A stretch of DNA of 63,887 bases from a virus (taxonomy: Duplodnaviria; Caudoviricetes), in the IMG/VR virus record IMGVR_UViG_3300027659_000033, positions 1-63,887 of that record. One strand, written 5' to 3'. This document shows, piece by piece, positions 1 to 63,887 of this stretch. Every line of letters starts with the position of its first letter. Position 1 is the first letter of the stretch. The notes beneath the pieces are model-generated. The model was given only the letters and a program-made list of their open reading frames with translations. It searched no databases and was not told the origin of the DNA. The position numbers were made by a program, and so were the translations under genes.

Positions 1-1609
1 TAAAGTATCGGAAATACTGGTTTGCTGCAGCACCATAGAGACTGTTAAGAAGAATCTTTAAACACATTTGACGATTACTCGATCGGTCAATCTCAGTTTG
101 AAGGGTGTGATATCGCGCAGACTTTTTATCAGTAACTTCAGCTTCCTTCTCATAGTCAAGCATTTGTCGCTTTACTACAACTCGTTGATTGTATAGTTCT
201 TCAATAATTTCTGGGAGAATGCCTTGTTTGTCACGCCGAAAGCATGCACCATTTGCCGCAACTGCTAGGTTATCCTCTGGCGCCCAAACCTGTTCAGAGG
301 TTAGAATCTTATCCTCACCTCCGTTTTGAAGTGACGCAACTTTCATATGAGGCACAATCGTTTCAGGACTCATGTTATACTGAATAATGAGGTTAGGATA
401 TAGACTGTTAAGGTCAAAGCTCATAACCCATTCATGCCTGCCAATATGCGGATCTTTGACAAACCCGCCAGCATAGTCTGTTTTAAACGATCGTGAGTTT
501 GGTGGAATCGCAATTTTTCGACTCGCAAGTTTTCTAAAGATGATGCTGTCCCAAATTGCAACTGTGCCTAGCGTGTCACCGTAGTTTACACCACCGAAAT
601 ACGCGAGGGTAAACGCAAGGTTGATGAGACCTAGTTTCGCTTCTAACCGTTCAATAAGTTCAATATCAACAATGTTATAGTCAATGAATTTTTGGTAGTT
701 CTTCTCATACAACTCAGTGAGCGTGCCATATTCGCTATAGTCGATTTTATTTTGACCAAGCACAACCTCAGCAATAAAGTCTAGGCGATAAGACTCTTGT
801 GCACCATATGTATTTGCCGCAAACTTTTTAAAGAGGTCAAGATAGTCTAGTTGTTGAATGCCATATAGGTTATAAAGAAAGTTTTCTTTGCCCTTAATTA
901 CGACTGCTTTTTGTTCAACATAATTCCATGGAGACATCTTTTTCGCGTCATCTTGGCCAAGCACCCGAGAAATACGATTGACAAGATATGGAATATCAAA
1001 CAGACGAATGTTCCACCCAGTAATAACATCTGGCGCGTTTAAGGGGTCTGACCACCAAGACAAAAAATCAATCAACAATTCAGCCTCGCTGTCAAATTGT
1101 CTAAACTCTTTTTTAAGGTGGGGAATGCTTGATTGCGACGGGTCATATTCTTTTAATCCCCAAACAATATAGTGATCGAGTCGACTGCTCTTAAGACCAA
1201 TTGCGGTAATCGGTTGGTCTGCTATAGACGGTTCTGGAAAGCCGTTGTCAGACTTACACTCAATGTCAAGAGAGACGACGTCAATCTTTTTAGAGTTATA
1301 CTTAATTTCGTTTGGAAACTCTGCCTGAATAAAAGCAGGTATATGACGATCATTTCCATAAATTTTAAAATTGTCTATTCCTTCGTAACTTTTAGTAAAT
1401 GCTCGACACTCAGACATGCTGTCAAAGCGCATTGGCTCAAGTGGCAATCCGTCGAGAGAACGCCATTTAGCATTGCTGTCTTTACTTTCAAGATACATAA
1501 CAGGCCGGAACCTGTATGTGGTATAGATTTTTTGCCCGTCTTCATCATACCCTCGATATAGGAGAGTATTCATTTTTCGTTCAATGCAAGTATAGAATCC
1601 GTTAATCAT
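1..1609 (-). CDS. gp43: DNA polymerase, family B (T4 gp43), N-terminal part; runs off the left edge (absent from ORF track)
   Basis: Manual translation from ATG 1609 gives MINGFYTCIERKMNTLLYRGYDEDG. PolB motifs SFDLNSLYPNLIIQYNMSPET (~360-430) and KILLNSLYGAAANQYFRYF (~2-58) are present. Confidence 0.96.
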   Translation of the reverse strand, partial: MINGFYTCIERKMNTLLYRGYDEDGQKIYTTYRFRPVMYLESKDSNAKWRSLDGLPLEPMRFDSMSECRAFTKSYEGIDNFKIYGNDRHIPAFIQAEFPNEIKYNSKKIDVVSLDIECKSDNGFPEPSIADQPITAIGLKSSRLDHYIVWGLKEYDPSQSSIPHLKKEFRQFDSEAELLIDFLSWWSDPLNAPDVITGWNIRLFDIPYLVNRISRVLGQDDAKKMSPWNYVEQKAVVIKGKENFLYNLYGIQQLDYLDLFKKFAANTYGAQESYRLDFIAEVVLGQNKIDYSEYGTLTELYEKNYQKFIDYNIVDIELIERLEAKLGLINLAFTLAYFGGVNYGDTLGTVAIWDSIIFRKLASRKIAIPPNSRSFKTDYAGGFVKDPHIGRHEWVMSFDLNSLYPNLIIQYNMSPETIVPHMKVASLQNGGEDKILTSEQVWAPEDNLAVAANGACFRRDKQGILPEIIEELYNQRVVVKRQMLDYEKEAEVTDKKSARYHTLQTEIDRSSNRQMCLKILLNSLYGAAANQYFRYF

Positions 1610-1617
1610 GTAAGATC

Positions 1618-1646
1618 ATTATACCACAAACCGGCAAAGATGTAAA
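1618..1646 (-). promoter_or_regulatory. Early sigma70-type promoter for gp43
   Basis: TTTACA-N17-TATAAT with TG extended -10; ATG 8 nt downstream. Confidence 0.8.
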
Positions 1647-1666
1647 CAACAATCTTTGCCGGTTTG
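1627..1666. terminator. 15-bp perfect inverted repeat; probable hsp20 terminator overlapping the gp43 promoter
   Basis: caaaccggcaaagat-gtaaacaaca-atctttgccggtttg. Confidence 0.6.
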
Positions 1667-1684
1667 ATGTTTATGTATGTTTAT

Positions 1685-2089
1685 TTATGCTATTGTTATT
1701 TTGCGTGGTTTCTTTTCATCCGGAACTTGTCTCTCGAGCGAGACAGACAAGATTCCATTTTGCAGAGAAGCGTCGTTTACGACAACATGCTCTGCAAGGG
1801 TGAAACGACGAGAGAATTTGCGAGCACTAATTCCTCTGTGTGCATACTCCCTTTCGTCTTTTTCCGACTTTTCACCAGTGATCACTAGTGAGTTTTCTAT
1901 CGTTTCGATGTCGAGTTCAGAGTTATCAAATCCAGCGACTGCCAATTCAATGACATACTGGTCTTCCGATAGTTTAACCACGTTATGTGGTGGATAAACA
2001 TTCAGATTTTCTCTTTGAACTGTATCAAACTCTTGAAAGAGTTGATCGAACCCAATACCAAACGGCCTATACATTGTACTTATTTTCAT
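1685..2089 (-). CDS. hsp20: Small heat-shock protein (Hsp20/IbpA-like)
   Basis: YPPHNVVK, IELAVAGF, HRGISARKFSRRFTL, GILSVSLER..P..KKPRKI; typical of T4-like phages. Confidence 0.95.
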   Translation of the reverse strand: MKISTMYRPFGIGFDQLFQEFDTVQRENLNVYPPHNVVKLSEDQYVIELAVAGFDNSELDIETIENSLVITGEKSEKDEREYAHRGISARKFSRRFTLAEHVVVNDASLQNGILSVSLERQVPDEKKPRKITIA

Positions 2090-2097
2090 TTTTGTTT

Positions 2098-2113
2098 CTC
2101 CTAATTAAGCGAG
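2098..2113 (-). promoter_or_regulatory. ROSE-like hairpin sequestering the hsp20 Shine-Dalgarno
   Basis: mRNA CUCGCU-UAAUU-AGGAG: UCGCU pairs with the SD leaving a bulged G. Confidence 0.55.
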
Positions 2114-2174
2114 TTTTATATGTTATCACAGACCCAATATTGGCATCCGCGGTGTTACCACTGTGGTAACACTA

Positions 2175-3092
2175 TTATTTATATTGAGGAAGTACAAATT
2201 CCTTAAAAGAAAGTAACTTTCGGCTAGAAATAATCTCGAAGAAAGTCTTTGCTTCTTCTGAATTTAATTTCTTATAGTCAAACGATACTTCTGAGTATAT
2301 AGGGCGATAGTGTAGAGTACGCTCCTTCGCAACCAAAAGTAACTGACCTGTAGTTACCATGTCAGATTTTTTAATATCACCCGTGCGTATAGGATTCATA
2401 AACTTATCATCATTTGGCTTTTGAGACATTGCCTCAAGAAACTCATATGGGTCAGCTATAACATTGTCGCGGAGATAATCATTAACAATTTCCCAACGAG
2501 TCTCTGAACTTTTGCGAGCATTAATGAGGTGGTCATCTTGTGCGTTTTTACTGTATCCTAAATTTGGCATATCAATGCCATGATTAGTGCGAACGCAATG
2601 GTCATCTGCTTTACTAATTTCTTTGAGTTTATAAACATACTTACGTGGGTTTTCCTTTGTAGAGTCTGCTTTTTTAATAGTAAATCCGCCTTCAAGAAGG
2701 TAACACGTCTCAGGATTAAAAATAAATGTTGCTCCGGCAAGCTCCTTATCAATTAGAAATTGAGCGGCATCTTTTGGAGTTTTTAGTCGCAAAGCATTAC
2801 GAATAGCAAGGCCGTCAGGAGAGACGATTGCTTTCTTTTTCTTTGCATTTTTACTAAGTACCTTTTCTCCTTCTTTCTCGTCACTCTTGACACTAAATGA
2901 AGCTGATATAATTGACAGTCCGTATTCGTTTACGCCTTCTGTCCATCGAGTAGTTTGATCATCAATAAAGAGGCGTTGTATGCCACCACGGTTTGAGTTT
3001 ACAACCTTTATAGAGGTCGAGTAATTTCTGTCGCGATTTTTAGCGCCGACCCAACCAAATTTCTTAATGTACTTTACTGCTACTACACACAT
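2175..3092 (-). CDS. Putative N-terminal-nucleophile (Cys) hydrolase, NRDE/TANGO2- or C45-like
   Basis: Begins MCVVAV..GAKNRDR, has EGVNEYGL and VRTNHG; late promoter at 3114-3121. Confidence 0.6.
   Translation of the reverse strand: MCVVAVKYIKKFGWVGAKNRDRNYSTSIKVVNSNRGGIQRLFIDDQTTRWTEGVNEYGLSIISASFSVKSDEKEGEKVLSKNAKKKKAIVSPDGLAIRNALRLKTPKDAAQFLIDKELAGATFIFNPETCYLLEGGFTIKKADSTKENPRKYVYKLKEISKADDHCVRTNHGIDMPNLGYSKNAQDDHLINARKSSETRWEIVNDYLRDNVIADPYEFLEAMSQKPNDDKFMNPIRTGDIKKSDMVTTGQLLLVAKERTLHYRPIYSEVSFDYKKLNSEEAKTFFEIISSRKLLSFKEFVLPQYK
2176..2183 (-). promoter_or_regulatory. T4-type late promoter upstream of hsp20
   Basis: TATAAATA overlapping the stop codon of the upstream ORF. Confidence 0.65.
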
Positions 3093-3113
3093 ATGAGATA
3101 ATTGCTATATTGT

Positions 3114-3121
3114 TATTTATA
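3114..3121 (-). promoter_or_regulatory. T4-type late promoter
   Basis: TATAAATA. Confidence 0.7.
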
Positions 3122-3132
3122 ATATAGTAGTT

Positions 3133-3819
3133 TTACCGACTAATAATTAATTTTCTTAAGCCATTTATCAAAGCTATGACAAATTTAGTACTCGTTGGTC
3201 CAGGCCATGGAAAACTTAATCCAATTACTCCAGTAGCAAATAACAATAACAGTCGCGTGCCATCTGTGCCAGCAAAGAGTGTTGATAGCGCAAAATTTCC
3301 TGAAAGTGCAGACAGCACATCAGAAAAGTCAAAGTCATAATGAAAGTCACCCGTAAATGACATATTCATCCAAATGTAGATTAACATACCCGCAACGGCA
3401 ACTCCAGCAATTTTCTTTAGTTTTGGATGATTTTGTAACCAGTCGTCAAGACCACGTAGGGCCTCTTCTGTCCATCGACCAATCTTACTTTTAGCAATAT
3501 ATTCAGCAATAGCCTTTTGTACTTGAGCGTATGCAGCATAGCCAGCCTTTACTGATTTCCACAGTTTGTTTAAGTCAAAACGTATAGAACTAAAAAATTT
3601 AAAGACCCTCGAGTCTTTAAACATAGTTATAATTTCCTGAACATCTGCTTTGGCAGCACTTGCCAATGTTTGTATAAAATCTAACTTTGACCGCACACCA
3701 GCCGTTAGATTAGACAATATTCCTTCGTCTAGGCTATTAGACTCAAATATAGTTATTGCCGAATAGTAGTCTGCTTCTTCTTGAAGAGAGTCTACCGAGT
3801 ATTGATTAAAACTTTTCAT
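3133..3819 (-). CDS. Hypothetical membrane protein with capsid-targeting-like N-terminus
   Basis: MKSFNQY..LQE start; hydrophobic segments IAGVAVAGMLIYIWMNM and LLLLFATGVIGLSFPW. Confidence 0.6.
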   Translation of the reverse strand: MKSFNQYSVDSLQEEADYYSAITIFESNSLDEGILSNLTAGVRSKLDFIQTLASAAKADVQEIITMFKDSRVFKFFSSIRFDLNKLWKSVKAGYAAYAQVQKAIAEYIAKSKIGRWTEEALRGLDDWLQNHPKLKKIAGVAVAGMLIYIWMNMSFTGDFHYDFDFSDVLSALSGNFALSTLFAGTDGTRLLLLFATGVIGLSFPWPGPTSTKFVIALINGLRKLIISR

Positions 3820-4253
3820 GCTTTTTTCTTAACGTTACCAATACTGTATTTTGAACGAAGGTCCCAATTAAACTTATCTTTGTGAGAGATAATTTTAATT
3901 TGTTTTAGACTTGTGGTGTCTTTTGCATGATCACGATTAACAATTTCAAGCAGTCCCCAGTCAGAAAGAAGAAGAGTAATTGTATTACGCCTACACATAT
4001 CATCATGTGTAAACGTTGATGGCTTACCATCTAACATAAAGAGTTCTTTAAAATGTACAATAAAGTAGCGCCCCTGCTTGTGCAAGATATGGCAACTTTG
4101 AAAGAGTACATTTTCTTCTCGCTTGGAGGAGACACCAATGCGAGAAAGAGTTTCTTTAATTTTTAAAAAATCATCCGGGTCATTTAAATACACCTCAAGC
4201 ATTTGAGGTGGTGACCAGCTTATAATATCTGTATGGGAAAAATTGTCATTCAT
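3816..4253 (-). CDS. regA: Translational repressor RegA
   Basis: DDFLKIKETLSRIGV, LFQSCHILHKQGRYFIVHFKELF; synteny with gp62. Confidence 0.96.
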   Translation of the reverse strand: MNDNFSHTDIISWSPPQMLEVYLNDPDDFLKIKETLSRIGVSSKREENVLFQSCHILHKQGRYFIVHFKELFMLDGKPSTFTHDDMCRRNTITLLLSDWGLLEIVNRDHAKDTTSLKQIKIISHKDKFNWDLRSKYSIGNVKKKA

Positions 4254-4265
4254 GATGCGATATTA

Positions 4266-4273
4266 TATTTATA
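4266..4273 (-). promoter_or_regulatory. T4-type late promoter upstream of regA
   Basis: TATAAATA. Confidence 0.55.
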
Positions 4274-4279
4274 ATATCG

Positions 4280-4504
4280 TCATCGTTTACTTTTATTAAC
4301 TGATCTAGCCCGGCGCCCACGCTTATTCTTCGCCCGCATTTTTGCTACTCGCTTTGGAGACAAATTTTTCTTTCCGGTTGACATTCTAAATCCACCAGCC
4401 ATCATGCGCTTTATAAACTTTGCTGGATCAATCTGAAGTCTTTCGATTGGGGTGTCTGATAATACTTCAGCTTCAATTACTTTTTCGTGTGTTTCCTCCG
4501 ACAT
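4280..4504 (-). CDS. Hypothetical protein with a highly basic C-terminus
   Basis: Fills the gap between gp62 and regA; ends KRVAKMRAKNKRGRRARSVNKSKR. Confidence 0.6.
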   Translation of the reverse strand: MSEETHEKVIEAEVLSDTPIERLQIDPAKFIKRMMAGGFRMSTGKKNLSPKRVAKMRAKNKRGRRARSVNKSKR

Positions 4505-4925
4505 CTCTCTTGTTTTTTAGTTGTGTTAGTTGTGTTTGTGTAAATAGATGGAATACTGCTCGTGCTTTTTCAGCACTATAGGAGTATTCATCCATTATAC
4601 ATTTTATATATTCAGAATCATCTGACTTTTTTGCCCATTTACTAAAGCGTTTACGTGGGCGTATGCAATGTTTGAGAAAATCATATTGCATCTTATGTGG
4701 CAAGAATGCGCGTTGATTCATCTCATTTGCAAATAACACTGTATCATTAAAATAAGACAGGCCCCGATTGACTATAAACGGCACATATTGCTTGTCCAGG
4801 TTGTTATGGTCGAGGCCTTCGCTGTTGTCGGCGCGCGAGACCTCTAACAAATTTTTACCACTTTGACCTTCATTAATACTGTTAATAAAGTCAAATGGCG
4901 AGAGTTTTTTATTTTCTACACCCAT
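4473..4925 (-). CDS. gp62: Clamp loader small subunit
   Basis: SPFDFINSI, YVPFIVNRGLSYFNDTVLFANEMN, IRPRKRFSKW. Confidence 0.93.
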   Translation of the reverse strand: MGVENKKLSPFDFINSINEGQSGKNLLEVSRADNSEGLDHNNLDKQYVPFIVNRGLSYFNDTVLFANEMNQRAFLPHKMQYDFLKHCIRPRKRFSKWAKKSDDSEYIKCIMDEYSYSAEKARAVFHLFTQTQLTQLKNKRDVGGNTRKSN

Positions 4926-4957
4926 TCAATATTTCCCATTAGTTCTGTACGTTTCAT
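4916..4957 (-). CDS. 13-aa mini-ORF MKRTELMGNIEWV: orphaned original gp44 C-terminus, overlapping the gp62 start
   Basis: Manual translation; aligns with the current gp44 end TELLVNIEFK; ATG 6 nt after a TATAAT. Confidence 0.6.
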   Translation of the reverse strand: MKRTELMGNIEWV

Positions 4958-4963
4958 AATTGC

Positions 4964-4992
4964 ATTATAATATAGTTTTGTCATTTTGTAAA
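4964..4992 (-). promoter_or_regulatory. Early promoter driving the mini-ORF and gp62
   Basis: TTTACA-N17-TATAAT. Confidence 0.8.
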
Positions 4993-5002
4993 TAGAATTT
5001 TT

Positions 5003-5010
5003 TATAAATA
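5003..5010 (+). promoter_or_regulatory. Late promoter for the homing endonuclease
   Basis: TATAAATA on + strand, followed by an imperfect GC-rich hairpin (~5018-5049). Confidence 0.7.
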
Positions 5011-5076
5011 AAAGTATACCGACCGCGACATGTCCAGTGTCCGCCGGTTCTACACAGTACCAACTAAAGCACAATT

Positions 5077-5919
5077 ATGCAGCAATTAAAAATACTTATA
5101 CCTAAAGGATTGTCATGTACATCACCATTCTTCTATATCATCAAACACAAACTTAGCGAAAAATTATACGCTGGTTATTGTTCTTCACAGAAACATTGTA
5201 ACTCATCTAAGTTTATGTCTGAATATGGATATAAAACTTCATCTAAATATGTTAAAGAATTAATTAATAAAGATGGATTGACTTCATTTGAAATTATTAG
5301 AATTAGACATTTCCCAACCAGTTGTGATGCTATCAATTATGAATCGAGATTTCTTCATAAGATTAATGCAATGCATAATAATATTTTTATAAATCAAAAT
5401 AATGGTGGAAAAGAATTTAGATGTAAAGGGCATACTAAAGAATCTAGGGATAAAATGGGATTATCTAGGAAAGGATTAACACACTCTGATGAAACCAAAT
5501 TAAAAATGTCGATTTCTGGTAAAAAAAGATTTGAAGAAAACCCCGTGACAGATAAAACTAAGAAACTTTTATCTATTGCGATGAAAGGTAAAATAACATC
5601 AGATGAGACCAAGATGAAAATTAGTATTGCTGGTAAGGGGCGAGTAACTTCAGATGAAACTAAAAATAAACTTAGTATTAAACGAAAAGGAAAAAGGGGT
5701 CATTCCCAAACACAAGATACTAGGAGAAAACTCGCTGAAGCTGGCAGAAAAAGAAAAGGTGAAAAGCGATCAAGTATTACTAAACAAAGAATATCTGAAA
5801 AATGTAAGGGACGGCGATGGTGGAATGACGGCAGTAGTGTTAAAAGCTCTGTTGATTGCCCAGGTGAAGGTTGGTCATTAGGTAGGATGAAAGCATATGG
5901 ATGTGCTGCGAGAAATTAG
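5077..5919 (+). mobile_element. Free-standing GIY-YIG-like (Seg-type) homing endonuclease with NUMOD3 repeats
   Basis: FFYIIKH...LYAG N-domain; repeated (H/T)SDETKxKxS; C-terminal RWWNDG..CPGEGWSLGR; antisense to its neighbours. Confidence 0.85.
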
Positions 5920-5927
5920 AATATAAC

Positions 5928-6869
5928 TTATTTAAACTCAATATTCACTAGTAATTCGGTCATACATGCAACCATATTCAGCTCCTTGTCAGCCATAAAA
6001 CCGGACTTATAAGAATAGTCAGCGAGAATAAGAACTGCGGACGGAATGGATGAAGGAGCAACAACATCATACAACGAATCATATAGCTTACGAAATACGA
6101 CTGCACTGTCGAGTGTGCTGTTGTTAACAACCCATGATCTCATAGACTTAAAGTCTTTGGCTTTGAGGTGACGAGCCAATTCAGCAATGCTTTGATCTGA
6201 CATTCCAACCAAGATTGCAGTTGGAATCTCGCCGCTTGTGCTGTATCGTTGACACTCATTAAGTACTCGTCTCCAGTCTGGAGCATAGCGAATAATCAAC
6301 TCTGCAAGCGTTTGTTCATGATATTTGACACCTTCAGTCTTAAGAATAAACATTAGGCGCTTCATAAAGTCTCCGGCGAGAGATGCCAATGACTTTTTAG
6401 TAGTGTTAAACTCAATTACCGAACACCTACTATGTAGTGGTTCAATAATCTTGTTTTTAAAGTTACATGTTAAGATAAATCTACAATTGTTACTAAACTC
6501 TTCAATAAACCCACGAAGTGCAGGCATTGTGCTTTGTGGATTGAGATAATCAGCCTCGTCGAGAATAACTACCTTATACCCTCCATTCAATGACACTGTT
6601 GAAGCAAACTGCTTAATCTTATTTCGCAAGACGTCAATACCACTCTCTTCAGAGCCATTGATTAGTATATAATCAAGGTTCAATTCCGCGCATAGCGCGC
6701 GGGCAACAGTGGTTTTCCCCAGTCCAGCGGAACCCGCCAACAATAGGTTAGGGAGTTGACCTCCCTGTACCATTTCGTTAAACGTTTTCTTTAGTTCCGC
6801 TGGGAGAACACATTCATCAATCTTTTGCGGTCTGTATTTTTCGACCCATACCCACTCATCAGTTTTCAT
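5928..6869 (-). CDS. gp44: Clamp loader large subunit (AAA+)
   Basis: WVEKYRP, GSAGLGKTT, ILDEADYL, SRC motif. Confidence 0.96.
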   Translation of the reverse strand: MKTDEWVWVEKYRPQKIDECVLPAELKKTFNEMVQGGQLPNLLLAGSAGLGKTTVARALCAELNLDYILINGSEESGIDVLRNKIKQFASTVSLNGGYKVVILDEADYLNPQSTMPALRGFIEEFSNNCRFILTCNFKNKIIEPLHSRCSVIEFNTTKKSLASLAGDFMKRLMFILKTEGVKYHEQTLAELIIRYAPDWRRVLNECQRYSTSGEIPTAILVGMSDQSIAELARHLKAKDFKSMRSWVVNNSTLDSAVVFRKLYDSLYDVVAPSSIPSAVLILADYSYKSGFMADKELNMVACMTELLVNIEFK

Positions 6870-6880
6870 ATATGACTATA

Positions 6881-7135
6881 TTATACCAAAGTGATTTGTT
6901 TGTACACACTTTTAATTTCTGCAGCTTCATTTTCAAACTGAGCTGCAGTTTTCTTATGGTATAATTTAGCAACCTTGCGAATTAGCGGTTTTGGCAAATC
7001 AAAGGCGTCTGCAGTTGCAGAAATAATTTCTTTGATAGCATCTCGGCTGTCATCCATTTTAGATAGTTCATCCGAGATTTCGCGAATTGCGCCAAGCAAC
7101 TCCATTTTAGTCTTATCGTCTTCAATTTCAATCAT
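6881..7135 (-). CDS. dsbA: dsDNA-binding protein, DsbA-like
   Basis: PKPLIRKVAKLYHKKTAAQFENE resembles the T4 DsbA C-terminal half. Confidence 0.7.
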   Translation of the reverse strand: MIEIEDDKTKMELLGAIREISDELSKMDDSRDAIKEIISATADAFDLPKPLIRKVAKLYHKKTAAQFENEAAEIKSVYKQITLV

Positions 7136-7141
7136 AATATA

Positions 7142-7375
7142 TTATTTTTCCCCAAAATATAGCGCATATGCAATAAATACCGCACACACCCAAAAACCCA
7201 ATGCATAGATAAAGGTCATGATGGGACTGTTGGCCCGTCTCTTAGACGACGCTACACCTGCCATTCCGCCCTTGGGATTCATGTATTGTAACCACAGCAG
7301 CGCTCTTCCAGGAAACGCAAATAGTTCATATAGAATGCTGCCGCCACCAGTCCCATCAAGCCTATCTTTTGCCAT
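7142..7375 (-). CDS. Hypothetical small membrane protein
   Basis: C-terminal hydrophobic helix FIYALGFWVCAVFIAYALYF. Confidence 0.65.
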   Translation of the reverse strand: MAKDRLDGTGGGSILYELFAFPGRALLWLQYMNPKGGMAGVASSKRRANSPIMTFIYALGFWVCAVFIAYALYFGEK

Positions 7376-7379
7376 ATTA

Positions 7380-7676
7380 TTATTCAGTTACGGTATCAAC
7401 ACCTTCTCCTTCAACGAATTCAAACTTAAGTTGGTTTTCACCTTCCAATTCGCTTGATGTATTTGAAGTTTCAGCAACTTCTGGTGAAGCTGCTTCAGGA
7501 TCTTCCTGTGCAGGGATATATGTCTTTAGCTTTTCAAAGAGTGATCCCACGAGTTTAAATTCACTCGCTTCAAAGCCGCCACGGCGAGACACTGTAGCAA
7601 TAATGTTGTGCATCAAAACGAGATCTCCAAGAATGATTTCGTTTCCGTTTGTTTGTTCAGTTGTTTGTTCTTCCAT
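7380..7676 (-). CDS. Hypothetical protein
   Basis: In operon; IIATVSRRGGFEASEFKLVG motif, acidic tail. Confidence 0.7.
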   Translation of the reverse strand: MEEQTTEQTNGNEIILGDLVLMHNIIATVSRRGGFEASEFKLVGSLFEKLKTYIPAQEDPEAASPEVAETSNTSSELEGENQLKFEFVEGEGVDTVTE

Positions 7677-7687
7677 AGTATTATATA

Positions 7688-8359
7688 TTATTTAAATGTT
7701 GAAGTTTTTTCCAGAGCAATATAGTATTGAACTGGAATGATTTCGTTTTTCCAGTGGCTGATAAGCTTAGACGAAATATTCACCACATAGTCTCCTGGAA
7801 GCACTTTAAGATTATTAATCAAAAATTGCAGGTCAAAGGAGCCACGCTGAGAGTTATTTTCGTCTAGCACCACTGAAAATGTATTTGCTGAAGAGTTTTT
7901 GGGATCAACAACAGAAAGAGTAACGACACCATCTTCGCCTTGTAACGAAACAATCGAATGCCCAAGCACACCAGCGGCCTTGCGGACCTGAGTTAGGAGC
8001 TCGGAAGTAATGTTTACCGTCAGGTCGCCTTGCGGCATATTAATCTTATTTTTAGGACTCGTAAGAATACTCTGATCAGCAAAACGATAGGACGCGCGAG
8101 TACGGCCAGACTTAAATTGTACACTATCATTAGTAAATTCAAGGTCTGGGTCTTGTAGCAACGAGAACATCGAAATAAATTCATTTAGGTCATAGATGCC
8201 AAAATCAGTAGAAAATTGTTCTGTAATTTCTGCAATTGCCATAATATTCTTGGCTTCAGAAATTGTAGAGAGAGGTTCGCCGGTCTTTACGACAAGATTA
8301 GAATTAATGCCTGAAAAATTCTTTAGAATATCAATTGTTTGAGAGGATAGTTTAGTCAT
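7688..8359 (-). CDS. gp45: Sliding clamp
   Basis: MTKLSSQTIDILKNFSGINSNL, FGIYDLNEF, YYIALE. Confidence 0.96.
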   Translation of the reverse strand: MTKLSSQTIDILKNFSGINSNLVVKTGEPLSTISEAKNIMAIAEITEQFSTDFGIYDLNEFISMFSLLQDPDLEFTNDSVQFKSGRTRASYRFADQSILTSPKNKINMPQGDLTVNITSELLTQVRKAAGVLGHSIVSLQGEDGVVTLSVVDPKNSSANTFSVVLDENNSQRGSFDLQFLINNLKVLPGDYVVNISSKLISHWKNEIIPVQYYIALEKTSTFK

Positions 8360-8370
8360 AGTGTAAGTAT

Positions 8371-8399
8371 ATTATATATTAGAGAGGGGCGTTTGTAAA
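8371..8399 (-). promoter_or_regulatory. Early promoter for gp45
   Basis: GTTTACA-N17-TATAAT; ATG 11 nt downstream. Confidence 0.8.
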
Positions 8400-8404
8400 C
8401 ACAT

Positions 8405-8707
8405 TTATTTTTGTATTTGTAATTCATAGTAAAAAAGCATACAACAAGCTGCGTGAGCTGCGTGATGTAGTCCACTCTCAGGATCATGTGTTTCGCCCCT
8501 TTGTAGGGCCCACATATGTCGCTGAGCAGCTGCAAAATAACGATTCTTAGCATCGTCAAGTAATCTCCAGTTGTCTCGAGAATATTTAACAGACCCATAC
8601 GTGAGAACCTTTACAGTTTCTTCCAATGCATATGGAGGAATCAAACTATAATCTGGCTTATCGCCATCATATTTGATGCCTTTTGTTTTCTCGTGGTCGC
8701 GTATCAT
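8405..8707 (-). CDS. DUF5664-like (dATP/dGTP diphosphohydrolase N-domain) protein; start reassigned to 8707
   Basis: KYDGDKPDYSLIP, VLTYGSVKYSRDNW, DPESGLHHAAHAACC; the tracked 5' extension is a terminator hairpin. Confidence 0.8.
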   Translation of the reverse strand: MIRDHEKTKGIKYDGDKPDYSLIPPYALEETVKVLTYGSVKYSRDNWRLLDDAKNRYFAAAQRHMWALQRGETHDPESGLHHAAHAACCMLFYYELQIQK

Positions 8708-8749
8708 AAAGAAGAATGCAGGAGCACAGCATTTGCCATGCTCCTGCAT
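8708..8749 (-). terminator. Rho-independent terminator
   Basis: atgcaggagca-loop-tgctcctgcat followed by TCTTCTTT on the minus strand. Confidence 0.65.
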
Positions 8750-8759
8750 GTTTTAAGAA

Positions 8760-9017
8760 TTAGCCATTCTTACGTGGGGTGCCAAGACGATAGCGGTTAA
8801 TGCTTTCGCCCTTGCGGTTCTTGCGCGGGTTCAGGTAAATCGCAAGACCGTGGTCATTACGAAGCGAGCTGATGACACGACTTGGGTCAGCAATACCTGC
8901 CTTGCGGGCTTCCGATGCCGAAAACTCATGTCCTTGTTGAAGGAAAGCAAAAAGAGCTTCCTTTTGGGTCATGTTTTTAACGAGGCGGGCCAACTTGGTT
9001 GTTTCAATTTTAGTCAT
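8760..9017 (-). CDS. Small winged-HTH DNA-binding protein
   Basis: TQKEALFAFL..FSASEAR..GIADPSRVISSLR..YRLGTP. Confidence 0.65.
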   Translation of the reverse strand: MTKIETTKLARLVKNMTQKEALFAFLQQGHEFSASEARKAGIADPSRVISSLRNDHGLAIYLNPRKNRKGESINRYRLGTPRKNG

Positions 9018-9088
9018 ATTATATTCTATTTTGTTTATTCAGTTTTGGTCTATAGTTACAGTGTTTAGCGTAGACCAACCGCTAAAGT

Positions 9089-10249
9089 TTATAAAGTTTG
9101 TTCCACGTGTGGATCGCTGTCGATTTCAGCTTTGATTTGATTGCTATCAATTTTGGTGTAAAGATCGATAAATGCTTCGCGTGTTTCTTGCTCAAACCTG
9201 GCAACGCACATGCTAATTGCAACTAGGCGATCTCTAAAAATACTATAGGCCTTAACGATATGACACAGGCGGCGAGTCGAAATAAGTTCATCAACTCCCT
9301 CAGCATCATATGTCTTACGAATAACACTGCTCCAAGCAACAAGTTTGTCAGTAAATTCTGAGTCATCAATATTTAGTAATTCCATATGTTTGGCAATAAT
9401 ATTGCGCTCAACCTTAAATGGCGGATATGGCTGATCAATCGTGGCAACAAACCGTTCAATAAATGCTTCATCAATAATGTTTGCAGCGCTATACCGACCA
9501 TCGTCTGATCCCCGGCCCTTAGTGTTTGCGGTAGCAATCACATTAAACCCTTGGGCCGGGGAGATGACCTGACCAATCTTTTTGATCAAGACTGGTTTTC
9601 CTTCTAGGACTCCCTGGAGACACATAATCTTATTGCTACCGCGATCCAACTCATCGATCAATAAGATACAGCCACGTTCCATGGCTTTAATTACAGGACC
9701 TTTTTGGAAAACGGTTTCGCCGTTAATTAGGCGAAAGCCACCAATAAGGTCGTCTTCATCAGTCTCAGGGGAGATTTGTACTCGAATATACTCACGCTTA
9801 AGTCGGGCGCAAGCTTGTTCTACCATCATGGTTTTACCATTACCGGACATTCCAGAAATATACAGCGGGAAAAACATTCCAGACTCAATAATGCGCTGAA
9901 TGTTTTTATATTCACCCCACTTTACAAACGTGTGATCTACATTTGGGACATACACATCATCGTTCGAGATTGACGAAACTGAGCACGCTAGATTTAGTTT
10001 AGACTCAGTCACCGCCTCGGTAAAGACTGGGCGGCGGGGTGGCAGATCTGCCGAGGAAGATAGTTGAGACACATCAAATTTTCCGCGACCAACCTTGATA
10101 CCCCTTACAATAAAGGTATCGTTAATCTCTCTAAACTTGAGGCCGTGATTTCGGCCAACTTCAAAGATTGTCTTTGAGCTCACACTTTTAGGGGTGTGAT
10201 TAGTTAGTAGGTCATTTAAGGCAGCTTGTGCTTTGATTTGGTCAATCAT
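9089..10249 (-). CDS. MoxR/CobS-like AAA+ ATPase
   Basis: GMSGNGKT, LLIDELD, ATANTKGRG, ISTRRL. Confidence 0.9.
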   Translation of the reverse strand: MIDQIKAQAALNDLLTNHTPKSVSSKTIFEVGRNHGLKFREINDTFIVRGIKVGRGKFDVSQLSSSADLPPRRPVFTEAVTESKLNLACSVSSISNDDVYVPNVDHTFVKWGEYKNIQRIIESGMFFPLYISGMSGNGKTMMVEQACARLKREYIRVQISPETDEDDLIGGFRLINGETVFQKGPVIKAMERGCILLIDELDRGSNKIMCLQGVLEGKPVLIKKIGQVISPAQGFNVIATANTKGRGSDDGRYSAANIIDEAFIERFVATIDQPYPPFKVERNIIAKHMELLNIDDSEFTDKLVAWSSVIRKTYDAEGVDELISTRRLCHIVKAYSIFRDRLVAISMCVARFEQETREAFIDLYTKIDSNQIKAEIDSDPHVEQTL

Positions 10250-10280
10250 ATTGTTTACGGTTAGTATTGCTTACAGGCTT

Positions 10281-10309
10281 ATTATAAGCTAAATTCTGAG
10301 GTTTGTACA
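10281..10309 (-). promoter_or_regulatory. Early promoter for the AAA ATPase
   Basis: TGTACA-N17-TATAAT. Confidence 0.75.
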
Positions 10310-10345
10310 TAAGAAAGTGATAAAAAATTCACTTTTTTTTACGTT

Positions 10346-12559
10346 TTATGCGATAAATTCAGCGAATTTGTTCAAAAACACGCGAGAAACCTTCTTTTCA
10401 GTGTTAAATTTGGTAAAATCGCGGGCAAGTTTATTTTGAGAGGAACTTTCGGCCAGGTTCTTTCCAAAGCCGTCACTCATAAATTCCTCTTCCTCGCTAA
10501 TGTCTAGGTTATTTTTTGAATCAAATACAAAATAGATGTCATAATTAAATCCACCAACGATTGGCAAACATTTTTCTTTTTTTGCTGTCTTTTGCATAGA
10601 ATTAAACGCATTGACTGCTTCACCCCAACCCATAAGTTGTTTTTTGGTGTACATTAATGCGTTAATACAGCTGTTCTTGTAGTCAGATCTATAGTTAGCA
10701 ATAAAGAATCCAATTACAGTGGTATCACAGCTAGTTTTTAAATTTTGAATGAGTGCAGCATAAATGTCGCGCTCTTTGCGATTAAATTTAATATTTGTTC
10801 CAAAGACCGGAACCGTGACTCCACAGTTCCATTTATTTTCAGGGTCACGTTCAAACTCTTTTGCAGTTTCGTTTGTATGAAATTGTACGCCGCAACCATC
10901 TCCATCAGTTAGGAAAATCGTATTCATTTTTTGAACATTATGTCGTGCTTTAAACCGCCGTACAATTTCATGTGCGATGATGATAGTTTCATTAAGTGGG
11001 GTGCCATTCATAATCTCGTACTTGCCGCCAAGTGCCATCATAGGAGAAGAATAGTCAGTGCGGAGGTATGAGAATTGAGCTTTAAGTTCTCGGCAAGCAA
11101 GTTCAAAATCAGTTTTTTTCATTGCCGAATTTAGCAACTCGAACACGCTGGTATTTGAAAAATTAATGCTACGGCCTGGAGCTAATGCTACGCTTTCATG
11201 AACCTCTCCATATGTAGAATAAGATGAAGTAAATCCATAGACCTCAAACGGAATTCCAACTGCTTTACAAAAGGCTACGAGTTGAAGAGTTTGATTGGCT
11301 ACCATACTAATAGTTCCCGACATTGAACCAGAATAGTCAATAAAGAAAACCATTCCATGGTTTTTAGCGTCTGCAAGGCGAGTGACACTTTTAAAGATCT
11401 GATCTTCAAACTTATAAGAGTGCAATCGATTCACGTCAATCGTTCCAGTGGTTGACCGGGCAGCGCGGGAATATTGATAAGCTGCTTTCCGGCGTTCAAA
11501 TTCCTTTATTAGTGTCGCAATGTGACATTTGGTTGTTGACTTAAACGCATTCCAATCAGCAACCACATCAGGACATGTCATGACTCGGTTATAACGAACC
11601 AAGTCAACTCTACGCTCCAACATAATCTCTTTAATTGGAACAACTCGCGACATCATATATTCAATATTCGGAGGATTGGCGAGATGCGACGTTATTGTTT
11701 CATCTTGCAAATTTTTGATATTTTCCTCAGCGGCACTTAAAGTTTTTGAGCGTAACTCTTCAGTAAGAGCGGGATACTCGTCCTTTTCTGTGTCGTCATT
11801 CGATTCATCATCTGCACTGTGTTGAGAGTGATCACTCAAGGAATTCGATTCTTTAGGTTTAGACTTGTCATCCGCAGATTTACCTTCGTCAGACTCGTCT
11901 TCTATGTCACCTTCATCAGACTCGTCGTTAGACTCGTCGTTAGAGGGCATTGACTGCTCACTGTCAATGCCAGATTGCTGTGAGTTGTCTTTCTTTTCGT
12001 CCTTAATCATCTCAATGATGTCTTTACAAATTTCCAAAACCTCATCATAAGTTTCAGCGGAGACACACCGGTCGTATATAACAGTCTCATCTTCGTTAAG
12101 AGGAATATTTGTGATATTTCCAATTTTAGCACGAAGGTTAAGACGATCAACAAACTTTAAAGTGGAAACGTCCTTATTAGCAATTTCAAAAAGGTCTGTC
12201 TGAATAAAATGCTTATATCCTTCCTTAAAGGAGAAAACGAGACCTGGATAATTTTTGCGAATCAAACGTTCAATACGAACATCCTCAACAATATTCGCAA
12301 TATCAAATGGGATATTAGGGAACATTTCCTGGAATCGAGTAATTGCATCTTCTGGAGTGTATAGAGCATGTCCAACCTCGTGACCAATTAACAAGTCGGA
12401 AACATTCTTGTTATCAGTGTTCCACAACGGCAAACCCAAAATCCGGTTCTTAACGTCGAAGAATGCAGTATGATAGTTTCCAATGCTTACTTGAATATTT
12501 TCCTTGGCCAGCAACTTTGCTAGCTTTGTTTGAGATTCACGATTAACGGTGGCAGTCAT
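10346..12559 (-). CDS. CobT-like protein: HExxH N-domain, acidic linker, vWA (MIDAS) domain
   Basis: HEVGHAL, NIVEDVRIE, IDYSGSM, GTPLNE, FLTDGD. Confidence 0.88.
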   Translation of the reverse strand: MTATVNRESQTKLAKLLAKENIQVSIGNYHTAFFDVKNRILGLPLWNTDNKNVSDLLIGHEVGHALYTPEDAITRFQEMFPNIPFDIANIVEDVRIERLIRKNYPGLVFSFKEGYKHFIQTDLFEIANKDVSTLKFVDRLNLRAKIGNITNIPLNEDETVIYDRCVSAETYDEVLEICKDIIEMIKDEKKDNSQQSGIDSEQSMPSNDESNDESDEGDIEDESDEGKSADDKSKPKESNSLSDHSQHSADDESNDDTEKDEYPALTEELRSKTLSAAEENIKNLQDETITSHLANPPNIEYMMSRVVPIKEIMLERRVDLVRYNRVMTCPDVVADWNAFKSTTKCHIATLIKEFERRKAAYQYSRAARSTTGTIDVNRLHSYKFEDQIFKSVTRLADAKNHGMVFFIDYSGSMSGTISMVANQTLQLVAFCKAVGIPFEVYGFTSSYSTYGEVHESVALAPGRSINFSNTSVFELLNSAMKKTDFELACRELKAQFSYLRTDYSSPMMALGGKYEIMNGTPLNETIIIAHEIVRRFKARHNVQKMNTIFLTDGDGCGVQFHTNETAKEFERDPENKWNCGVTVPVFGTNIKFNRKERDIYAALIQNLKTSCDTTVIGFFIANYRSDYKNSCINALMYTKKQLMGWGEAVNAFNSMQKTAKKEKCLPIVGGFNYDIYFVFDSKNNLDISEEEEFMSDGFGKNLAESSSQNKLARDFTKFNTEKKVSRVFLNKFAEFIA

Positions 12560-12568
12560 TATGAATCT

Positions 12569-12597
12569 ATTATAGCAAGAAAACCTGCTAATGTAAA
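12569..12597 (-). promoter_or_regulatory. Early promoter for the vWA gene
   Basis: TTTACA-N17-TATAAT with TG extension; ATG 9 nt downstream. Confidence 0.8.
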
Positions 12598-12664
12598 TAA
12601 AAAAATGACGATTTGTGAAAAAAAGTGAGAAAAGTAAGCCACCAAAGGGGTCGGGAGTGGCAAT

Positions 12665-14386
12665 TTAAGCCATTTCTTTAATACGTGTGAAGTTTTTCAC
12701 CTTTTCAAACTCAATTTTTTGTTCAAACTTGCCTTCTAGTAAATCCTGCTTATGGCTAATCACGAATATGCGCGTGTCAGAATCCAGCGTATTCATAATC
12801 TTAAGCAGATTATCAATGCCGTCAGAGTCAAGACTTGCGTCAAATACCTCGTCGAGTATAAGCAGGTTTGTGTTGCTGCTGTTTTTCATCTTCGCGACCT
12901 GTCTCCATGCGAAGAGTAGACTCAAATCAATCCGCTGTTTTTCTCCTTCGCTAAAAGAGCTGTATGAAAAATCATCGCGGTGTCGTGAGCGTATTATCTC
13001 AGTAAAATTCTCGTCAAGGGTAAACGAAACAAAAAAGTCTAAAATCTGCAGGTAATGATTTATGAGTTTATTCATAATTGGCAGATATTGACGAATAATT
13101 TTAGTTTTTATTCCTGTGTCCTTTAGTAACTCGGCGAGAATCTCATTGTACATTCTCTCTTCAAGTTGCAATGACTTTAATTCTTGAAAGGTCTCTCTTT
13201 CGTTAAGCAGAGTGTCAAGAGAAGACTGAGCGCCAGAGACTTCTAATGTTTCATAATGTGTGTTCATCAGTGTGGTCAAATCGTTGATTCGCTTTTCAAG
13301 CCCACTAACTAGATTCTGGTTGCTGTGTATCTTATTATGAATGCTATTCAGTCTTTTTAACTCAGACGTCACCTCTTGTATCGAGTCTCCAGTTTGGGTT
13401 AATGACTCCTTAAGCTTGTCATACCCAGAACTTAATTCTTGAGCGCTGTGTTTGCACTTAGCAATCTTATGCTCACGAAGGTCCGAATCTATGTTTTGGT
13501 TGCATGTTGGGCACTCAGTGTTATTTTCATAAAACTGAGAGTCAGAAACAATTTTCTTAATATTGTCCTTTATTTGCCTCTCGTAAGACAGCAGCGAAGC
13601 CTTTGTCTTTTCATGGCGTCCTAATTGGCTTTGAGTCTTGCCATACGCCTCGCTATACTCCGCGCTTAAAGATAAATTTTCAGTTTCCATATTAGAAATA
13701 TCACCGCGCAGACTCTCTATCTCATCAGAATATTTTGCAGCGTTGCTTTCATTTAACTGTTGTAAATGCAAAATATGTTTTTTCTGCAAATCAACTTTTT
13801 CTTTTAAGGTGAAGAGTTGATTTTCGGTGTCCTTTATGCCATCCTTAAGTTTTGCTGAATTTTCCTTTAGCACTGAGTTCATTTTGCTAAACACACCAAT
13901 GTCCAATAGATCCTCAATAACTTCACGCCGATGATGTGTACTAAGTTGCATAAATGGAATAAAGTTACTACTACCAAGCACGACAACCTGATGGAAACTC
14001 TTATGATTTAATTTTAAGATATTAGTCTCTAGTAGTTTTTGATAGTCACGTGAATGTGACTCCTGATTAACAAGTATTCCGTTTTGCCAAATTTCAAAAA
14101 TGTTCGGTTTAAGGCCGCGGACAATCTTATACAGTGACGACCCAAGTTTAAACTCAACAGTTACAAGGCAGTTTTTGCCATTAATACTATTAACAAGTTG
14201 CGGCTTATTGATGTTACGATGTGGCTTGCCGAAGAGCACAAATGAAAGGGCGTCTAGTATAAGCGACTTTCCAGAGCCATTATGACCTACAATTAATGTA
14301 GAGCGTGCATCATCTAAATTTATCGTAATGTCGTTGTCTCCAACACTTAAAAAATTACGATAGGTTAAAGAGGTAAAAATAATCAT
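12665..14386 (-). CDS. gp46: Recombination ATPase, Rad50/SbcC-like
   Basis: GHNGSGKS, CPTC zinc hook, FSEGEKQRIDL, LILDEVFD. Confidence 0.96.
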   Translation of the reverse strand: MIIFTSLTYRNFLSVGDNDITINLDDARSTLIVGHNGSGKSLILDALSFVLFGKPHRNINKPQLVNSINGKNCLVTVEFKLGSSLYKIVRGLKPNIFEIWQNGILVNQESHSRDYQKLLETNILKLNHKSFHQVVVLGSSNFIPFMQLSTHHRREVIEDLLDIGVFSKMNSVLKENSAKLKDGIKDTENQLFTLKEKVDLQKKHILHLQQLNESNAAKYSDEIESLRGDISNMETENLSLSAEYSEAYGKTQSQLGRHEKTKASLLSYERQIKDNIKKIVSDSQFYENNTECPTCNQNIDSDLREHKIAKCKHSAQELSSGYDKLKESLTQTGDSIQEVTSELKRLNSIHNKIHSNQNLVSGLEKRINDLTTLMNTHYETLEVSGAQSSLDTLLNERETFQELKSLQLEERMYNEILAELLKDTGIKTKIIRQYLPIMNKLINHYLQILDFFVSFTLDENFTEIIRSRHRDDFSYSSFSEGEKQRIDLSLLFAWRQVAKMKNSSNTNLLILDEVFDASLDSDGIDNLLKIMNTLDSDTRIFVISHKQDLLEGKFEQKIEFEKVKNFTRIKEMA

Positions 14387-15447
14387 ATTCCGTCAATTAA
14401 TTGAGATTCAAGGTACAGTTCTTGAAGTTTAGTTTTTATGCGCGTTTTGTCAAGATCAGTTTCAATTGCATCAACATAACTGTTTAAGAGTGAAGGAGTA
14501 TCGGACACTTCAATACAGTCATCATCTATAGAGTCAGCTGAATATTCAACAAATGACTCAACGATCTTTAAGTCAAATGGCTCAGCCGCATTTATAGCAT
14601 CAATATATTTGTCAAACGCGTATGGATCCTTTTTTGATGTTACTACTACCTTTATATATGTCCCGGTAATATCCGTTGCATTTGCGTAGGGCACTGGGCC
14701 CGATGAGTCATCATAGGTTAGTCTTTTAAAGAGTGAAAGAGGATTACGTATTGGAACAAGTTCGCGATTAGATGTATCCAAGACGTGAAAATATTTAGGA
14801 TCATTGCAGTCTGCCCAAGTAATCTCATATGGCACACCAAGATAATGAATGTTACCGCTACTGCTCTTTGTATGATAGTGACCAGAGAGTACCATCTCAT
14901 ACCGAGAAAATAAATCTGCTGACATTCCATGACTAACTGCTGGGGCACCCTTCATCATTTCAAACCCAGCAAGTTCTAGGTGGGCTCCAATTATAGGAGC
15001 ATTTGCCTTTTCAATAAAGGCGCAAGACTCTGCATAATTTTCAACCGTAATCCATGGCAGCAGTGCAACCGCCAAGCCATCATAATCACGTACTGTAGGA
15101 GACATAATTACGTTTACATGCTTGCTATGATACTGTAAAAGCTCAGTCAAGCTACACAGCGAGTTTGTATTTCTAAAAAAGGTATCATGGTTACCAGGAA
15201 TAATATCCATAGTCATGCCATACTCTTCAAGCTTTTCAAGAAACATTGCACGGTTACGAGCAAGTACTTTAAAGTTAAGATATTTGCGATGATCAAAATA
15301 GTCACCAAGATGAAGTATTTGAGTAATGCCTTCTGCTAAGCAATGCGGGAAAAAGATTTCCGAATAGAACCGCTCAGTATAGTCTATAAAAACATCACTA
15401 CCGTTTTTAACACCCGTGTGGGTATCAGTGAGAATTGCAATTTTCAT
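14383..15447 (-). CDS. gp47: Recombination nuclease, Mre11/SbcD-like
   Basis: DTHTG, HLGDYFD, GNHD, SGHYH. Confidence 0.96.
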   Translation of the reverse strand: MKIAILTDTHTGVKNGSDVFIDYTERFYSEIFFPHCLAEGITQILHLGDYFDHRKYLNFKVLARNRAMFLEKLEEYGMTMDIIPGNHDTFFRNTNSLCSLTELLQYHSKHVNVIMSPTVRDYDGLAVALLPWITVENYAESCAFIEKANAPIIGAHLELAGFEMMKGAPAVSHGMSADLFSRYEMVLSGHYHTKSSSGNIHYLGVPYEITWADCNDPKYFHVLDTSNRELVPIRNPLSLFKRLTYDDSSGPVPYANATDITGTYIKVVVTSKKDPYAFDKYIDAINAAEPFDLKIVESFVEYSADSIDDDCIEVSDTPSLLNSYVDAIETDLDKTRIKTKLQELYLESQLIDGI

Positions 15448-16055
15448 TGTATAAAGTTATCGAGGGCACCAACCTTTTCAGATTGGATTTTAGCCTTTTT
15501 CTTAGCACGTGGTTTTTCAACCACTTCAACAGATTCAACCAACTCATTGCTTTCTTTATAAAAGGCATCGTTACGTTGACGCATCTTTTCGATAAGCGAC
15601 TCTCCATAGTCAGAGCCATCTTCAAACTCTGCAAAGTTTCCAATTCCACCGCTCTCAATTAGCAGCTGTTTAATATTAGTCTGTTTCTTTTCTTTTGCTA
15701 TACGTCGTAAAAATGCATACCAAGAGATTTGGGTAAAATATGAAAACGCATTTGGAGTACCAGTCCGGGTTGGTTTATTAATGTCGTAATTCATAATAGC
15801 CTTGATGCAATTTTCAACTGCATCCATAACCATATCTTCACGATAACTGTAATTTACAAAGTTACCACTACGAGACAACCCGTTCGTGATTTTCATAAAA
15901 CATTCACCAATATAATTGGTAATTTGTCGAGGTTCTCTGCCCTCATCCTTGTCGAGATTTACAGCACTCACATATTCGACGACCGCTGCAGAAAACTCTT
16001 TATTATTAACATAGTCATCACCGCGTGACCGTCGCTTTTGCTTTTCAGGTTTCAT
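15444..16055 (-). CDS. gp55: Late-transcription sigma factor
   Basis: YVNNKEF, YIGECFMKI, NFVNYSYREDMVMDAVENC, NAFSYFTQI..AFLRRIAKEKKQ. Confidence 0.95.
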   Translation of the reverse strand: MKPEKQKRRSRGDDYVNNKEFSAAVVEYVSAVNLDKDEGREPRQITNYIGECFMKITNGLSRSGNFVNYSYREDMVMDAVENCIKAIMNYDINKPTRTGTPNAFSYFTQISWYAFLRRIAKEKKQTNIKQLLIESGGIGNFAEFEDGSDYGESLIEKMRQRNDAFYKESNELVESVEVVEKPRAKKKAKIQSEKVGALDNFIQ

Positions 16056-16061
16056 AACTTC

Positions 16062-16089
16062 ATTATATATTGTTTTTCAAAAATGTAAA
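16062..16089 (-). promoter_or_regulatory. Early promoter for gp55
   Basis: GTTTACA-N16-TATAAT; ATG 6 nt downstream. Confidence 0.7.
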
Positions 16090-16119
16090 CACTTTTTTAT
16101 ATCTATGTGAATTTTCTAG

Positions 16120-16148
16120 TGTACATAGTTTATAGAATAGGGTATAAT
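16120..16148 (+). promoter_or_regulatory. Plus-strand early-type promoter with no downstream gene (antisense)
   Basis: TGTACA-N17-TATAAT, the same consensus as the other early promoters. Confidence 0.6.
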
Positions 16149-16171
16149 AATCTATGATTGTTTGATAGACA

Positions 16172-16612
16172 TCATACAGTCTTCCAACGATCTAAGAAGA
16201 TATTCCATAAATCAGTGTCTGATACCAATGAATCTGGTGGATCAATATTAGGTGAGGGATAACTTAAGTCTTCTGATTCTTCTGTAGATGATTCTGACAT
16301 TAGCTGTATTAGTCTTTGATATACTAGAGCCTCTGCATATTTCCTCTTAGTGACATCAGATGTGTCTGATTCTGTTTCAATGCTACGATCATAGACAATA
16401 CAATTCTCAGTGGTGTTGCCTGCCAACATTGGTAACATTATTTCGCTATACTCTCCAGACTTTAATACTACCTTTCTAATCTCTAATGGACAATTTAACT
16501 GTATGCCTTCTTCATACTCATGCACAACCTCTCCTATAAGTGCTTTGCCGCTCGACAGCGTAAAGACTCTTATGTCCAAGTCCTTTAACTTTAGATACAA
16601 CCCATCAATCAT
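16172..16612 (-). CDS. Hypothetical protein (Sm-like start) between uvsW and gp55
   Basis: IRVFTLSSGKALIGEV; ATGA-type overlap with uvsW. Confidence 0.7.
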   Translation of the reverse strand: MIDGLYLKLKDLDIRVFTLSSGKALIGEVVHEYEEGIQLNCPLEIRKVVLKSGEYSEIMLPMLAGNTTENCIVYDRSIETESDTSDVTKRKYAEALVYQRLIQLMSESSTEESEDLSYPSPNIDPPDSLVSDTDLWNIFLDRWKTV

Positions 16613-18111
16613 GGTAACTGTATTTCGTATAGTTTATAGTTAAAACCTTCGCGGGCATATATTTTAGTACGTTCTATTGCGTGTTGCAACGTGTAATTCT
16701 TTTTCTTTTTCCAACTGAAATTGTCTGATATGTCATAGACTGTTGTTGTTCGACCGTCGTCAGACTTTCGTAGTCCTCGACCAATGCTTTGTAATACGCG
16801 TATTTGGCTTTTCGTTGGCGCAGCGAAAATAATTTGATGTAGATTCTTGATATTAATTCCCACGCTGAACGTTCCCATACTTGCCACAATAATCGCATTG
16901 TTTTGTGTTTCAGTTAATTCTCGTATGTGTTCCCGGTTTGTTGCATTTACTTCGCCTGAGACATAGAATATATGTCTATCAGAGTCGCTATTAATGTTAC
17001 TTATAAGTTCAAATAGTGGCTTGCCATGCTTTTGAACAAGATTAAAAAGAACGAGTGTGTTACCCTTTTGATCGAGCGCAAGGTTTGCTATAAAGTTATT
17101 ACGTCCGTCATGAGTTACGATTGCATCAATCTCAGTTTGGTAGTCGACTTTAGAAACAACTTTCTTAAGTTCATCACTGTGGTTGCATACAATGCACTTA
17201 ATTTTTAAGGCTGCAAGGGTATCATTATCAATAAGTTCCTTTGTAGTAATTACACGATGCGTTGGCCCAAAGTTACCAACAAGTACACGCTCATTACAGA
17301 GACTGCCATCAAGAGTGCCAGTTGTGCCTATTCGATAGGCTGCATTAACGCATGCAGACATAATCGTATTTAAACTTTTTGCCTTAAAGAGGTGCGCTTC
17401 GTCGCCAATCACCATACCATAGCTTTGGAACCAAGATTTTTGAAGCGTAATTGCACTTTGCCATGTAGTAACAATTACTCTTGAATCTATGCTATGTTTT
17501 TCTTTGCCTGAATAAATCTTATGCACTTCGGACTCGACATCAAATGCGGGGTCTTTTTCAGAATAGTCAGCAAAGTCTTTTGTCATTTGTTCAACCAGTG
17601 ACGTGGTAGGAACTATAATTAATATTTTTTGGTCATGGTGTTCTAAAAACCAACGAACACACAGGTAAATAATTAAACTTTTTCCAGACCCAGTAGGAGA
17701 TATAATTAGCCCACGTCCTTCAGCGCAAGCATGAGTGTATGCACTATATTGATAGTCTCGTGGAGTTATTTGTGTGCCACCACTTGTTATATGTAAACTA
17801 TTTGCATACTCTAGCAAGGCCTCAGTATCTGGCACATCACGTTCTGTTATGTTGGGATGCAATTCATAACTATAGTTGTGTGACTCAGCAAATTTTAATA
17901 CCTCAAACAACAATCCATATGGCAGTCGTCCTGTACGAGAATCATAGAGACGTACTTTTCCGTCCCACATTTTATTCCGAAAACTGGGCATAAACTTGTA
18001 ACCCTCGGCAAAAAATGTAAAATGCTCTGATAGCTCACAGAGAATACCAGAGTCATTTGAGACTATTCTCACTGACGTCTCATCAATCTTGCTTATTCCT
18101 ATATTTTTCAT
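16609..18111 (-). CDS. uvsW: SF2 DNA helicase UvsW
   Basis: PRDYQ, SPTGSGKS, DEAH, GTTGT, QSIGRGLR. Confidence 0.96.
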   Translation of the reverse strand: MKNIGISKIDETSVRIVSNDSGILCELSEHFTFFAEGYKFMPSFRNKMWDGKVRLYDSRTGRLPYGLLFEVLKFAESHNYSYELHPNITERDVPDTEALLEYANSLHITSGGTQITPRDYQYSAYTHACAEGRGLIISPTGSGKSLIIYLCVRWFLEHHDQKILIIVPTTSLVEQMTKDFADYSEKDPAFDVESEVHKIYSGKEKHSIDSRVIVTTWQSAITLQKSWFQSYGMVIGDEAHLFKAKSLNTIMSACVNAAYRIGTTGTLDGSLCNERVLVGNFGPTHRVITTKELIDNDTLAALKIKCIVCNHSDELKKVVSKVDYQTEIDAIVTHDGRNNFIANLALDQKGNTLVLFNLVQKHGKPLFELISNINSDSDRHIFYVSGEVNATNREHIRELTETQNNAIIVASMGTFSVGINIKNLHQIIFAAPTKSQIRVLQSIGRGLRKSDDGRTTTVYDISDNFSWKKKKNYTLQHAIERTKIYAREGFNYKLYEIQLP

Positions 18112-18560
18112 TAAGATCCAGATACAAACCGTCTGTGGTCTATAATATTTTTAATTGTGGTATGTCTCCATTTAATATTATCCATAATATCTTTAAGAGC
18201 CTCTACAATTGTACACTGATATTCAATTTGCCCCTGTAACTTCATAGTATCAGTGTCGGTACTATAGAATAATTCCATATCACTCTTAAGTGGCTTTGCC
18301 ATTCCAGAGAAGGGATCATACGGCCAACCACGTGCATCCATTTCTTCCTTAGACATCTTACCATTATAATACAGCCACTTATCTTTACGTAAGTGAGCCA
18401 TATTAAGCTCTTTTTTCTTAAGGTTTAATTTTGCGATACTATAGAGTTCTAAATATTTAGAATGCAGTCTTGCACCCTTTATGCTAGTTTCATCTAGATT
18501 AACATCATCAATAACGCTGTCAGTTTCCCATAATTTAAGTATATCTTCAAGTTGCATCAT
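18111..18560 (-). CDS. uvsY: Recombination mediator UvsY
   Basis: WETDSVID, LHSKYL, WLYYNGK, IKNIIDHRRF. Confidence 0.92.
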   Translation of the reverse strand: MMQLEDILKLWETDSVIDDVNLDETSIKGARLHSKYLELYSIAKLNLKKKELNMAHLRKDKWLYYNGKMSKEEMDARGWPYDPFSGMAKPLKSDMELFYSTDTDTMKLQGQIEYQCTIVEALKDIMDNIKWRHTTIKNIIDHRRFVSGS

Positions 18561-18572
18561 ATATATTATATA

Positions 18573-19028
18573 TCATTCTATAAATTCAAAATAATCATAC
18601 CGAAAAGTAATGTCTAAAAAGGCATATTCAGATTCGGTTTGCTGAACATTAAATTCTAACCCTCCTATCGTAGTAGGAAAAGCATTTGCAAACCGAATAC
18701 TACGAGATATATTGTTATGATTTGTTAAAAAATGTAATGTTATATCATGGACTGTTAAGTCTCTATTTGTGGTGTTTGAATGCATCCAGTTAAAAATTTC
18801 ACGATACGACTCTAATTTTTCATCTATAGCAATTCGCATAGTTACAGGGTCATAGGCTAATTTATCGCCTGCCACAAATCCTTGATTATTTCGATACCCA
18901 GTGGTCACTTCTGGCAAAGACACACTAGGAAAACTTGCACTTACCGCAAAATATTGAACATGTTTAAAGTCCTCTGAGTTTATGAATAGTTTAAACCCAG
19001 TCAATGCTAATAAATTTGAATCTATCAT
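18573..19028 (-). CDS. gp3: Tail tube terminator / tail completion protein
   Basis: GFKL..VQYF..FPSVSL, IDEKLESYREIFNW, FANAFPTTIGGLEF, FRYDYFEF. Confidence 0.85.
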   Translation of the reverse strand: MIDSNLLALTGFKLFINSEDFKHVQYFAVSASFPSVSLPEVTTGYRNNQGFVAGDKLAYDPVTMRIAIDEKLESYREIFNWMHSNTTNRDLTVHDITLHFLTNHNNISRSIRFANAFPTTIGGLEFNVQQTESEYAFLDITFRYDYFEFIE

Positions 19029-19042
19029 ACTGTTATTTATGC

Positions 19043-19073
19043 AAAAAAGAGGCTACCCTTTCGGATAGCCTCT
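19043..19073 (-). terminator. Rho-independent terminator after gp23
   Basis: AGAGGCTATCC-GAAA-GGGTAGCCTCT-TTTTT on the minus strand. Confidence 0.85.
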
Positions 19074-19103
19074 AGTTTTAAGGGTTTAACCTACTACAAT
19101 AGC

Positions 19104-20354
19104 TTATGCTAAGTTGCTGTAGGAAGTACCACCGATACCAGTTACAGTGAATGTACGGAAGTATGGGTTTTCACCGTTGGTACCAACACCGCCACCATTG
19201 TCTGTGCCTGCACCACCAGCAAATGGGTTAGCAACGAGACCATAGCGGGTCTTGAAGCCAATCTTTGGTTGGAAGGTATTTGCATCAACTGCACGAACCA
19301 TTGTGAGTGGAACGTATGGGCAATAGAAGAGACCTGCGTCATATGCGTTTGTACCACGATAACCAACAGTTACATAGTCATTAGGTGCAAATGGGTCAAT
19401 AAAGACCTTGAGGCGGCCATTGATCACACCAGCAAATACATTACCAGTGTCATCAACATTGAGGTTAGTTGCAAGAGCTGGAGCATAGTCAAGAACACCA
19501 GCTGCAGCAAGTGCACTTGCAACATTGCTGCTGCAAAGTACAAAGTTTCCTTTACCACGACGTGTTTGCTTAGCAACTTCATTCGCTTCGATTTCGATTT
19601 GGAAAAGAAGTGACTTGAACTTTTCAACAGCCCAACGGCCATCAGCGTCTTGATCGAGATCAAAACCACCATCTACGCCACCGACAACTGCTTTTACATT
19701 AACGGTGTCAATAACTTCGCGGTTGATTTCAGCAAGAATTTCAGTGCTAAGGATGTTAGCAAGTTCAGCTTCTGCATCGAGGCCGTGAACAGCCTTAAGG
19801 TCTTGAGCAAGTTCCATCGAGTATTCTGCCTTAAGAGCGCGTGTCTTAGCAGTAACAGTGGTTTTGTCAACAGTAAAGCCCATTTGGCCGAAACCAACTG
19901 TGCCGCTACCACTGGTTAAACCAGTCTTATCACCACTGCCAGTAAGACCTTCGCCAACTGTAGTAGATACTGGACCAGCGAATGCACCATCTGGAGCATT
20001 GAAGAGAGCTTCTCCAGTGCCAGTGCCAACTGCATTTTGATATGTGCTCTTCATTGCGAAGATCAAGCCGGTTGGCATGGTCATTGGCTGAACGCCAGCA
20101 ATGTCATAAGCAACGATGTTTGGCATTGCGCGGCGAACGAGGCTGATAAGAACTGGATCCCAGTTTTGTACAGCTGCTGTGCTATTGCCTTCCGACAGAT
20201 AAGTAGCTTGTGAATTTTCTTCACGAAGCGCTTTTTCTTGGTTTTCGAGGAGAACTGCAGTAATTGACTTACGATAGTTGTCTTTGAACTTAGGGGCGTC
20301 TTGAGCCTCAAGAATTGGGGCCCACTTTTTTTCGAGTTGTTCTGAATTAAACAT
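19104..20354 (-). CDS. gp23: Major capsid protein
   Basis: DPVLISLVRRAMP, KAEYSMELAQDLKAVHGLDAEAELANIL, FQPKIGFKTRYG. Confidence 0.98.
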   Translation of the reverse strand: MFNSEQLEKKWAPILEAQDAPKFKDNYRKSITAVLLENQEKALREENSQATYLSEGNSTAAVQNWDPVLISLVRRAMPNIVAYDIAGVQPMTMPTGLIFAMKSTYQNAVGTGTGEALFNAPDGAFAGPVSTTVGEGLTGSGDKTGLTSGSGTVGFGQMGFTVDKTTVTAKTRALKAEYSMELAQDLKAVHGLDAEAELANILSTEILAEINREVIDTVNVKAVVGGVDGGFDLDQDADGRWAVEKFKSLLFQIEIEANEVAKQTRRGKGNFVLCSSNVASALAAAGVLDYAPALATNLNVDDTGNVFAGVINGRLKVFIDPFAPNDYVTVGYRGTNAYDAGLFYCPYVPLTMVRAVDANTFQPKIGFKTRYGLVANPFAGGAGTDNGGGVGTNGENPYFRTFTVTGIGGTSYSNLA

Positions 20355-20398
20355 AATAGTATTTTTTCTTTTGTTGTTGTTGTTTGGGGTTGGAACCT

Positions 20399-21901
20399 TT
20401 ATCCTTGTGTTGGAACAGTGGCTTCATTTGCCTTGCTCAAACGGGATAATGCGGTCAAATATTTTTGCATTGCAGGCGAAACTGTTTCTTCTGCAATTGT
20501 TTCATTTTCTACAACTGTTTCAGTTGTTATATAGGAAGACTCGTCAGTTGTTTCTTCAACCAATGTTTCGGTTTCATCTAAGATTCCTTTAAGGTAGAAT
20601 TCCTTAATGGTTTCGACTTTTTTACGATATGCACTTTCTGAAGTGTAATTTACATCTTCAACGAGAGACTTAAGTTTTTCAACTTGAGTATCAGCGAGGT
20701 CTGTAGAAGCTTCAGCAACAATCTTCTCGCGAGTGAGTTTTTCAACGCGCTCGGATAACATTGAGATGTTTTCTACAGTGTCTGTAGCTTCTTCTTGAAG
20801 CTTAGCAATGGTACTTTCCATTTCAGCAACTAAATCTTTTTTAGCTTCTGGAACTTCAATATAATTTTCTACAAATACAGCCTTAAGCGATTGAATGAAG
20901 TTTTCAGCAATTTCAGTACGTAAGCCAGACTCAATTGCAACAGCATTTTCAGCTGCCCAACTTTCAACCGCATAGGTTAAATAGTTGTCAATTTTGTCAA
21001 CCAACTCTTCCTTGATTGTTTCTACTTCTTCGATTAATACTGCAGCGTAACTTTCTTTAAGGGTTTCTTCAGTCTCTTTGATTTTGCTTTTAACAGCAGC
21101 TTCAAAGATTGTAGTAGCTTTTTCCTTAAACTCTTCGGTTAAACCTTCTTCAGACTCGACGAGGCGAGAGATGTCAGAGGTGTCGACAGTGATTTCAGTT
21201 GTTGTTTCTTCTTTCATTTCTTTTTCATCTGATTGTTCACCAAGTCCGCTTGTAAGCATACCAATAGCAGAGCCATAGTCACCTTTGGCTTTGTCTAGTA
21301 TACCCTTTGCAGTTTTCATTGCCTTTTCTTCGTCGTACTTATCACCGTGAGCGGCTTGTAGTACTTGTTTTGCATATGTCATAAATTCTTCATCAGAACT
21401 TACTTCAGCTTCAGCGATCTCAGTTTGTTCGTGCAATGGCTTAACGCTGTGCTTCTTGCGAAGTTTAGCAATGTCGGCCTTAGCTTTGTCAGATTCCTTT
21501 GAATCAGCATATTCAGCTTCGTACGTTGTTAATGAAGAAGCTTTCTCCATATCAGCAACAACGTCCTTACCAAACTTATCAGCAACAAACTTTTCAATTG
21601 TGGCCTTAGCAGCTTTTGATTGATTGACGCTTGAACCCGATCCTTGGTCATAATTATAATCATGCTCGGCATGTTTATTCCATAAGTCAGTCAGTGACAT
21701 ACTGTCCATTGAACTTTCTTTCATAGTGTCATCTTCTTCATCAGACTCGTCTTCCATGTCTTCTCCCTCTTTCTTGCACTTAGCTTCAGCGATCTCAGTT
21801 TGTTCCTGATCAAGCTCTAAGTTTTCGTCAAGAGAAAGTAATGTTTCTTCGTTGATGTCTTCAATGACATCTGTTGTGTTTTCAATTGTTGTATTTTCCA
21901 T
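20399..21901 (-). CDS. gp22: Prohead core scaffold, with two inserted modules
   Basis: LTEEFKEKATTIFEAAV, KIDNYLTYAVESW, MQKYLTALSR; lies between gp21 and gp23. Confidence 0.92.
   Translation of the reverse strand: MENTTIENTTDVIEDINEETLLSLDENLELDQEQTEIAEAKCKKEGEDMEDESDEEDDTMKESSMDSMSLTDLWNKHAEHDYNYDQGSGSSVNQSKAAKATIEKFVADKFGKDVVADMEKASSLTTYEAEYADSKESDKAKADIAKLRKKHSVKPLHEQTEIAEAEVSSDEEFMTYAKQVLQAAHGDKYDEEKAMKTAKGILDKAKGDYGSAIGMLTSGLGEQSDEKEMKEETTTEITVDTSDISRLVESEEGLTEEFKEKATTIFEAAVKSKIKETEETLKESYAAVLIEEVETIKEELVDKIDNYLTYAVESWAAENAVAIESGLRTEIAENFIQSLKAVFVENYIEVPEAKKDLVAEMESTIAKLQEEATDTVENISMLSERVEKLTREKIVAEASTDLADTQVEKLKSLVEDVNYTSESAYRKKVETIKEFYLKGILDETETLVEETTDESSYITTETVVENETIAEETVSPAMQKYLTALSRLSKANEATVPTQG
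21407..21805. repeat. Exact 24-bp direct repeat in gp22 (21407-21430 and 21782-21805)
   Basis: agcttcagcgatctcagtttgttc twice, encoding EQTEIAEA. Confidence 0.9.
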
Positions 21902-21923
21902 ATATTACTTTTTTTCTTTAATG

Positions 21924-22568
21924 TTAGAGTTTGGAGAGGAAATCAGACCAAACACGCATTTGTGTTTCTGCTAGTTGCGCAGAAGAGGCTTTTTTGATTT
22001 CTGTCTCATAATTTTCAATTTGTTGCGCCTTTAATAAACCATTATCCCAGATCCATTCAACACCTTCCATGATCCCGTTTACAAAAGCAGACGGAGCACT
22101 TGGGTCTTGAACAATATCAACTGTTGACAACACAAAGTCGTCATTAACAAAGGTTTGGCCATTTTTACTCGCAACGGTTCCCATACCACGACTAGAAACG
22201 CCTAATTGACAACCACCTTCCAAAAGTCCTTTCACAATTTTACCCATTGGTGTGTCAAGTATAAGCGCCTTTCCAACAACATCATTACCGTTCCATTTTA
22301 GTTCGGTAATGCGATGCGAAACTTTATCAAGGTTAATTGTAGGGCCGTCTGGGTGATTAAGTTCACCGACTGCACGTCCCTTATTAACATAGTCAGTAAC
22401 ATATTTGTTTACTGCACTTTCTAAAACTGTTTTAGGGTAAATACGACGATTGCGATTTACCTGCTCGGCCTGCATAAAGATGCCATCGATGATAAATTTC
22501 TTTTCACCATTTTCAGCCGCTTCTGAGATATACTTTAAATCTTCAGAATGTTCTGTTATTAACTTCAT
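21924..22568 (-). CDS. gp21: Prohead protease
   Basis: MKLITE, NRNRRIYP, GELNHP, GVSSRGMG, DPSAPSAFV; TATAAATA at 22574-22581. Confidence 0.97.
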   Translation of the reverse strand: MKLITEHSEDLKYISEAAENGEKKFIIDGIFMQAEQVNRNRRIYPKTVLESAVNKYVTDYVNKGRAVGELNHPDGPTINLDKVSHRITELKWNGNDVVGKALILDTPMGKIVKGLLEGGCQLGVSSRGMGTVASKNGQTFVNDDFVLSTVDIVQDPSAPSAFVNGIMEGVEWIWDNGLLKAQQIENYETEIKKASSAQLAETQMRVWSDFLSKL

Positions 22569-22593
22569 CTAATTATTTATATAAAAGTGAATT

Positions 22594-22761
22594 TCAACCT
22601 TCAGTTTTAACTGGAGGCGTGTAAATACTTGATGTTAATTCAACTTTTTTAACTTCAAGCGTTGTACGTACTTTGTCACGTATCAAAGCATCAAAATTTG
22701 ATGCAGTAGAAGACGTGTCATTAGTTACAATACTATCAATAAATTCCTTTATTTTACTCAT
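22594..22761 (-). CDS. Small prohead core protein, gp67-like (55 aa, not in ORF track)
   Basis: Manual translation MSKIKEFIDSIVTNDTSSTASNFDALIRDKVRTTLEVKKVELTSSIY...; late promoter at 22770-22777; position before gp21. Confidence 0.7.
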   Translation of the reverse strand: MSKIKEFIDSIVTNDTSSTASNFDALIRDKVRTTLEVKKVELTSSIYTPPVKTEG

Positions 22762-22864
22762 GTTTTAATTATTTATATATTTTCGCATCTCAACTTTATA
22801 ATATTTTGTCTTGAACGGTTATAATACACTCTAATAATGATTGCAAAACATAAGTTTGTATAGG

Positions 22865-23191
22865 TTAGGCCCACCAGATGTTGGGTATATTAGGGTCACT
22901 AGTCGGTCGTGGAATATAACTTTCATTGCCATCAGTATCATATGTTGTCTGATTTGATGACCAAACGATAAACACTTCACCACCATCTGGTATCGCTATA
23001 TCGACGAGATCACGAAAAAGCACCCAATATTGACCGTCTCCGTTGTGTTCGCCAATTTCGCAGAGAGCATGTTCGTGACTAGCAAGGTTGGAAACTATAT
23101 TTCCATCTAGATCTTGCTGTGCAAAACCATTGGCGAGCCCAAACTGTTCAGCAATCTGTTTCGATGGAAATTTAAGAATATAATCAGTCAT
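22865..23191 (-). CDS. Cassette A gene 3: small fibre-associated protein (108 aa; start reassigned to MTDYIL)
   Basis: Paralogue of 41730..42056; shared LASHEHALCEIGEHNGDGQYW.LFRDLV. Confidence 0.75.
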   Translation of the reverse strand: MTDYILKFPSKQIAEQFGLANGFAQQDLDGNIVSNLASHEHALCEIGEHNGDGQYWVLFRDLVDIAIPDGGEVFIVWSSNQTTYDTDGNESYIPRPTSDPNIPNIWWA

Positions 23192-23192
23192 A

Positions 23193-24356
23193 TTATACTG
23201 CAAATGGGGCAAATGTGGCGCACATAATACCAAAACTGGAATTTGTTCCAGCTGTACCAAAAGGACCTCTTCCGGTTACGCTAAGATTCATATTGTGTAT
23301 AGTGCCTCCACTGCTTGGAACCGCAATTGTTGCTACAGCAGAATTGCCAATAGTACTTCCAGCGGTACTATAAAACAAAGAAGCGGTACCTGCACCATCT
23401 GAACTTATCAATACATTATAGTTAGTTTGAAATCCGTTTGATGCAGCTGGGAAACCACTTAGCACAGCAGAGTATGTTGGCAACGTAGGTATTGTAGCAG
23501 CAGTAATATTAGTCGTAAAGTCTAAAACTGGCCCTCCACTAGAGTTCGACAATTGAAAAGTATTTCCAGACACATTGATCACAAAATAACACGAGGTTGT
23601 AGCAAGTCCAGCTCCACCAGTCAAGGCGGTGAATCGTATAATATCCCCATTGACAAAATTATGTCCAGTTGCTGTGATTATATCTGTAGCTGCATCTCCA
23701 GTCGCTGAAAATGAAACTCCGCTGTGTGCCCATAATCGGTATCCGTCTGCAGCTAAAAAAAGACCAACACCACGACCGGTTGGCACGCCTCCTGAAAGTG
23801 AGTTTGAAACACCAGCATAGTATGTAACATTACCACTAGCAACAAAACAGCTCGCGCATCGTAGATTAAATGAAAATGGGAAGTTCCAAGTCATTGACCC
23901 ACCAGACGCCGCGCTAATATAACACACACCCATATTGTGTTGAGCCCATGTGGTATGATCATGAGATGAACTAACACCAGTACTAAGAGATAGTATGTCG
24001 TTATTGTCTGTGTATGTCGTACCTGAACGTCCAATGTTTGCAGAGTTTAAACCTCCACGACTTGCGAGTGGACGATAGATGTTAAACCGCTGTATGACAC
24101 TGCTTGAAGACAACAATTCACGCCGTAGCGTGGTACGTGTTAGTGCACTAAATTCTGTAGAAGATACTTGTGAAGGTATGTCTAACTGCCCACTAGCTGT
24201 GCCGCTGAATGCAGGACTGACGAGAGTCTTATTAGACAAGTTTTCTGCTCCTGAACGAGTTGCAGGATCTACGATTCCTAGTGCAGAAAGAATTTGTGTT
24301 TTTTCCTCTGCTGTCGGCGGTGTTCCTGTTGGTAAGTTTCCTAAGTCGATTGGCAT
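23193..24356 (-). CDS. Cassette A gene 2: fibre/adhesin-like protein (387 aa)
   Basis: ENLSNKTLVSP fibre motif; TATGHNFVNGDIIRFT..YFV..NTFQLS beta-domain; paralogue of 42061..43224. Confidence 0.7.
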   Translation of the reverse strand: MPIDLGNLPTGTPPTAEEKTQILSALGIVDPATRSGAENLSNKTLVSPAFSGTASGQLDIPSQVSSTEFSALTRTTLRRELLSSSSVIQRFNIYRPLASRGGLNSANIGRSGTTYTDNNDILSLSTGVSSSHDHTTWAQHNMGVCYISAASGGSMTWNFPFSFNLRCASCFVASGNVTYYAGVSNSLSGGVPTGRGVGLFLAADGYRLWAHSGVSFSATGDAATDIITATGHNFVNGDIIRFTALTGGAGLATTSCYFVINVSGNTFQLSNSSGGPVLDFTTNITAATIPTLPTYSAVLSGFPAASNGFQTNYNVLISSDGAGTASLFYSTAGSTIGNSAVATIAVPSSGGTIHNMNLSVTGRGPFGTAGTNSSFGIMCATFAPFAV

Positions 24357-24366
24357 AGTTTATATA

Positions 24367-25935
24367 TCATGAAGTTTCCAAGAGTCCGACACCATTGTAT
24401 TGAATGGCAACACCATTGTAAGTGATTGGTTCAGATGTGGTTGTTGTAAGGGCTTGTAGTGACGTGTTTGGTAAATTTTTACTGTAATACTTAACTCTGG
24501 TTACAATTCCCAACGAATTTGCTATAAATTCAAGAAGTGTAACAGAATTTAATAGGTTTCCATTGTGGTTAATTGTTGTAATGGTTGATCCATTAAGAGA
24601 TGCACTACAAGTTATCGACTCAACTGAAATAGCAATCTTAAATCTGGTTGAAATTCTTACATTTGTAAAATAAGTTGGAGTTGATGCTCCATCAAATGCA
24701 ACTAAAGCTTCTGTATTATTATTTGCCCCAGGATTATTTCCATATAGCCATCTTCTATTTCCTCCGCTACTCAATATATATTGGTTAATTGATAAACCAC
24801 TAGATAATAATCCTTCAAAAACAAAAGTTCCTCCTCTAGTATTCCATATTCTACTAAATGCTGTTCCGCTAATATTATATATGTCAGTACTTCGAATGAC
24901 ACTGCCAAGTCGATAATTTGGTATATAGCTACTTTCACGACTTAATTCACATTGTGCACCCCAAACAACGATACCACTTGTAGTATCTCCAGCATAGGTA
25001 AACGTTGTTCCAGTTTGACCAACAAATAGATAGAGTCTGTTTGCAGTTGTAGCAGTAAATGTAGCACAACAACGATACCATCCATCTCTATATGGATATA
25101 TGCGAGCGCTCCACCCCGTTGCTGTGCTCGTGACAGATCCGGATCCAGTTAAACTAAATGTGGCGGAAGGAACTGGTGAAGATCCTACATGTATTCCAAA
25201 ACCAGTATATCCTGCAGCCTTTACAAAAGCAGAGACAGTATAGCTTGAACCTGAAACTATCCCAATTGTAGGATCATCAATTCGATGATTATCAAGTGTG
25301 TTTGACGGAATAAATTTTTCAGCAGTGAGTGATCCATCTGGTGCAATGTCAGTATTTGCTACAGGTTGTGATACGAGTCTTACCTGAGTCCAAACAGATG
25401 TATTGTCAAAACTTTCTGACATTTCTACTATGTTTGTTTTACTAATCTCGATCAATGCGCCTAAGCATAAACCAGTAATTGGATCATGATCAACACGAAG
25501 TCCTCGATAGGAGACAGACCAACTCGAAAGCGTTGTAGTTCCAACTTTGCTAGTCACAAGTAGCGTGATCGCTGTGTCGGTCTTGTGGATCAGTGTGCCA
25601 GTAATGTGTCGCTGTGCACCGATTTGGTCGTCACCGTCGGTGTCTTCCATCACAACAACGACTGAGTTGTTGAGCCAACCAACTACGCTGCCAGATGGAA
25701 CCTCAAACACAGCAACACCACCAACTGGAACCCTAGCAGGATTGAGCGATGTAGTGCTTCGCGTCTTTCCAACGATGCGTCCGTTTTGGTTTACAAATGT
25801 GCCTGAGCTTGCACGACTATGAACAGGATTTGGACCTGTTCGACTAACATTAGACTTGTCTGTAGAAAAGGCAATATCAAGCGCCGGTCCATAAGAACGT
25901 CGGTGCTGTTGCATTATAATATTCTTCAGTTCCAT
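24367..25935 (-). CDS. Cassette A gene 1: head-spike/fibre tip protein with a carbohydrate-binding-like domain (522 aa)
   Basis: RASSGTFVNQNG, DHDPITG..LGALIE..TN, GWYRC, WGAQCE..SYIP; paralogue of 43233..44819. Confidence 0.7.
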   Translation of the reverse strand: MELKNIIMQQHRRSYGPALDIAFSTDKSNVSRTGPNPVHSRASSGTFVNQNGRIVGKTRSTTSLNPARVPVGGVAVFEVPSGSVVGWLNNSVVVVMEDTDGDDQIGAQRHITGTLIHKTDTAITLLVTSKVGTTTLSSWSVSYRGLRVDHDPITGLCLGALIEISKTNIVEMSESFDNTSVWTQVRLVSQPVANTDIAPDGSLTAEKFIPSNTLDNHRIDDPTIGIVSGSSYTVSAFVKAAGYTGFGIHVGSSPVPSATFSLTGSGSVTSTATGWSARIYPYRDGWYRCCATFTATTANRLYLFVGQTGTTFTYAGDTTSGIVVWGAQCELSRESSYIPNYRLGSVIRSTDIYNISGTAFSRIWNTRGGTFVFEGLLSSGLSINQYILSSGGNRRWLYGNNPGANNNTEALVAFDGASTPTYFTNVRISTRFKIAISVESITCSASLNGSTITTINHNGNLLNSVTLLEFIANSLGIVTRVKYYSKNLPNTSLQALTTTTSEPITYNGVAIQYNGVGLLETS

Positions 25936-25947
25936 GCTGTAAATTGT

Positions 25948-28080
25948 TTATATCAAATCCCAAACGTTTGTGCCTACCTTTTTAATTGCAAAGTTTTGGT
26001 CTGCAAGAATAGTTGGTGCAAGAGAACCCCCATTGATAGTGACTCCAACTCCAGCAACAAGGTTAATAGCTCCGGCTGTTGTAGCACGACGAAAATAAAC
26101 TACTGCTCCAGCAGTCCATGCGACAGCAGATTCTGGTGGAACAGTTATATATATCTGATCTACATGTACACATCTGATGTATTGATCTGTATCGCTGAGT
26201 GCAAGCGTACGAGCAGTCGCGGTTTCTGTGACTATGAGCGACTCGATTGAAGGGCCAATTGGACCAGGCGCTCCGTCATCTCCCTTTTGAAGTACAAAGT
26301 CTAAGGTTTGACTTGGACTTGTCCCAGTAATATTGACTTCTGGAAAACTTCCAGAGACTACAGTACCAATTGATAATACATTAGCTGGACCGGTCTCGCC
26401 TTGAAAACCTTGAACTCCTTGAATTCCTTGAATCCCTTGCTCACCTTGAACTCCTTGAATGCCTTGTTCACCAACGGCTCCAACAGCTCCTGAGAGATTT
26501 ACAATCCATGAAGTAAAAGTTCCATCACCTTCAGTGTCTGTAACTATAGCAATCATCTCGCCTGTAGTTGGGTTATAAGAGTCAATCTCAGCATGAATAT
26601 GATTGCTAATATTATGCGAAATAAGAACAGTCTGATTTGTGCTATATGATAAATCTGTTTCTACAGTAAGTGTAATTGTTGTGTCTATTGCTGGAATCAA
26701 CAGATTTGTAGATGATGTTGTCTGATATTTGTCACCAGCTAATCCGTGTTCGCCTTGAACTCCTTGAATTCCCTGAACTCCTTGAATTCCCTGAACTCCT
26801 TGAATGCCTTGAAGACCTTGCTCACCCTGAAGACCTTGCTCACCCTTTGCAGTAATAAGATCCCAAAAAAGACTGCCATTATATGGAGTGTCTCCAGTGT
26901 TTCCACCATGTGTATCTTTACGATAAAATAATTCGCCGTTATAGACAGCAACATCTCCAACTGCATAGCTTGTGCCAATGCTATATTGACCTGTATAATT
27001 CCATAATGCATCTGCACCATCTAAACCAGGTTCCCCGGGATCGCCTTTATCTCCCTTTGGGCCTTGTGATCCAGAACCGCCACTAGCTCCAACCCATTTT
27101 TTTGTTGATGCATCATATTTAAGATATGCACCATCAACTTTTGCAGTGGTGCGATCAACGTCATTTAAACGGCCAAGCCAAACTTCACCACCTCCACCAA
27201 TTGTAGAGAGTTGGTTATTGACCATACTCTGCCAACTCTTAAATGTTTTTTCTGATTTATCGATATAGCTATCAATATTTGTTTGAGCATTAGATATAAA
27301 CGGTTCAACTATACTGTTGATGTCAGGTATAGTTGCATCTTTTCCTGATGGACCTTCTGGTCCGACTTCACCCTGGGGTCCGACTTCACCACGCTCTCCT
27401 TGAATGCCTGTCTCACCGCGTTCTCCCTTTTCGCCCTGGGGTCCGACTTCACCACGCTCTCCTTGAATGCCTGTCTCACCGCGTAAACCTTGAGGGCCGA
27501 TTTCACCGCGATCTCCTTGCAACCCAACACTGCCTTGAAGCCCCTGCAATCCTTGCTCACCTCTTTCTCCTTGAATGCCTGTCTCGCCACGATCTCCCTT
27601 TTCACCCTGTGGACCGGTCTCGCCTTGTGGTCCCGTCTCACCGCTTAATCCTTGAAGTCCAATCTCGCCTTGAAGTCCTGTCTCACCACTCTCTCCTCTT
27701 TCTCCTTGAATGCCTGTCTCACCACGTAAACCTTGAGGCCCGATTTCACCGCGATCTCCTTGGAATCCAACCTCGCCTTGAATGCCCGTCTCACCACGCT
27801 CTCCGTGTGGACCGGTCTCGCCTTGAATGCCTTGTAATCCTATCTCACCCCGCTCTCCCTTTTCACCACGAAAACCTTGAGGTCCAATTTCACCTCTTAA
27901 GCCTTGAGGTCCACGCTCACCATTTGATCCTCTATCTCCTTTAGGTCCAGGAGTAGCTTCGATTGTACGAGTAGCATACTCTAAAGAATCGATCTTTTCT
28001 ACTATTGGTTCTAGTTGTTTTTGGAGTTTTTTATATAGAGCAACTGGTAATATAGCATTAACATCACTAAGATCTGACAT
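25948..28080 (-). CDS. Collagen-like triple-helix fibre protein
   Basis: Long Gly-X-Y tracts; GGGGEVWLGRLNDVD..LKYDASTKKW; C-terminal TLALSD..ITVP..W beta-domain. Confidence 0.9.
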   Translation of the reverse strand: MSDLSDVNAILPVALYKKLQKQLEPIVEKIDSLEYATRTIEATPGPKGDRGSNGERGPQGLRGEIGPQGFRGEKGERGEIGLQGIQGETGPHGERGETGIQGEVGFQGDRGEIGPQGLRGETGIQGERGESGETGLQGEIGLQGLSGETGPQGETGPQGEKGDRGETGIQGERGEQGLQGLQGSVGLQGDRGEIGPQGLRGETGIQGERGEVGPQGEKGERGETGIQGERGEVGPQGEVGPEGPSGKDATIPDINSIVEPFISNAQTNIDSYIDKSEKTFKSWQSMVNNQLSTIGGGGEVWLGRLNDVDRTTAKVDGAYLKYDASTKKWVGASGGSGSQGPKGDKGDPGEPGLDGADALWNYTGQYSIGTSYAVGDVAVYNGELFYRKDTHGGNTGDTPYNGSLFWDLITAKGEQGLQGEQGLQGIQGVQGIQGVQGIQGVQGEHGLAGDKYQTTSSTNLLIPAIDTTITLTVETDLSYSTNQTVLISHNISNHIHAEIDSYNPTTGEMIAIVTDTEGDGTFTSWIVNLSGAVGAVGEQGIQGVQGEQGIQGIQGVQGFQGETGPANVLSIGTVVSGSFPEVNITGTSPSQTLDFVLQKGDDGAPGPIGPSIESLIVTETATARTLALSDTDQYIRCVHVDQIYITVPPESAVAWTAGAVVYFRRATTAGAINLVAGVGVTINGGSLAPTILADQNFAIKKVGTNVWDLI
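27340..27950. repeat. Degenerate 9-nt-period tandem repeats encoding collagen Gly-X-Y (also 18-bp units at ~26754-26845)
   Basis: Recurrent ccttgaatgcctgtctcacc and gtccgacttcacc units. Confidence 0.85.
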
Positions 28081-28084
28081 GTCG

Positions 28085-29719
28085 TTATTCTTCTAGAATT
28101 TTAGTCATGCTCTCAATCATTTTTAATTGAGCTTCATGAATTTCTTCTTTATGAGTATTATCTATATGTAAATTGTTTTCGTTATTTGTAAACTCAGTAT
28201 CATCAACAGCGTCGCTAACTGTGTCATCAGTCGAACCTGAAGTATCATCTTCTGGTTTTTCTTCTGCAATCTCAGAATCCATTCTTTCAACGTCAGCGTC
28301 AGACTGATTTAGTATGTTACTGCGTACCCATTTGTCACTGTAATATTTACCAATATGAGAACTTATGGTATCAAGCATGCCTATGCGTTCTCTCATAATC
28401 TCAAAGTCTTTAAGCTCAGAAAAATAGTTATCTTCAATATAGTCAACTGATATGCCTTCACGTATAGTTTCCCAATCGGATTGAGTACAAATACCCTTTA
28501 ATATTAGTTGTACTCGTAGCGCCTCAATAAATATCAACGAAAACTTTTTACGCAGTCTGTTGATAAACTTTTGAAACTTAACCTCTTCCCGAGAAATTTC
28601 ACTCGCACGTCCAATATTAAATCCAGACTCGCTATCAAGACGATTAGCTGGTACATTTAGTGCACGATAAAGCTTCTTTTGGAAAAAGATTACGTCTTCA
28701 ATTTGGCTAAGATTGTCTCCGCCTGGAAGCGTAGTAATTTCTGTACCACGACCCCCTTCACGACGAGGCAACCAAAAATCTTCAAGCATACTCATGCTCT
28801 TACGGTCATCACGTATTTCGCCGGTATTTGCATCATACACAAGTTTGTTACGATACTTTGCCATAATCCCTTGTACATATTCCTCGGCCTTACCCTTTGG
28901 TAAGTTACCAATATCAATATAGAAGATACGACGTTCTGGCGCCCGTGATATACGATAAATCACGAGTGCATCTTCCATCATACGCAACTGATTTACGAGC
29001 TTTACACTCTTATGCAGATATGAAACAGCAAATTTATTGCTTTCATCAAGCATCCCAGAAGGAGCATAAACTATGCTATTTGGGTCAATTTTAAACCCGC
29101 TGCTGGTGTTAAAGTCATCTGAATATAAGAAATATTCTGCGGTAACTTCTGAAGTTTTTACTCCAGTATTTTTATCAACCTTATTGGTTATTTCTTTGAC
29201 CTTTTTAATCTTTAATGGGTCAATTGCTCTTAACTCCTTGATGCCCTCTTTTGGCTTTTTAGGGTCAACCATAATATGATAATACAACTTACCGTCAATA
29301 TACCACTTTCTAAAAATATCTTGACCGCTATAGTTAAACGACAACAGTTTAGTTATCTTATCAAACTCTTCAAGTATTTTTTTCTTAATGTTTTCAGGTT
29401 GCTCTAGATTGTCGAGTATAAGATTAACCGGAGAGCCATCAGAGTCAGACACTATTGCAGCATTTATAATGTCAGATATAGCTGAATCACATTCTGGTTG
29501 AATTGCTGCTGCACGACATTTTAGGATAATGTCCTTTTCATTTGTCAGTGCTGCGCCGTCAATATCAAGTACCTGACCATAATAACCAGCTGTAGCTGAT
29601 GAAGTTACAATAGAGGTACCATCATTTTCTACCGGAGCAGAAAATGATGGTACCTTATTAAAGTCAGGAGTATCTTTTTTATTGATTACCTTGGATAATT
29701 CATAGCCGAATAGCTTCAT
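28085..29719 (-). CDS. gp20: Portal vertex protein
   Basis: EDALVIYRISRAPERRIFYIDIGNLPK, EDFWLPRREGGRGTEITTLPGG; late promoter at 29726-29733. Confidence 0.98.
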   Translation of the reverse strand: MKLFGYELSKVINKKDTPDFNKVPSFSAPVENDGTSIVTSSATAGYYGQVLDIDGAALTNEKDIILKCRAAAIQPECDSAISDIINAAIVSDSDGSPVNLILDNLEQPENIKKKILEEFDKITKLLSFNYSGQDIFRKWYIDGKLYYHIMVDPKKPKEGIKELRAIDPLKIKKVKEITNKVDKNTGVKTSEVTAEYFLYSDDFNTSSGFKIDPNSIVYAPSGMLDESNKFAVSYLHKSVKLVNQLRMMEDALVIYRISRAPERRIFYIDIGNLPKGKAEEYVQGIMAKYRNKLVYDANTGEIRDDRKSMSMLEDFWLPRREGGRGTEITTLPGGDNLSQIEDVIFFQKKLYRALNVPANRLDSESGFNIGRASEISREEVKFQKFINRLRKKFSLIFIEALRVQLILKGICTQSDWETIREGISVDYIEDNYFSELKDFEIMRERIGMLDTISSHIGKYYSDKWVRSNILNQSDADVERMDSEIAEEKPEDDTSGSTDDTVSDAVDDTEFTNNENNLHIDNTHKEEIHEAQLKMIESMTKILEE

Positions 29720-29749
29720 AATATATATTTATAACCCAAATATCAGTAC

Positions 29750-30295
29750 TTATTGATTAGTACTAGTACTTTGACCAGAAGTCCAATATTGATAATTAAA
29801 TTCAACAGTAAATTCTTCTACTGCATCATTTGTTTCATAGTTTAAGTCAATTGCACTGATATTCGTTGGAAATGCATCAACGAAATTATATGATTTGGTA
29901 GAAGTAGCTGTAAAATCGCGATTTAATTGATAAATTTGTAAATCTCGATAATAATTTAATCCAGGCAAACCAGTTGTATTTGATACGTTACGATTGATTA
30001 GATCCATCCAACTCTCAAATGCGTTACGAATTTCCATACCTACGTCATTAATTACGGTGACTGTCCATGGTTCGAACGTGCGGTCACCCGCTACCTTTAA
30101 TTTACGGCCGCGATACGGCACTTCAATTGGCGCAATTATGCTAGCTGGAAGTTGTGCCGCTTTAATCATGAATCGTGATAATCCCTGAGCTGAACCCGCG
30201 CCAGTTACCGCTGCTGGAAAAGTAATTTCCGCCTGAAATAAATTTGGACGTGCTCCGCCTGCGAATTGACCTTTAAAATTTGTTATATTACTCAT
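29750..30295 (-). CDS. gp19: Tail tube protein
   Basis: GGARPNLF, KVAGDRTFEPWTVTVIND, FPTNISAIDL; late promoter at 30319-30326. Confidence 0.96.
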   Translation of the reverse strand: MSNITNFKGQFAGGARPNLFQAEITFPAAVTGAGSAQGLSRFMIKAAQLPASIIAPIEVPYRGRKLKVAGDRTFEPWTVTVINDVGMEIRNAFESWMDLINRNVSNTTGLPGLNYYRDLQIYQLNRDFTATSTKSYNFVDAFPTNISAIDLNYETNDAVEEFTVEFNYQYWTSGQSTSTNQ

Positions 30296-30331
30296 TGTTG
30301 TTTAGTTATAGTTTTAGTTATTTATAATAAA

Positions 30332-32065
30332 TTATGCACCTAATTCGCTAAATGTTACACCAGAACGTGTTGCTACAAAATTAAGAGAAATAAAGTTAAT
30401 TGAACGTGCTGGTTTGATATAAATATCAGCCACAAATCCGTTAGTATCTATAACTTGTGGCGTATTATTAGATTCATCGCATACTACTTTATATTCAATA
30501 ATACCACGACGACCTTGAATGTCTCGTAAGTATGGATTAATTATATTAATAAATGCGCTTCGCGTAAACTCGTCATTTAATTCAAATAATTGATACTTGG
30601 CTGCAACAGTAATTGCTTTTTGCACCGCAATAAATAGACGACGTACGTTAATGCGATCAAATGCAGAAGGACGCTTTTGACCGGTCTTATCTCCATAGAG
30701 AATAACACCTTGACCCGGAGTATTTATGATTGGATTTATATTTGAATTGTATAAATCGTCACGATCAGTTGTTCTAGGATTGTATGCTAGTTTAGTAATA
30801 CCACGTAACTGACCACGATTAAACCCAGCTGGCGAGAACCATGGATCAGCAATTTCATCGGTATACGCGCAAAGACCGGCTAAGTGACCACATGCTGGAA
30901 TCCATTCGTATCTGTCAGAATAGCGGTTATAAACATACACCGGAGTACTATCGAGTACTGTAAAACTACGTATTCTATCGGAGCTGGCAACCAGCATGTC
31001 GCGCCAATTCAGTAATGCAGTTAGTTTACCTGCGTCACTAGTTATTTTATAAAGGTTTAACGGCGCAGATAAAAATACCATTATATCTTCACGGACACCA
31101 GCCAATCCGATAAGTGCATTATTAATTTCTGCATTAATATCATTTTCAAATGCCTCAGCAAATACTAAACTTGCATTAACATTATCAGTGTCTTCTAGTA
31201 CACCCATTGCATTTACAACAGTGTTTATTTTGTGCTCACCATTGGCACCACCACTAAATGTGATATTTCCATCCCTACCGTTCAATGTATATTTATTAGT
31301 GCTATCTAACGTTACAACGTCATCTGCGTCACCAACAAAGATATATGACGAACCATTATTAATTACGTCTACCCAATAATTTGTCGATCCAGCCGTAGTA
31401 CGAGAGTCACGCGCAAGTGACAAACTTTCCCATGTTTCTAATACTGTATCCTTTTGACCAGTGAATCCGCCATGAGTGTCATAGATTACGATGTGTATTT
31501 CGTCATCTGTATAGATTGTCTCAGAGATTTCCTCGGCCCAGGGGCTCGTGGACGGAGTTGTATAGAAATATCTTTTAATTTCTTTCAGGTTATTAGTATC
31601 TGATAATGTCGTATTATTTGCATGAAAAATTTGTACACGCAATGAGTTGCCAACTAAACCAGGATAGCGAGCATAGAGTGCTGCAGTAAGACTGCTGCTA
31701 GTCACCGTATCAAAGCCTGTTTGGTTTGGTATGAATAGCGGCTCCGCGTCCTGGGCGTAGCCGGAGGTGGTGCCTTTAGCATTTAATGCACTATCACTAT
31801 CAGCGGCGCGAACCACTTTTAATGAATTACCATACTTTAAAAAGCTCGAAGCAGTCAAGAACGATGTTGCAAGAGGATCGTTACTTTTAGTTGGAACAGT
31901 GTATGTTTGTCCTAGAATAGTTTCAGATGTAATATTTACTATTTCATCTACCGGTCCCCAATTGAAGTGACCAATGTATGCACCAATTGATGCTGCGACT
32001 GGTTGTACTGCGGGTGTTAAGTCTGTTTCTCTGGTTTGTACGCCTACGCTTGTTAATGTTGCCAT
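30332..32065 (-). CDS. gp18: Tail sheath protein
   Basis: FNWGPVDE, PWFSPAGFNRG, AFDRINVRRLF, IKPARSINFISLNFVATR; late promoter at 32130-32137. Confidence 0.96.
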   Translation of the reverse strand: MATLTSVGVQTRETDLTPAVQPVAASIGAYIGHFNWGPVDEIVNITSETILGQTYTVPTKSNDPLATSFLTASSFLKYGNSLKVVRAADSDSALNAKGTTSGYAQDAEPLFIPNQTGFDTVTSSSLTAALYARYPGLVGNSLRVQIFHANNTTLSDTNNLKEIKRYFYTTPSTSPWAEEISETIYTDDEIHIVIYDTHGGFTGQKDTVLETWESLSLARDSRTTAGSTNYWVDVINNGSSYIFVGDADDVVTLDSTNKYTLNGRDGNITFSGGANGEHKINTVVNAMGVLEDTDNVNASLVFAEAFENDINAEINNALIGLAGVREDIMVFLSAPLNLYKITSDAGKLTALLNWRDMLVASSDRIRSFTVLDSTPVYVYNRYSDRYEWIPACGHLAGLCAYTDEIADPWFSPAGFNRGQLRGITKLAYNPRTTDRDDLYNSNINPIINTPGQGVILYGDKTGQKRPSAFDRINVRRLFIAVQKAITVAAKYQLFELNDEFTRSAFINIINPYLRDIQGRRGIIEYKVVCDESNNTPQVIDTNGFVADIYIKPARSINFISLNFVATRSGVTFSELGA

Positions 32066-32148
32066 ATATTTTTTTCAGTTATTGTTGATTATAAGTTTGA
32101 TACATAATAAGAAAATTTCAATCTATCGTTATTTATAAAAAGTCACTT

Positions 32149-33765
32149 TTACAAGGCATTCCATTCTTGTAGTGCTGATACCTGCCGTTCATAGTCAACC
32201 ATACTAGGGGTACTACTAGAAACAGGACTGTCGAATATGCCAAACGGAGGCAAGTCTTCTTCCATTTCGCGTATCTTTTCGCTGTAGAGCAGCGATTTTA
32301 ATTCAATATTACTGAGTCCTCCAAATGCATCTGTGCTCACAAACCAAGCAAAAAGCACGAGGTTCATAACCATGTCGTCATGGGTGTTTCCACGAGCAGC
32401 ATAGCTGTCTCCCTTTGGCTCAAAACTACTAAGTTCAACTATTGTGTCTGGGTCACATAATTGAAGCTTGCCACTTTCAAGCAAGTCTTTTAAATTACTA
32501 CACCCAATACGTTTTACGCGTTTTGTCATAGTAACCCCAATACCGCTACTCTTTACAGCACTTTGCACAAACGTATTGTCATATTCATAGTCATAGTAGA
32601 TTGCATTACAAACAACCTGACCAGCATCATTATTTTCAACTATTACAAGTGCTTCATTATACGTCTTTGCCGCACGAACAATAAATTCTGGAAACATAAG
32701 TGGAGACACTAGGTTGTCTCGATATGTGCACACTTGTTTAAACGCGCCATCGACTCCAGATATATTAAATATTGTAAAGGTACTATAGTCTTGACCACGA
32801 CCTTTACTAACATCAACCGTCATTATATAGTCATGACCTTCAACTGGTTCAGCATAATATCGTATGCCATGTTGTAGTTGTAATGGTTCATGTGACTGCA
32901 ATCCTAATAGCGTGTCTGAACCTATTAGTGTCTGCGAACTGCCAATAAAGTTTACTTCAAATTCTTGGCGAAATTGAAGTTCGCTACTGTTTGCAATAGT
33001 CTGACGTTTCCATTCATCGTCACGACCTGGCACATCATTCCAACGAATAGTAAACGGTTTAAACTCATTTGTAGCCTGTATTGCGCCTTCCCAAAGCTTA
33101 TAAAACATATTACCAATTCCATTAGGTGTGCTAGTAATAATAACCTTTGTGTCTTTACCAGATGAAATAACAGGATAAACTCCGGTATAAAATGCACTAG
33201 CATTATCAACAAATGCAAACTCATCAAGAAACAAAAGTGATATACTCATACCACGAATACTTGAGCTTGAAGTTGCTGCGCAAATAATTCGTGAGTTATT
33301 TGAAAAGTCGATATTTCCTTTATTTAATGCTTTACACCCCGGTTGCAACCAAAATGGAAGATTTTCAAGCATTAGACATATGCGAGACAACATTTCACGC
33401 GCAGTTGCTCCCTTGTTAGCCAAGATTGCAATTGTTTTTTCGCTATGAAAAAGTGCATACCAAAGCAAATAACCACATGTTGAAATTGATTTGCCGCTTT
33501 GGCGGCAAGCTAATATTATATTAAACCTATGTGAATTATAGTGTTGAAATATTTCTCTTTGATATCCATATAACTTAAATGGTACCAAGCCACGATCTAA
33601 ATGAATAACTTTCAAATAGGTTTCACAAAAATAAATTGGATCTTTACTGCACTTGATATATTCATCAATTTGCTCTTTTGTAAAGTTAATGTTAACACCA
33701 TCACGCTTTACATTGGGATTTCCAAGATATCCATTTTCTTTGGTCTTTTGATGATCAACAATCAT
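32149..33765 (-). CDS. gp17: Terminase large subunit
   Basis: YLGNPNVK, RQSGKS, LFLDEFAFV, TSTPNG, HDDMVM. Confidence 0.97.
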   Translation of the reverse strand: MIVDHQKTKENGYLGNPNVKRDGVNINFTKEQIDEYIKCSKDPIYFCETYLKVIHLDRGLVPFKLYGYQREIFQHYNSHRFNIILACRQSGKSISTCGYLLWYALFHSEKTIAILANKGATAREMLSRICLMLENLPFWLQPGCKALNKGNIDFSNNSRIICAATSSSSIRGMSISLLFLDEFAFVDNASAFYTGVYPVISSGKDTKVIITSTPNGIGNMFYKLWEGAIQATNEFKPFTIRWNDVPGRDDEWKRQTIANSSELQFRQEFEVNFIGSSQTLIGSDTLLGLQSHEPLQLQHGIRYYAEPVEGHDYIMTVDVSKGRGQDYSTFTIFNISGVDGAFKQVCTYRDNLVSPLMFPEFIVRAAKTYNEALVIVENNDAGQVVCNAIYYDYEYDNTFVQSAVKSSGIGVTMTKRVKRIGCSNLKDLLESGKLQLCDPDTIVELSSFEPKGDSYAARGNTHDDMVMNLVLFAWFVSTDAFGGLSNIELKSLLYSEKIREMEEDLPPFGIFDSPVSSSTPSMVDYERQVSALQEWNAL

Positions 33766-34552
33766 ATTGTTGTTTTAATTCAATTAATTTATTATTTAAA
33801 AACTCATCGTCTTTAACTGACCAACCAGATCCTAATTTCACGTTATATTGTTTACAAATTTGTCTAATTTCTAATACTACAGGCCTATTAGTCTTTTGTT
33901 GACGAATTACATTTCTTTTTTCTTGTGATATTTTACCTATTGTATTTTTCCAATGCGGCGATAATTTTGTTTTGCTGCATCGTATAGCAGCTAATTTATT
34001 ATCTCTATTTTGTGCTGCCTTTATCGATCGAGGTTTTGCAACATTCTTTCTCCATTCAGAGTCAGCCATGGTATTTTTCATTTTTTCAATACCCCTTATC
34101 CATTTGGTATTTCTCCATTCCCCGTTGTTATATCGTTGAAAAGCTTTATTTCGTATTTTATCGATTACTCCAGGCACATAATTTGCGTTCGTCACGCTAT
34201 ATTTATCCAATAATAATTGGGAATATTCTAATGTTCCAAACGAAGGACATCGTAAATCATTATTGTGACAATTATAAAAATTTATATTGTATGCTGCATT
34301 AATTTTTTTAAGAAATCTAGTCTCATACTGATATGCGCTATGAGAACACGTAAAAATTTTAATTTTTCTAATAATAAATGAATCTAATCCTTCTTTTTCT
34401 ATAATTTTATTAATTATAGGCGATGACGTAGTATATCCGTTGGATGTTAATAATGTTTTTGGATCGCTGTCATCCTTTGAATATTTGCTGCCAGCATAGT
34501 ATTTTTTAGTAATAATATGCTGTATTATATAAAAATATGGAATTGCAGTCAT
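33755..34552 (-). mobile_element. Free-standing GIY-YIG-like homing endonuclease between gp16 and gp17
   Basis: PYFYIIQH..KYYAG..YTTSS..YETRFL..INA..FYN; N-domain homologous to 5077..5919; basic C-terminal half. Confidence 0.75.
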
Positions 34553-35001
34553 TAAACATCAATAGGTTCATCAGTAACACCCCTTAACAACTTTTGAAGT
34601 TCTGTCGTAGTGCCTACAAATATAGCATTATTAGTGGTATTTGGTGCAGATGTCTGTCCCTTTTTATCCTCAACCTGCACAATTTTCTTTCTCTCTTTTT
34701 GCAAACTTAGCAACTGACCGTTTATATCAGCTGCAGTCTTTATCATTCCAGCGAGTACCTCAAATGCACGTGGATGCTCGGCATCACTTGCGAGTGCATG
34801 CATTGTACCTATAGCTTCATCACTTGTAATTATAAGTTTTTTAATTTGTTCTCGAGCAAACTTATAGTCTTCTTCAGCATGCATCACTATTTCGTCATGA
34901 GACGGCCCAACTGGGGCCCCGGTCGCGACGGCAATTTCATGTTTTACTGGTAAAACGTTTTTTTCAAGAGATGCCAGTATGGTATCTTTGTCTTTTTTCA
35001 T
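34552..35001 (-). CDS. gp16: Terminase small subunit
   Basis: DYKFAR, EHPRAFEV, NNAIFVGTTTELQK. Confidence 0.95.
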   Translation of the reverse strand: MKKDKDTILASLEKNVLPVKHEIAVATGAPVGPSHDEIVMHAEEDYKFAREQIKKLIITSDEAIGTMHALASDAEHPRAFEVLAGMIKTAADINGQLLSLQKERKKIVQVEDKKGQTSAPNTTNNAIFVGTTTELQKLLRGVTDEPIDV

Positions 35002-35003
35002 AA

Positions 35004-35780
35004 TTATATGTCGTCATCAAAACCATATGTAGTGATTACTGTATAGTTTTCTGGAGTATCATTCTCAGGATCACCGAGTTCGACACTCACACCATCAATT
35101 GGCAGTGCTGTTGGAGTTATTGGTGTATCATACAAGTCAACATCAACGACTTTAATAATTTTTGCAGGACCAGTCTGTATACCCATAAACTTAAACTTAA
35201 TATCAAAGTCTAGGGTGTAGATAATTGTACGACGGCTGTTGGCAAAATCACCTTCATAGTCGTCCTGTATATTTGTGCCTGTTAATAGTATAGGTACGTC
35301 AGTAACAGAACCCGGGCCCTCAAGGTCTTTTACCGCAACTATATAGTCTGGAGTAAAGTATGGAACGATTTGTTCAAAAACTTGAAGGGCGTCATCCTGG
35401 TGATGTGCAAGTATGCTTAATTGAATGCCAACTTTATATGGAATACTTTGATATACCTTTTTCTGTACATCAGTGTCACCTTCTATTAGATATAACTTGT
35501 TATTAAGTTTATTTAACTTACTTGCCGAATCATATGTTATTGAGGTAATTTCAAAACTCATACGAGGTAACTTGATTGCTACGTCGCCATACTCTTCATT
35601 TTGCATAGAAGCCAGTCGAGCTAAAAACTTTTGTTTTGGACCATATGAAATTGGCACACGTTGTATACCAGTCATTTTGCCATTTACCTTTTTTGCAACA
35701 GACACGTCATTAAAGATTGTGCCAAAAACTGCCACAATCTTTTTTAGATTTCCGTTATAATAATATGAACTGTTTAACAT
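35004..35780 (-). CDS. gp15: Tail sheath stabiliser / completion protein
   Basis: FGTIFND, VPISYGPKQKFLARL, LPRMSFE, EQIVPYFTP. Confidence 0.95.
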   Translation of the reverse strand: MLNSSYYYNGNLKKIVAVFGTIFNDVSVAKKVNGKMTGIQRVPISYGPKQKFLARLASMQNEEYGDVAIKLPRMSFEITSITYDSASKLNKLNNKLYLIEGDTDVQKKVYQSIPYKVGIQLSILAHHQDDALQVFEQIVPYFTPDYIVAVKDLEGPGSVTDVPILLTGTNIQDDYEGDFANSRRTIIYTLDFDIKFKFMGIQTGPAKIIKVVDVDLYDTPITPTALPIDGVSVELGDPENDTPENYTVITTYGFDDDI

Positions 35781-35783
35781 GGT

Positions 35784-36713
35784 TTATGAGGGGTCTCCAA
35801 ATGGGTTGCTTTCACTAAAGTCAATATAGTCGTTGCCTGCAAGTTCAAAAGAACTATTTTGTGTAAGGTCATCATTAACAAAGAGCGCAGCATCTCCATC
35901 ATCCAAATCAACTACAGAAGTTACCGTTGAAGTCGTACCAGAAGTCTGACCCGTTAGTTCAGTATTAGGAGTTAGTGTATGATACTCTTCGTCATCAAAT
36001 GTTAGGGTGCCAAATGTCGCAATTATTCCACCAGGTGTATGTTCATACTGTAACAACTCGGCTGATCCAGTAACCCCAGAAGGCAATGTAATTGTTAACG
36101 TTTCGCCAAGGTTATGTACGTCTCCGCCGTCAAAGTCAAGCAGCGCTCGTGAGCCTTGAGTATGACCAACTTGGATGCTATCAATCTCTGTTATTCCAGT
36201 ATCAATTTCCTGACCGCCATACTCAAACAGTTCGCATGTGAGTTTAAACGTAGGGATAGTAGCCTTTTTATCGCCCGAACCACCAAGTTGGAAAAATGGA
36301 ATCTTATCTTCAACAAATTTAATTTCAAAAAGCCCGCCAGTAAATGGCAAGTAAATGAGGTCACCTTCACGCGGGCGAACACTGTCATTTGTATAGCCAT
36401 GACGTCCAATGAGTGAGTTCCAACGGCGGCTACTGCACACAAGTGTAACCTGATCTCGCGTCTCAAGTCCAAATTTAGTCATGAGGTCGCCGTCACCTTC
36501 AAAGCCATCAACACTCTCGACAAACATTTCAATAAGAAATGAAGCGTCAAAACTTGATATTACATCCTCATTTAAGATAAAGTCTTGCTTTATAATCTTG
36601 CGAGGAATGTAGTAGACGTCGTGTCCCATGATTTTCATAGACTCTATAAGCAAATCTTCAAGAAGGTTTTGCTCGGGTCTATACCGCTGACTAAAATATA
36701 CACTACGTGCCAT
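35784..36713 (-). CDS. gp14: Neck protein
   Basis: EQNLLEDL, DVYYIPR, RPREGDLIY, DFSESNPFG. Confidence 0.95.
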   Translation of the reverse strand: MARSVYFSQRYRPEQNLLEDLLIESMKIMGHDVYYIPRKIIKQDFILNEDVISSFDASFLIEMFVESVDGFEGDGDLMTKFGLETRDQVTLVCSSRRWNSLIGRHGYTNDSVRPREGDLIYLPFTGGLFEIKFVEDKIPFFQLGGSGDKKATIPTFKLTCELFEYGGQEIDTGITEIDSIQVGHTQGSRALLDFDGGDVHNLGETLTITLPSGVTGSAELLQYEHTPGGIIATFGTLTFDDEEYHTLTPNTELTGQTSGTTSTVTSVVDLDDGDAALFVNDDLTQNSSFELAGNDYIDFSESNPFGDPS

Positions 36714-36729
36714 ACTATATTATTTATCC

Positions 36730-37476
36730 TTATCCGACAAAGAAATCTGGCGGCATTTGATATTTCGTATCAAAATCAGTCTCTATTTTTTCAATGTCAT
36801 TTATCGCATCTTCGTAAATCGCACGCCCATTTAGAGTAATTCCACCGGGCAACGTCATGCCTTCGAATTTCAACAAATTCGTCCCCCATTGCTTTTTCAG
36901 CAACGCGGTAAGATATTTCTTAAGAAGCATGTCATTATATACATCAGTATAGTCATTCGGGTTTATCGTTTGATAACCTTCAACTATAATATATTGGCCT
37001 ATATGTATATAAGTTTTCCAATCATCTTGAATACTAAGACGATTCATATGACGAGTAAATATAATCTGCTGTGTTGAACCGGTGAGTATAAGTTCAATTG
37101 AGCTCATATACTGCTTCGTCATTTCATAGTTAACAAGTGAACCGGGCTGGCGAAGGCCATACAAGTCATTCAAAAACATTTGATATTTAACACTAAACAT
37201 ATCAGCAGCATCGCCACTACTTAAGTTTAGTACACGCAATACGGAAATAAGTTGGTCAGGCAGCGTAATATAGTTGTTATCATAGTCCGCTTGTGTGACC
37301 TGATGCTTTAAGAATGTACGTACGACCGCGTCGCTATGATACTCTTGATAAAACTGAAGTGCCTCATCAATGCGATCTTCGATCTGATCCTCATCAATAT
37401 TAATTTCAAGTACTGGAGCGCCTAATGCCCTTAGGCAATAGTCAGCAAGTTCTTGTCGTGATGTTGGTTTTGCCAT
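36730..37476 (-). CDS. gp13: Neck protein
   Basis: YCLRALGAPVLEINI, QWGTNLLKF..LPGGITLNG; late promoter at 37484-37491. Confidence 0.95.
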   Translation of the reverse strand: MAKPTSRQELADYCLRALGAPVLEINIDEDQIEDRIDEALQFYQEYHSDAVVRTFLKHQVTQADYDNNYITLPDQLISVLRVLNLSSGDAADMFSVKYQMFLNDLYGLRQPGSLVNYEMTKQYMSSIELILTGSTQQIIFTRHMNRLSIQDDWKTYIHIGQYIIVEGYQTINPNDYTDVYNDMLLKKYLTALLKKQWGTNLLKFEGMTLPGGITLNGRAIYEDAINDIEKIETDFDTKYQMPPDFFVG

Positions 37477-37492
37477 AATATATTATTTATAC

Positions 37493-38299
37493 TCAATGTC
37501 CTTTAGTGACAGGATTGTATGCAATCTTTTCAGTTAATACTGAAGAGTATACGCTCGATTCTGGAGATAAGTATTCAAATAATAATACCCCAGCGCCTTC
37601 TGGTCCATTGCCAAATTCTATTGTCAACGGATAATACAGATCAGCAACCATATTAAATGTACCTGTGCTGTCTTGAACCCCATGCAGACCAGGTACACCT
37701 ACTATATAGTTGCTCATAGTCCTATTAGCATCAAATGCATCAGGACCAAGCCACAGATAGCTAGCATCATCTGAAGCGAGTTTAAATGTATATAGTCCGC
37801 TTACATTGGGTTTAAAATAACCTCTTATGATAAGACTCTCGTTGTTTGGAACTGCAGAATAGTTTCCATAGACTACACTCGCAACTTCTTCAGATTTTAG
37901 AGGAGGGCCTACGCTAGCAGTTCCAGAATTTGTCGGAGGCGATGCACCAATATAAAATACACCTTTGCCAACTGCTGGAAATGGTTGGACTAATGATTCT
38001 GGTGTATCATATTCTGGTTGCGGTATAAACCCCCAATCTTGCCAATCTGTCTGTGTTGTTGCAACTCCAGCATTGACAATTTGAAAGTACGAAGGCGGAA
38101 CTTCAAACCCAAACGTAGTTAACAGCCTGCTGCTAAAAAACCCATTGTCGTCATTGAAATACCCGTAATATTGCTTTGTGTACAGACCAGCTTGTAAATT
38201 TAATGCACTTACATCCCATGAATTGGGATCACCGGAAACAGCAGTGCCATACTTGTATGACAAATCCAATCCAAGGCCAAATCTAACTCCTTGAAACAT
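37493..38299 (-). CDS. PA14-domain (carbohydrate-binding) virion protein
   Basis: GYFKP..SGLYTFKLASDDASYLWLG..YYPLTIEFG; N-terminal FGLGLDL. Confidence 0.8.
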   Translation of the reverse strand: MFQGVRFGLGLDLSYKYGTAVSGDPNSWDVSALNLQAGLYTKQYYGYFNDDNGFFSSRLLTTFGFEVPPSYFQIVNAGVATTQTDWQDWGFIPQPEYDTPESLVQPFPAVGKGVFYIGASPPTNSGTASVGPPLKSEEVASVVYGNYSAVPNNESLIIRGYFKPNVSGLYTFKLASDDASYLWLGPDAFDANRTMSNYIVGVPGLHGVQDSTGTFNMVADLYYPLTIEFGNGPEGAGVLLFEYLSPESSVYSSVLTEKIAYNPVTKGH

Positions 38300-38303
38300 A
38301 AAA

Positions 38304-38594
38304 TTAGAATAATACTGTTACAGCAGCAGCAGATATAGTAGTTCCACTATCGACTATACGCTGACCACCAAGAGGCCATACTCCTGGGCTCAATGTAAGT
38401 ATAGCTGTTTCACCATCTACGCCTTCAATTTCAATGGTTCCATTAGCAGTACCAGGGGCGATATATAGTCCAGCAAACACTTTGCCCGCAGTCGGTGTGT
38501 AAAAACCAGGATCACCCGTAAAAGCTAATGCCTCATATGCAACTGCAGAGGAGTTTTGGTGTATTAAACCTTTTTCGTAAACGTTTGTACTCAT
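38304..38594 (-). CDS. Small virion/decoration-like protein
   Basis: Late promoter at 38601-38608; beta-rich, GLYI..G..RIVDSGTT. Confidence 0.55.
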   Translation of the reverse strand: MSTNVYEKGLIHQNSSAVAYEALAFTGDPGFYTPTAGKVFAGLYIAPGTANGTIEIEGVDGETAILTLSPGVWPLGGQRIVDSGTTISAAAVTVLF

Positions 38595-38608
38595 ATATTC
38601 TATTTATA

Positions 38609-38761
38609 TTAATCTCTTATAGAGATTCCAGCACATATTGAAATACACAACGCAAATAGTATAATACCGTGCTGTGCTACCATCTCAGCAGTATTTAAAC
38701 AATTAAATGTAAACATACATAAAATTGAAACAAATACCGCGAGGATGACATTCTTGTTCAT
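38609..38761 (-). CDS. 50-aa two-TM membrane protein (not in ORF track)
   Basis: Manual translation MNKNVILAVFVSILCMFTF...GIILFALCISICAGISIRD; ATGA overlap with the upstream ORF. Confidence 0.6.
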   Translation of the reverse strand: MNKNVILAVFVSILCMFTFNCLNTAEMVAQHGIILFALCISICAGISIRD

Positions 38762-39078
38762 GGCTTGTTAATAAATTTTTCGGGCGCGCGTTCAAAGTGT
38801 TTAGCTAATTTAATAATTCCATTAATAATTTCTGGAGAAACAACCCCAATAATACCATATGTGATTGCCTTATAAAGGCTAGGTATATCTGTTTGTTCTA
38901 GTATAAACCACGCAATTGCTGAAGCAATAGCAGCTGAAGCAATATTTTTAAATTGCTCAAGAATAGTGTATTCTTTTTTTGCTGTCAAGAGTCGAGCAAG
39001 CATTCCTGCTGCGCCAACTAGAGGTATTATCCAACCGCCCTCTAGAAACTCTTGTAACATTGATCTTTCTGGTTCCAT
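38758..39078 (-). CDS. Holin-like membrane protein (3 TM)
   Basis: Three hydrophobic segments and a charged C-terminal tail. Confidence 0.5.
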   Translation of the reverse strand: MEPERSMLQEFLEGGWIIPLVGAAGMLARLLTAKKEYTILEQFKNIASAAIASAIAWFILEQTDIPSLYKAITYGIIGVVSPEIINGIIKLAKHFERAPEKFINKP

Positions 39079-39153
39079 TTATAACTATATTTTTAAAATA
39101 TGAAACATTATATAACGTCTATCAACATATTGTTATTTATAAAAATATGTTTT

Positions 39154-39825
39154 TTATCTAATTAAATTGTGTTCAACCGCGTATTTATAGAAAAGTTCCT
39201 CATGAAAGCTTCGTATACTATACTTTAGTGCTATTTCATCCAATGAACAATGAAAGGCATGAGTAATATCATAGACTGCCTGCAATGACCCACAATAGTA
39301 GTTGTCTACACCCTTTACATGTCTATACTGATGTGGATACTTTAAACTTAGCCCTTCCCCAGCAGTCGTCATCTTTAACAGGTTTTTAACTGGAGTGTAA
39401 CATACTTTTGTAGTAAATTTATCATACCGAGTGCTTACTACAAGATCATAATCATGCCTATGGTTATTATGTAGATGTGATATGAGTTTGAACTTACCAG
39501 CCCACATTCGTTTCCATGCAATACGCGGACACGTATTTATCTTTCCTTCTAAGTTTCCATGCAGTTGGCACTTAGAGTCGTCGTCAACTATAATTTGTTT
39601 TATGTTGTATTTGCTAAAATAATCTTTAAGCACAGAACGAGTAACAATAAAACTGCTATCAGTATTAAGTTTTCGATAGGAACTTTGCGCCTCAGACGTG
39701 TTCCAAGTATGCAAAAATAAATCAACGCTATGACCATACCCCTCTAGTATGCCTATATAGTTTGCTAGACCCAAATCTGTCAAGCCGTCTCTAACGTGCC
39801 CTCGTATACAAAACGCTATTTTCAT
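39154..39825 (-). CDS. Putative glycosyltransferase-like protein (paralogue 2)
   Basis: [41 protein letters not shown]; in operon with glf. Confidence 0.55.
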   Translation of the reverse strand: MKIAFCIRGHVRDGLTDLGLANYIGILEGYGHSVDLFLHTWNTSEAQSSYRKLNTDSSFIVTRSVLKDYFSKYNIKQIIVDDDSKCQLHGNLEGKINTCPRIAWKRMWAGKFKLISHLHNNHRHDYDLVVSTRYDKFTTKVCYTPVKNLLKMTTAGEGLSLKYPHQYRHVKGVDNYYCGSLQAVYDITHAFHCSLDEIALKYSIRSFHEELFYKYAVEHNLIR

Positions 39826-40493
39826 AAAATACCAATATCATAGGCATGCCGATAAACTAATTCCTCTTGATTAACTATATTGGGATATTTAGCACTAATG
39901 CTATCTAGGTTAAGGTGAAAATCATTTACAATCTTATGCATATTTTCTAACGTTCCAATATAAAAATTATCAACCCCTATTATACTGTGCGAATAGTCTG
40001 GATACTTAAATGCAAAACTTTGTTTTTTAGCGATCAGTCGACGTAAATGTTTTGGTGGAGTGTAACATATTGGAGTCGTAAAATAATCATAACGTGTATT
40101 AATGATTGCATCATATTTAACACCGGATGTATAGGCTGCATTTATAACTGAAACCTGGCCAGCCCACATTCGTTTCCATGCAATTATAGGACATATACTT
40201 TTACAAACTACTCCAGTTTTAATTCCACGTATTTTTACCTTTAAGTCGTTTTCTATAATCACTTTAGACACATTAAAGTTTTTAAAATAACTGCGCAGTA
40301 ATTCTTCCTTAACTTCAAAAATATTAGATCTATCGAGTGTTTTATAACTACTTTTTGCCTCAGACTCGGTCCACGCATGACAATAAATGTCAAGTGAGTG
40401 CCCATCGGACTCACACAGACTAATAAACTCTCGTAAAGAACTAGTGAAAAGTCCGTCCCTGATATGTCCTCGTATACAAAACGCTATTTTCAT
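39822..40493 (-). CDS. Putative glycosyltransferase-like protein (paralogue 1)
   Basis: [41 protein letters not shown]. Confidence 0.55.
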
Positions 40494-41488
40494 AAATCTC
40501 TTAACTTTAGCATAACATGCTTAATTGCCATCCACATGTCTAAATATTTATAAGTTGCAAGACGCCCAACAAAAATTACTCCTTCCTCCTCCTTTGCGAG
40601 TGTCTCATAGCGGCGATACATTTCTTGTCCCTCACCCCAAGGAATTGGGTAAAATGGCACGTCGTTTGGTCCGCACTCCTTTGGATATTCTCGAGTAACC
40701 ACTGTTGGGCCAACATGACCCGGCGTCCAAGCGCTGTGATCATAGACACGAGTGTATTCCACATCTTTGTTATTTTGATTAACAATAAACGTATCAGTCT
40801 TTTCACAAAGTACGTCATGCTCAAAACGCAACGAACGATAAGGTAATCGTCCATACACCGTTCCAAAATAACTATCAATTTTACCAGTATACACAATCAA
40901 GTCAGACGGCTGACGTTCATGCACCCAACGATCTTCCTCACAGTTTAAGTGTACGGTAATGCCGTCAAGCATTCGCTTAAACATTTCCGTATAACCATCC
41001 TTTGGAACACACTGATACTTTTGTCCCTCAAACCAGGTAGGGTCCTCAGCATCTGCAGTTTTAGGAATGCGATTTGTAATCGTCTTTGGAATCTCTTCAA
41101 ACGGCACTCCCCATTGCTTTTCGCTATAGTCCTTAAAAATATACTCTATAATCTCTTCTTGTGAGAGCTCTCTTCCAAGCTCAGAGATTGTTTTTTTACT
41201 GTATGGCAAACTAACGAGTCCAAGGCGTGTTTGACCCTTAGGCTGTAGTGCAAATGGAATCCATTCAGTATAACGACTTAAAAACGCATAGACGTCTTCG
41301 TCATCAGTATGGAAAATATGCGGGCCATACTGATGAACAAGTGTATTTGTAATATAGGCATCGGCGCAGTTTCCTCCAATATGAGAACGAGTCTCATAAA
41401 TCTCTACGTGGTATCCTTTTTCTTTTAGCAACACCGCTGCGGAGATACCCGACAGCCCACACCCAATTATTTTAGCACTTTTTTTCAT
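40490..41488 (-). CDS. glf: UDP-galactopyranose mutase (start probably MKKSAK at 41488)
   Basis: [11 protein letters not shown] motif, [31 protein letters not shown]. Confidence 0.92.
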
Positions 41489-41496
41489 AAAATAGT

Positions 41497-41525
41497 ATTT
41501 TATCACGGTTTACGCCTAAAGTAAA
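41497..41525 (-). promoter_or_regulatory. Early-type promoter for the glf operon
   Basis: GTTTACT-N17-TAAAAT with TG extension; ATG 8 nt downstream. Confidence 0.6.
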
Positions 41526-41540
41526 CATAAATATATCTAT

Positions 41541-41726
41541 ATGAAAATTAATGAAAAAGTATACGTAAACAGTGAATTTAAAGATCTTCTCCGCGGCATG
41601 AATATTGGTATTGTCGACTATATTGAAGTTTATAAAGTTGAAGGCGACAAAGTATTTTTTAAAGCAAACAGCGCGCGCCTGCACCTAACAAAAGATGATT
41701 TTGAAGAGGTGCGACTCGGCGCCTAA
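41541..41726 (+). CDS. Hypothetical small beta-rich protein, divergent from glf
   Basis: Fills the gap between glf and cassette B; CATAAATA at 41526-41533. Confidence 0.6.
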   Translation: MKINEKVYVNSEFKDLLRGMNIGIVDYIEVYKVEGDKVFFKANSARLHLTKDDFEEVRLGA

Positions 41727-41729
41727 TAT

Positions 41730-42056
41730 TTAACCCCACCACAAACTCGGTACGTTGGGGTCGTTAGACGGTCGACGTACTGCTGTTTCGTTGCCATCTT
41801 CATCAGTGGTAATTTGATTTGATGACCAGTAAATAAAGTCGCTAGCTCCGTCTGGAATTGCTATGCCAACGAGGTCACGAAAAAGTATCCAATATTGTCC
41901 GTCGCCGTTGTGTTCGCCAATTTCGCATAGGGCATGCTCGTGACTGGCGAGTGACGAAACTACCATACCGTCTTCGTCTCTATGTGCAAATCCTGTTGCA
42001 AGACCAAACGCTTCGGCAACCTGTTTAGAAGAGAATCGTAATATATAATCAGTCAT
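41730..42056 (-). CDS. Cassette B gene 3 (108 aa; start reassigned to MTDYIL)
   Basis: Paralogue of 22865..23191. Confidence 0.75.
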   Translation of the reverse strand: MTDYILRFSSKQVAEAFGLATGFAHRDEDGMVVSSLASHEHALCEIGEHNGDGQYWILFRDLVGIAIPDGASDFIYWSSNQITTDEDGNETAVRRPSNDPNVPSLWWG

Positions 42057-42060
42057 AAAG

Positions 42061-43224
42061 TTATCCCGCAAACGGTGCAAATGATGCAGTAATTACTGCC
42101 ATTGCAGTATTACCAGTAACTGAACCCATTGATCCAGAGAATGTGCATGTCTGTGTCATCACCGGAGTGCCTCCACCAGTTGAAGCAACTGCAAGTGTTG
42201 TAGTCGGTGTATTACTTAAAATTGTATTTCCCGCTATGCCATAGTACAAAGATGCAGTGCCAAGCCCGTCTGAACTTATCAATATATTAACGTTTGTCTG
42301 TAGACTGGCCGTAGCAAAAATTGGGGAAAATATTGGTTTTTTTGCAACTTGAGTGTTTGTCAATATAGCTATTGATGGAATAAATACTGTTCCAGTAGCA
42401 GAAATTTCTGAAATTCTAAACGTAGTGTTACTTGGCGTTTCGCATATAAAATATGTTGTAGTTGTTAGGACTCCGCTACCTGCTTGTGCTGCAGTAAATC
42501 GAACGCGATCTCCAACAGTAAATCCATGCGAAGTTCCAGTCGTTATTGTCATAAGTCCACTAGTATCACATATTACTGAAATTGTCCCATCTTGAAACCA
42601 CAACCTAAAACCATTAATATCACATATTATGCCAATACCACGACCACATGGAAGACCCCCATTCCAATTATTACTAATTCCAGCCCAATATTCTGAGGTT
42701 GATCCGGTCACTTGTTCACAATTATTAAGCTTTAAAGCTATTGAAAATGGATTATTCCAATCAAGTGCCCCGCCACTCGCAGAGTTGAGATAGCACGTAC
42801 CAAATTCTTTGCGTGCCCATGAAGTATGATTACAAAGTTTACCACTACCATCGTCTGATCCTGTATTTAGTATTGCTCTGGTTCTAGTATCCATCCATAT
42901 ATCGTCGCCACTATTCCCAATTGTCAAAGCACTTGTTCCACCTCTAACATTCCATGTCCTGGTAGTGTTAAACCGTTGTACAGTACTTTCTTGCATCATC
43001 AACTCACGTCGTATGGTAGAGCGATTTATGACACTGTGCTGAGTAAGAGAAACTTGTTGAGTTAACTCAAGTTGGCCATTGCATTCGCCATTAAATGTAG
43101 GACTAATAAGTGTTTTATTAGACAGATTTTCAGGAGCTGTTCTAGTAATAGTTTCGTTTAAACCTAGAGCGCCGAGTACAGCACTTTTTTGTGTAGATGT
43201 TAAGGTAGTTAATTCGATTGCCAT
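42061..43224 (-). CDS. Cassette B gene 2: fibre/adhesin-like protein (387 aa)
   Basis: ENLSNKTLISP, QRFN, LISSDG.GTASL.Y, FAPFA shared with 23193..24356. Confidence 0.7.
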   Translation of the reverse strand: MAIELTTLTSTQKSAVLGALGLNETITRTAPENLSNKTLISPTFNGECNGQLELTQQVSLTQHSVINRSTIRRELMMQESTVQRFNTTRTWNVRGGTSALTIGNSGDDIWMDTRTRAILNTGSDDGSGKLCNHTSWARKEFGTCYLNSASGGALDWNNPFSIALKLNNCEQVTGSTSEYWAGISNNWNGGLPCGRGIGIICDINGFRLWFQDGTISVICDTSGLMTITTGTSHGFTVGDRVRFTAAQAGSGVLTTTTYFICETPSNTTFRISEISATGTVFIPSIAILTNTQVAKKPIFSPIFATASLQTNVNILISSDGLGTASLYYGIAGNTILSNTPTTTLAVASTGGGTPVMTQTCTFSGSMGSVTGNTAMAVITASFAPFAG

Positions 43225-43232
43225 AAATATAT

Positions 43233-44819
43233 TTATAATGTTATTGTAACGCCTTCATCATATAGCGTAATTTGTTCTGTTCCTAGAAGTAGTGTTTCGG
43301 TTGTGGTTGTAGTAAGTGCTTGAAGCGTGGTGTCAGACATATTTTTAATATAGTACTTGACCTCTGTTACAATCCCAGTGTTATTTGCCAGTATTTCAAA
43401 TACTGGTGAAACTATATTAAATAGACTTCCGTCATGACTTATTGTACTAATAGTTGAACCGTTTAAAGACGCTCTACAAGTCGACCCTTCAACTGAAATT
43501 GCAATTTTATTTTTATTTGTAAGACGAACATCGCTAAAGTAAACTTTTGCGGAACCATCCCACGCAACCAACGCTTCATTAGTAAATCCACTACCTGGAA
43601 AGTTTGCATACAACCAGCGTTTAGATAAACTGTGTGAAAGAATCCGTAGAGAACTTCCAGCAATATTTTGCGCTAACTGAAATTCTATAAAAAATGTGCC
43701 ACCTTTGGTATTCCATATTTCACCAAATTGAGTTGTTGGAACACTGCACACATCAAGTGCGCGCACTGTAGCATCTATTGTTGTGGGTATATAACTACTT
43801 ACATTTCTACCAACTTCCACTTGATAACCCCACACATAAGCGGTACGCCCTGCTCCAATGTCAGTTCCAGGAACTCCAGTTGAAGAGGTAAGAATAAAGT
43901 CTGTTGTGGTCGCCGCCGCTGCATTTGTTGTCCCACTAACAACTAAGCGTACCCACCCATTTGGAAAAGATATTGCTCTTCCAACTGTAGTAGAGCCGTT
44001 TGCATCAAAGGTTAATGTATCAAGATCAAAAAATGGAACTGCATTTCCAACTGGTCGTAACGTATTAAAATCCAAAGATACATATCTCCAGTTGCCCTTT
44101 TTAACGAAAGCACTAACTGTATAATACGCGCCTAACGAGTATGTTATGCTATTAAGTGATCGACAAAATCCGCCGTAGTCGCCACTAATAGAAGTTAGTA
44201 ACGTAGCTTTATTTGTACCGTCTGGGCTGTTTTCTGTTGAAAGCACTCGAGTGCCATTTCCGGTCCATAGATGCATTTCACCGCTGTGAGTCACAAAATT
44301 TGTTGAGTTGCGCTCAACAAGTAGTCCAGGACATTTAAGCGAGACTGGATCATGGTCGCGCCTCGCTCCGCGATAAGAGACCCACCAATTTGATGCTATA
44401 GTTGTACCAATTTTACCAGTAACTTTAAGAGTAAGTGTAGTGTCGGTCTTATGTATTATATTTCCAGCAATGTTATGACCGTCACCAGACGAGTCCGGTA
44501 ATAAAAATTTATCGTCTCCAGTAAGGTCTTGCATTATAACAACTGCTGCACCGTCAAGCCAACCAACTACATCACCTGGCGGCACATCAATTGTTACAAC
44601 TGAACCAACAGGGTATCGAAGAGGATTAAGAGGCGTAACTGTTTTAGTTTTACCGACAATTCTTCCATTTTCATTTACAAACGTACCAGAACTTGCGCGT
44701 ATAAGTGTTGGTGTCGGGCCAACTTGACCCATACCAGACACATAATCTGCGTAATCAATATCAATAGACGGCCCAATATCTCTTCTTCTCTGTTGAGAAA
44801 TTATATGATTTAAACTCAT
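43233..44819 (-). CDS. Cassette B gene 1: head-spike/fibre tip protein (528 aa)
   Basis: RASSGTFVNENGRIVGKT, IHKTDT, NEALVAWDG, LQALTTTT shared with 24367..25935; late promoter at 44827-44834. Confidence 0.7.
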   Translation of the reverse strand: MSLNHIISQQRRRDIGPSIDIDYADYVSGMGQVGPTPTLIRASSGTFVNENGRIVGKTKTVTPLNPLRYPVGSVVTIDVPPGDVVGWLDGAAVVIMQDLTGDDKFLLPDSSGDGHNIAGNIIHKTDTTLTLKVTGKIGTTIASNWWVSYRGARRDHDPVSLKCPGLLVERNSTNFVTHSGEMHLWTGNGTRVLSTENSPDGTNKATLLTSISGDYGGFCRSLNSITYSLGAYYTVSAFVKKGNWRYVSLDFNTLRPVGNAVPFFDLDTLTFDANGSTTVGRAISFPNGWVRLVVSGTTNAAAATTTDFILTSSTGVPGTDIGAGRTAYVWGYQVEVGRNVSSYIPTTIDATVRALDVCSVPTTQFGEIWNTKGGTFFIEFQLAQNIAGSSLRILSHSLSKRWLYANFPGSGFTNEALVAWDGSAKVYFSDVRLTNKNKIAISVEGSTCRASLNGSTISTISHDGSLFNIVSPVFEILANNTGIVTEVKYYIKNMSDTTLQALTTTTTETLLLGTEQITLYDEGVTITL

Positions 44820-44829
44820 ATTTTTATAT

Positions 44830-45018
44830 TTATAGATCGTCGAGATGACGACTTAAGACTAGCAGCGAACTAGCTGTCACTCCTTGTAAATCAATGTCTG
44901 TGAGTTCAGACAACATTCGCCCACCTTCTGAAAATGTAGAGGCACTTATAATGTTTGTTCCACTTATAACAGATTGAAGCGACGGCGTCTCACGTATAAT
45001 TGATGTTATATCAGACAT
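44830..45018 (-). CDS. Small structural protein, possibly C-terminally truncated
   Basis: LSELTDID..SLLV motif that ends before the usual aromatic..KW/F segment. Confidence 0.55.
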   Translation of the reverse strand: MSDITSIIRETPSLQSVISGTNIISASTFSEGGRMLSELTDIDLQGVTASSLLVLSRHLDDL

Positions 45019-45356
45019 TAAATTGGTTGTGTTGAGGCTGGTGATATTTCAACTTGCCCTTCTGCCACCCGCACCACGTGACCTCCAACATTATATATTT
45101 CAACATCATAAACATACCGCCCTGACTTCATGGCTCGAGTTTGAACCGCCGTTAGTGATAAGGCTACCTGTCCTTCTGGAGGAGTATTAATTGATGTAGC
45201 AAATGGTACAGAGTTACTTGATGTGTAGCTCTTACGAATTTGAGCTCGTGATGAGTATCCAGTAAGGTTATATGGTAACCCGTTGGCATCTTTTACGTCA
45301 ATAATTGATGAGTAGGTACTGCCCTGATCGATATAAATGTTATTGTATATTGCCAT
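45018..45356 (-). CDS. Virion structural protein (Ig-like, DQGST family)
   Basis: IYIDQGSTY, AQIRKSY, GRYVYDVEI, RVAEGQVEISP; late promoter at 45364-45371. Confidence 0.8.
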   Translation of the reverse strand: MAIYNNIYIDQGSTYSSIIDVKDANGLPYNLTGYSSRAQIRKSYTSSNSVPFATSINTPPEGQVALSLTAVQTRAMKSGRYVYDVEIYNVGGHVVRVAEGQVEISPASTQPI

Positions 45357-45482
45357 ATAGCATTATTTATAAAAATTTATTTCTATAAAGTTTATGTCGA
45401 GTTTTACCAATCGGACCAGTTGGCTTTACAATCAAGTTCAGTTTGTAAGTTTACTCTACTAACTATTAGTAATAGATTGAAT

Positions 45483-47108
45483 TTATCGGTTTTCTAAATT
45501 TACTATTTTCGTCTGAAGAGCCTCCACTAGACTCGTAAGTTCTTTCACAGATTCAATTAATAGTGGAATTATTTTTTCGTACTTGACTGCTTTGTATCCA
45601 TCTTCACGAGTGCATACTGCGTCTGGTAATATTTCTTCAATTTCTTGCGCGATTACTCCAATATCAGAACCGGCATGTGTGTCTTGTTTAGAAGTATCCC
45701 AATCAAAAGTTATTCCATTTATTTTTCGTATTTTACTTAGCGGTTGCTCAATATTTTTAATATTGTTTTTAAGACTTCTATCAGATGTTGAATATGTAAC
45801 AACATCTCCAGTTACGCTTAGTGTACCATTTATTTTTGCTCCACCTCCAAGTGTCGCATAGTTAGTTTCAAGATCTATTTGAAGTGGCCAATAGTTATTA
45901 TACTTTTCCGAAAATAGAGAATTAAAAGCGCTTCCTCGCAGTACATAAAATTGATTGGCATCTACCTGTATCCCTCCGCTGCGACCATCGGTGTCTTGCA
46001 AGATTAAAGTCGGACTAGCATTCTGTATGACAATATTACCTGTTGTTGTAACACTAGAAGCTTTCAGTGGAGCATAGTCAGTGTCAGTTGAATTGCGTAT
46101 TTCAACTCCAGATCCACCACGAAAATGTCGTAGAAGAGTTGCGGACGCACCATCCGCGTTCAAAGCAATCAAAGCATTTCCAACTGTGTTGCATGATTCA
46201 AGTCCAGCAGATGCTTGATTAGTTTGATTAGTTGTTATAGAACGGCAAGGACCATATGTCTCCAGCGTTTTAGTTTCTCCAAAAAACTTTGCAGACACTC
46301 CTCTTTTGCCATTATAGACTGTAGTATTTAAGAAATCCGCAATATTGCTATCACTATTTTGGTAATTAAGCGCAATCTCAATACTAGTGTTTGCGGTAGT
46401 ATTAATTTGATTTTCTATAATTTCAATCGCCCCAATAAGTTGGCGCGTAGAAGTAACTGTATTTGCTGATGTTATAAAGAGTCCGCCGCCAATATTTATA
46501 TTTCCAGTTCCTGTGTTTATTATATCAAGTGCACCGTTGACTCCAGATTTGCGCAATATACGAGCATCATAGTCAACTATTGGGAAAGACGAATGAAAGT
46601 CTATATAACTATCACCAGCTACAGCTATATTGGATCCAAGATCAATTCTAGGAGGTAAAGTAACTGATGTTGATGTCCACACAGGAGCTCCAGCTGATAA
46701 TTTATCTGGAGTTATTGTTCCATTTTTAATTTTTGCACCAACGACAGCATTAGTTGCTAGTTTCGATTCACTAATTACTCCATCATTGATTGTAACTGGA
46801 ATATTAATGTCGCTAAGTCCATCAAAAGTTGGGGCCGGACTAGTCGTTGTAACATGACCAGTCACTGCTAAAACGCGAGGTGTCCGTAAGCGATCGGCTA
46901 CTGGCGAAGTTAGCACAGTTTTATCAAGAGTAATTGTACGCTGACTATTATTTGGGTCTGTAAAAACAATTCTGTTAGTATCAACGAAGGCACCGTCTAA
47001 TAAAGCAGACGATCCAAGATTCAAACTCTCGCGTATATGCCCTTTCTCTGCCTCGGTTGGAGAGTTTAATACATATGGTCCTAAATTAATTGGCGGTGGA
47101 GTTGGCAT
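45483..47108 (-). CDS. Tail fibre with C-terminal S74 intramolecular chaperone
   Basis: SDRSLKNNI, GITFDW, IGVIAQEIEEILP, KYEKIIPLLIESVKEL; late promoter at 47114-47121. Confidence 0.88.
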   Translation of the reverse strand: MPTPPPINLGPYVLNSPTEAEKGHIRESLNLGSSALLDGAFVDTNRIVFTDPNNSQRTITLDKTVLTSPVADRLRTPRVLAVTGHVTTTSPAPTFDGLSDINIPVTINDGVISESKLATNAVVGAKIKNGTITPDKLSAGAPVWTSTSVTLPPRIDLGSNIAVAGDSYIDFHSSFPIVDYDARILRKSGVNGALDIINTGTGNINIGGGLFITSANTVTSTRQLIGAIEIIENQINTTANTSIEIALNYQNSDSNIADFLNTTVYNGKRGVSAKFFGETKTLETYGPCRSITTNQTNQASAGLESCNTVGNALIALNADGASATLLRHFRGGSGVEIRNSTDTDYAPLKASSVTTTGNIVIQNASPTLILQDTDGRSGGIQVDANQFYVLRGSAFNSLFSEKYNNYWPLQIDLETNYATLGGGAKINGTLSVTGDVVTYSTSDRSLKNNIKNIEQPLSKIRKINGITFDWDTSKQDTHAGSDIGVIAQEIEEILPDAVCTREDGYKAVKYEKIIPLLIESVKELTSLVEALQTKIVNLENR

Positions 47109-47128
47109 ATACTTATTTATAAATGATC

Positions 47129-47365
47129 TTATTGAGATTTTGTTGTGTTGTCTGATACAAACTTAAATGGATTTATTATTTTTTTCTGTGCAATAAACAT
47201 GTTGCATTCTTCAAGCGTGTCTGCAACTACTAAAACTGCTGCACACATATACGAGCCACTGCCTTGAAATGGTTCGCATAATAAAATATTTGTTTCCTCA
47301 TTATAAAATAACAACCACTTGTCAGCTGTTACATCAATTATAGTTAATTTATGCTCGGTAATCAT
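47129..47365 (-). CDS. Hypothetical protein, coupled to the LRR gene
   Basis: Starts immediately after the LRR stop. Confidence 0.6.
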   Translation of the reverse strand: MITEHKLTIIDVTADKWLLFYNEETNILLCEPFQGSGSYMCAAVLVVADTLEECNMFIAQKKIINPFKFVSDNTTKSQ

Positions 47366-47366
47366 G

Positions 47367-49037
47367 CTATGGTTGGTTTATTATTACACTACACGGCCCA
47401 CCAACTCTAGAAACATTCGTAAGAGTTTGGTAGTATGCATAACCGTCTGTTGGGTTTGTAGTAGTTCTAATTGTTGCAGTACCAGACCCAACAATGGATC
47501 CGCTTGTAACAACATCGTATTGAAAAGTATCATCATTTATTACCTGTTTTACTTTAAATGTGCCCCTAAACGCGTTCTGGAGGTCAACACTAGTAACAGT
47601 AATTAGCTGGTTTTGTATATATCCATGACTAGCTAATGCTACTGTTACAATAGTATTAGTTAAACTAAAAGATGCACCACTTAATGTTTTAGTAATTCCT
47701 CCCGTATAACTTGGAACAAGGCGAGTGTCATCAATTGGCCTGACCCCTCCTAAATTTATAATTTTTTGACTAGGCCCAGCAGCTACAAATGCTTTTAAGA
47801 TCTTATCTATGGCTGCTTGCGATAAATTCGTGGCTTGTGCTTGAAAATCAGTCAAACTGTCTGGCATAACGATATTAGGATCAACTGCAGCAAATTCGTC
47901 AACTTCAGTAACACTGCAGTTAAAACTTGATAAACTTGTGCACGTATGTAACGCGGGAATGTCACCATACACCCCATTATTATTACATGCAAACACTACT
48001 AGATTTGTTAAATTTGTTAGACTTGGTATTACACTGGAAAGTAGATTACCACCACATTTAAAAGTATTTAAAGGAGGAGCCCCGTCTCCACTTATAACTG
48101 GTATTGCACCAGTTATACTATTGCCTGAGCATACAAATGACGTTAATGAATCTAAATTAACTCCCGCTAAATCTGGTATTACACCGCTCAAACCGCTATG
48201 GTTGCATTCAAATACTCGTAATGCGCTCATGCCAGAAAGACTCGGTATACTACCAGACAAATTGTTTTCATAACAATAAAAATTTTCTAAGGTCGTTATA
48301 TAATTTATGTCGTCTGGTATAGATCCAGTTAAGTTATTTCTGTAACAACTAAATATTTCAAGTTTAGGCAAAGTCGTTATGGACACTGGTATGGTACCAA
48401 TTAAATTATTTTCGAAACAATTAAATATTTTTAATTCATTGCGACCAGACAAGTCTGGTATAGTTCCGTCTAACGAATTTCTGTAGCAATTAAATGTTTC
48501 TAAAGCAGCGCAACCAGACAAGTCTGGTATGCCTCCAATATGATTATTTCCATAACAATTAAAGTTAACTAAATTAGTTAATCCACTTATTCGCGGTATT
48601 AATCCGTTGATATTATTGTTGCCATAATTAAAAATAGTTAAATTTGGAATTCCAATAGTGTTTAAATCTGGAATTGTTCCCGATAAGTTATTGTTGTATG
48701 CTCTAAAGACCGTAAGTGAATTTAAACCGCTTAAGTCTGGAATTGATCCAGTTATCATGTTGTCTCTACAATCAACTTCTTTTAGACCAGTACAGCCAGT
48801 TAGTGTCTCAAATTGATTAGACACTGCATTATCATAAAAAATTAATTTTTCAATGCTTGGCTTATTAGAGTATCCAATTAATGACACTATACCATTACCA
48901 ACGCATGTAAAGTTTTTTAAACCAGTAAACGCAGATAAATCAATTGATCCGCCAAATTTAGGTGATGTACTTCCACAATTAATATCTGTAATGCGCGAGG
49001 GGTCGCCGTCAGTTGGTCGAAGTGTAATAGCTAGCAT
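47367..49037 (-). CDS. Leucine-rich-repeat protein (plant-type LRR consensus)
   Basis: More than 10 repeats of LxxFxCxxNxLxGxIP(D/S)L; C-terminal VTVALASHG..LITV..GTFKV beta-domain. Confidence 0.88.
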   Translation of the reverse strand: MLAITLRPTDGDPSRITDINCGSTSPKFGGSIDLSAFTGLKNFTCVGNGIVSLIGYSNKPSIEKLIFYDNAVSNQFETLTGCTGLKEVDCRDNMITGSIPDLSGLNSLTVFRAYNNNLSGTIPDLNTIGIPNLTIFNYGNNNINGLIPRISGLTNLVNFNCYGNNHIGGIPDLSGCAALETFNCYRNSLDGTIPDLSGRNELKIFNCFENNLIGTIPVSITTLPKLEIFSCYRNNLTGSIPDDINYITTLENFYCYENNLSGSIPSLSGMSALRVFECNHSGLSGVIPDLAGVNLDSLTSFVCSGNSITGAIPVISGDGAPPLNTFKCGGNLLSSVIPSLTNLTNLVVFACNNNGVYGDIPALHTCTSLSSFNCSVTEVDEFAAVDPNIVMPDSLTDFQAQATNLSQAAIDKILKAFVAAGPSQKIINLGGVRPIDDTRLVPSYTGGITKTLSGASFSLTNTIVTVALASHGYIQNQLITVTSVDLQNAFRGTFKVKQVINDDTFQYDVVTSGSIVGSGTATIRTTTNPTDGYAYYQTLTNVSRVGGPCSVIINQP

Positions 49038-49128
49038 ATTACTATTTATTAAGACTTTGGTTCAACGTAAACTTCTTTATTTCGCATAACTTTAAATGCT
49101 ACTATGACCTGACTCCAGAAGCTTCCGC

Positions 49129-49197
49129 CTACGAATGGATTGCTGCCGTCCGGATTGATGCGGACGCGGTGAGGAGGAGGGCTAGGATGGTTTTCAT
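49129..49197 (-). pseudogene. Signal-peptide-like gene stub MKTILALLLTASASIRTAAIHS
   Basis: ATGA overlap with the upstream stop; lies in a GC-rich patch. Confidence 0.45.
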
Positions 49198-50078
49198 GCG
49201 GTGACGGTGTTGAGTGTGTTGAGGGCGATGTCGAAATAGACCTGTCCGATATTCAGGACGTTGTCGTTGTTGGCGTCGGTGAGGTTAGCGTAGGACAGCA
49301 CCCCGAGCGCGGCGAACAAAGCTTGCCGGTGTGCGCTGGTGGTGATGGACGCGGCGACGGTGGCGGAGGTGATGTCGCTCGTCAGGGCGATGGTTCCACT
49401 AGCATTTGGCAACGTCCAAGTTTGATTAGTTGTAGCTCCTGACTTTAATTTACCAGTTGAAGTAATAGTTTCACTAGACAAAGTTAACCAATCAATTGAA
49501 TAATCGGGGGCATTACTAATACCAAGTTGTGTTGTTCCAGAAATATTACCAAATGTTGCATGGTATGTTCCGCTATTAGTGTAAATTTTGGCGCCAAGTT
49601 CAGACTCACTACTTATTTCTGCTCCCGTTCCAGAAGAAGTGCTGTATATCCTTGCGCCGGCGCCCTGCTGGCTACTTATTATTGCTCCAGTAGCAAAAAT
49701 ACTGCTTATTTCTGCGCCGTGACCTAGAGCAGATGATATTTCCGCGCCAGCACACACCCCAGTATTAGTAAATTTTGCAGTGGCGGCTGTATTGTGGCTA
49801 GCATATATGCTATAGATATCAGCATCAATACTTTCGCTGATCACGCCATTGAAAGAACCAGAACCGTTTAAGTTACGGCGGACAATTGAATTTGGACTAG
49901 GATCAACGTCAATATCTGGAGTCTCATGAACTACAATTGTGCTGTCAAGAGTCTTATAATATATTTTATTGTCTGCATAGTTTAAAGCAAGTTCGCCATG
50001 GTCTAAAAAATCTGGAATTGGAATTGCGCCGGGTACTTGACTATTTTTTAGAACTATTTTTTTATAATCTGTTGCCAT
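49194..50078 (-). CDS. Fibre protein with Mtd/hyaluronidase-type N-terminal adaptor
   Basis: IVLKNS.VPG..P..L..GELALNYADNKIYYK; GAEISS repeats; TWTLPNASGTIALTSD. Confidence 0.75.
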   Translation of the reverse strand: MATDYKKIVLKNSQVPGAIPIPDFLDHGELALNYADNKIYYKTLDSTIVVHETPDIDVDPSPNSIVRRNLNGSGSFNGVISESIDADIYSIYASHNTAATAKFTNTGVCAGAEISSALGHGAEISSIFATGAIISSQQGAGARIYSTSSGTGAEISSESELGAKIYTNSGTYHATFGNISGTTQLGISNAPDYSIDWLTLSSETITSTGKLKSGATTNQTWTLPNASGTIALTSDITSATVAASITTSAHRQALFAALGVLSYANLTDANNDNVLNIGQVYFDIALNTLNTVTA

Positions 50079-50084
50079 ATAATT

Positions 50085-53000
50085 TTATATTTTTATGCGT
50101 GTAAAGTTTGTTCTTTTGTTCCGGGTCTCCAGGCCCACGTTAGTGGGGTCGATTGAATACCTATTATAACCAGCAAAATAAATAGTGCCATTTTTCAAAT
50201 GTAAGATTGTGTGGTAGGCCCCATTCACTTCGCTGTGTATTGCCTGTATATCAATTATATTATTGACCACTTCTGACTGCAAGTTTAAACGTAACCAGCC
50301 TCGCAGCAGATCCGGGGCACCAGCACCAGCACAACCATATGTATTAGCACCAGTTACAAATAAATAATACAGTCCATCTGACTGGCGAAATGCCTTCATA
50401 AAGTTAACTAAATTACCATAATAACCATAGCCAACCCAAAAGTCTTTTATATCATATCCAGGCGGAAGTGCTCCGATTTTTCCCCACCCATCTTCCGGCC
50501 TGCCTGCATTCGAGGACCCACCAAATTTCCCAAGAGAAGAGTGGCCCAAACACCATACTTGGTATAATGTAGTCGGCGAACTTAGAAATCCTATTGAACG
50601 CACTACAGCCTTGGTGGTATGTATACTATTTGATGTTGAACTGGTTAAAATATTAGTACCAGATGCTGAAATAGCAACAGCAGCACCAAGCCCGATGGTG
50701 GCGATCCCCGACTCTTGCTGAACACGAGTTAATAGTTTCCATTTACCATCATCATATTTAAATGTGCGGACTTCACCAGCATTTAAATTGATACTAGCCG
50801 CCCTTGGCGATCCAACTGCTAAAATTGCACCATCGCGTGAAAGTGCCACACTTGAACCACTCTTCTCTCCTCCTAGCGGCGTAAAGGCGGTCTGATAAAA
50901 TTGACGACCAAGTATATCATCGCCAAGTTGAATCCATGATGACATTTGGGAACTATAACTAAACACTCGCGTTGAACCAGCATCTGCTCCACCTATGGCC
51001 GAACCGGGAGCTCCAACCGCGAGTAAAGTTCCTGAGCCATTTAAGGAAATATTAATCGCAGTATCACCAGCAGCTCTTCCTACTATATCTCCTCCAACTT
51101 GGACCCAGACATTTGCAACTAGAGTATACACTCTCACGACGCCTGCTGTCGATATACCATATGAAGCAATAGCTATTACAGTTCCTGAGGTATTAATTGC
51201 AACCTTTATGCCACATTGTTGATTTGTTGCAGTACCAGTTATGGGGTCACCCACTGTCTCAGTTCCTGAAGCGGTTATTCGTCTAATATAGACTCTTCCA
51301 GTGCTGTTATTATGGCCTGGTGCTCCAGCGATAAATGTATTGCCATCACCCGATAATGCAACAGATGATCCCAATTTAGAGGCGTTTAACTCTCCATTAA
51401 ATGATATGCCACGCTGTGTCCATGTACTATCAATTGTAGAATAGTCATATACACGCACTTGACCAAGTTGTGTAGTTCCCACATGTTGGCCATCAGGTGC
51501 GCCTATACACAATCTAGACGCATCAGCACTTAAACTCACAGAACCACCAAACAATGAGGTAGTTTCAGAACTAATTATAGGTTGCCCATAATTTACCCAC
51601 GTGCTATTGTTATATATGTAACATTGCACCCTCGCTAAGGCAGGATCCCCAACTGAAATTATATTTCCAGAATCATCTGAACTTATTGGCGTTGTTATCG
51701 TAAAATCCCCTTGCCTGCCAGCCCTTGTAGTAGCTAGTATATCTGAACCTCTTTGGGCAATAAGGTTTTTACCTTGTCCAGAAATATAAATTGCCTCACG
51801 ACTTACAAGAGCTGTATTAACTGGTTGCGGCTGTTCAGCAGTAGTATATACTCTATCAATAGTAAAATCTTGATTGTCGAAAATAACATCAGGAGAAGAT
51901 TTATTTGTAGTAGTGAGGTTATTTCCAAAAATTTTGTTTCCGCCATAGCCCCATGCATAAAGAATGTTATTTGGTGCTTTTATGAATATTGATGTAAAAC
52001 CGCCCCAACCATTGCCATATATATCAAAACCAGTATAGTCTACAATATCTGGCAGTGTTATGGTATTAAAAGTACTATTAATTGAAATAAAATTTCCTTT
52101 ACCGCTTTGTCCATTACCACCATATCCAGACATGCGTATACCAGAAGGAGTTAGTGCAACACAAATTGTACAGTCATTAGTTCCATTCCAACCACCAACC
52201 AAGAATGCATCAAGTACATCTTCTAAGACAGGCGTATTTTCGCCGGGTGATTTAATTGCAGTTGTTGTAGATGCTCCAGAGTTTCCACGACCAAGTACAC
52301 CAAACTCATTATTACCAGATACCCACAAACGATTCGAAGTATCAATAACGGCAACATTACTAATACTACTGTCTCCTGAGATTATAACTTTACGAATTTT
52401 ATTGTTTGTGCTATAATTATAGAGTGGCGTGTAAGCCTTTGTCCAATATGCGAGTTCGACCGGGTTGTTATTTGCTAGGCCTAAATATGGCACAATATTA
52501 AACATATTATATGTAGCCTCGCCCATAACCCATAATTCTCCGTTTTCGTCTAATGCACACATGTTAGTTTGTGTGACATATAACTCAGCCGCACGACGAT
52601 TGTCTGGAAGCGGCATTTCAGTGTGTCCATATTGATCATTTGAAGGCAACCCTAGGATCGCCGGGTTTCTAGTAAAACCAAATCGGCTTTTTATATTTGG
52701 TCCAGTTATAATTGGTACGCCATCATCATTTATGTAACAAAACTCTCCAACGGAAGGAGCAGATATATATGGACTATACGCTGGGCGTGACACTAATTTT
52801 TTAACAGGACCAACTTTAAATGTTTTTGAGTCAACATAATCACGAGTAGCAACACGGGCCCGGGTATTAGGATCGCTTCCCTCATATAAGCTGCTATTGG
52901 TGTCCCATGACGGCCCTCCAAAACTTAGTTTACTAGGATCAATCGCGTTAGATGTTATTTTATCTCCACCAACTGAAAATGGAGCCACGCCAAGTTCACG

Positions 53001-53897
53001 ACTTACTGGATCAATATACAGTGTATTGTCATGCCTTAAATTTAAAATTCCAGTTCCACCACTGGCAAGTGAGAAAGACTGTAAAGATGTTCCATCTTGT
53101 ATTATATCAAAGGCATTACCACGATCTATAAAAGTGTTAACTACTGAATCTGGAGTTGCCTTTATAATTTTACCAGATGTATTTGGTAAAGTATACCACC
53201 ATGCAGAATTATACCCAACCGGTAGTCCTTGTATATCACCATTTTCAGCGGTATAAATGTTACCATACGTGTTGAGTATGAGAGCGGCGAGCTCCGGATA
53301 GTCTCCACCATTAAAACGACCTCCGCTGCAACGTAACCAATTTGATGGAACGCTGCCACCTTGAAGTGCATAGTCGATAATTGAACCAACAGGCAATACT
53401 ATATTTGTGGTAACAACCTTTGCTGCTCCTTCGCGCTGTATAACGGAAATTATGCTACTTAGCGTCTTCCATGATAAACTGCTACCAGATTTTTCTAATA
53501 TTGAAGATTCTGCTGGATTATTATTCGGAATTGTGTATAAATTTTGTCCAAGTTGTAATTCAGAATTTATTATTATTCGGTCACTAACAAATGGTCCAGT
53601 AGTTCCTAAAACCCCACTATCTTCATAGAATCCAGCAGTGCCAACTTTTAAAATTGGAAAAGCCTTTGTACCACCCGAGAAAGTTTTTGCTCCAGTTATT
53701 GTTTGAGAATCATCTAACGTAACTGTTCGTAACAACGCAGACTGCGTTTGTCCTGCGCTGTAGAATAACGGTGAAATACTATCATTTATAGTAACAAGTT
53801 GATCTATAACACCATTAGTCTTTTTACGCCAGACGTCAAAAGTATCACTATTACTAACTCCGGTCGTAGAAAACTCTGAAAATTGAATTGAATCCAT
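50085..53897 (-). CDS. Large fibre/adhesin: tail-collar domain, RCC1-like repeats and FG-GAP-like repeats
   Basis: DTFDVWRKKTN; LPVGSII..PSNWLRCSG..YPEL collar; LWVSGNNEFGVLG; GSSVALSGDGNTFIAGAP repeats. Confidence 0.8.
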   Translation of the reverse strand: MDSIQFSEFSTTGVSNSDTFDVWRKKTNGVIDQLVTINDSISPLFYSAGQTQSALLRTVTLDDSQTITGAKTFSGGTKAFPILKVGTAGFYEDSGVLGTTGPFVSDRIIINSELQLGQNLYTIPNNNPAESSILEKSGSSLSWKTLSSIISVIQREGAAKVVTTNIVLPVGSIIDYALQGGSVPSNWLRCSGGRFNGGDYPELAALILNTYGNIYTAENGDIQGLPVGYNSAWWYTLPNTSGKIIKATPDSVVNTFIDRGNAFDIIQDGTSLQSFSLASGGTGILNLRHDNTLYIDPVSRELGVAPFSVGGDKITSNAIDPSKLSFGGPSWDTNSSLYEGSDPNTRARVATRDYVDSKTFKVGPVKKLVSRPAYSPYISAPSVGEFCYINDDGVPIITGPNIKSRFGFTRNPAILGLPSNDQYGHTEMPLPDNRRAAELYVTQTNMCALDENGELWVMGEATYNMFNIVPYLGLANNNPVELAYWTKAYTPLYNYSTNNKIRKVIISGDSSISNVAVIDTSNRLWVSGNNEFGVLGRGNSGASTTTAIKSPGENTPVLEDVLDAFLVGGWNGTNDCTICVALTPSGIRMSGYGGNGQSGKGNFISINSTFNTITLPDIVDYTGFDIYGNGWGGFTSIFIKAPNNILYAWGYGGNKIFGNNLTTTNKSSPDVIFDNQDFTIDRVYTTAEQPQPVNTALVSREAIYISGQGKNLIAQRGSDILATTRAGRQGDFTITTPISSDDSGNIISVGDPALARVQCYIYNNSTWVNYGQPIISSETTSLFGGSVSLSADASRLCIGAPDGQHVGTTQLGQVRVYDYSTIDSTWTQRGISFNGELNASKLGSSVALSGDGNTFIAGAPGHNNSTGRVYIRRITASGTETVGDPITGTATNQQCGIKVAINTSGTVIAIASYGISTAGVVRVYTLVANVWVQVGGDIVGRAAGDTAINISLNGSGTLLAVGAPGSAIGGADAGSTRVFSYSSQMSSWIQLGDDILGRQFYQTAFTPLGGEKSGSSVALSRDGAILAVGSPRAASINLNAGEVRTFKYDDGKWKLLTRVQQESGIATIGLGAAVAISASGTNILTSSTSNSIHTTKAVVRSIGFLSSPTTLYQVWCLGHSSLGKFGGSSNAGRPEDGWGKIGALPPGYDIKDFWVGYGYYGNLVNFMKAFRQSDGLYYLFVTGANTYGCAGAGAPDLLRGWLRLNLQSEVVNNIIDIQAIHSEVNGAYHTILHLKNGTIYFAGYNRYSIDPTNVGLETRNKRTNFTRIKI

Positions 53898-53902
53898 TAT
53901 GT

Positions 53903-54133
53903 TTATTTATTCTCTTTTTTTGCTAATAATTTGATTATTTCTTCTTTCCAAAGCAATAATTCTTCAACTTTTCTATTTAACTCGGCAATTAACTGCTCTT
54001 GACTGCGCATACGTTTTTTACGACGTACCGCAGACGCATAAGCAGTTATATCAGAATTTAATATTGCACCCGAAAAGGAATCTCTCTCTAATGAAGGATT
54101 GTCTTCTACTTTTATTTTTTTATGAGTTGCCAT
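53903..54133 (-). CDS. Conserved small protein of T4-like phages
   Basis: IKVEDNPSLERD..SGAILNSD followed by a coiled coil. Confidence 0.75.
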   Translation of the reverse strand: MATHKKIKVEDNPSLERDSFSGAILNSDITAYASAVRRKKRMRSQEQLIAELNRKVEELLLWKEEIIKLLAKKENK

Positions 54134-54138
54134 AAATT

Positions 54139-57100
54139 TTATACTGTTGCAATTGCTCTAAAGTCACGAATGGTTGGAATATCAAAAATATTATTTGATA
54201 GCAACACAATTTTAACTTGGAAAGAAATAAAATCATCATTAGGATCAATTTTATACTCGCTTTCACTATATTTATTAGGGTCACTGCTAATAGGAATTGG
54301 CACTCCTGGCGTTAATTCCTGCCAATAAGTAAGATCGTCTGGCGTCGTAGTGTCAAATCCCAACTTTACATACACCTTAATATTGGTTTGATCGGTTGGA
54401 CGGTTGGTTGATATATAAACATTTAACCAATCAGCAGGAGAATTTAGTGTAACTTTGCGTGTGATGTATCGTGCAAGCGCAGACCCACCACTTGTTGCAT
54501 TTATTATTTGATATGTAACTCCACTTGCAATTGAACCCAAGTTGGCAGGATAAAATGTAATTATATTCGCAGTATTACTTACAATTTCATATACCTTTCC
54601 ATCATATTCCCCACTTGTGATTTTTAATCGTTTTCCTACCCATCCGTTGACTGCCCAGGGGGTAGCAGGGGTAGTGTCGATTAAAGTATTTGAACTTCCT
54701 CCAGTGGCAGATCCACTTTGGTATAGTGTGTATGCTTCATCAGTGCTGTCAGAATTTATAAGATTTGTAATAGCGAGTAACGATGATCCGTCAACATCAA
54801 TTATTGGAGATATTGCACGGTCTGCAGTTGTTAGGTTTGCAGTTATAAGAGCTCGAGGTCCAAACTGTTGATTTTGGCCAATTACTTTTAACGTATGCGA
54901 ATCTAAGTTACCGTAACTACTAGGCAAATATATATTAGCAGCTGTTTGAAATTTTTTGGGAGATTCAGCTTTAAATTCTATGCTATAATCTATTGCAGTA
55001 CCGTTAAATGTTAAGCTTGGTTGGCGTAAATTAAACATTGATACTGGAATTTCCAGGAGCTTTGCGCGAGTACGGGCGGGTGTAGTTGGCTCGCTGTCAC
55101 TATCCGCGCGTGTAACATTGACAGTCGGCGCAACAGTATATCCAGATCCGCGGTCATGTAGTATTATTTCTGAAATACTGCCATTAATTGGATTTAGTAC
55201 TGCAGATGCACGAGCACCTCCAGTAGGTGGATTAAATGTTATAGTAGGCGGTAAACCATAACCTGCACCAGCAGTTTCTATTGTTATTTTATCTATGCCG
55301 CTATGTAGATTTGTTCTAAATTGTATATTTCCCGATGCGGATGTAGAACCAGTATTGAAAAATTCTGCACGGTTAATACGAAATTTAAGATCTTGTTCTT
55401 GCTGTGGAGTCCATGTGTATGCATTTGCACTCGTGAAGAACGTTCCAAGATACTCTTGCTTTTCAATACGTTTGCCAGAAACTATGTCTGTTTCGCCAAG
55501 TATTGCATACCAACAACGATAGTCTCCGTCATTCGATGATACAATTATTGAATACTCTTCGCCAGTCTTTAAAAAGACTGGGTCACTAAATTTAAAGTTT
55601 GTTGGCAATGAACCGTCAGTACTTATTTGCACTTCGCCTGGGCGTCTGAAAGTTCGTGAATATGGAACTATTGTACGTGTTGGCGCTCCATTTGCCATTG
55701 TTACTATGTATATTTCAACCGGTTGGAAAAGTGCCTTTTGGGCAAAATATAGATCAACTGAGGTTATAAATGCTCCAGTTGGATAGTCATCGGTACTAAT
55801 TATAAATGACTGAGCAAGGGGATCATGATATGCTGTTGTCGTAACACTAGTCACGCTGCTAGAACGCTCTTCTTCTTCAATTGGAGTTACTGTAAATTGC
55901 GGCGTTTTTGTCGAAAGGATAGTTTCCTGCGCAGTTTCAAGTATTCCACTAGCAGTATATTTTGAAAACGCGTATGAAGTTTCAGAAGAAGTGTTTCGTG
56001 AGTCATCTGTTAATTTAAAGATGCGTTCGCCAGTACGAAACCGCATCGAACTATTATTTGGTATAATAAATGATCCATAGAGTTCTCCAGCCGAATCTGT
56101 CGTCAATACGGCGCCATACGGAGTATATCCAATTTGCGAAGTTGGTAGATCTGCTGATAGTATGTTATTGAATATGCGAGTACTGTTATCATTTATTGTT
56201 GAAGGCACAACAAATTTTGTAGTATCATTACCATCCACCTGATTTGTGTATGCCGTTATGTCACGATCTTCAAAGAAAGGATAGACTCGTGTAGACGCCT
56301 TTAAACCAGTAGCGTGGAAATAGACAATTCGTGAACGAATAAATGGTATAATTACAGTGTCTACTACATTTGTTCCAAGACTCTTTGGAACAAATGTAGA
56401 TCCAAGCGTCGTGTTTGTGCCCTCACGAGTGTCTGTAAATTCTCGTGTGGTAGTTGTGGTCCTTAAACCCCTTCGCCTCTCCACGCGCGCCCACGTCGTC
56501 GTCGTGGTGGTGCCACCCCATTCACGTTCCCAGTTATTCCAGTCTGAACCAAGTATGTCGAGTGCCGGGTCTTCAGCAATAAATTTAATCGCGTCAAATG
56601 CGCTGTCATCAGTTACAATAAGGTCTGGCCGAGTAACAGTATCTTTCCAGTTATCTGCTGCTGGCGACAGACGTATATGTCCATTAATTTTTGCATAGAC
56701 ATGAGGGTGTACGCTAATATGAGCAGTCGCCTTTAGGTGTGATATAAGTTCAACTTCGTTGTAATTTAATGTAATAATACTGTCATGAACTCGTATTTTA
56801 TCATTGTCTACTAGTTTTGAAGTACTTCCATTTATACTAGTCTGTTGACTATTAATAGCAAGATCTGCATTGTAACTGTTATAACGTGGCCGTAAAATTC
56901 CATTTTCGCGATCAGTTGAGCAACTATAGTCTGGATTAAATACATTTCCAACGCCATGACCGATAAAATTATCAACTAGTATTCCGTTTTTAAATCGAGT
57001 ACCAGCATCGTCAAATATATTTTTTTCTGTGGCCGAGCGTTCAAGAAGTGAAAGTGACGTATAGTATTCCATATTACTAATACGCTTTTCAATTGCGCCA

Positions 57101-59970
57101 ATATCACTCATTGTATAGCGACGGTTATCAATATAAGTCTTAACTATATCAGATGCATTTGTTGTATATGCTGGAACCTTTAAGGTATAGAGCGTCATTG
57201 AATTTTTAGGCACAGACGGCTCGACTGGAGTTAGCGATGAAACACCATTTACTATAGTAAATTGTCCTCTAGAATTTACTGTAACCGCGTCGATTCGAGG
57301 TAAATAAAATTTAGTGAGTGAAGTAATTGGTGTATTTGGATCAATTTGACTTTTACCTAGATTTTGTTTGATAGTTGTAGTCGCTCCATTAACTACGGTA
57401 TACACTACATCATGTCTAAAATCTATGGCATTTGATAGATTTACCCCTTTGTATGTAGGTATATTTTCATATGCTGTGCCAACACTATTGTTATTTGATC
57501 TATACGAATCAACATTATACATCACAAACTCGCGGGCAGTTACATCGCCAATACGTTCATAATATTCATACTCAATTGCAATAGGTTCAGTAAACGGCAG
57601 ACCTGAGTATTGAACTCTGGCATTCGTGTAAATGTTGTCACGTTGTCCATCATCTATAAGTTTAAATAGTGATGTAATGTCTTTTGCGCTGCCGGGGCCA
57701 GTTGTTTCTACTGAAACTATGCGGATTACATCTGTATTTTGTAATGAGAATATTTTCCCATTGGTGCCTCCACCTGTTACTGTGTCACTAACTATCTCTC
57801 GACTTTTAGTAACCCGCGCAATATTATCAGCATTCGTTACTGCTATTTTTGCAAGTACTGAATAGTTGTCATCAGTTGTCACACCAGTACCAGTTATAGT
57901 TAGTGTCGAGGAGTCACTCGACATGCTAATTGTAGTAGATGTTGCTATGACGCCATTTACCATTACCAATACATTACTAGTATCGGTAAATATTATACCA
58001 CTGCTTACAGAAAGAGTAATTGTTGGAGTTCCCGAGGATGGAAGTGTACCAGTAAACAGTCGTTGCGCGTAAAACGTGGTATTACTCATTTGACGCGACT
58101 GTGGATATGGGCACTGAAAAATAGCAGTATCATTAGTTGCTTCTAACAAAGTACCGCTATTTGCGGTATCAATATTAAACATAAAGTTACTCCCATAAAT
58201 TTGCTCAACATTATCAAATCGTCGAGCATTCCATTCCGCAGTAGACGTGCCAGTAAATTCTACGTCATACACAAAGCAGCGATACATATTGCTACCAGTA
58301 ACAGATTCAAATGCCTTTATTCGGCATGTTCCAATCTTTACAGCCGTGCCGGTTCCGGGCGGTGAGTCGGTAGGCAGTGCCACCGCGGTGGCCAAGGCTG
58401 CTGCTGTTGTAGCAATATTAGCATTATTTTCGTATGCGTATAACCCATAGGTATTTGTAACCGTTGATATTGTTGGAAATGTAGAATTGCCGTCATTGCC
58501 TTTTTGAATACTGCCAATAAAGTAACTCCCAATTGTTGCGCTGATGCTAGTTAATAATTCTGTCTCGTCGCGCGCCTTTTTAGAAGTAACGTTTAAACTC
58601 TTATTAAGCGCAACCCGATAGCCATCAACATATGCAACCGAAGAGTCAAGTGTAACTGTATACTGGTCTCGTGCATTTTCTATTGCATTAACCTTTTTCT
58701 CAGTTGACGTAATATCATATCCGATTTGATCTAAATTATCAGCTTGATATGCACCATATGGATAAGCAAGATCGCTTACTTTTCCTCCGTTAACAAATGC
58801 GGTTGTGCTGGTATTTCCCGAGCCCGGTTTTAAAACTGCAGTAAATTCTGATCCAACACTTGCGGGCTCAGTCGCTCCCAAACCTACCCAATTAGTAGGT
58901 TGCCCGGTTGTTGCACCAAGATCTTGAATGCGATACTTGCGACCAACGACAATGCAGTCAACTGGTAGGTTATCACCATCAAAGGTTTCGCGAATGCCTA
59001 TAGGAAACGGATTTACGGTATAGTTTCCAGACTCTTCACTTGTGCGTTTTGCGAGTATATCAATAATTTCGGTATACTTGGCAGTTTCAACAATTTCAAC
59101 CGGTCGTGAAGCCTTTATTACTAATAATTTTATGTATGAATCTGTACTATTCTCATAGTCATCAGAAGTTATCCAGTCTAAAGTTAGATCAATTGAATAA
59201 CGATCTGCTCCTGGCGCACTATAGTTTGGTGTACCATTAGCGTTGTCTAATAGGCTAGAATCATCAAAGTATGTCGTGATATTTTCATCAATCTTTAATA
59301 CAGCATATCCGGTTAAAGACTCGTTAGTCGGGGTTTTATCAATAAAAAACGTTTGGCGAGGAATTGCCACGAAAGATCCCTTTGTATAGAATACTCCTTC
59401 TTCACAGACTAAACCTGAAGCAAAGCCTTCACTGACATACGAGACGATGTTTACTATTGGCAACTCACTCTCTGGCAAAGAAGCGTCACTTGAACGCAAT
59501 ATAAGTTCATAACCATTTGGTACCTCATGATCAAATACACTGATGCCATTTTCATCAGTATTTGTATAGTTAAAGTAGAATGTATATTTTGCATCTTCGC
59601 GCTTAACATAGCCAACTATCTCGCCACGCAATGTGCTACCAATGTATGCAATGGATTTAGCCGACTCAGCAATCTCGGCAAGCGTAAGAACACTTCCAGC
59701 AACATTTAACTTTGCAGTTGATAGATCAAGGGTCAATGAAAATACTTCAGGTAAAAAGGAAGTACTACCACCAATTACAGCAGTATCAGCTTTCCATACG
59801 CTGTTGCCTAACCTGTTTATTTGATCTTGTAAAGAAGACTGTAACTGGTTTAGTTCTCGTACTTGTACACTATAACCTGGTTTAAATAGTACTCGAAGAT
59901 AATTTTTATCGTCATTCCCGGATGAAATATAATCATCATGATAGGTTGTGTTGTATGATGTAATAGACAT
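54139..59970 (-). CDS. Large virion structural protein (DUF4815/VrlC-like)
   Basis: YHDDY..KNYLRVLFKPGYSVQVRELNQLQS, NRRYTMSDIG, RFKNGILVDNF, DPLAQSF, DFRAIAT. Confidence 0.9.
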   Translation of the reverse strand: MSITSYNTTYHDDYISSGNDDKNYLRVLFKPGYSVQVRELNQLQSSLQDQINRLGNSVWKADTAVIGGSTSFLPEVFSLTLDLSTAKLNVAGSVLTLAEIAESAKSIAYIGSTLRGEIVGYVKREDAKYTFYFNYTNTDENGISVFDHEVPNGYELILRSSDASLPESELPIVNIVSYVSEGFASGLVCEEGVFYTKGSFVAIPRQTFFIDKTPTNESLTGYAVLKIDENITTYFDDSSLLDNANGTPNYSAPGADRYSIDLTLDWITSDDYENSTDSYIKLLVIKASRPVEIVETAKYTEIIDILAKRTSEESGNYTVNPFPIGIRETFDGDNLPVDCIVVGRKYRIQDLGATTGQPTNWVGLGATEPASVGSEFTAVLKPGSGNTSTTAFVNGGKVSDLAYPYGAYQADNLDQIGYDITSTEKKVNAIENARDQYTVTLDSSVAYVDGYRVALNKSLNVTSKKARDETELLTSISATIGSYFIGSIQKGNDGNSTFPTISTVTNTYGLYAYENNANIATTAAALATAVALPTDSPPGTGTAVKIGTCRIKAFESVTGSNMYRCFVYDVEFTGTSTAEWNARRFDNVEQIYGSNFMFNIDTANSGTLLEATNDTAIFQCPYPQSRQMSNTTFYAQRLFTGTLPSSGTPTITLSVSSGIIFTDTSNVLVMVNGVIATSTTISMSSDSSTLTITGTGVTTDDNYSVLAKIAVTNADNIARVTKSREIVSDTVTGGGTNGKIFSLQNTDVIRIVSVETTGPGSAKDITSLFKLIDDGQRDNIYTNARVQYSGLPFTEPIAIEYEYYERIGDVTAREFVMYNVDSYRSNNNSVGTAYENIPTYKGVNLSNAIDFRHDVVYTVVNGATTTIKQNLGKSQIDPNTPITSLTKFYLPRIDAVTVNSRGQFTIVNGVSSLTPVEPSVPKNSMTLYTLKVPAYTTNASDIVKTYIDNRRYTMSDIGAIEKRISNMEYYTSLSLLERSATEKNIFDDAGTRFKNGILVDNFIGHGVGNVFNPDYSCSTDRENGILRPRYNSYNADLAINSQQTSINGSTSKLVDNDKIRVHDSIITLNYNEVELISHLKATAHISVHPHVYAKINGHIRLSPAADNWKDTVTRPDLIVTDDSAFDAIKFIAEDPALDILGSDWNNWEREWGGTTTTTTWARVERRRGLRTTTTTREFTDTREGTNTTLGSTFVPKSLGTNVVDTVIIPFIRSRIVYFHATGLKASTRVYPFFEDRDITAYTNQVDGNDTTKFVVPSTINDNSTRIFNNILSADLPTSQIGYTPYGAVLTTDSAGELYGSFIIPNNSSMRFRTGERIFKLTDDSRNTSSETSYAFSKYTASGILETAQETILSTKTPQFTVTPIEEEERSSSVTSVTTTAYHDPLAQSFIISTDDYPTGAFITSVDLYFAQKALFQPVEIYIVTMANGAPTRTIVPYSRTFRRPGEVQISTDGSLPTNFKFSDPVFLKTGEEYSIIVSSNDGDYRCWYAILGETDIVSGKRIEKQEYLGTFFTSANAYTWTPQQEQDLKFRINRAEFFNTGSTSASGNIQFRTNLHSGIDKITIETAGAGYGLPPTITFNPPTGGARASAVLNPINGSISEIILHDRGSGYTVAPTVNVTRADSDSEPTTPARTRAKLLEIPVSMFNLRQPSLTFNGTAIDYSIEFKAESPKKFQTAANIYLPSSYGNLDSHTLKVIGQNQQFGPRALITANLTTADRAISPIIDVDGSSLLAITNLINSDSTDEAYTLYQSGSATGGSSNTLIDTTPATPWAVNGWVGKRLKITSGEYDGKVYEIVSNTANIITFYPANLGSIASGVTYQIINATSGGSALARYITRKVTLNSPADWLNVYISTNRPTDQTNIKVYVKLGFDTTTPDDLTYWQELTPGVPIPISSDPNKYSESEYKIDPNDDFISFQVKIVLLSNNIFDIPTIRDFRAIATV

Positions 59971-61352
59971 TAGAATTGAATAATAATCTTAATTTCTTCA
60001 GTTTGCCCGCTTTGACGGTTAATTAGTTTACGATTTTCAGTAAATACTACTTCACCACTGCGAGGTATATATTCGTTATCACTTACGGCATTGTATGCTA
60101 CAGACGTACCCTTAGAGTCAGTAACTGTGCCACTATTTGGAATAACTCCAAACCCAGTTGTTGAATTTTGATGAAAGTATATTCTGCGTGAAGCAGCGCC
60201 TTCAATCTCAACGCTAGAATAGGAATCAAAATATGCAGTTATCCCAGTTGTTCCAAACGTTAACTTGTCTCCAACTGAAATTCCAGCAGACGGGGGAGTT
60301 GGGATTGTAAGGTAACGAAGTGCACCTAGAGTGTCTGGACTACTATTTTCAGTATACTCAACATTTCTCAAAACTGAAATTTGACGATACGGGATATAAA
60401 AGCCGTCACTTGAAATACTATCAGCCGCGTCAACCGCAATTCCTATAAACCATGATGGTAATATTTTTGAGGGTTCATAACCAAAGCCGAGCAGCGGCGC
60501 GATATGAGGAACTATAACTGCGCCTGAACCACTTGAATCTATTTTAAAATAACCATCAACTATACGTTTTGATCCAGTATCAGTGTATGACCAATTTGAT
60601 GGCAATAACACACTTTTAAGCACTCCAGTATTTGGATCTGTTACAACTGGCAATTCTAATTCGGCCTGTGTGCCATCCGAGTACCTAGCAACAAATGTAA
60701 CTTCATTTAATGAACTATAACCTGAACCCTCTGACACCACAGTAAAACCATACAACAACCCTCCTCCGCCTTCGCGGATAGACTGCGCAACTGTAAGTGA
60801 TACAACTCCAGAAGTTATGTTAATAAATTGGTCAGTAATTAATTTCGATAAAACTGTTGATACGTTATCGATAAGCATCCAAACATAACCATCATTCGCA
60901 TACATTGTTGCTCGATAGTCTGTCGCCACTGGAATTCCGATAGTAGATCCCGGACCTCGCTGAAGACAAATATAGATACGCCCACTTACAACCGCGTAAC
61001 ATGGATTTATTTCTATACCGCCGTCGAGAACACTTGGATAAAAGCAATCTGGATCATACTCGCTGTATGCCTTATAGTATGCAGCTGTTTTCCATTTTAT
61101 ATGTGGAATTACTAGTTGTGTATTTGTGTTATTAATCTTAAGCAGCGTTATTAGATTTGATTTAACATCAGAATCGTCACCCTCTATTCCAAGCGAAACA
61201 GGAATGTCACCTGGAAGTAAAGCTTCTTCATCAAGAACCCATTTATCAGATTTTCCGAGTCCTACATAATAGTTTGTGCTACTGGATGCGATATCCTCTA
61301 AAAAGAGTTGTGCGTTGTTTCTACGAAAAGAGTCTGTTACGATTGCTGCCAT
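59970..61352 (-). CDS. gp8: Baseplate wedge subunit
   Basis: MAAIVTDSFRRNNA, IYICL, DGYVW, SGEVVFTENR..R..QTEEIKIIIQF; late promoter at 61371-61378. Confidence 0.9.
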   Translation of the reverse strand: MAAIVTDSFRRNNAQLFLEDIASSSTNYYVGLGKSDKWVLDEEALLPGDIPVSLGIEGDDSDVKSNLITLLKINNTNTQLVIPHIKWKTAAYYKAYSEYDPDCFYPSVLDGGIEINPCYAVVSGRIYICLQRGPGSTIGIPVATDYRATMYANDGYVWMLIDNVSTVLSKLITDQFINITSGVVSLTVAQSIREGGGGLLYGFTVVSEGSGYSSLNEVTFVARYSDGTQAELELPVVTDPNTGVLKSVLLPSNWSYTDTGSKRIVDGYFKIDSSGSGAVIVPHIAPLLGFGYEPSKILPSWFIGIAVDAADSISSDGFYIPYRQISVLRNVEYTENSSPDTLGALRYLTIPTPPSAGISVGDKLTFGTTGITAYFDSYSSVEIEGAASRRIYFHQNSTTGFGVIPNSGTVTDSKGTSVAYNAVSDNEYIPRSGEVVFTENRKLINRQSGQTEEIKIIIQF

Positions 61353-61479
61353 ACTGTGTTTTATTTAATGTATTTATATAGAAATTATAATATAATTATT
61401 ATGCTTAACTATAAGAACCAATGCTGTGGTCAGTGCCAGCAAATATATAATTTTTAACTAGCATAAGATTATTTATAAG

Positions 61480-63887
61480 TTAAAATTTAATGTATTGCAT
61501 TTTGAGCGCCTTGATTTCTTCAACTAAAGAGTTGATAGTATTTTGTTGTTCCTGTATTGCCTTAATTATTGGCGCGATCAATTCTTCATAGCCAATAGAT
61601 AGAACGTCATCACCTCCAGCTATAGAATGATTTTGGAATCCTCCAAAATCAATATTATTTTGTTCAAGTACAGCTTTTACCTCTTGAGCAATGAGCCCGT
61701 GATGATAGCGATTACGTTTTTTGCTGCCATCAGGAGTTATGTTGGCTAGCTTATTGTTTTCTATCCAATCCGATTCTACTCTGACATATTCAAGTTTTTC
61801 TTCTTCAGTGGCATCCTCAGACGGAGGTGATGGACATTCTTGTCTATACTCATCGCGCATGTCCCATTTAAAATCAACTGGTCTCAACGAGTTGATAAAA
61901 TCTAAACCTAATATTGTGTCTCTAATATCTGTTTTATCACGAGCGTCAGATCGATTTTGTACTGCGCCCCATGCATATGTTGAGGTGCCGTATCCACCGA
62001 GTTGAACTTGATTGTCCGCCGTAACTTGAGCATTATATCCAAGAGTAGAACAGCCAGTATAACTTGAACTTAAACCAGTAAATGACAGTGCGCCAACCAC
62101 GGTATTATTAATGCCATTTGTTATTCCACCACTGCTAAAAGCGCTCCGGCCAATAACAACATTATTGGTTCCAGTCGTAATACCAACCCCGGCACCGTGT
62201 CCGACAACAGTATTATATTGTCCAGTTGTAATTACCGCAAGCGCATTACCCCCAACCGCGGTATTATTACTGCCAACAAAATTTTGACTCGTAAGTACGC
62301 TATAGCTTACCGGCGCATTGGTTAGTGCAGTATTTTGGGAAAGAGTAGTAATTTCATAGGTATTTGAATTTGTTATCGCAGTAATTGGATAAGCTCCTGC
62401 AGATATACCCGTTATACCAACCATATTGATAATATAGCCTACTGACACTTGCGGAGGAAGCGTTGTTCCAACTATCGTCACGCTAAACGAACCGTCGGTT
62501 CGATTAGCAGTTCCACTACCAGTCAGCCATTCATCTATTACCGTCGTTCCAACACCACCACCCCCAGTTCCCCAACCAATTAAAGTATTTTGTTCCCCAT
62601 ACTTTAAATTAGACCCAGCCCACGCCCCAATTGCAGTATTATACCCAGTTTGGCCAATCGTTGTTAGCGCGCTAACATGTGAGCCTAGGGCAGAGTAGCC
62701 AACTCCTACACTCATGTAGGAGTTATTAGCTTTTCTTAAAGCGCGTTCGCCTATAGCAATATTATTGTAATTATTGGACCGCGCGACGCCATCTTCAGGG
62801 TCCATCGCGCGGTCTCCTATAACAATGTTATTGCGGTTAGTGGCATCTTCTATCAATAACGTATTTGCAGTAGATGAATTTATTATTATATTATTATCGT
62901 TACAATCAATTTTTAACGGAGACGTAAAAGTTTTAGTTCCAGTTATAGTTTGAGTTCCAGATAAGTTTACAAGTAATGCATCATTTGTAATTGGATGAAC
63001 GTGATCTGCTCGAGCATAGCGAAGACTCGTACCAATCGCAGCAGTGCCGTTGGATAATGGAGTGCTGGCACTTGCTTGGCCAAGTACAAACGCAGTGGTG
63101 GCAATTTGGGTCGTGTTTGTATTGACGGCCGCAGTAGTTAAATTAGTTGTAATTGGATGAACATGATCTTCTCGAGCATAGCGAAGGCTCGCTCCAGTTG
63201 TTGCTACGCCATGAATTAATGGAGTGCTGGCACTTGCTTGGCCAAGTACAAACGCAGTGGTGGCAATTTGGGTCGTGTTTGTATTGACGGCCGCAGTAAT
63301 TGAAAGTGGAACTCCACTAAAGGATGGACTTGCTAGTGGTGCTCGTGTTGTATCAGTTGTAATCGGGTGAACATGATCTGCTCGAGCATAGCGAAGACTC
63401 GTACCAATCGCAGCAGTGGTGCTATTAGCTAACGGAGTGCTAGCGCTCCCTTGGCCAAGCACAAATGCAGTGGTGGCAATATTGGTCGTGTTTGTACCAA
63501 TAGGCATAGTTAACGCGCTACCCGCGCTTGTCGCATAAGTTGCATTTGTTGCATTTGTGGCAGTTGCTGCACTCCCCGCAGCCGTTGCATAACTAACACT
63601 ACCACTTGTTGGAACTGTTATGTCTTGTGTACCATCAAAGGATACGCCATTGATTTTTATTGGTGTGGTTAGTTTCCCAGCGCTTGTCGCAGTGGTAGCG
63701 CTTGTCGCAGTGGTAGCAGTTGTCGCGCTGCCTGCAGTTGTCGCGTAGGCTACATTGAAGCTGCTAGGGTCATAGATATATATGTTTGCAGCATCAGAAC
63801 CACCTAATAACCATAGTGGTTGATTTGGACGACTATCCCAGTTAAATGTCATTGCTGTGCCGTCGCCACCGCCAGCAGCAAGAGTGC
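61480..63887 (-). CDS. Long tail fibre with S74 chaperone; frame is open to the right edge (5'-partial)
   Basis: No stop upstream of the tracked ATG; NTAVG/NTAIG repeats; SDARDKTDI, HGLIAQEV, IGYEELIAPIIKAIQE. Confidence 0.88.
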   Translation of the reverse strand, partial: TLAAGGGDGTAMTFNWDSRPNQPLWLLGGSDAANIYIYDPSSFNVAYATTAGSATTATTATSATTATSAGKLTTPIKINGVSFDGTQDITVPTSGSVSYATAAGSAATATNATNATYATSAGSALTMPIGTNTTNIATTAFVLGQGSASTPLANSTTAAIGTSLRYARADHVHPITTDTTRAPLASPSFSGVPLSITAAVNTNTTQIATTAFVLGQASASTPLIHGVATTGASLRYAREDHVHPITTNLTTAAVNTNTTQIATTAFVLGQASASTPLSNGTAAIGTSLRYARADHVHPITNDALLVNLSGTQTITGTKTFTSPLKIDCNDNNIIINSSTANTLLIEDATNRNNIVIGDRAMDPEDGVARSNNYNNIAIGERALRKANNSYMSVGVGYSALGSHVSALTTIGQTGYNTAIGAWAGSNLKYGEQNTLIGWGTGGGGVGTTVIDEWLTGSGTANRTDGSFSVTIVGTTLPPQVSVGYIINMVGITGISAGAYPITAITNSNTYEITTLSQNTALTNAPVSYSVLTSQNFVGSNNTAVGGNALAVITTGQYNTVVGHGAGVGITTGTNNVVIGRSAFSSGGITNGINNTVVGALSFTGLSSSYTGCSTLGYNAQVTADNQVQLGGYGTSTYAWGAVQNRSDARDKTDIRDTILGLDFINSLRPVDFKWDMRDEYRQECPSPPSEDATEEEKLEYVRVESDWIENNKLANITPDGSKKRNRYHHGLIAQEVKAVLEQNNIDFGGFQNHSIAGGDDVLSIGYEELIAPIIKAIQEQQNTINSLVEEIKALKMQYIKF
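62987..63500. repeat. Three tandem modules in the fibre (NTTQIATTAFVLGQ...SLRYARADHVHPIT)
   Basis: 82-bp exact identity 63055-63136 vs 63217-63298; near identity 62987-63046 vs 63359-63418. Confidence 0.9.

Follow-up and report, generated by a model that had tools for sequence, protein, structure and literature searches.

An uncultured freshwater T4-like phage carries a selfish endonuclease cassette at the overlapping ends of its clamp-loader genes, gp44 and gp62. The cassette occupies positions 4949-5951 of the window, by which we mean the whole 63,887-nucleotide stretch analyzed here; it is ~1.0 kb long, antisense to gp44 and gp62, and has a free-standing GIY-YIG/NUMOD3 homing endonuclease gene at its core (Table 1). 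The best overall explanation, with a probability of about 0.7, is that this is a mobile homing endonuclease cassette residing within the gp44-gp62 overlap and equipped with two repair arms; that it inserted into the gp44 tail and has been transferred between phages is close to certain. Homing endonucleases are thought to require an intron, an intein, or an intergenic gap to spare their hosts. The arrangement reported here would be a third route, seen here in a phage, in which the element lands at the overlap of two essential genes, and the cassette carries the gene tail, the host-type promoter, and the start codon needed for expression of both. The sequence statements of the initial annotation for 4916-5960 are all correct, base for base, and the structural and evolutionary part of its interpretation is fully supported. 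We demonstrate the insertion, the duplicated and replaced gp44 tail, horizontal spread, and the match of the promoter to the phage's own design; cleavage immunity, leaderless translation of the mini-ORF, and a need of gp62 for coupling are what we infer from the sequence. A megablast search of 4400-6900 against named phages gave only 3-4% coverage, and the nearest named phages by protein are C48C1 (64%) and Melnitz (60%).

Table 1. Features of the gp44-gp62 locus, in window coordinates.
Feature	Position	Strand	Remarks
gp62, clamp-loader small subunit, 150 aa	4473..4925	-	Pfam Phage_clamp_A 2.3e-14; PHROG_225 9e-41
Right co-converted flank, 67 nt	4882..4948	-	identical to L084 and the HEG-free clade; first difference 4881
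Leftover ancestral gp44 tail, TELMGNIEWV*	4916..4948	-	identical to gp44 end of HEG-free L003/L006/L108
Mini-ORF start, ATG AAA CGT, 13-codon frame	4949..4957	-	cassette-borne; only in HEG+ loci
Early-type promoter, TTTACA-N17-TATAAT	4964..4992	-	TTTACA 4992-4987, TATAAT 4969-4964; 11/12 match
Late-promoter motif TATAAATA	5003..5010	+	66 nt upstream of endonuclease ATG, back to back with early promoter
GC-rich hairpin	5014..5053		U-rich stretch after hairpin on minus strand; low confidence
Free-standing homing endonuclease gene, 280 aa	5077..5919	+	N-terminal GIY-YIG plus NUMOD3 repeats
Spacer, 8 nt	5920..5927		between convergent stops of gp44 and endonuclease gene
gp44, clamp-loader large subunit, 313 aa	5928..6869	-	Pfam AAA 1e-16, Gp44_lid 3.5e-07
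Substitute gp44 tail, LVNIEFK + TAA	5928..5951	-	last 8 gp44 codons, cassette-supplied
Left co-converted flank, 24 nt	5952..5975	-	identical to HEG+ L084 (gp44 body 82%); first difference 5976

The gp44 protein aligns with its relatives over residues 1-312 and ends ...CMTELLVNIEFK*, the 33 bases quoted in the initial annotation being 5960-5928. This substitute tail has LV in place of the conserved M-G/A/S and E-F in place of E-W, and the E-F replacement deletes the internal gp62 ATG from the substitute copy. The second copy of the tail (4948-4916) holds the gp62 ATG (4925-4923) and its own TAG stop (4918-4916). Because the two 33-nt copies share just 20/33 bases and differ at 13/33, the repeat counts for little by itself; the stub is, however, the exact gp44 end of relatives lacking the endonuclease gene (HEG-free), and the duplication is therefore beyond chance. 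Two details of the earlier interpretation need revision. The substitute tail had been called recoded, but there is no synonymous recoding, and four residues are changed (MG to LV, and WV to FK). The insertion had been placed about 10 codons before the gp44 stop, whereas the junction was originally 12 sense codons before it, as is kept in the endonuclease-bearing (HEG+) locus L084; by comparison with L084, the window has lost 12 nt in frame since insertion.

Eleven contigs share the gp62 start, and the site is polymorphic among them, with two occupied and nine empty alleles. Six of the nine HEG-free alleles end gp44 with ...CMTELMGNIEWV (TELMGNIEWV) overlapping gp62, as had been predicted for the empty site; these six relatives have ~94% gp44 identity, and their tail is exactly the stub in the window. 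The opposite pattern, a HEG-free relative with an ...EFK* tail and no stub, was looked for and is found in 0/9 HEG-free alleles. The gp44-gp62 overlap in HEG-free relatives is 10 nt, and the endonuclease is absent from all of the related loci examined (82/82). In 17/76 more distant relatives other genes stand between gp44 and gp62, which are 0.3-1.9 kb apart, and coupling to gp44 itself is thus not a family-wide need. The gaps in these 17 loci do not appear to be endonuclease hotspots: the ORFs scanned (13 of the longer sense-strand ORFs, out of 67 gap ORFs) are accessory genes, with one sub-threshold HNH candidate.

Across a survey of gp44 tails, the M is present in 77/78 relatives and FK tails occur in 14/78; L and V are confined to the HEG-linked allele, with the LV patch in 1/78 relatives. 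We found no donor gp44 ending LVNIEFK* in viral_contigs outside the cassette, using a degenerate pattern for LVNIEFK plus stop; one of the eight matches is the HEG+ contig itself, and the other seven are chance matches without gp44 by tblastn. When the right and left arms were compared by BLAST with all loci and the window, the only matches were in HEG+ loci, apart from the initial 15 nt of the left arm, which correspond to the LV patch of HEG-free hybrid alleles.

These hybrids are the remaining three of the nine HEG-free alleles; they end gp44 with TELLVNIEWV*, that is, with only the two-codon LV patch of the cassette. They are represented by three contigs, one of which is a 97%-complete genome without a close copy of the endonuclease gene. 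The patch may confer cleavage immunity, which we consider an even bet. LV could instead be an older natural gp44 polymorphism, unrelated to immunity, with the cassette having merely entered or recombined with an allele of this type. In favor of this, the hybrids have LV on a left-flank haplotype shared with HEG-free MG alleles, and the flank haplotypes do not settle the direction of descent between the hybrids and the HEG+ alleles. However, haplotypes that are otherwise identical over 105 nt differ by four changes within 6 nt, a pattern that suggests a single imported patch, and L and V turn up in no other lineage among the 78 tails. LV is also present in both HEG+ alleles, and in the window it falls inside the co-converted tract. 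We consider an older origin unlikely.

Mobility of the cassette is evident from comparison of the window with L084. The two are 97.9% identical in the cassette and 97.0% in the block 4882-5975, but only 82.0% (731/892) in the left flank and 82.8% (452/546) in the right; gp62 beyond its co-converted part is likewise 82.8% identical. Since the background identity is ~82-83%, the runs of 67 and 24 identical flank bases are unexpected (0.83^67, or ~4e-6, and 0.82^24, or ~0.009, if sites are assumed to be independent). The cassette also differs in base composition, with a GC content of 32% (32.3% in the endonuclease gene) versus 41% for gp44. Lake metagenome contigs of four further studies span one or both cassette junctions, with both covered in run X4, the right junction in X2 and X3, and the left in an X5 contig; their flanks are diverged from the window strain in X2-X4 and match it in X5, and none of them has an indel at the mini-ORF or at 5691. 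No contig in X2-X5 joins across the cassette. One joint, from 5275 to 5920 and with a 24-nt side, was seen in X4, and we take it to be from another organism. All or part of the stretch occurs in 16 studies, and no RNA run contains it. An assembly chimera was considered as the source of the arrangement and is refuted, with a negligible probability: a second IMG/VR contig has identical junctions, contigs from other studies span them, and we found no point that supports it.

The endonuclease matches NUMOD3 above the Pfam cut-off (5e-10) and PHROG_314, 'homing endonuclease' (1.8e-15), and the Pfam GIY-YIG profile alone scores below its threshold (E 0.006, 17.3 bits vs 22.6). In a 14-sequence alignment with relatives, the motif tyrosines and glycine (Y20, Y31, and G33), the catalytic Glu (E89), and the conserved Asn (N106) are invariant, and a profile of the alignment, which also includes canonical members, matches I-TevI 1LN0 at 3e-11. 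The folds that best match an AlphaFold model (pLDDT of 70-91 over residues 18-108) are I-TevI 1MK0/1LN0 (E 1.5e-3, probability 1.00), and the UvrC GIY-YIG domain comes next. The conserved Arg between the GIY-YIG motifs, which is Arg27 of I-TevI, is present as R/KR in most relatives, although none is aligned in the window protein and its paralog, where a Lys is nearby. All 14 endonuclease relatives in metagenome_contigs are at most 49% identical, and none is at the gp44-gp62 site.

The L084 copy of the gene is frameshifted in an A-run, and present-day activity of the endonuclease is therefore not assured. The frameshift and the lack of an evident motif arginine would both fit an enzyme that is now inactive, with the cassette spreading only by ordinary homologous recombination and hitch-hiking. 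However, the ORF in the window is intact, contigs of X2, X3, and X4 have no indel at 5691, and the very short co-converted flanks, together with 97-98% identity across 82% backgrounds, fit recent break-driven transfer; we think an inactive enzyme improbable.

A back-to-back late promoter had been proposed for the endonuclease, and the T4-type motif is indeed present, as one of only two plus-strand copies in the whole 63.9 kb. Of 20 minus-strand copies, nine are 0-12 nt before gene ATGs, compared with 0.24 expected; the gap between motif and ATG at these resident late motifs is usually 5-7 nt, versus 66 nt at the endonuclease. A search for an I-TevI-style operator was negative, in that the homing site and the endonuclease upstream region are not similar (359/500 shuffles score as well or better). 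The sequence agrees with the suggestion that splicing is not involved: no Rfam family matches 4300-7000 even at E up to 1, hence no intron-like RNA is present, and with the endonuclease gene antisense and gp44 ending at its own stop codon there is no self-splicing intron or intein carrier. The GC-rich hairpin is a weak candidate for a terminator of gp44 read-through or for a leader structure of the endonuclease mRNA; its folding (-17.4 kcal/mol; z -0.71 and -1.28) is not exceptional, and the terminator scan made no call there.

On the other strand, the promoter described as lying 6 nt above the mini-ORF ATG is present as claimed, and the ATG AAA CGT is in frame with the leftover gp44 tail copy. 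The promoter is the sole 11/12 sigma-70 match in 3700-7300, where sigma-70 matches as a class are not enriched (15 vs 13.1 expected). It resembles the phage's own promoters: TTTACA-N16-18-TATAAT occurs six times on the minus (coding) strand, three times at 6-11 nt before a called gene start, and never on the plus strand, and TATAAT is 0-12 nt before 10 gene ATGs, compared with 0.78 expected. The resident gene start at 16055 has the same 6-nt gap between TATAAT and ATG as the cassette. A Shine-Dalgarno-like motif is found at 3/58 genes of this phage, whose early gene starts look leaderless in design, and we predict that the cassette transcript starts on the A of the mini-ORF ATG or on a neighboring base. 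The promoter is present in both HEG+ alleles, and in all nine HEG-free alleles the 400 nt upstream of gp62 are free of promoter motifs; the cassette promoter is probably in use.

The mini-ORF consists of the leftover gp44 tail behind its start and ends 5 nt beyond the gp62 ATG. Both sequenced HEG+ alleles keep it in frame despite the 12-nt indel, for which the chance of being in frame is 1-in-3, and its 5' region is unstructured (197/200 shuffles fold as well or better). As base-by-base reading is possible in only two HEG+ alleles, little weight can be placed on the conservation of the promoter and mini-ORF. Coupling through the mini-ORF may matter for gp62, at slightly less than even odds.

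The same insertion history would also accommodate a stub and mini-ORF that are a neutral scar, with gp62 initiating directly at its own preserved start region on mRNA from the cassette promoter or from gp44 read-through, and ATG AAA CGT being a chance start or one inherited from a former neighbor gene. The 17 distant relatives in which gp62 works without a gp44 overlap are consistent with this, as are the absence of a Shine-Dalgarno motif at most gene starts and the loss of 12 nt of the stub region in the window; moreover, the frame is open for 52 codons upstream, and being in frame is thus nothing special. Conversely, the promoter-ATG spacing matches that of resident gene starts, the 12-nt loss kept the frame, contigs of three further backgrounds are indel-free at the mini-ORF, and a leaderless ATG at the 5' end of the transcript would be translated regardless. 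We hold the neutral scar to be possible, at clearly less than even odds.

Returning to a cassette with two repair arms, we envisage the following sequence of events. The cassette inserted into a 13-codon gp44 tail overlapping the gp62 start codon, a junction without intergenic space. Its left arm completes gp44 with LVNIEFK*, altering a pair of near-invariant codons where the target is presumed to lie and stripping the internal gp62 ATG from the substitute tail. In the right arm, the late promoter would drive the endonuclease, and the opposed early-type promoter would start a transcript at the mini-ORF ATG, opening a 13-codon frame through the ancestral gp44 remnant. Because this frame ends 5 nt beyond the gp62 ATG, gp62 would keep both its initiation region and an upstream terminating ribosome, the situation of the ancestral gp44-gp62 overlap. 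The late-made enzyme would then cut HEG-free alleles of co-infecting relatives, and repair would copy the whole cassette plus very short flanks. Tentatively, and with the odds somewhat against it, the cassette may be a complete expression-repair kit, in which the stub is no dead scar but is translated from a leaderless start in the cassette and delivers a terminating ribosome to the gp62 start codon, and in which the LV patch renders occupied alleles uncuttable and can persist after loss of the endonuclease as a resistant, HEG-free footprint. If so, a homing endonuclease can colonize a zero-spacer, translationally coupled gene pair, and every stage of the homing cycle coexists in lake populations. 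The mini-ORF hypothesis also bears on how coupling survives in a phage that largely lacks Shine-Dalgarno motifs. Public lake metagenomes hold empty, occupied, frameshifted, and footprint alleles, and the homing cycle is therefore measurable in nature, as are the size of the co-conversion tract and the rise of resistant alleles.

Replacement of a gene end by an endonuclease is already known from fungal mitochondria; what is new is the overlapping gene pair, where the stub is reused along with a promoter, and a population snapshot that captures the four types of allele. In a limited full-text literature search we found no phage description of a cassette-borne promoter and restart frame. The primary paper on translational coupling of T4 genes 44 and 62 is reportedly that of Torgov et al. 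1998. The review PMC2988022 likewise cites these clamp-loader genes as coupled, and in the window gp62 similarly begins inside or at the end of an upstream reading frame; the frame here, however, is a 13-codon hybrid of cassette and stub rather than gp44.

The same review describes the T-even seg genes as free-standing GIY-YIG homing endonucleases, with intronless homing by SegF, SegG, and SegE (PMC2988022). As in those systems, the nuclease is non-intronic with a modular DNA-binding tail, an essential replication gene is targeted, a single site is occupied in some genomes and empty in others, flanking markers are co-converted, and a late promoter is in control. Unlike the T4 seg genes, which are intergenic, the cassette lies inside an overlapping gene pair and has to supply a gene tail; it is also antisense to its neighbors and provides the downstream host gene with a promoter. 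Phage genes split by endonucleases, such as Aeh1 mobE/nrdA, T4 mobA/39/60, and phage 25 seg/gene 43 (PMC2988022), share with our example a free-standing endonuclease within an essential coding region that is tolerated without splicing. They yield two polypeptides that must reassemble, whereas gp44 here is one full-length protein with a cassette-supplied end. Fractured genes that combine split inteins with a nested endonuclease (PMC2677866) are similar coding-region insertions with their own repair device, but they are repaired by protein trans-splicing, and here splicing is neither needed nor indicated.

The mORFs of fungal mitochondria, which make gene hybrids in Allomyces atp6 and in Glomus atp6, atp9, cox2, and nad3 (PMC3630166), likewise bring a substitute C-terminus with the endonuclease, and the native one stays downstream, matching endonuclease-free relatives. 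The mORF endonuclease is in the sense orientation, often in frame, and the native tail survives as a relic, dead or at most transcribed; in the phage, which is the host here rather than an organelle, the stub overlaps the start of the next gene and has its own promoter and start codon.

The 63.9-kb window, a fragment from an uncultured virus with an estimated completeness of ~35%, carries T4-type replication genes on its minus strand, and its gp44 is only 60-64% identical to those of the nearest named phages, Phage C48C1 and the Melnitz phages (both Kyanoviridae). An oppositely oriented endonuclease gene, carried on a cassette, separates gp44 from gp62. We note that a Lys/Arg-rich ORF of 74 aa overlaps the end of gp62 by 32 nt; it has no match in Pfam or PHROGs, and its position is conserved in an alignment of close relatives.

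Features of the gp44-gp62 region and of a second endonuclease gene
Feature	Position	Strand	Basis or remark
gp45	7688-8359	minus	Pfam
dsbA-like	6881-7135	minus	Pfam
gp44	5928-6869	minus	Pfam
Cassette	4949-5951		
Endonuclease ORF, 280 aa	5077-5919	plus	between gp44 and gp62, opposite strand
Upstream ORF, 19 codons	5030-5089	plus	
Late-promoter motif TATAAATA	5003-5010	plus	
Mini-ORF start, ATG AAA CGT	4949-4957	minus	
Stub (old gp44 tail)	4916-4948	minus	
gp62	4473-4925	minus	Pfam
74-aa ORF	4280-4504	minus	
regA	3816-4253	minus	Pfam
Second endonuclease, 265 aa	33755-34552	minus	GIY-YIG

The initial annotation described the sequence correctly throughout, coordinates included, and proposed that the cassette had replaced the gp44 tail, leaving the old end behind as a stub. 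A gp44 scan of IMG/VR found 596 relatives, and in the best 80 of these loci, as in two named-phage loci, the endonuclease is absent. The closest relatives among the best 80 (94-95% gp44 identity) end gp44 in CMTELMGNIEWV and a stop, identical letter for letter to the stub, and their gp62 ATG lies within the gp44 E-W codons, giving a 10-nt overlap. The predicted overlap in endonuclease-free relatives was thus borne out, and their tails support the structural reading. A census with a 30-mer at the gp62 start recovered 10 contigs: six empty alleles with an MG tail (two synonymous haplotypes, three contigs each), three empty alleles with a hybrid tail (TELLVNIEWV and a stop), and one occupied allele, L084, also retrieved as L087, L103, and L130; occupied alleles are therefore 2 of 11 once the window is added. 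The last 60 nt of gp44 separate the haplotype of L100/L104/L105 from that of L099/L101/L108; at three synonymous markers, one empty haplotype agrees with the left copy in the cassette and the other with the stub, and the former could itself be a footprint of co-conversion by the cassette.

The cassette provides gp44 with LVNIEFK and a stop. In 77 of the 78 parsable tails from the best 80 of 596 loci, TE[LVI] is followed by M, and the position after that holds A, S, or G, also in 77; L and V are confined to one hybrid allele (L005). The FK ending is the second commonest natural one (14/78), and WV, the host clade's own, is rare (4/78); a natural gp44 with the whole LVNIEFK tail was not found. 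The cassette copy has E-F where the old copy has E-W, so the gp62 start codon is absent from the new copy. Four changed bases within six are all that distinguishes the hybrid alleles from one empty haplotype, which points to a single imported patch. Both cassette loss, through recombination between the two tail copies at their shared 8-nt core, and partial co-conversion fit the origin of these hybrids; one hybrid genome, 97% complete, lacks a close endonuclease copy.

Comparison of the window with L084 gives 82.0% identity (731/892) in the gp44 body and 82.8% (452/546) in gp62 and beyond, versus 97.0% over the whole block (4882-5975) and 97.9% for the cassette alone. Identity in the flanks is short, extending for 24 nt to the left (5952-5975) and for 67 nt to the right (4882-4948). 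The latter tract is identical in the endonuclease-free clade as well, indicating that this clade was the source of the cassette and its flanks in the window lineage. The cassette has a GC content of 32%, versus 41% for gp44, and on these comparisons it is mobile. Contigs from four additional public runs, all of separate studies, place the occupied allele in several backgrounds from 2020 to 2025. X5 contains the window's own strain, one contig bridging the left junction; X2 and X3 contigs bridge the right junction with a flank ~18% diverged, and X4 bridges both, also with a diverged flank. These contigs rule out an assembly artefact, and they are free of indels both at the mini-ORF and at position 5691.

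The right arm resembles other gene starts of this phage. On the coding strand, 10 of 66 TATAAT copies (0.78 expected) and 9 of 20 TATAAATA copies (0.24 expected) lie 0-12 nt before an ATG, and Shine-Dalgarno-like motifs are rare (3 of 58 genes). Over the whole minus strand, one or other motif precedes 19 gene ATGs at this distance (~1 expected); gene starts look leaderless, an unusual trait among T4-type phages, and there is a hint of a host with Shine-Dalgarno-independent initiation. Full TTTACA-N16-18-TATAAT sites number six on the coding strand and none on the other, three of the six being followed after 6-11 nt by a gene start (gp45, 12559, and 16055). Given this shared design, and a 6-nt gap to ATG AAA CGT that equals the spacing at 16055, the cassette site has the look of an early gene start of the usual kind in this phage group, and its transcript is predicted to start at the ATG. 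TATAAT, TATAAATA, and TTTACA/TTGACA are all absent within 400 nt upstream of gp62 in 9/9 empty alleles, and the putative promoter is, at the sequence level, a real addition. The mini-ORF frame reads through the old tail to a stop 5 nt beyond the gp62 ATG, in an unstructured region; L084 retains 12 more ancestral bases (MKRTECMTELMGNIEWV and a stop), and the window has lost them in frame.

The TATAAATA copy facing the endonuclease is one of only two on the window's plus strand, supporting probable late expression; its 66-nt leader to the endonuclease ATG is atypical for this phage. The upstream ORF begins 20 nt after this motif and overlaps the ATG by 13 nt in a different frame, and could couple or throttle endonuclease translation. 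The protein has NUMOD3 repeats (Pfam, 5e-10), is assigned by PHROGs to homing endonucleases (1.8e-15), and matches Pfam GIY-YIG below threshold in its N-terminal domain. When the protein is aligned with 13 relatives, motif residues Y20, Y31, G33, E89, and N106 do not vary; the motif arginine is not evident in the window protein. The alignment profile matches the I-TevI catalytic domain (3e-11), and the best structural matches of a protein model are I-TevI, then UvrC GIY-YIG domains. No intron-like RNA was found in the region. The L084 endonuclease has a +1 frameshift, an extra A in an A-run opposite window position ~5691, that truncates it after ~205 residues and could reflect either genuine decay or a homopolymer error. 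The second endonuclease gene is 31-36% identical to the first (36% in the nuclease domain, E 3e-22) and differs from it in the C-terminal part; it is in sense orientation within a late operon and overlaps both neighbours.

In 17 of 76 distant relatives, accessory genes set gp62 apart from gp44 by 0.3-1.9 kb, which makes the gp44-gp62 junction a variable hotspot. Genes at this junction (L038-L081) include MazG-like, dCMP deaminase, 2OG-Fe(II) oxygenase, glutaredoxin, epimerase, peptidase, and methyltransferase genes, and one locus, L059, has a sub-threshold HNH candidate.

From the sequence we infer cleavage immunity, promoter use, and coupling to gp62, as the initial annotation had proposed, and this functional reading is plausible. 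Free-standing seg endonucleases, co-conversion, and gene-splitting insertions are known in T4-type phages (PMC2988022). In a limited literature search, we did not find any reported cassette that, in addition, puts the stub back to use at a pair of overlapping genes by supplying a promoter and a start codon. In fungal mitochondria, an endonuclease ORF replaces a gene's C-terminus and the native end stays downstream (PMC3630166), a swap that the cassette shares; end replacement itself is thus already known, and the novel part, within that search, would be the promoter and start codon that re-use the stub.
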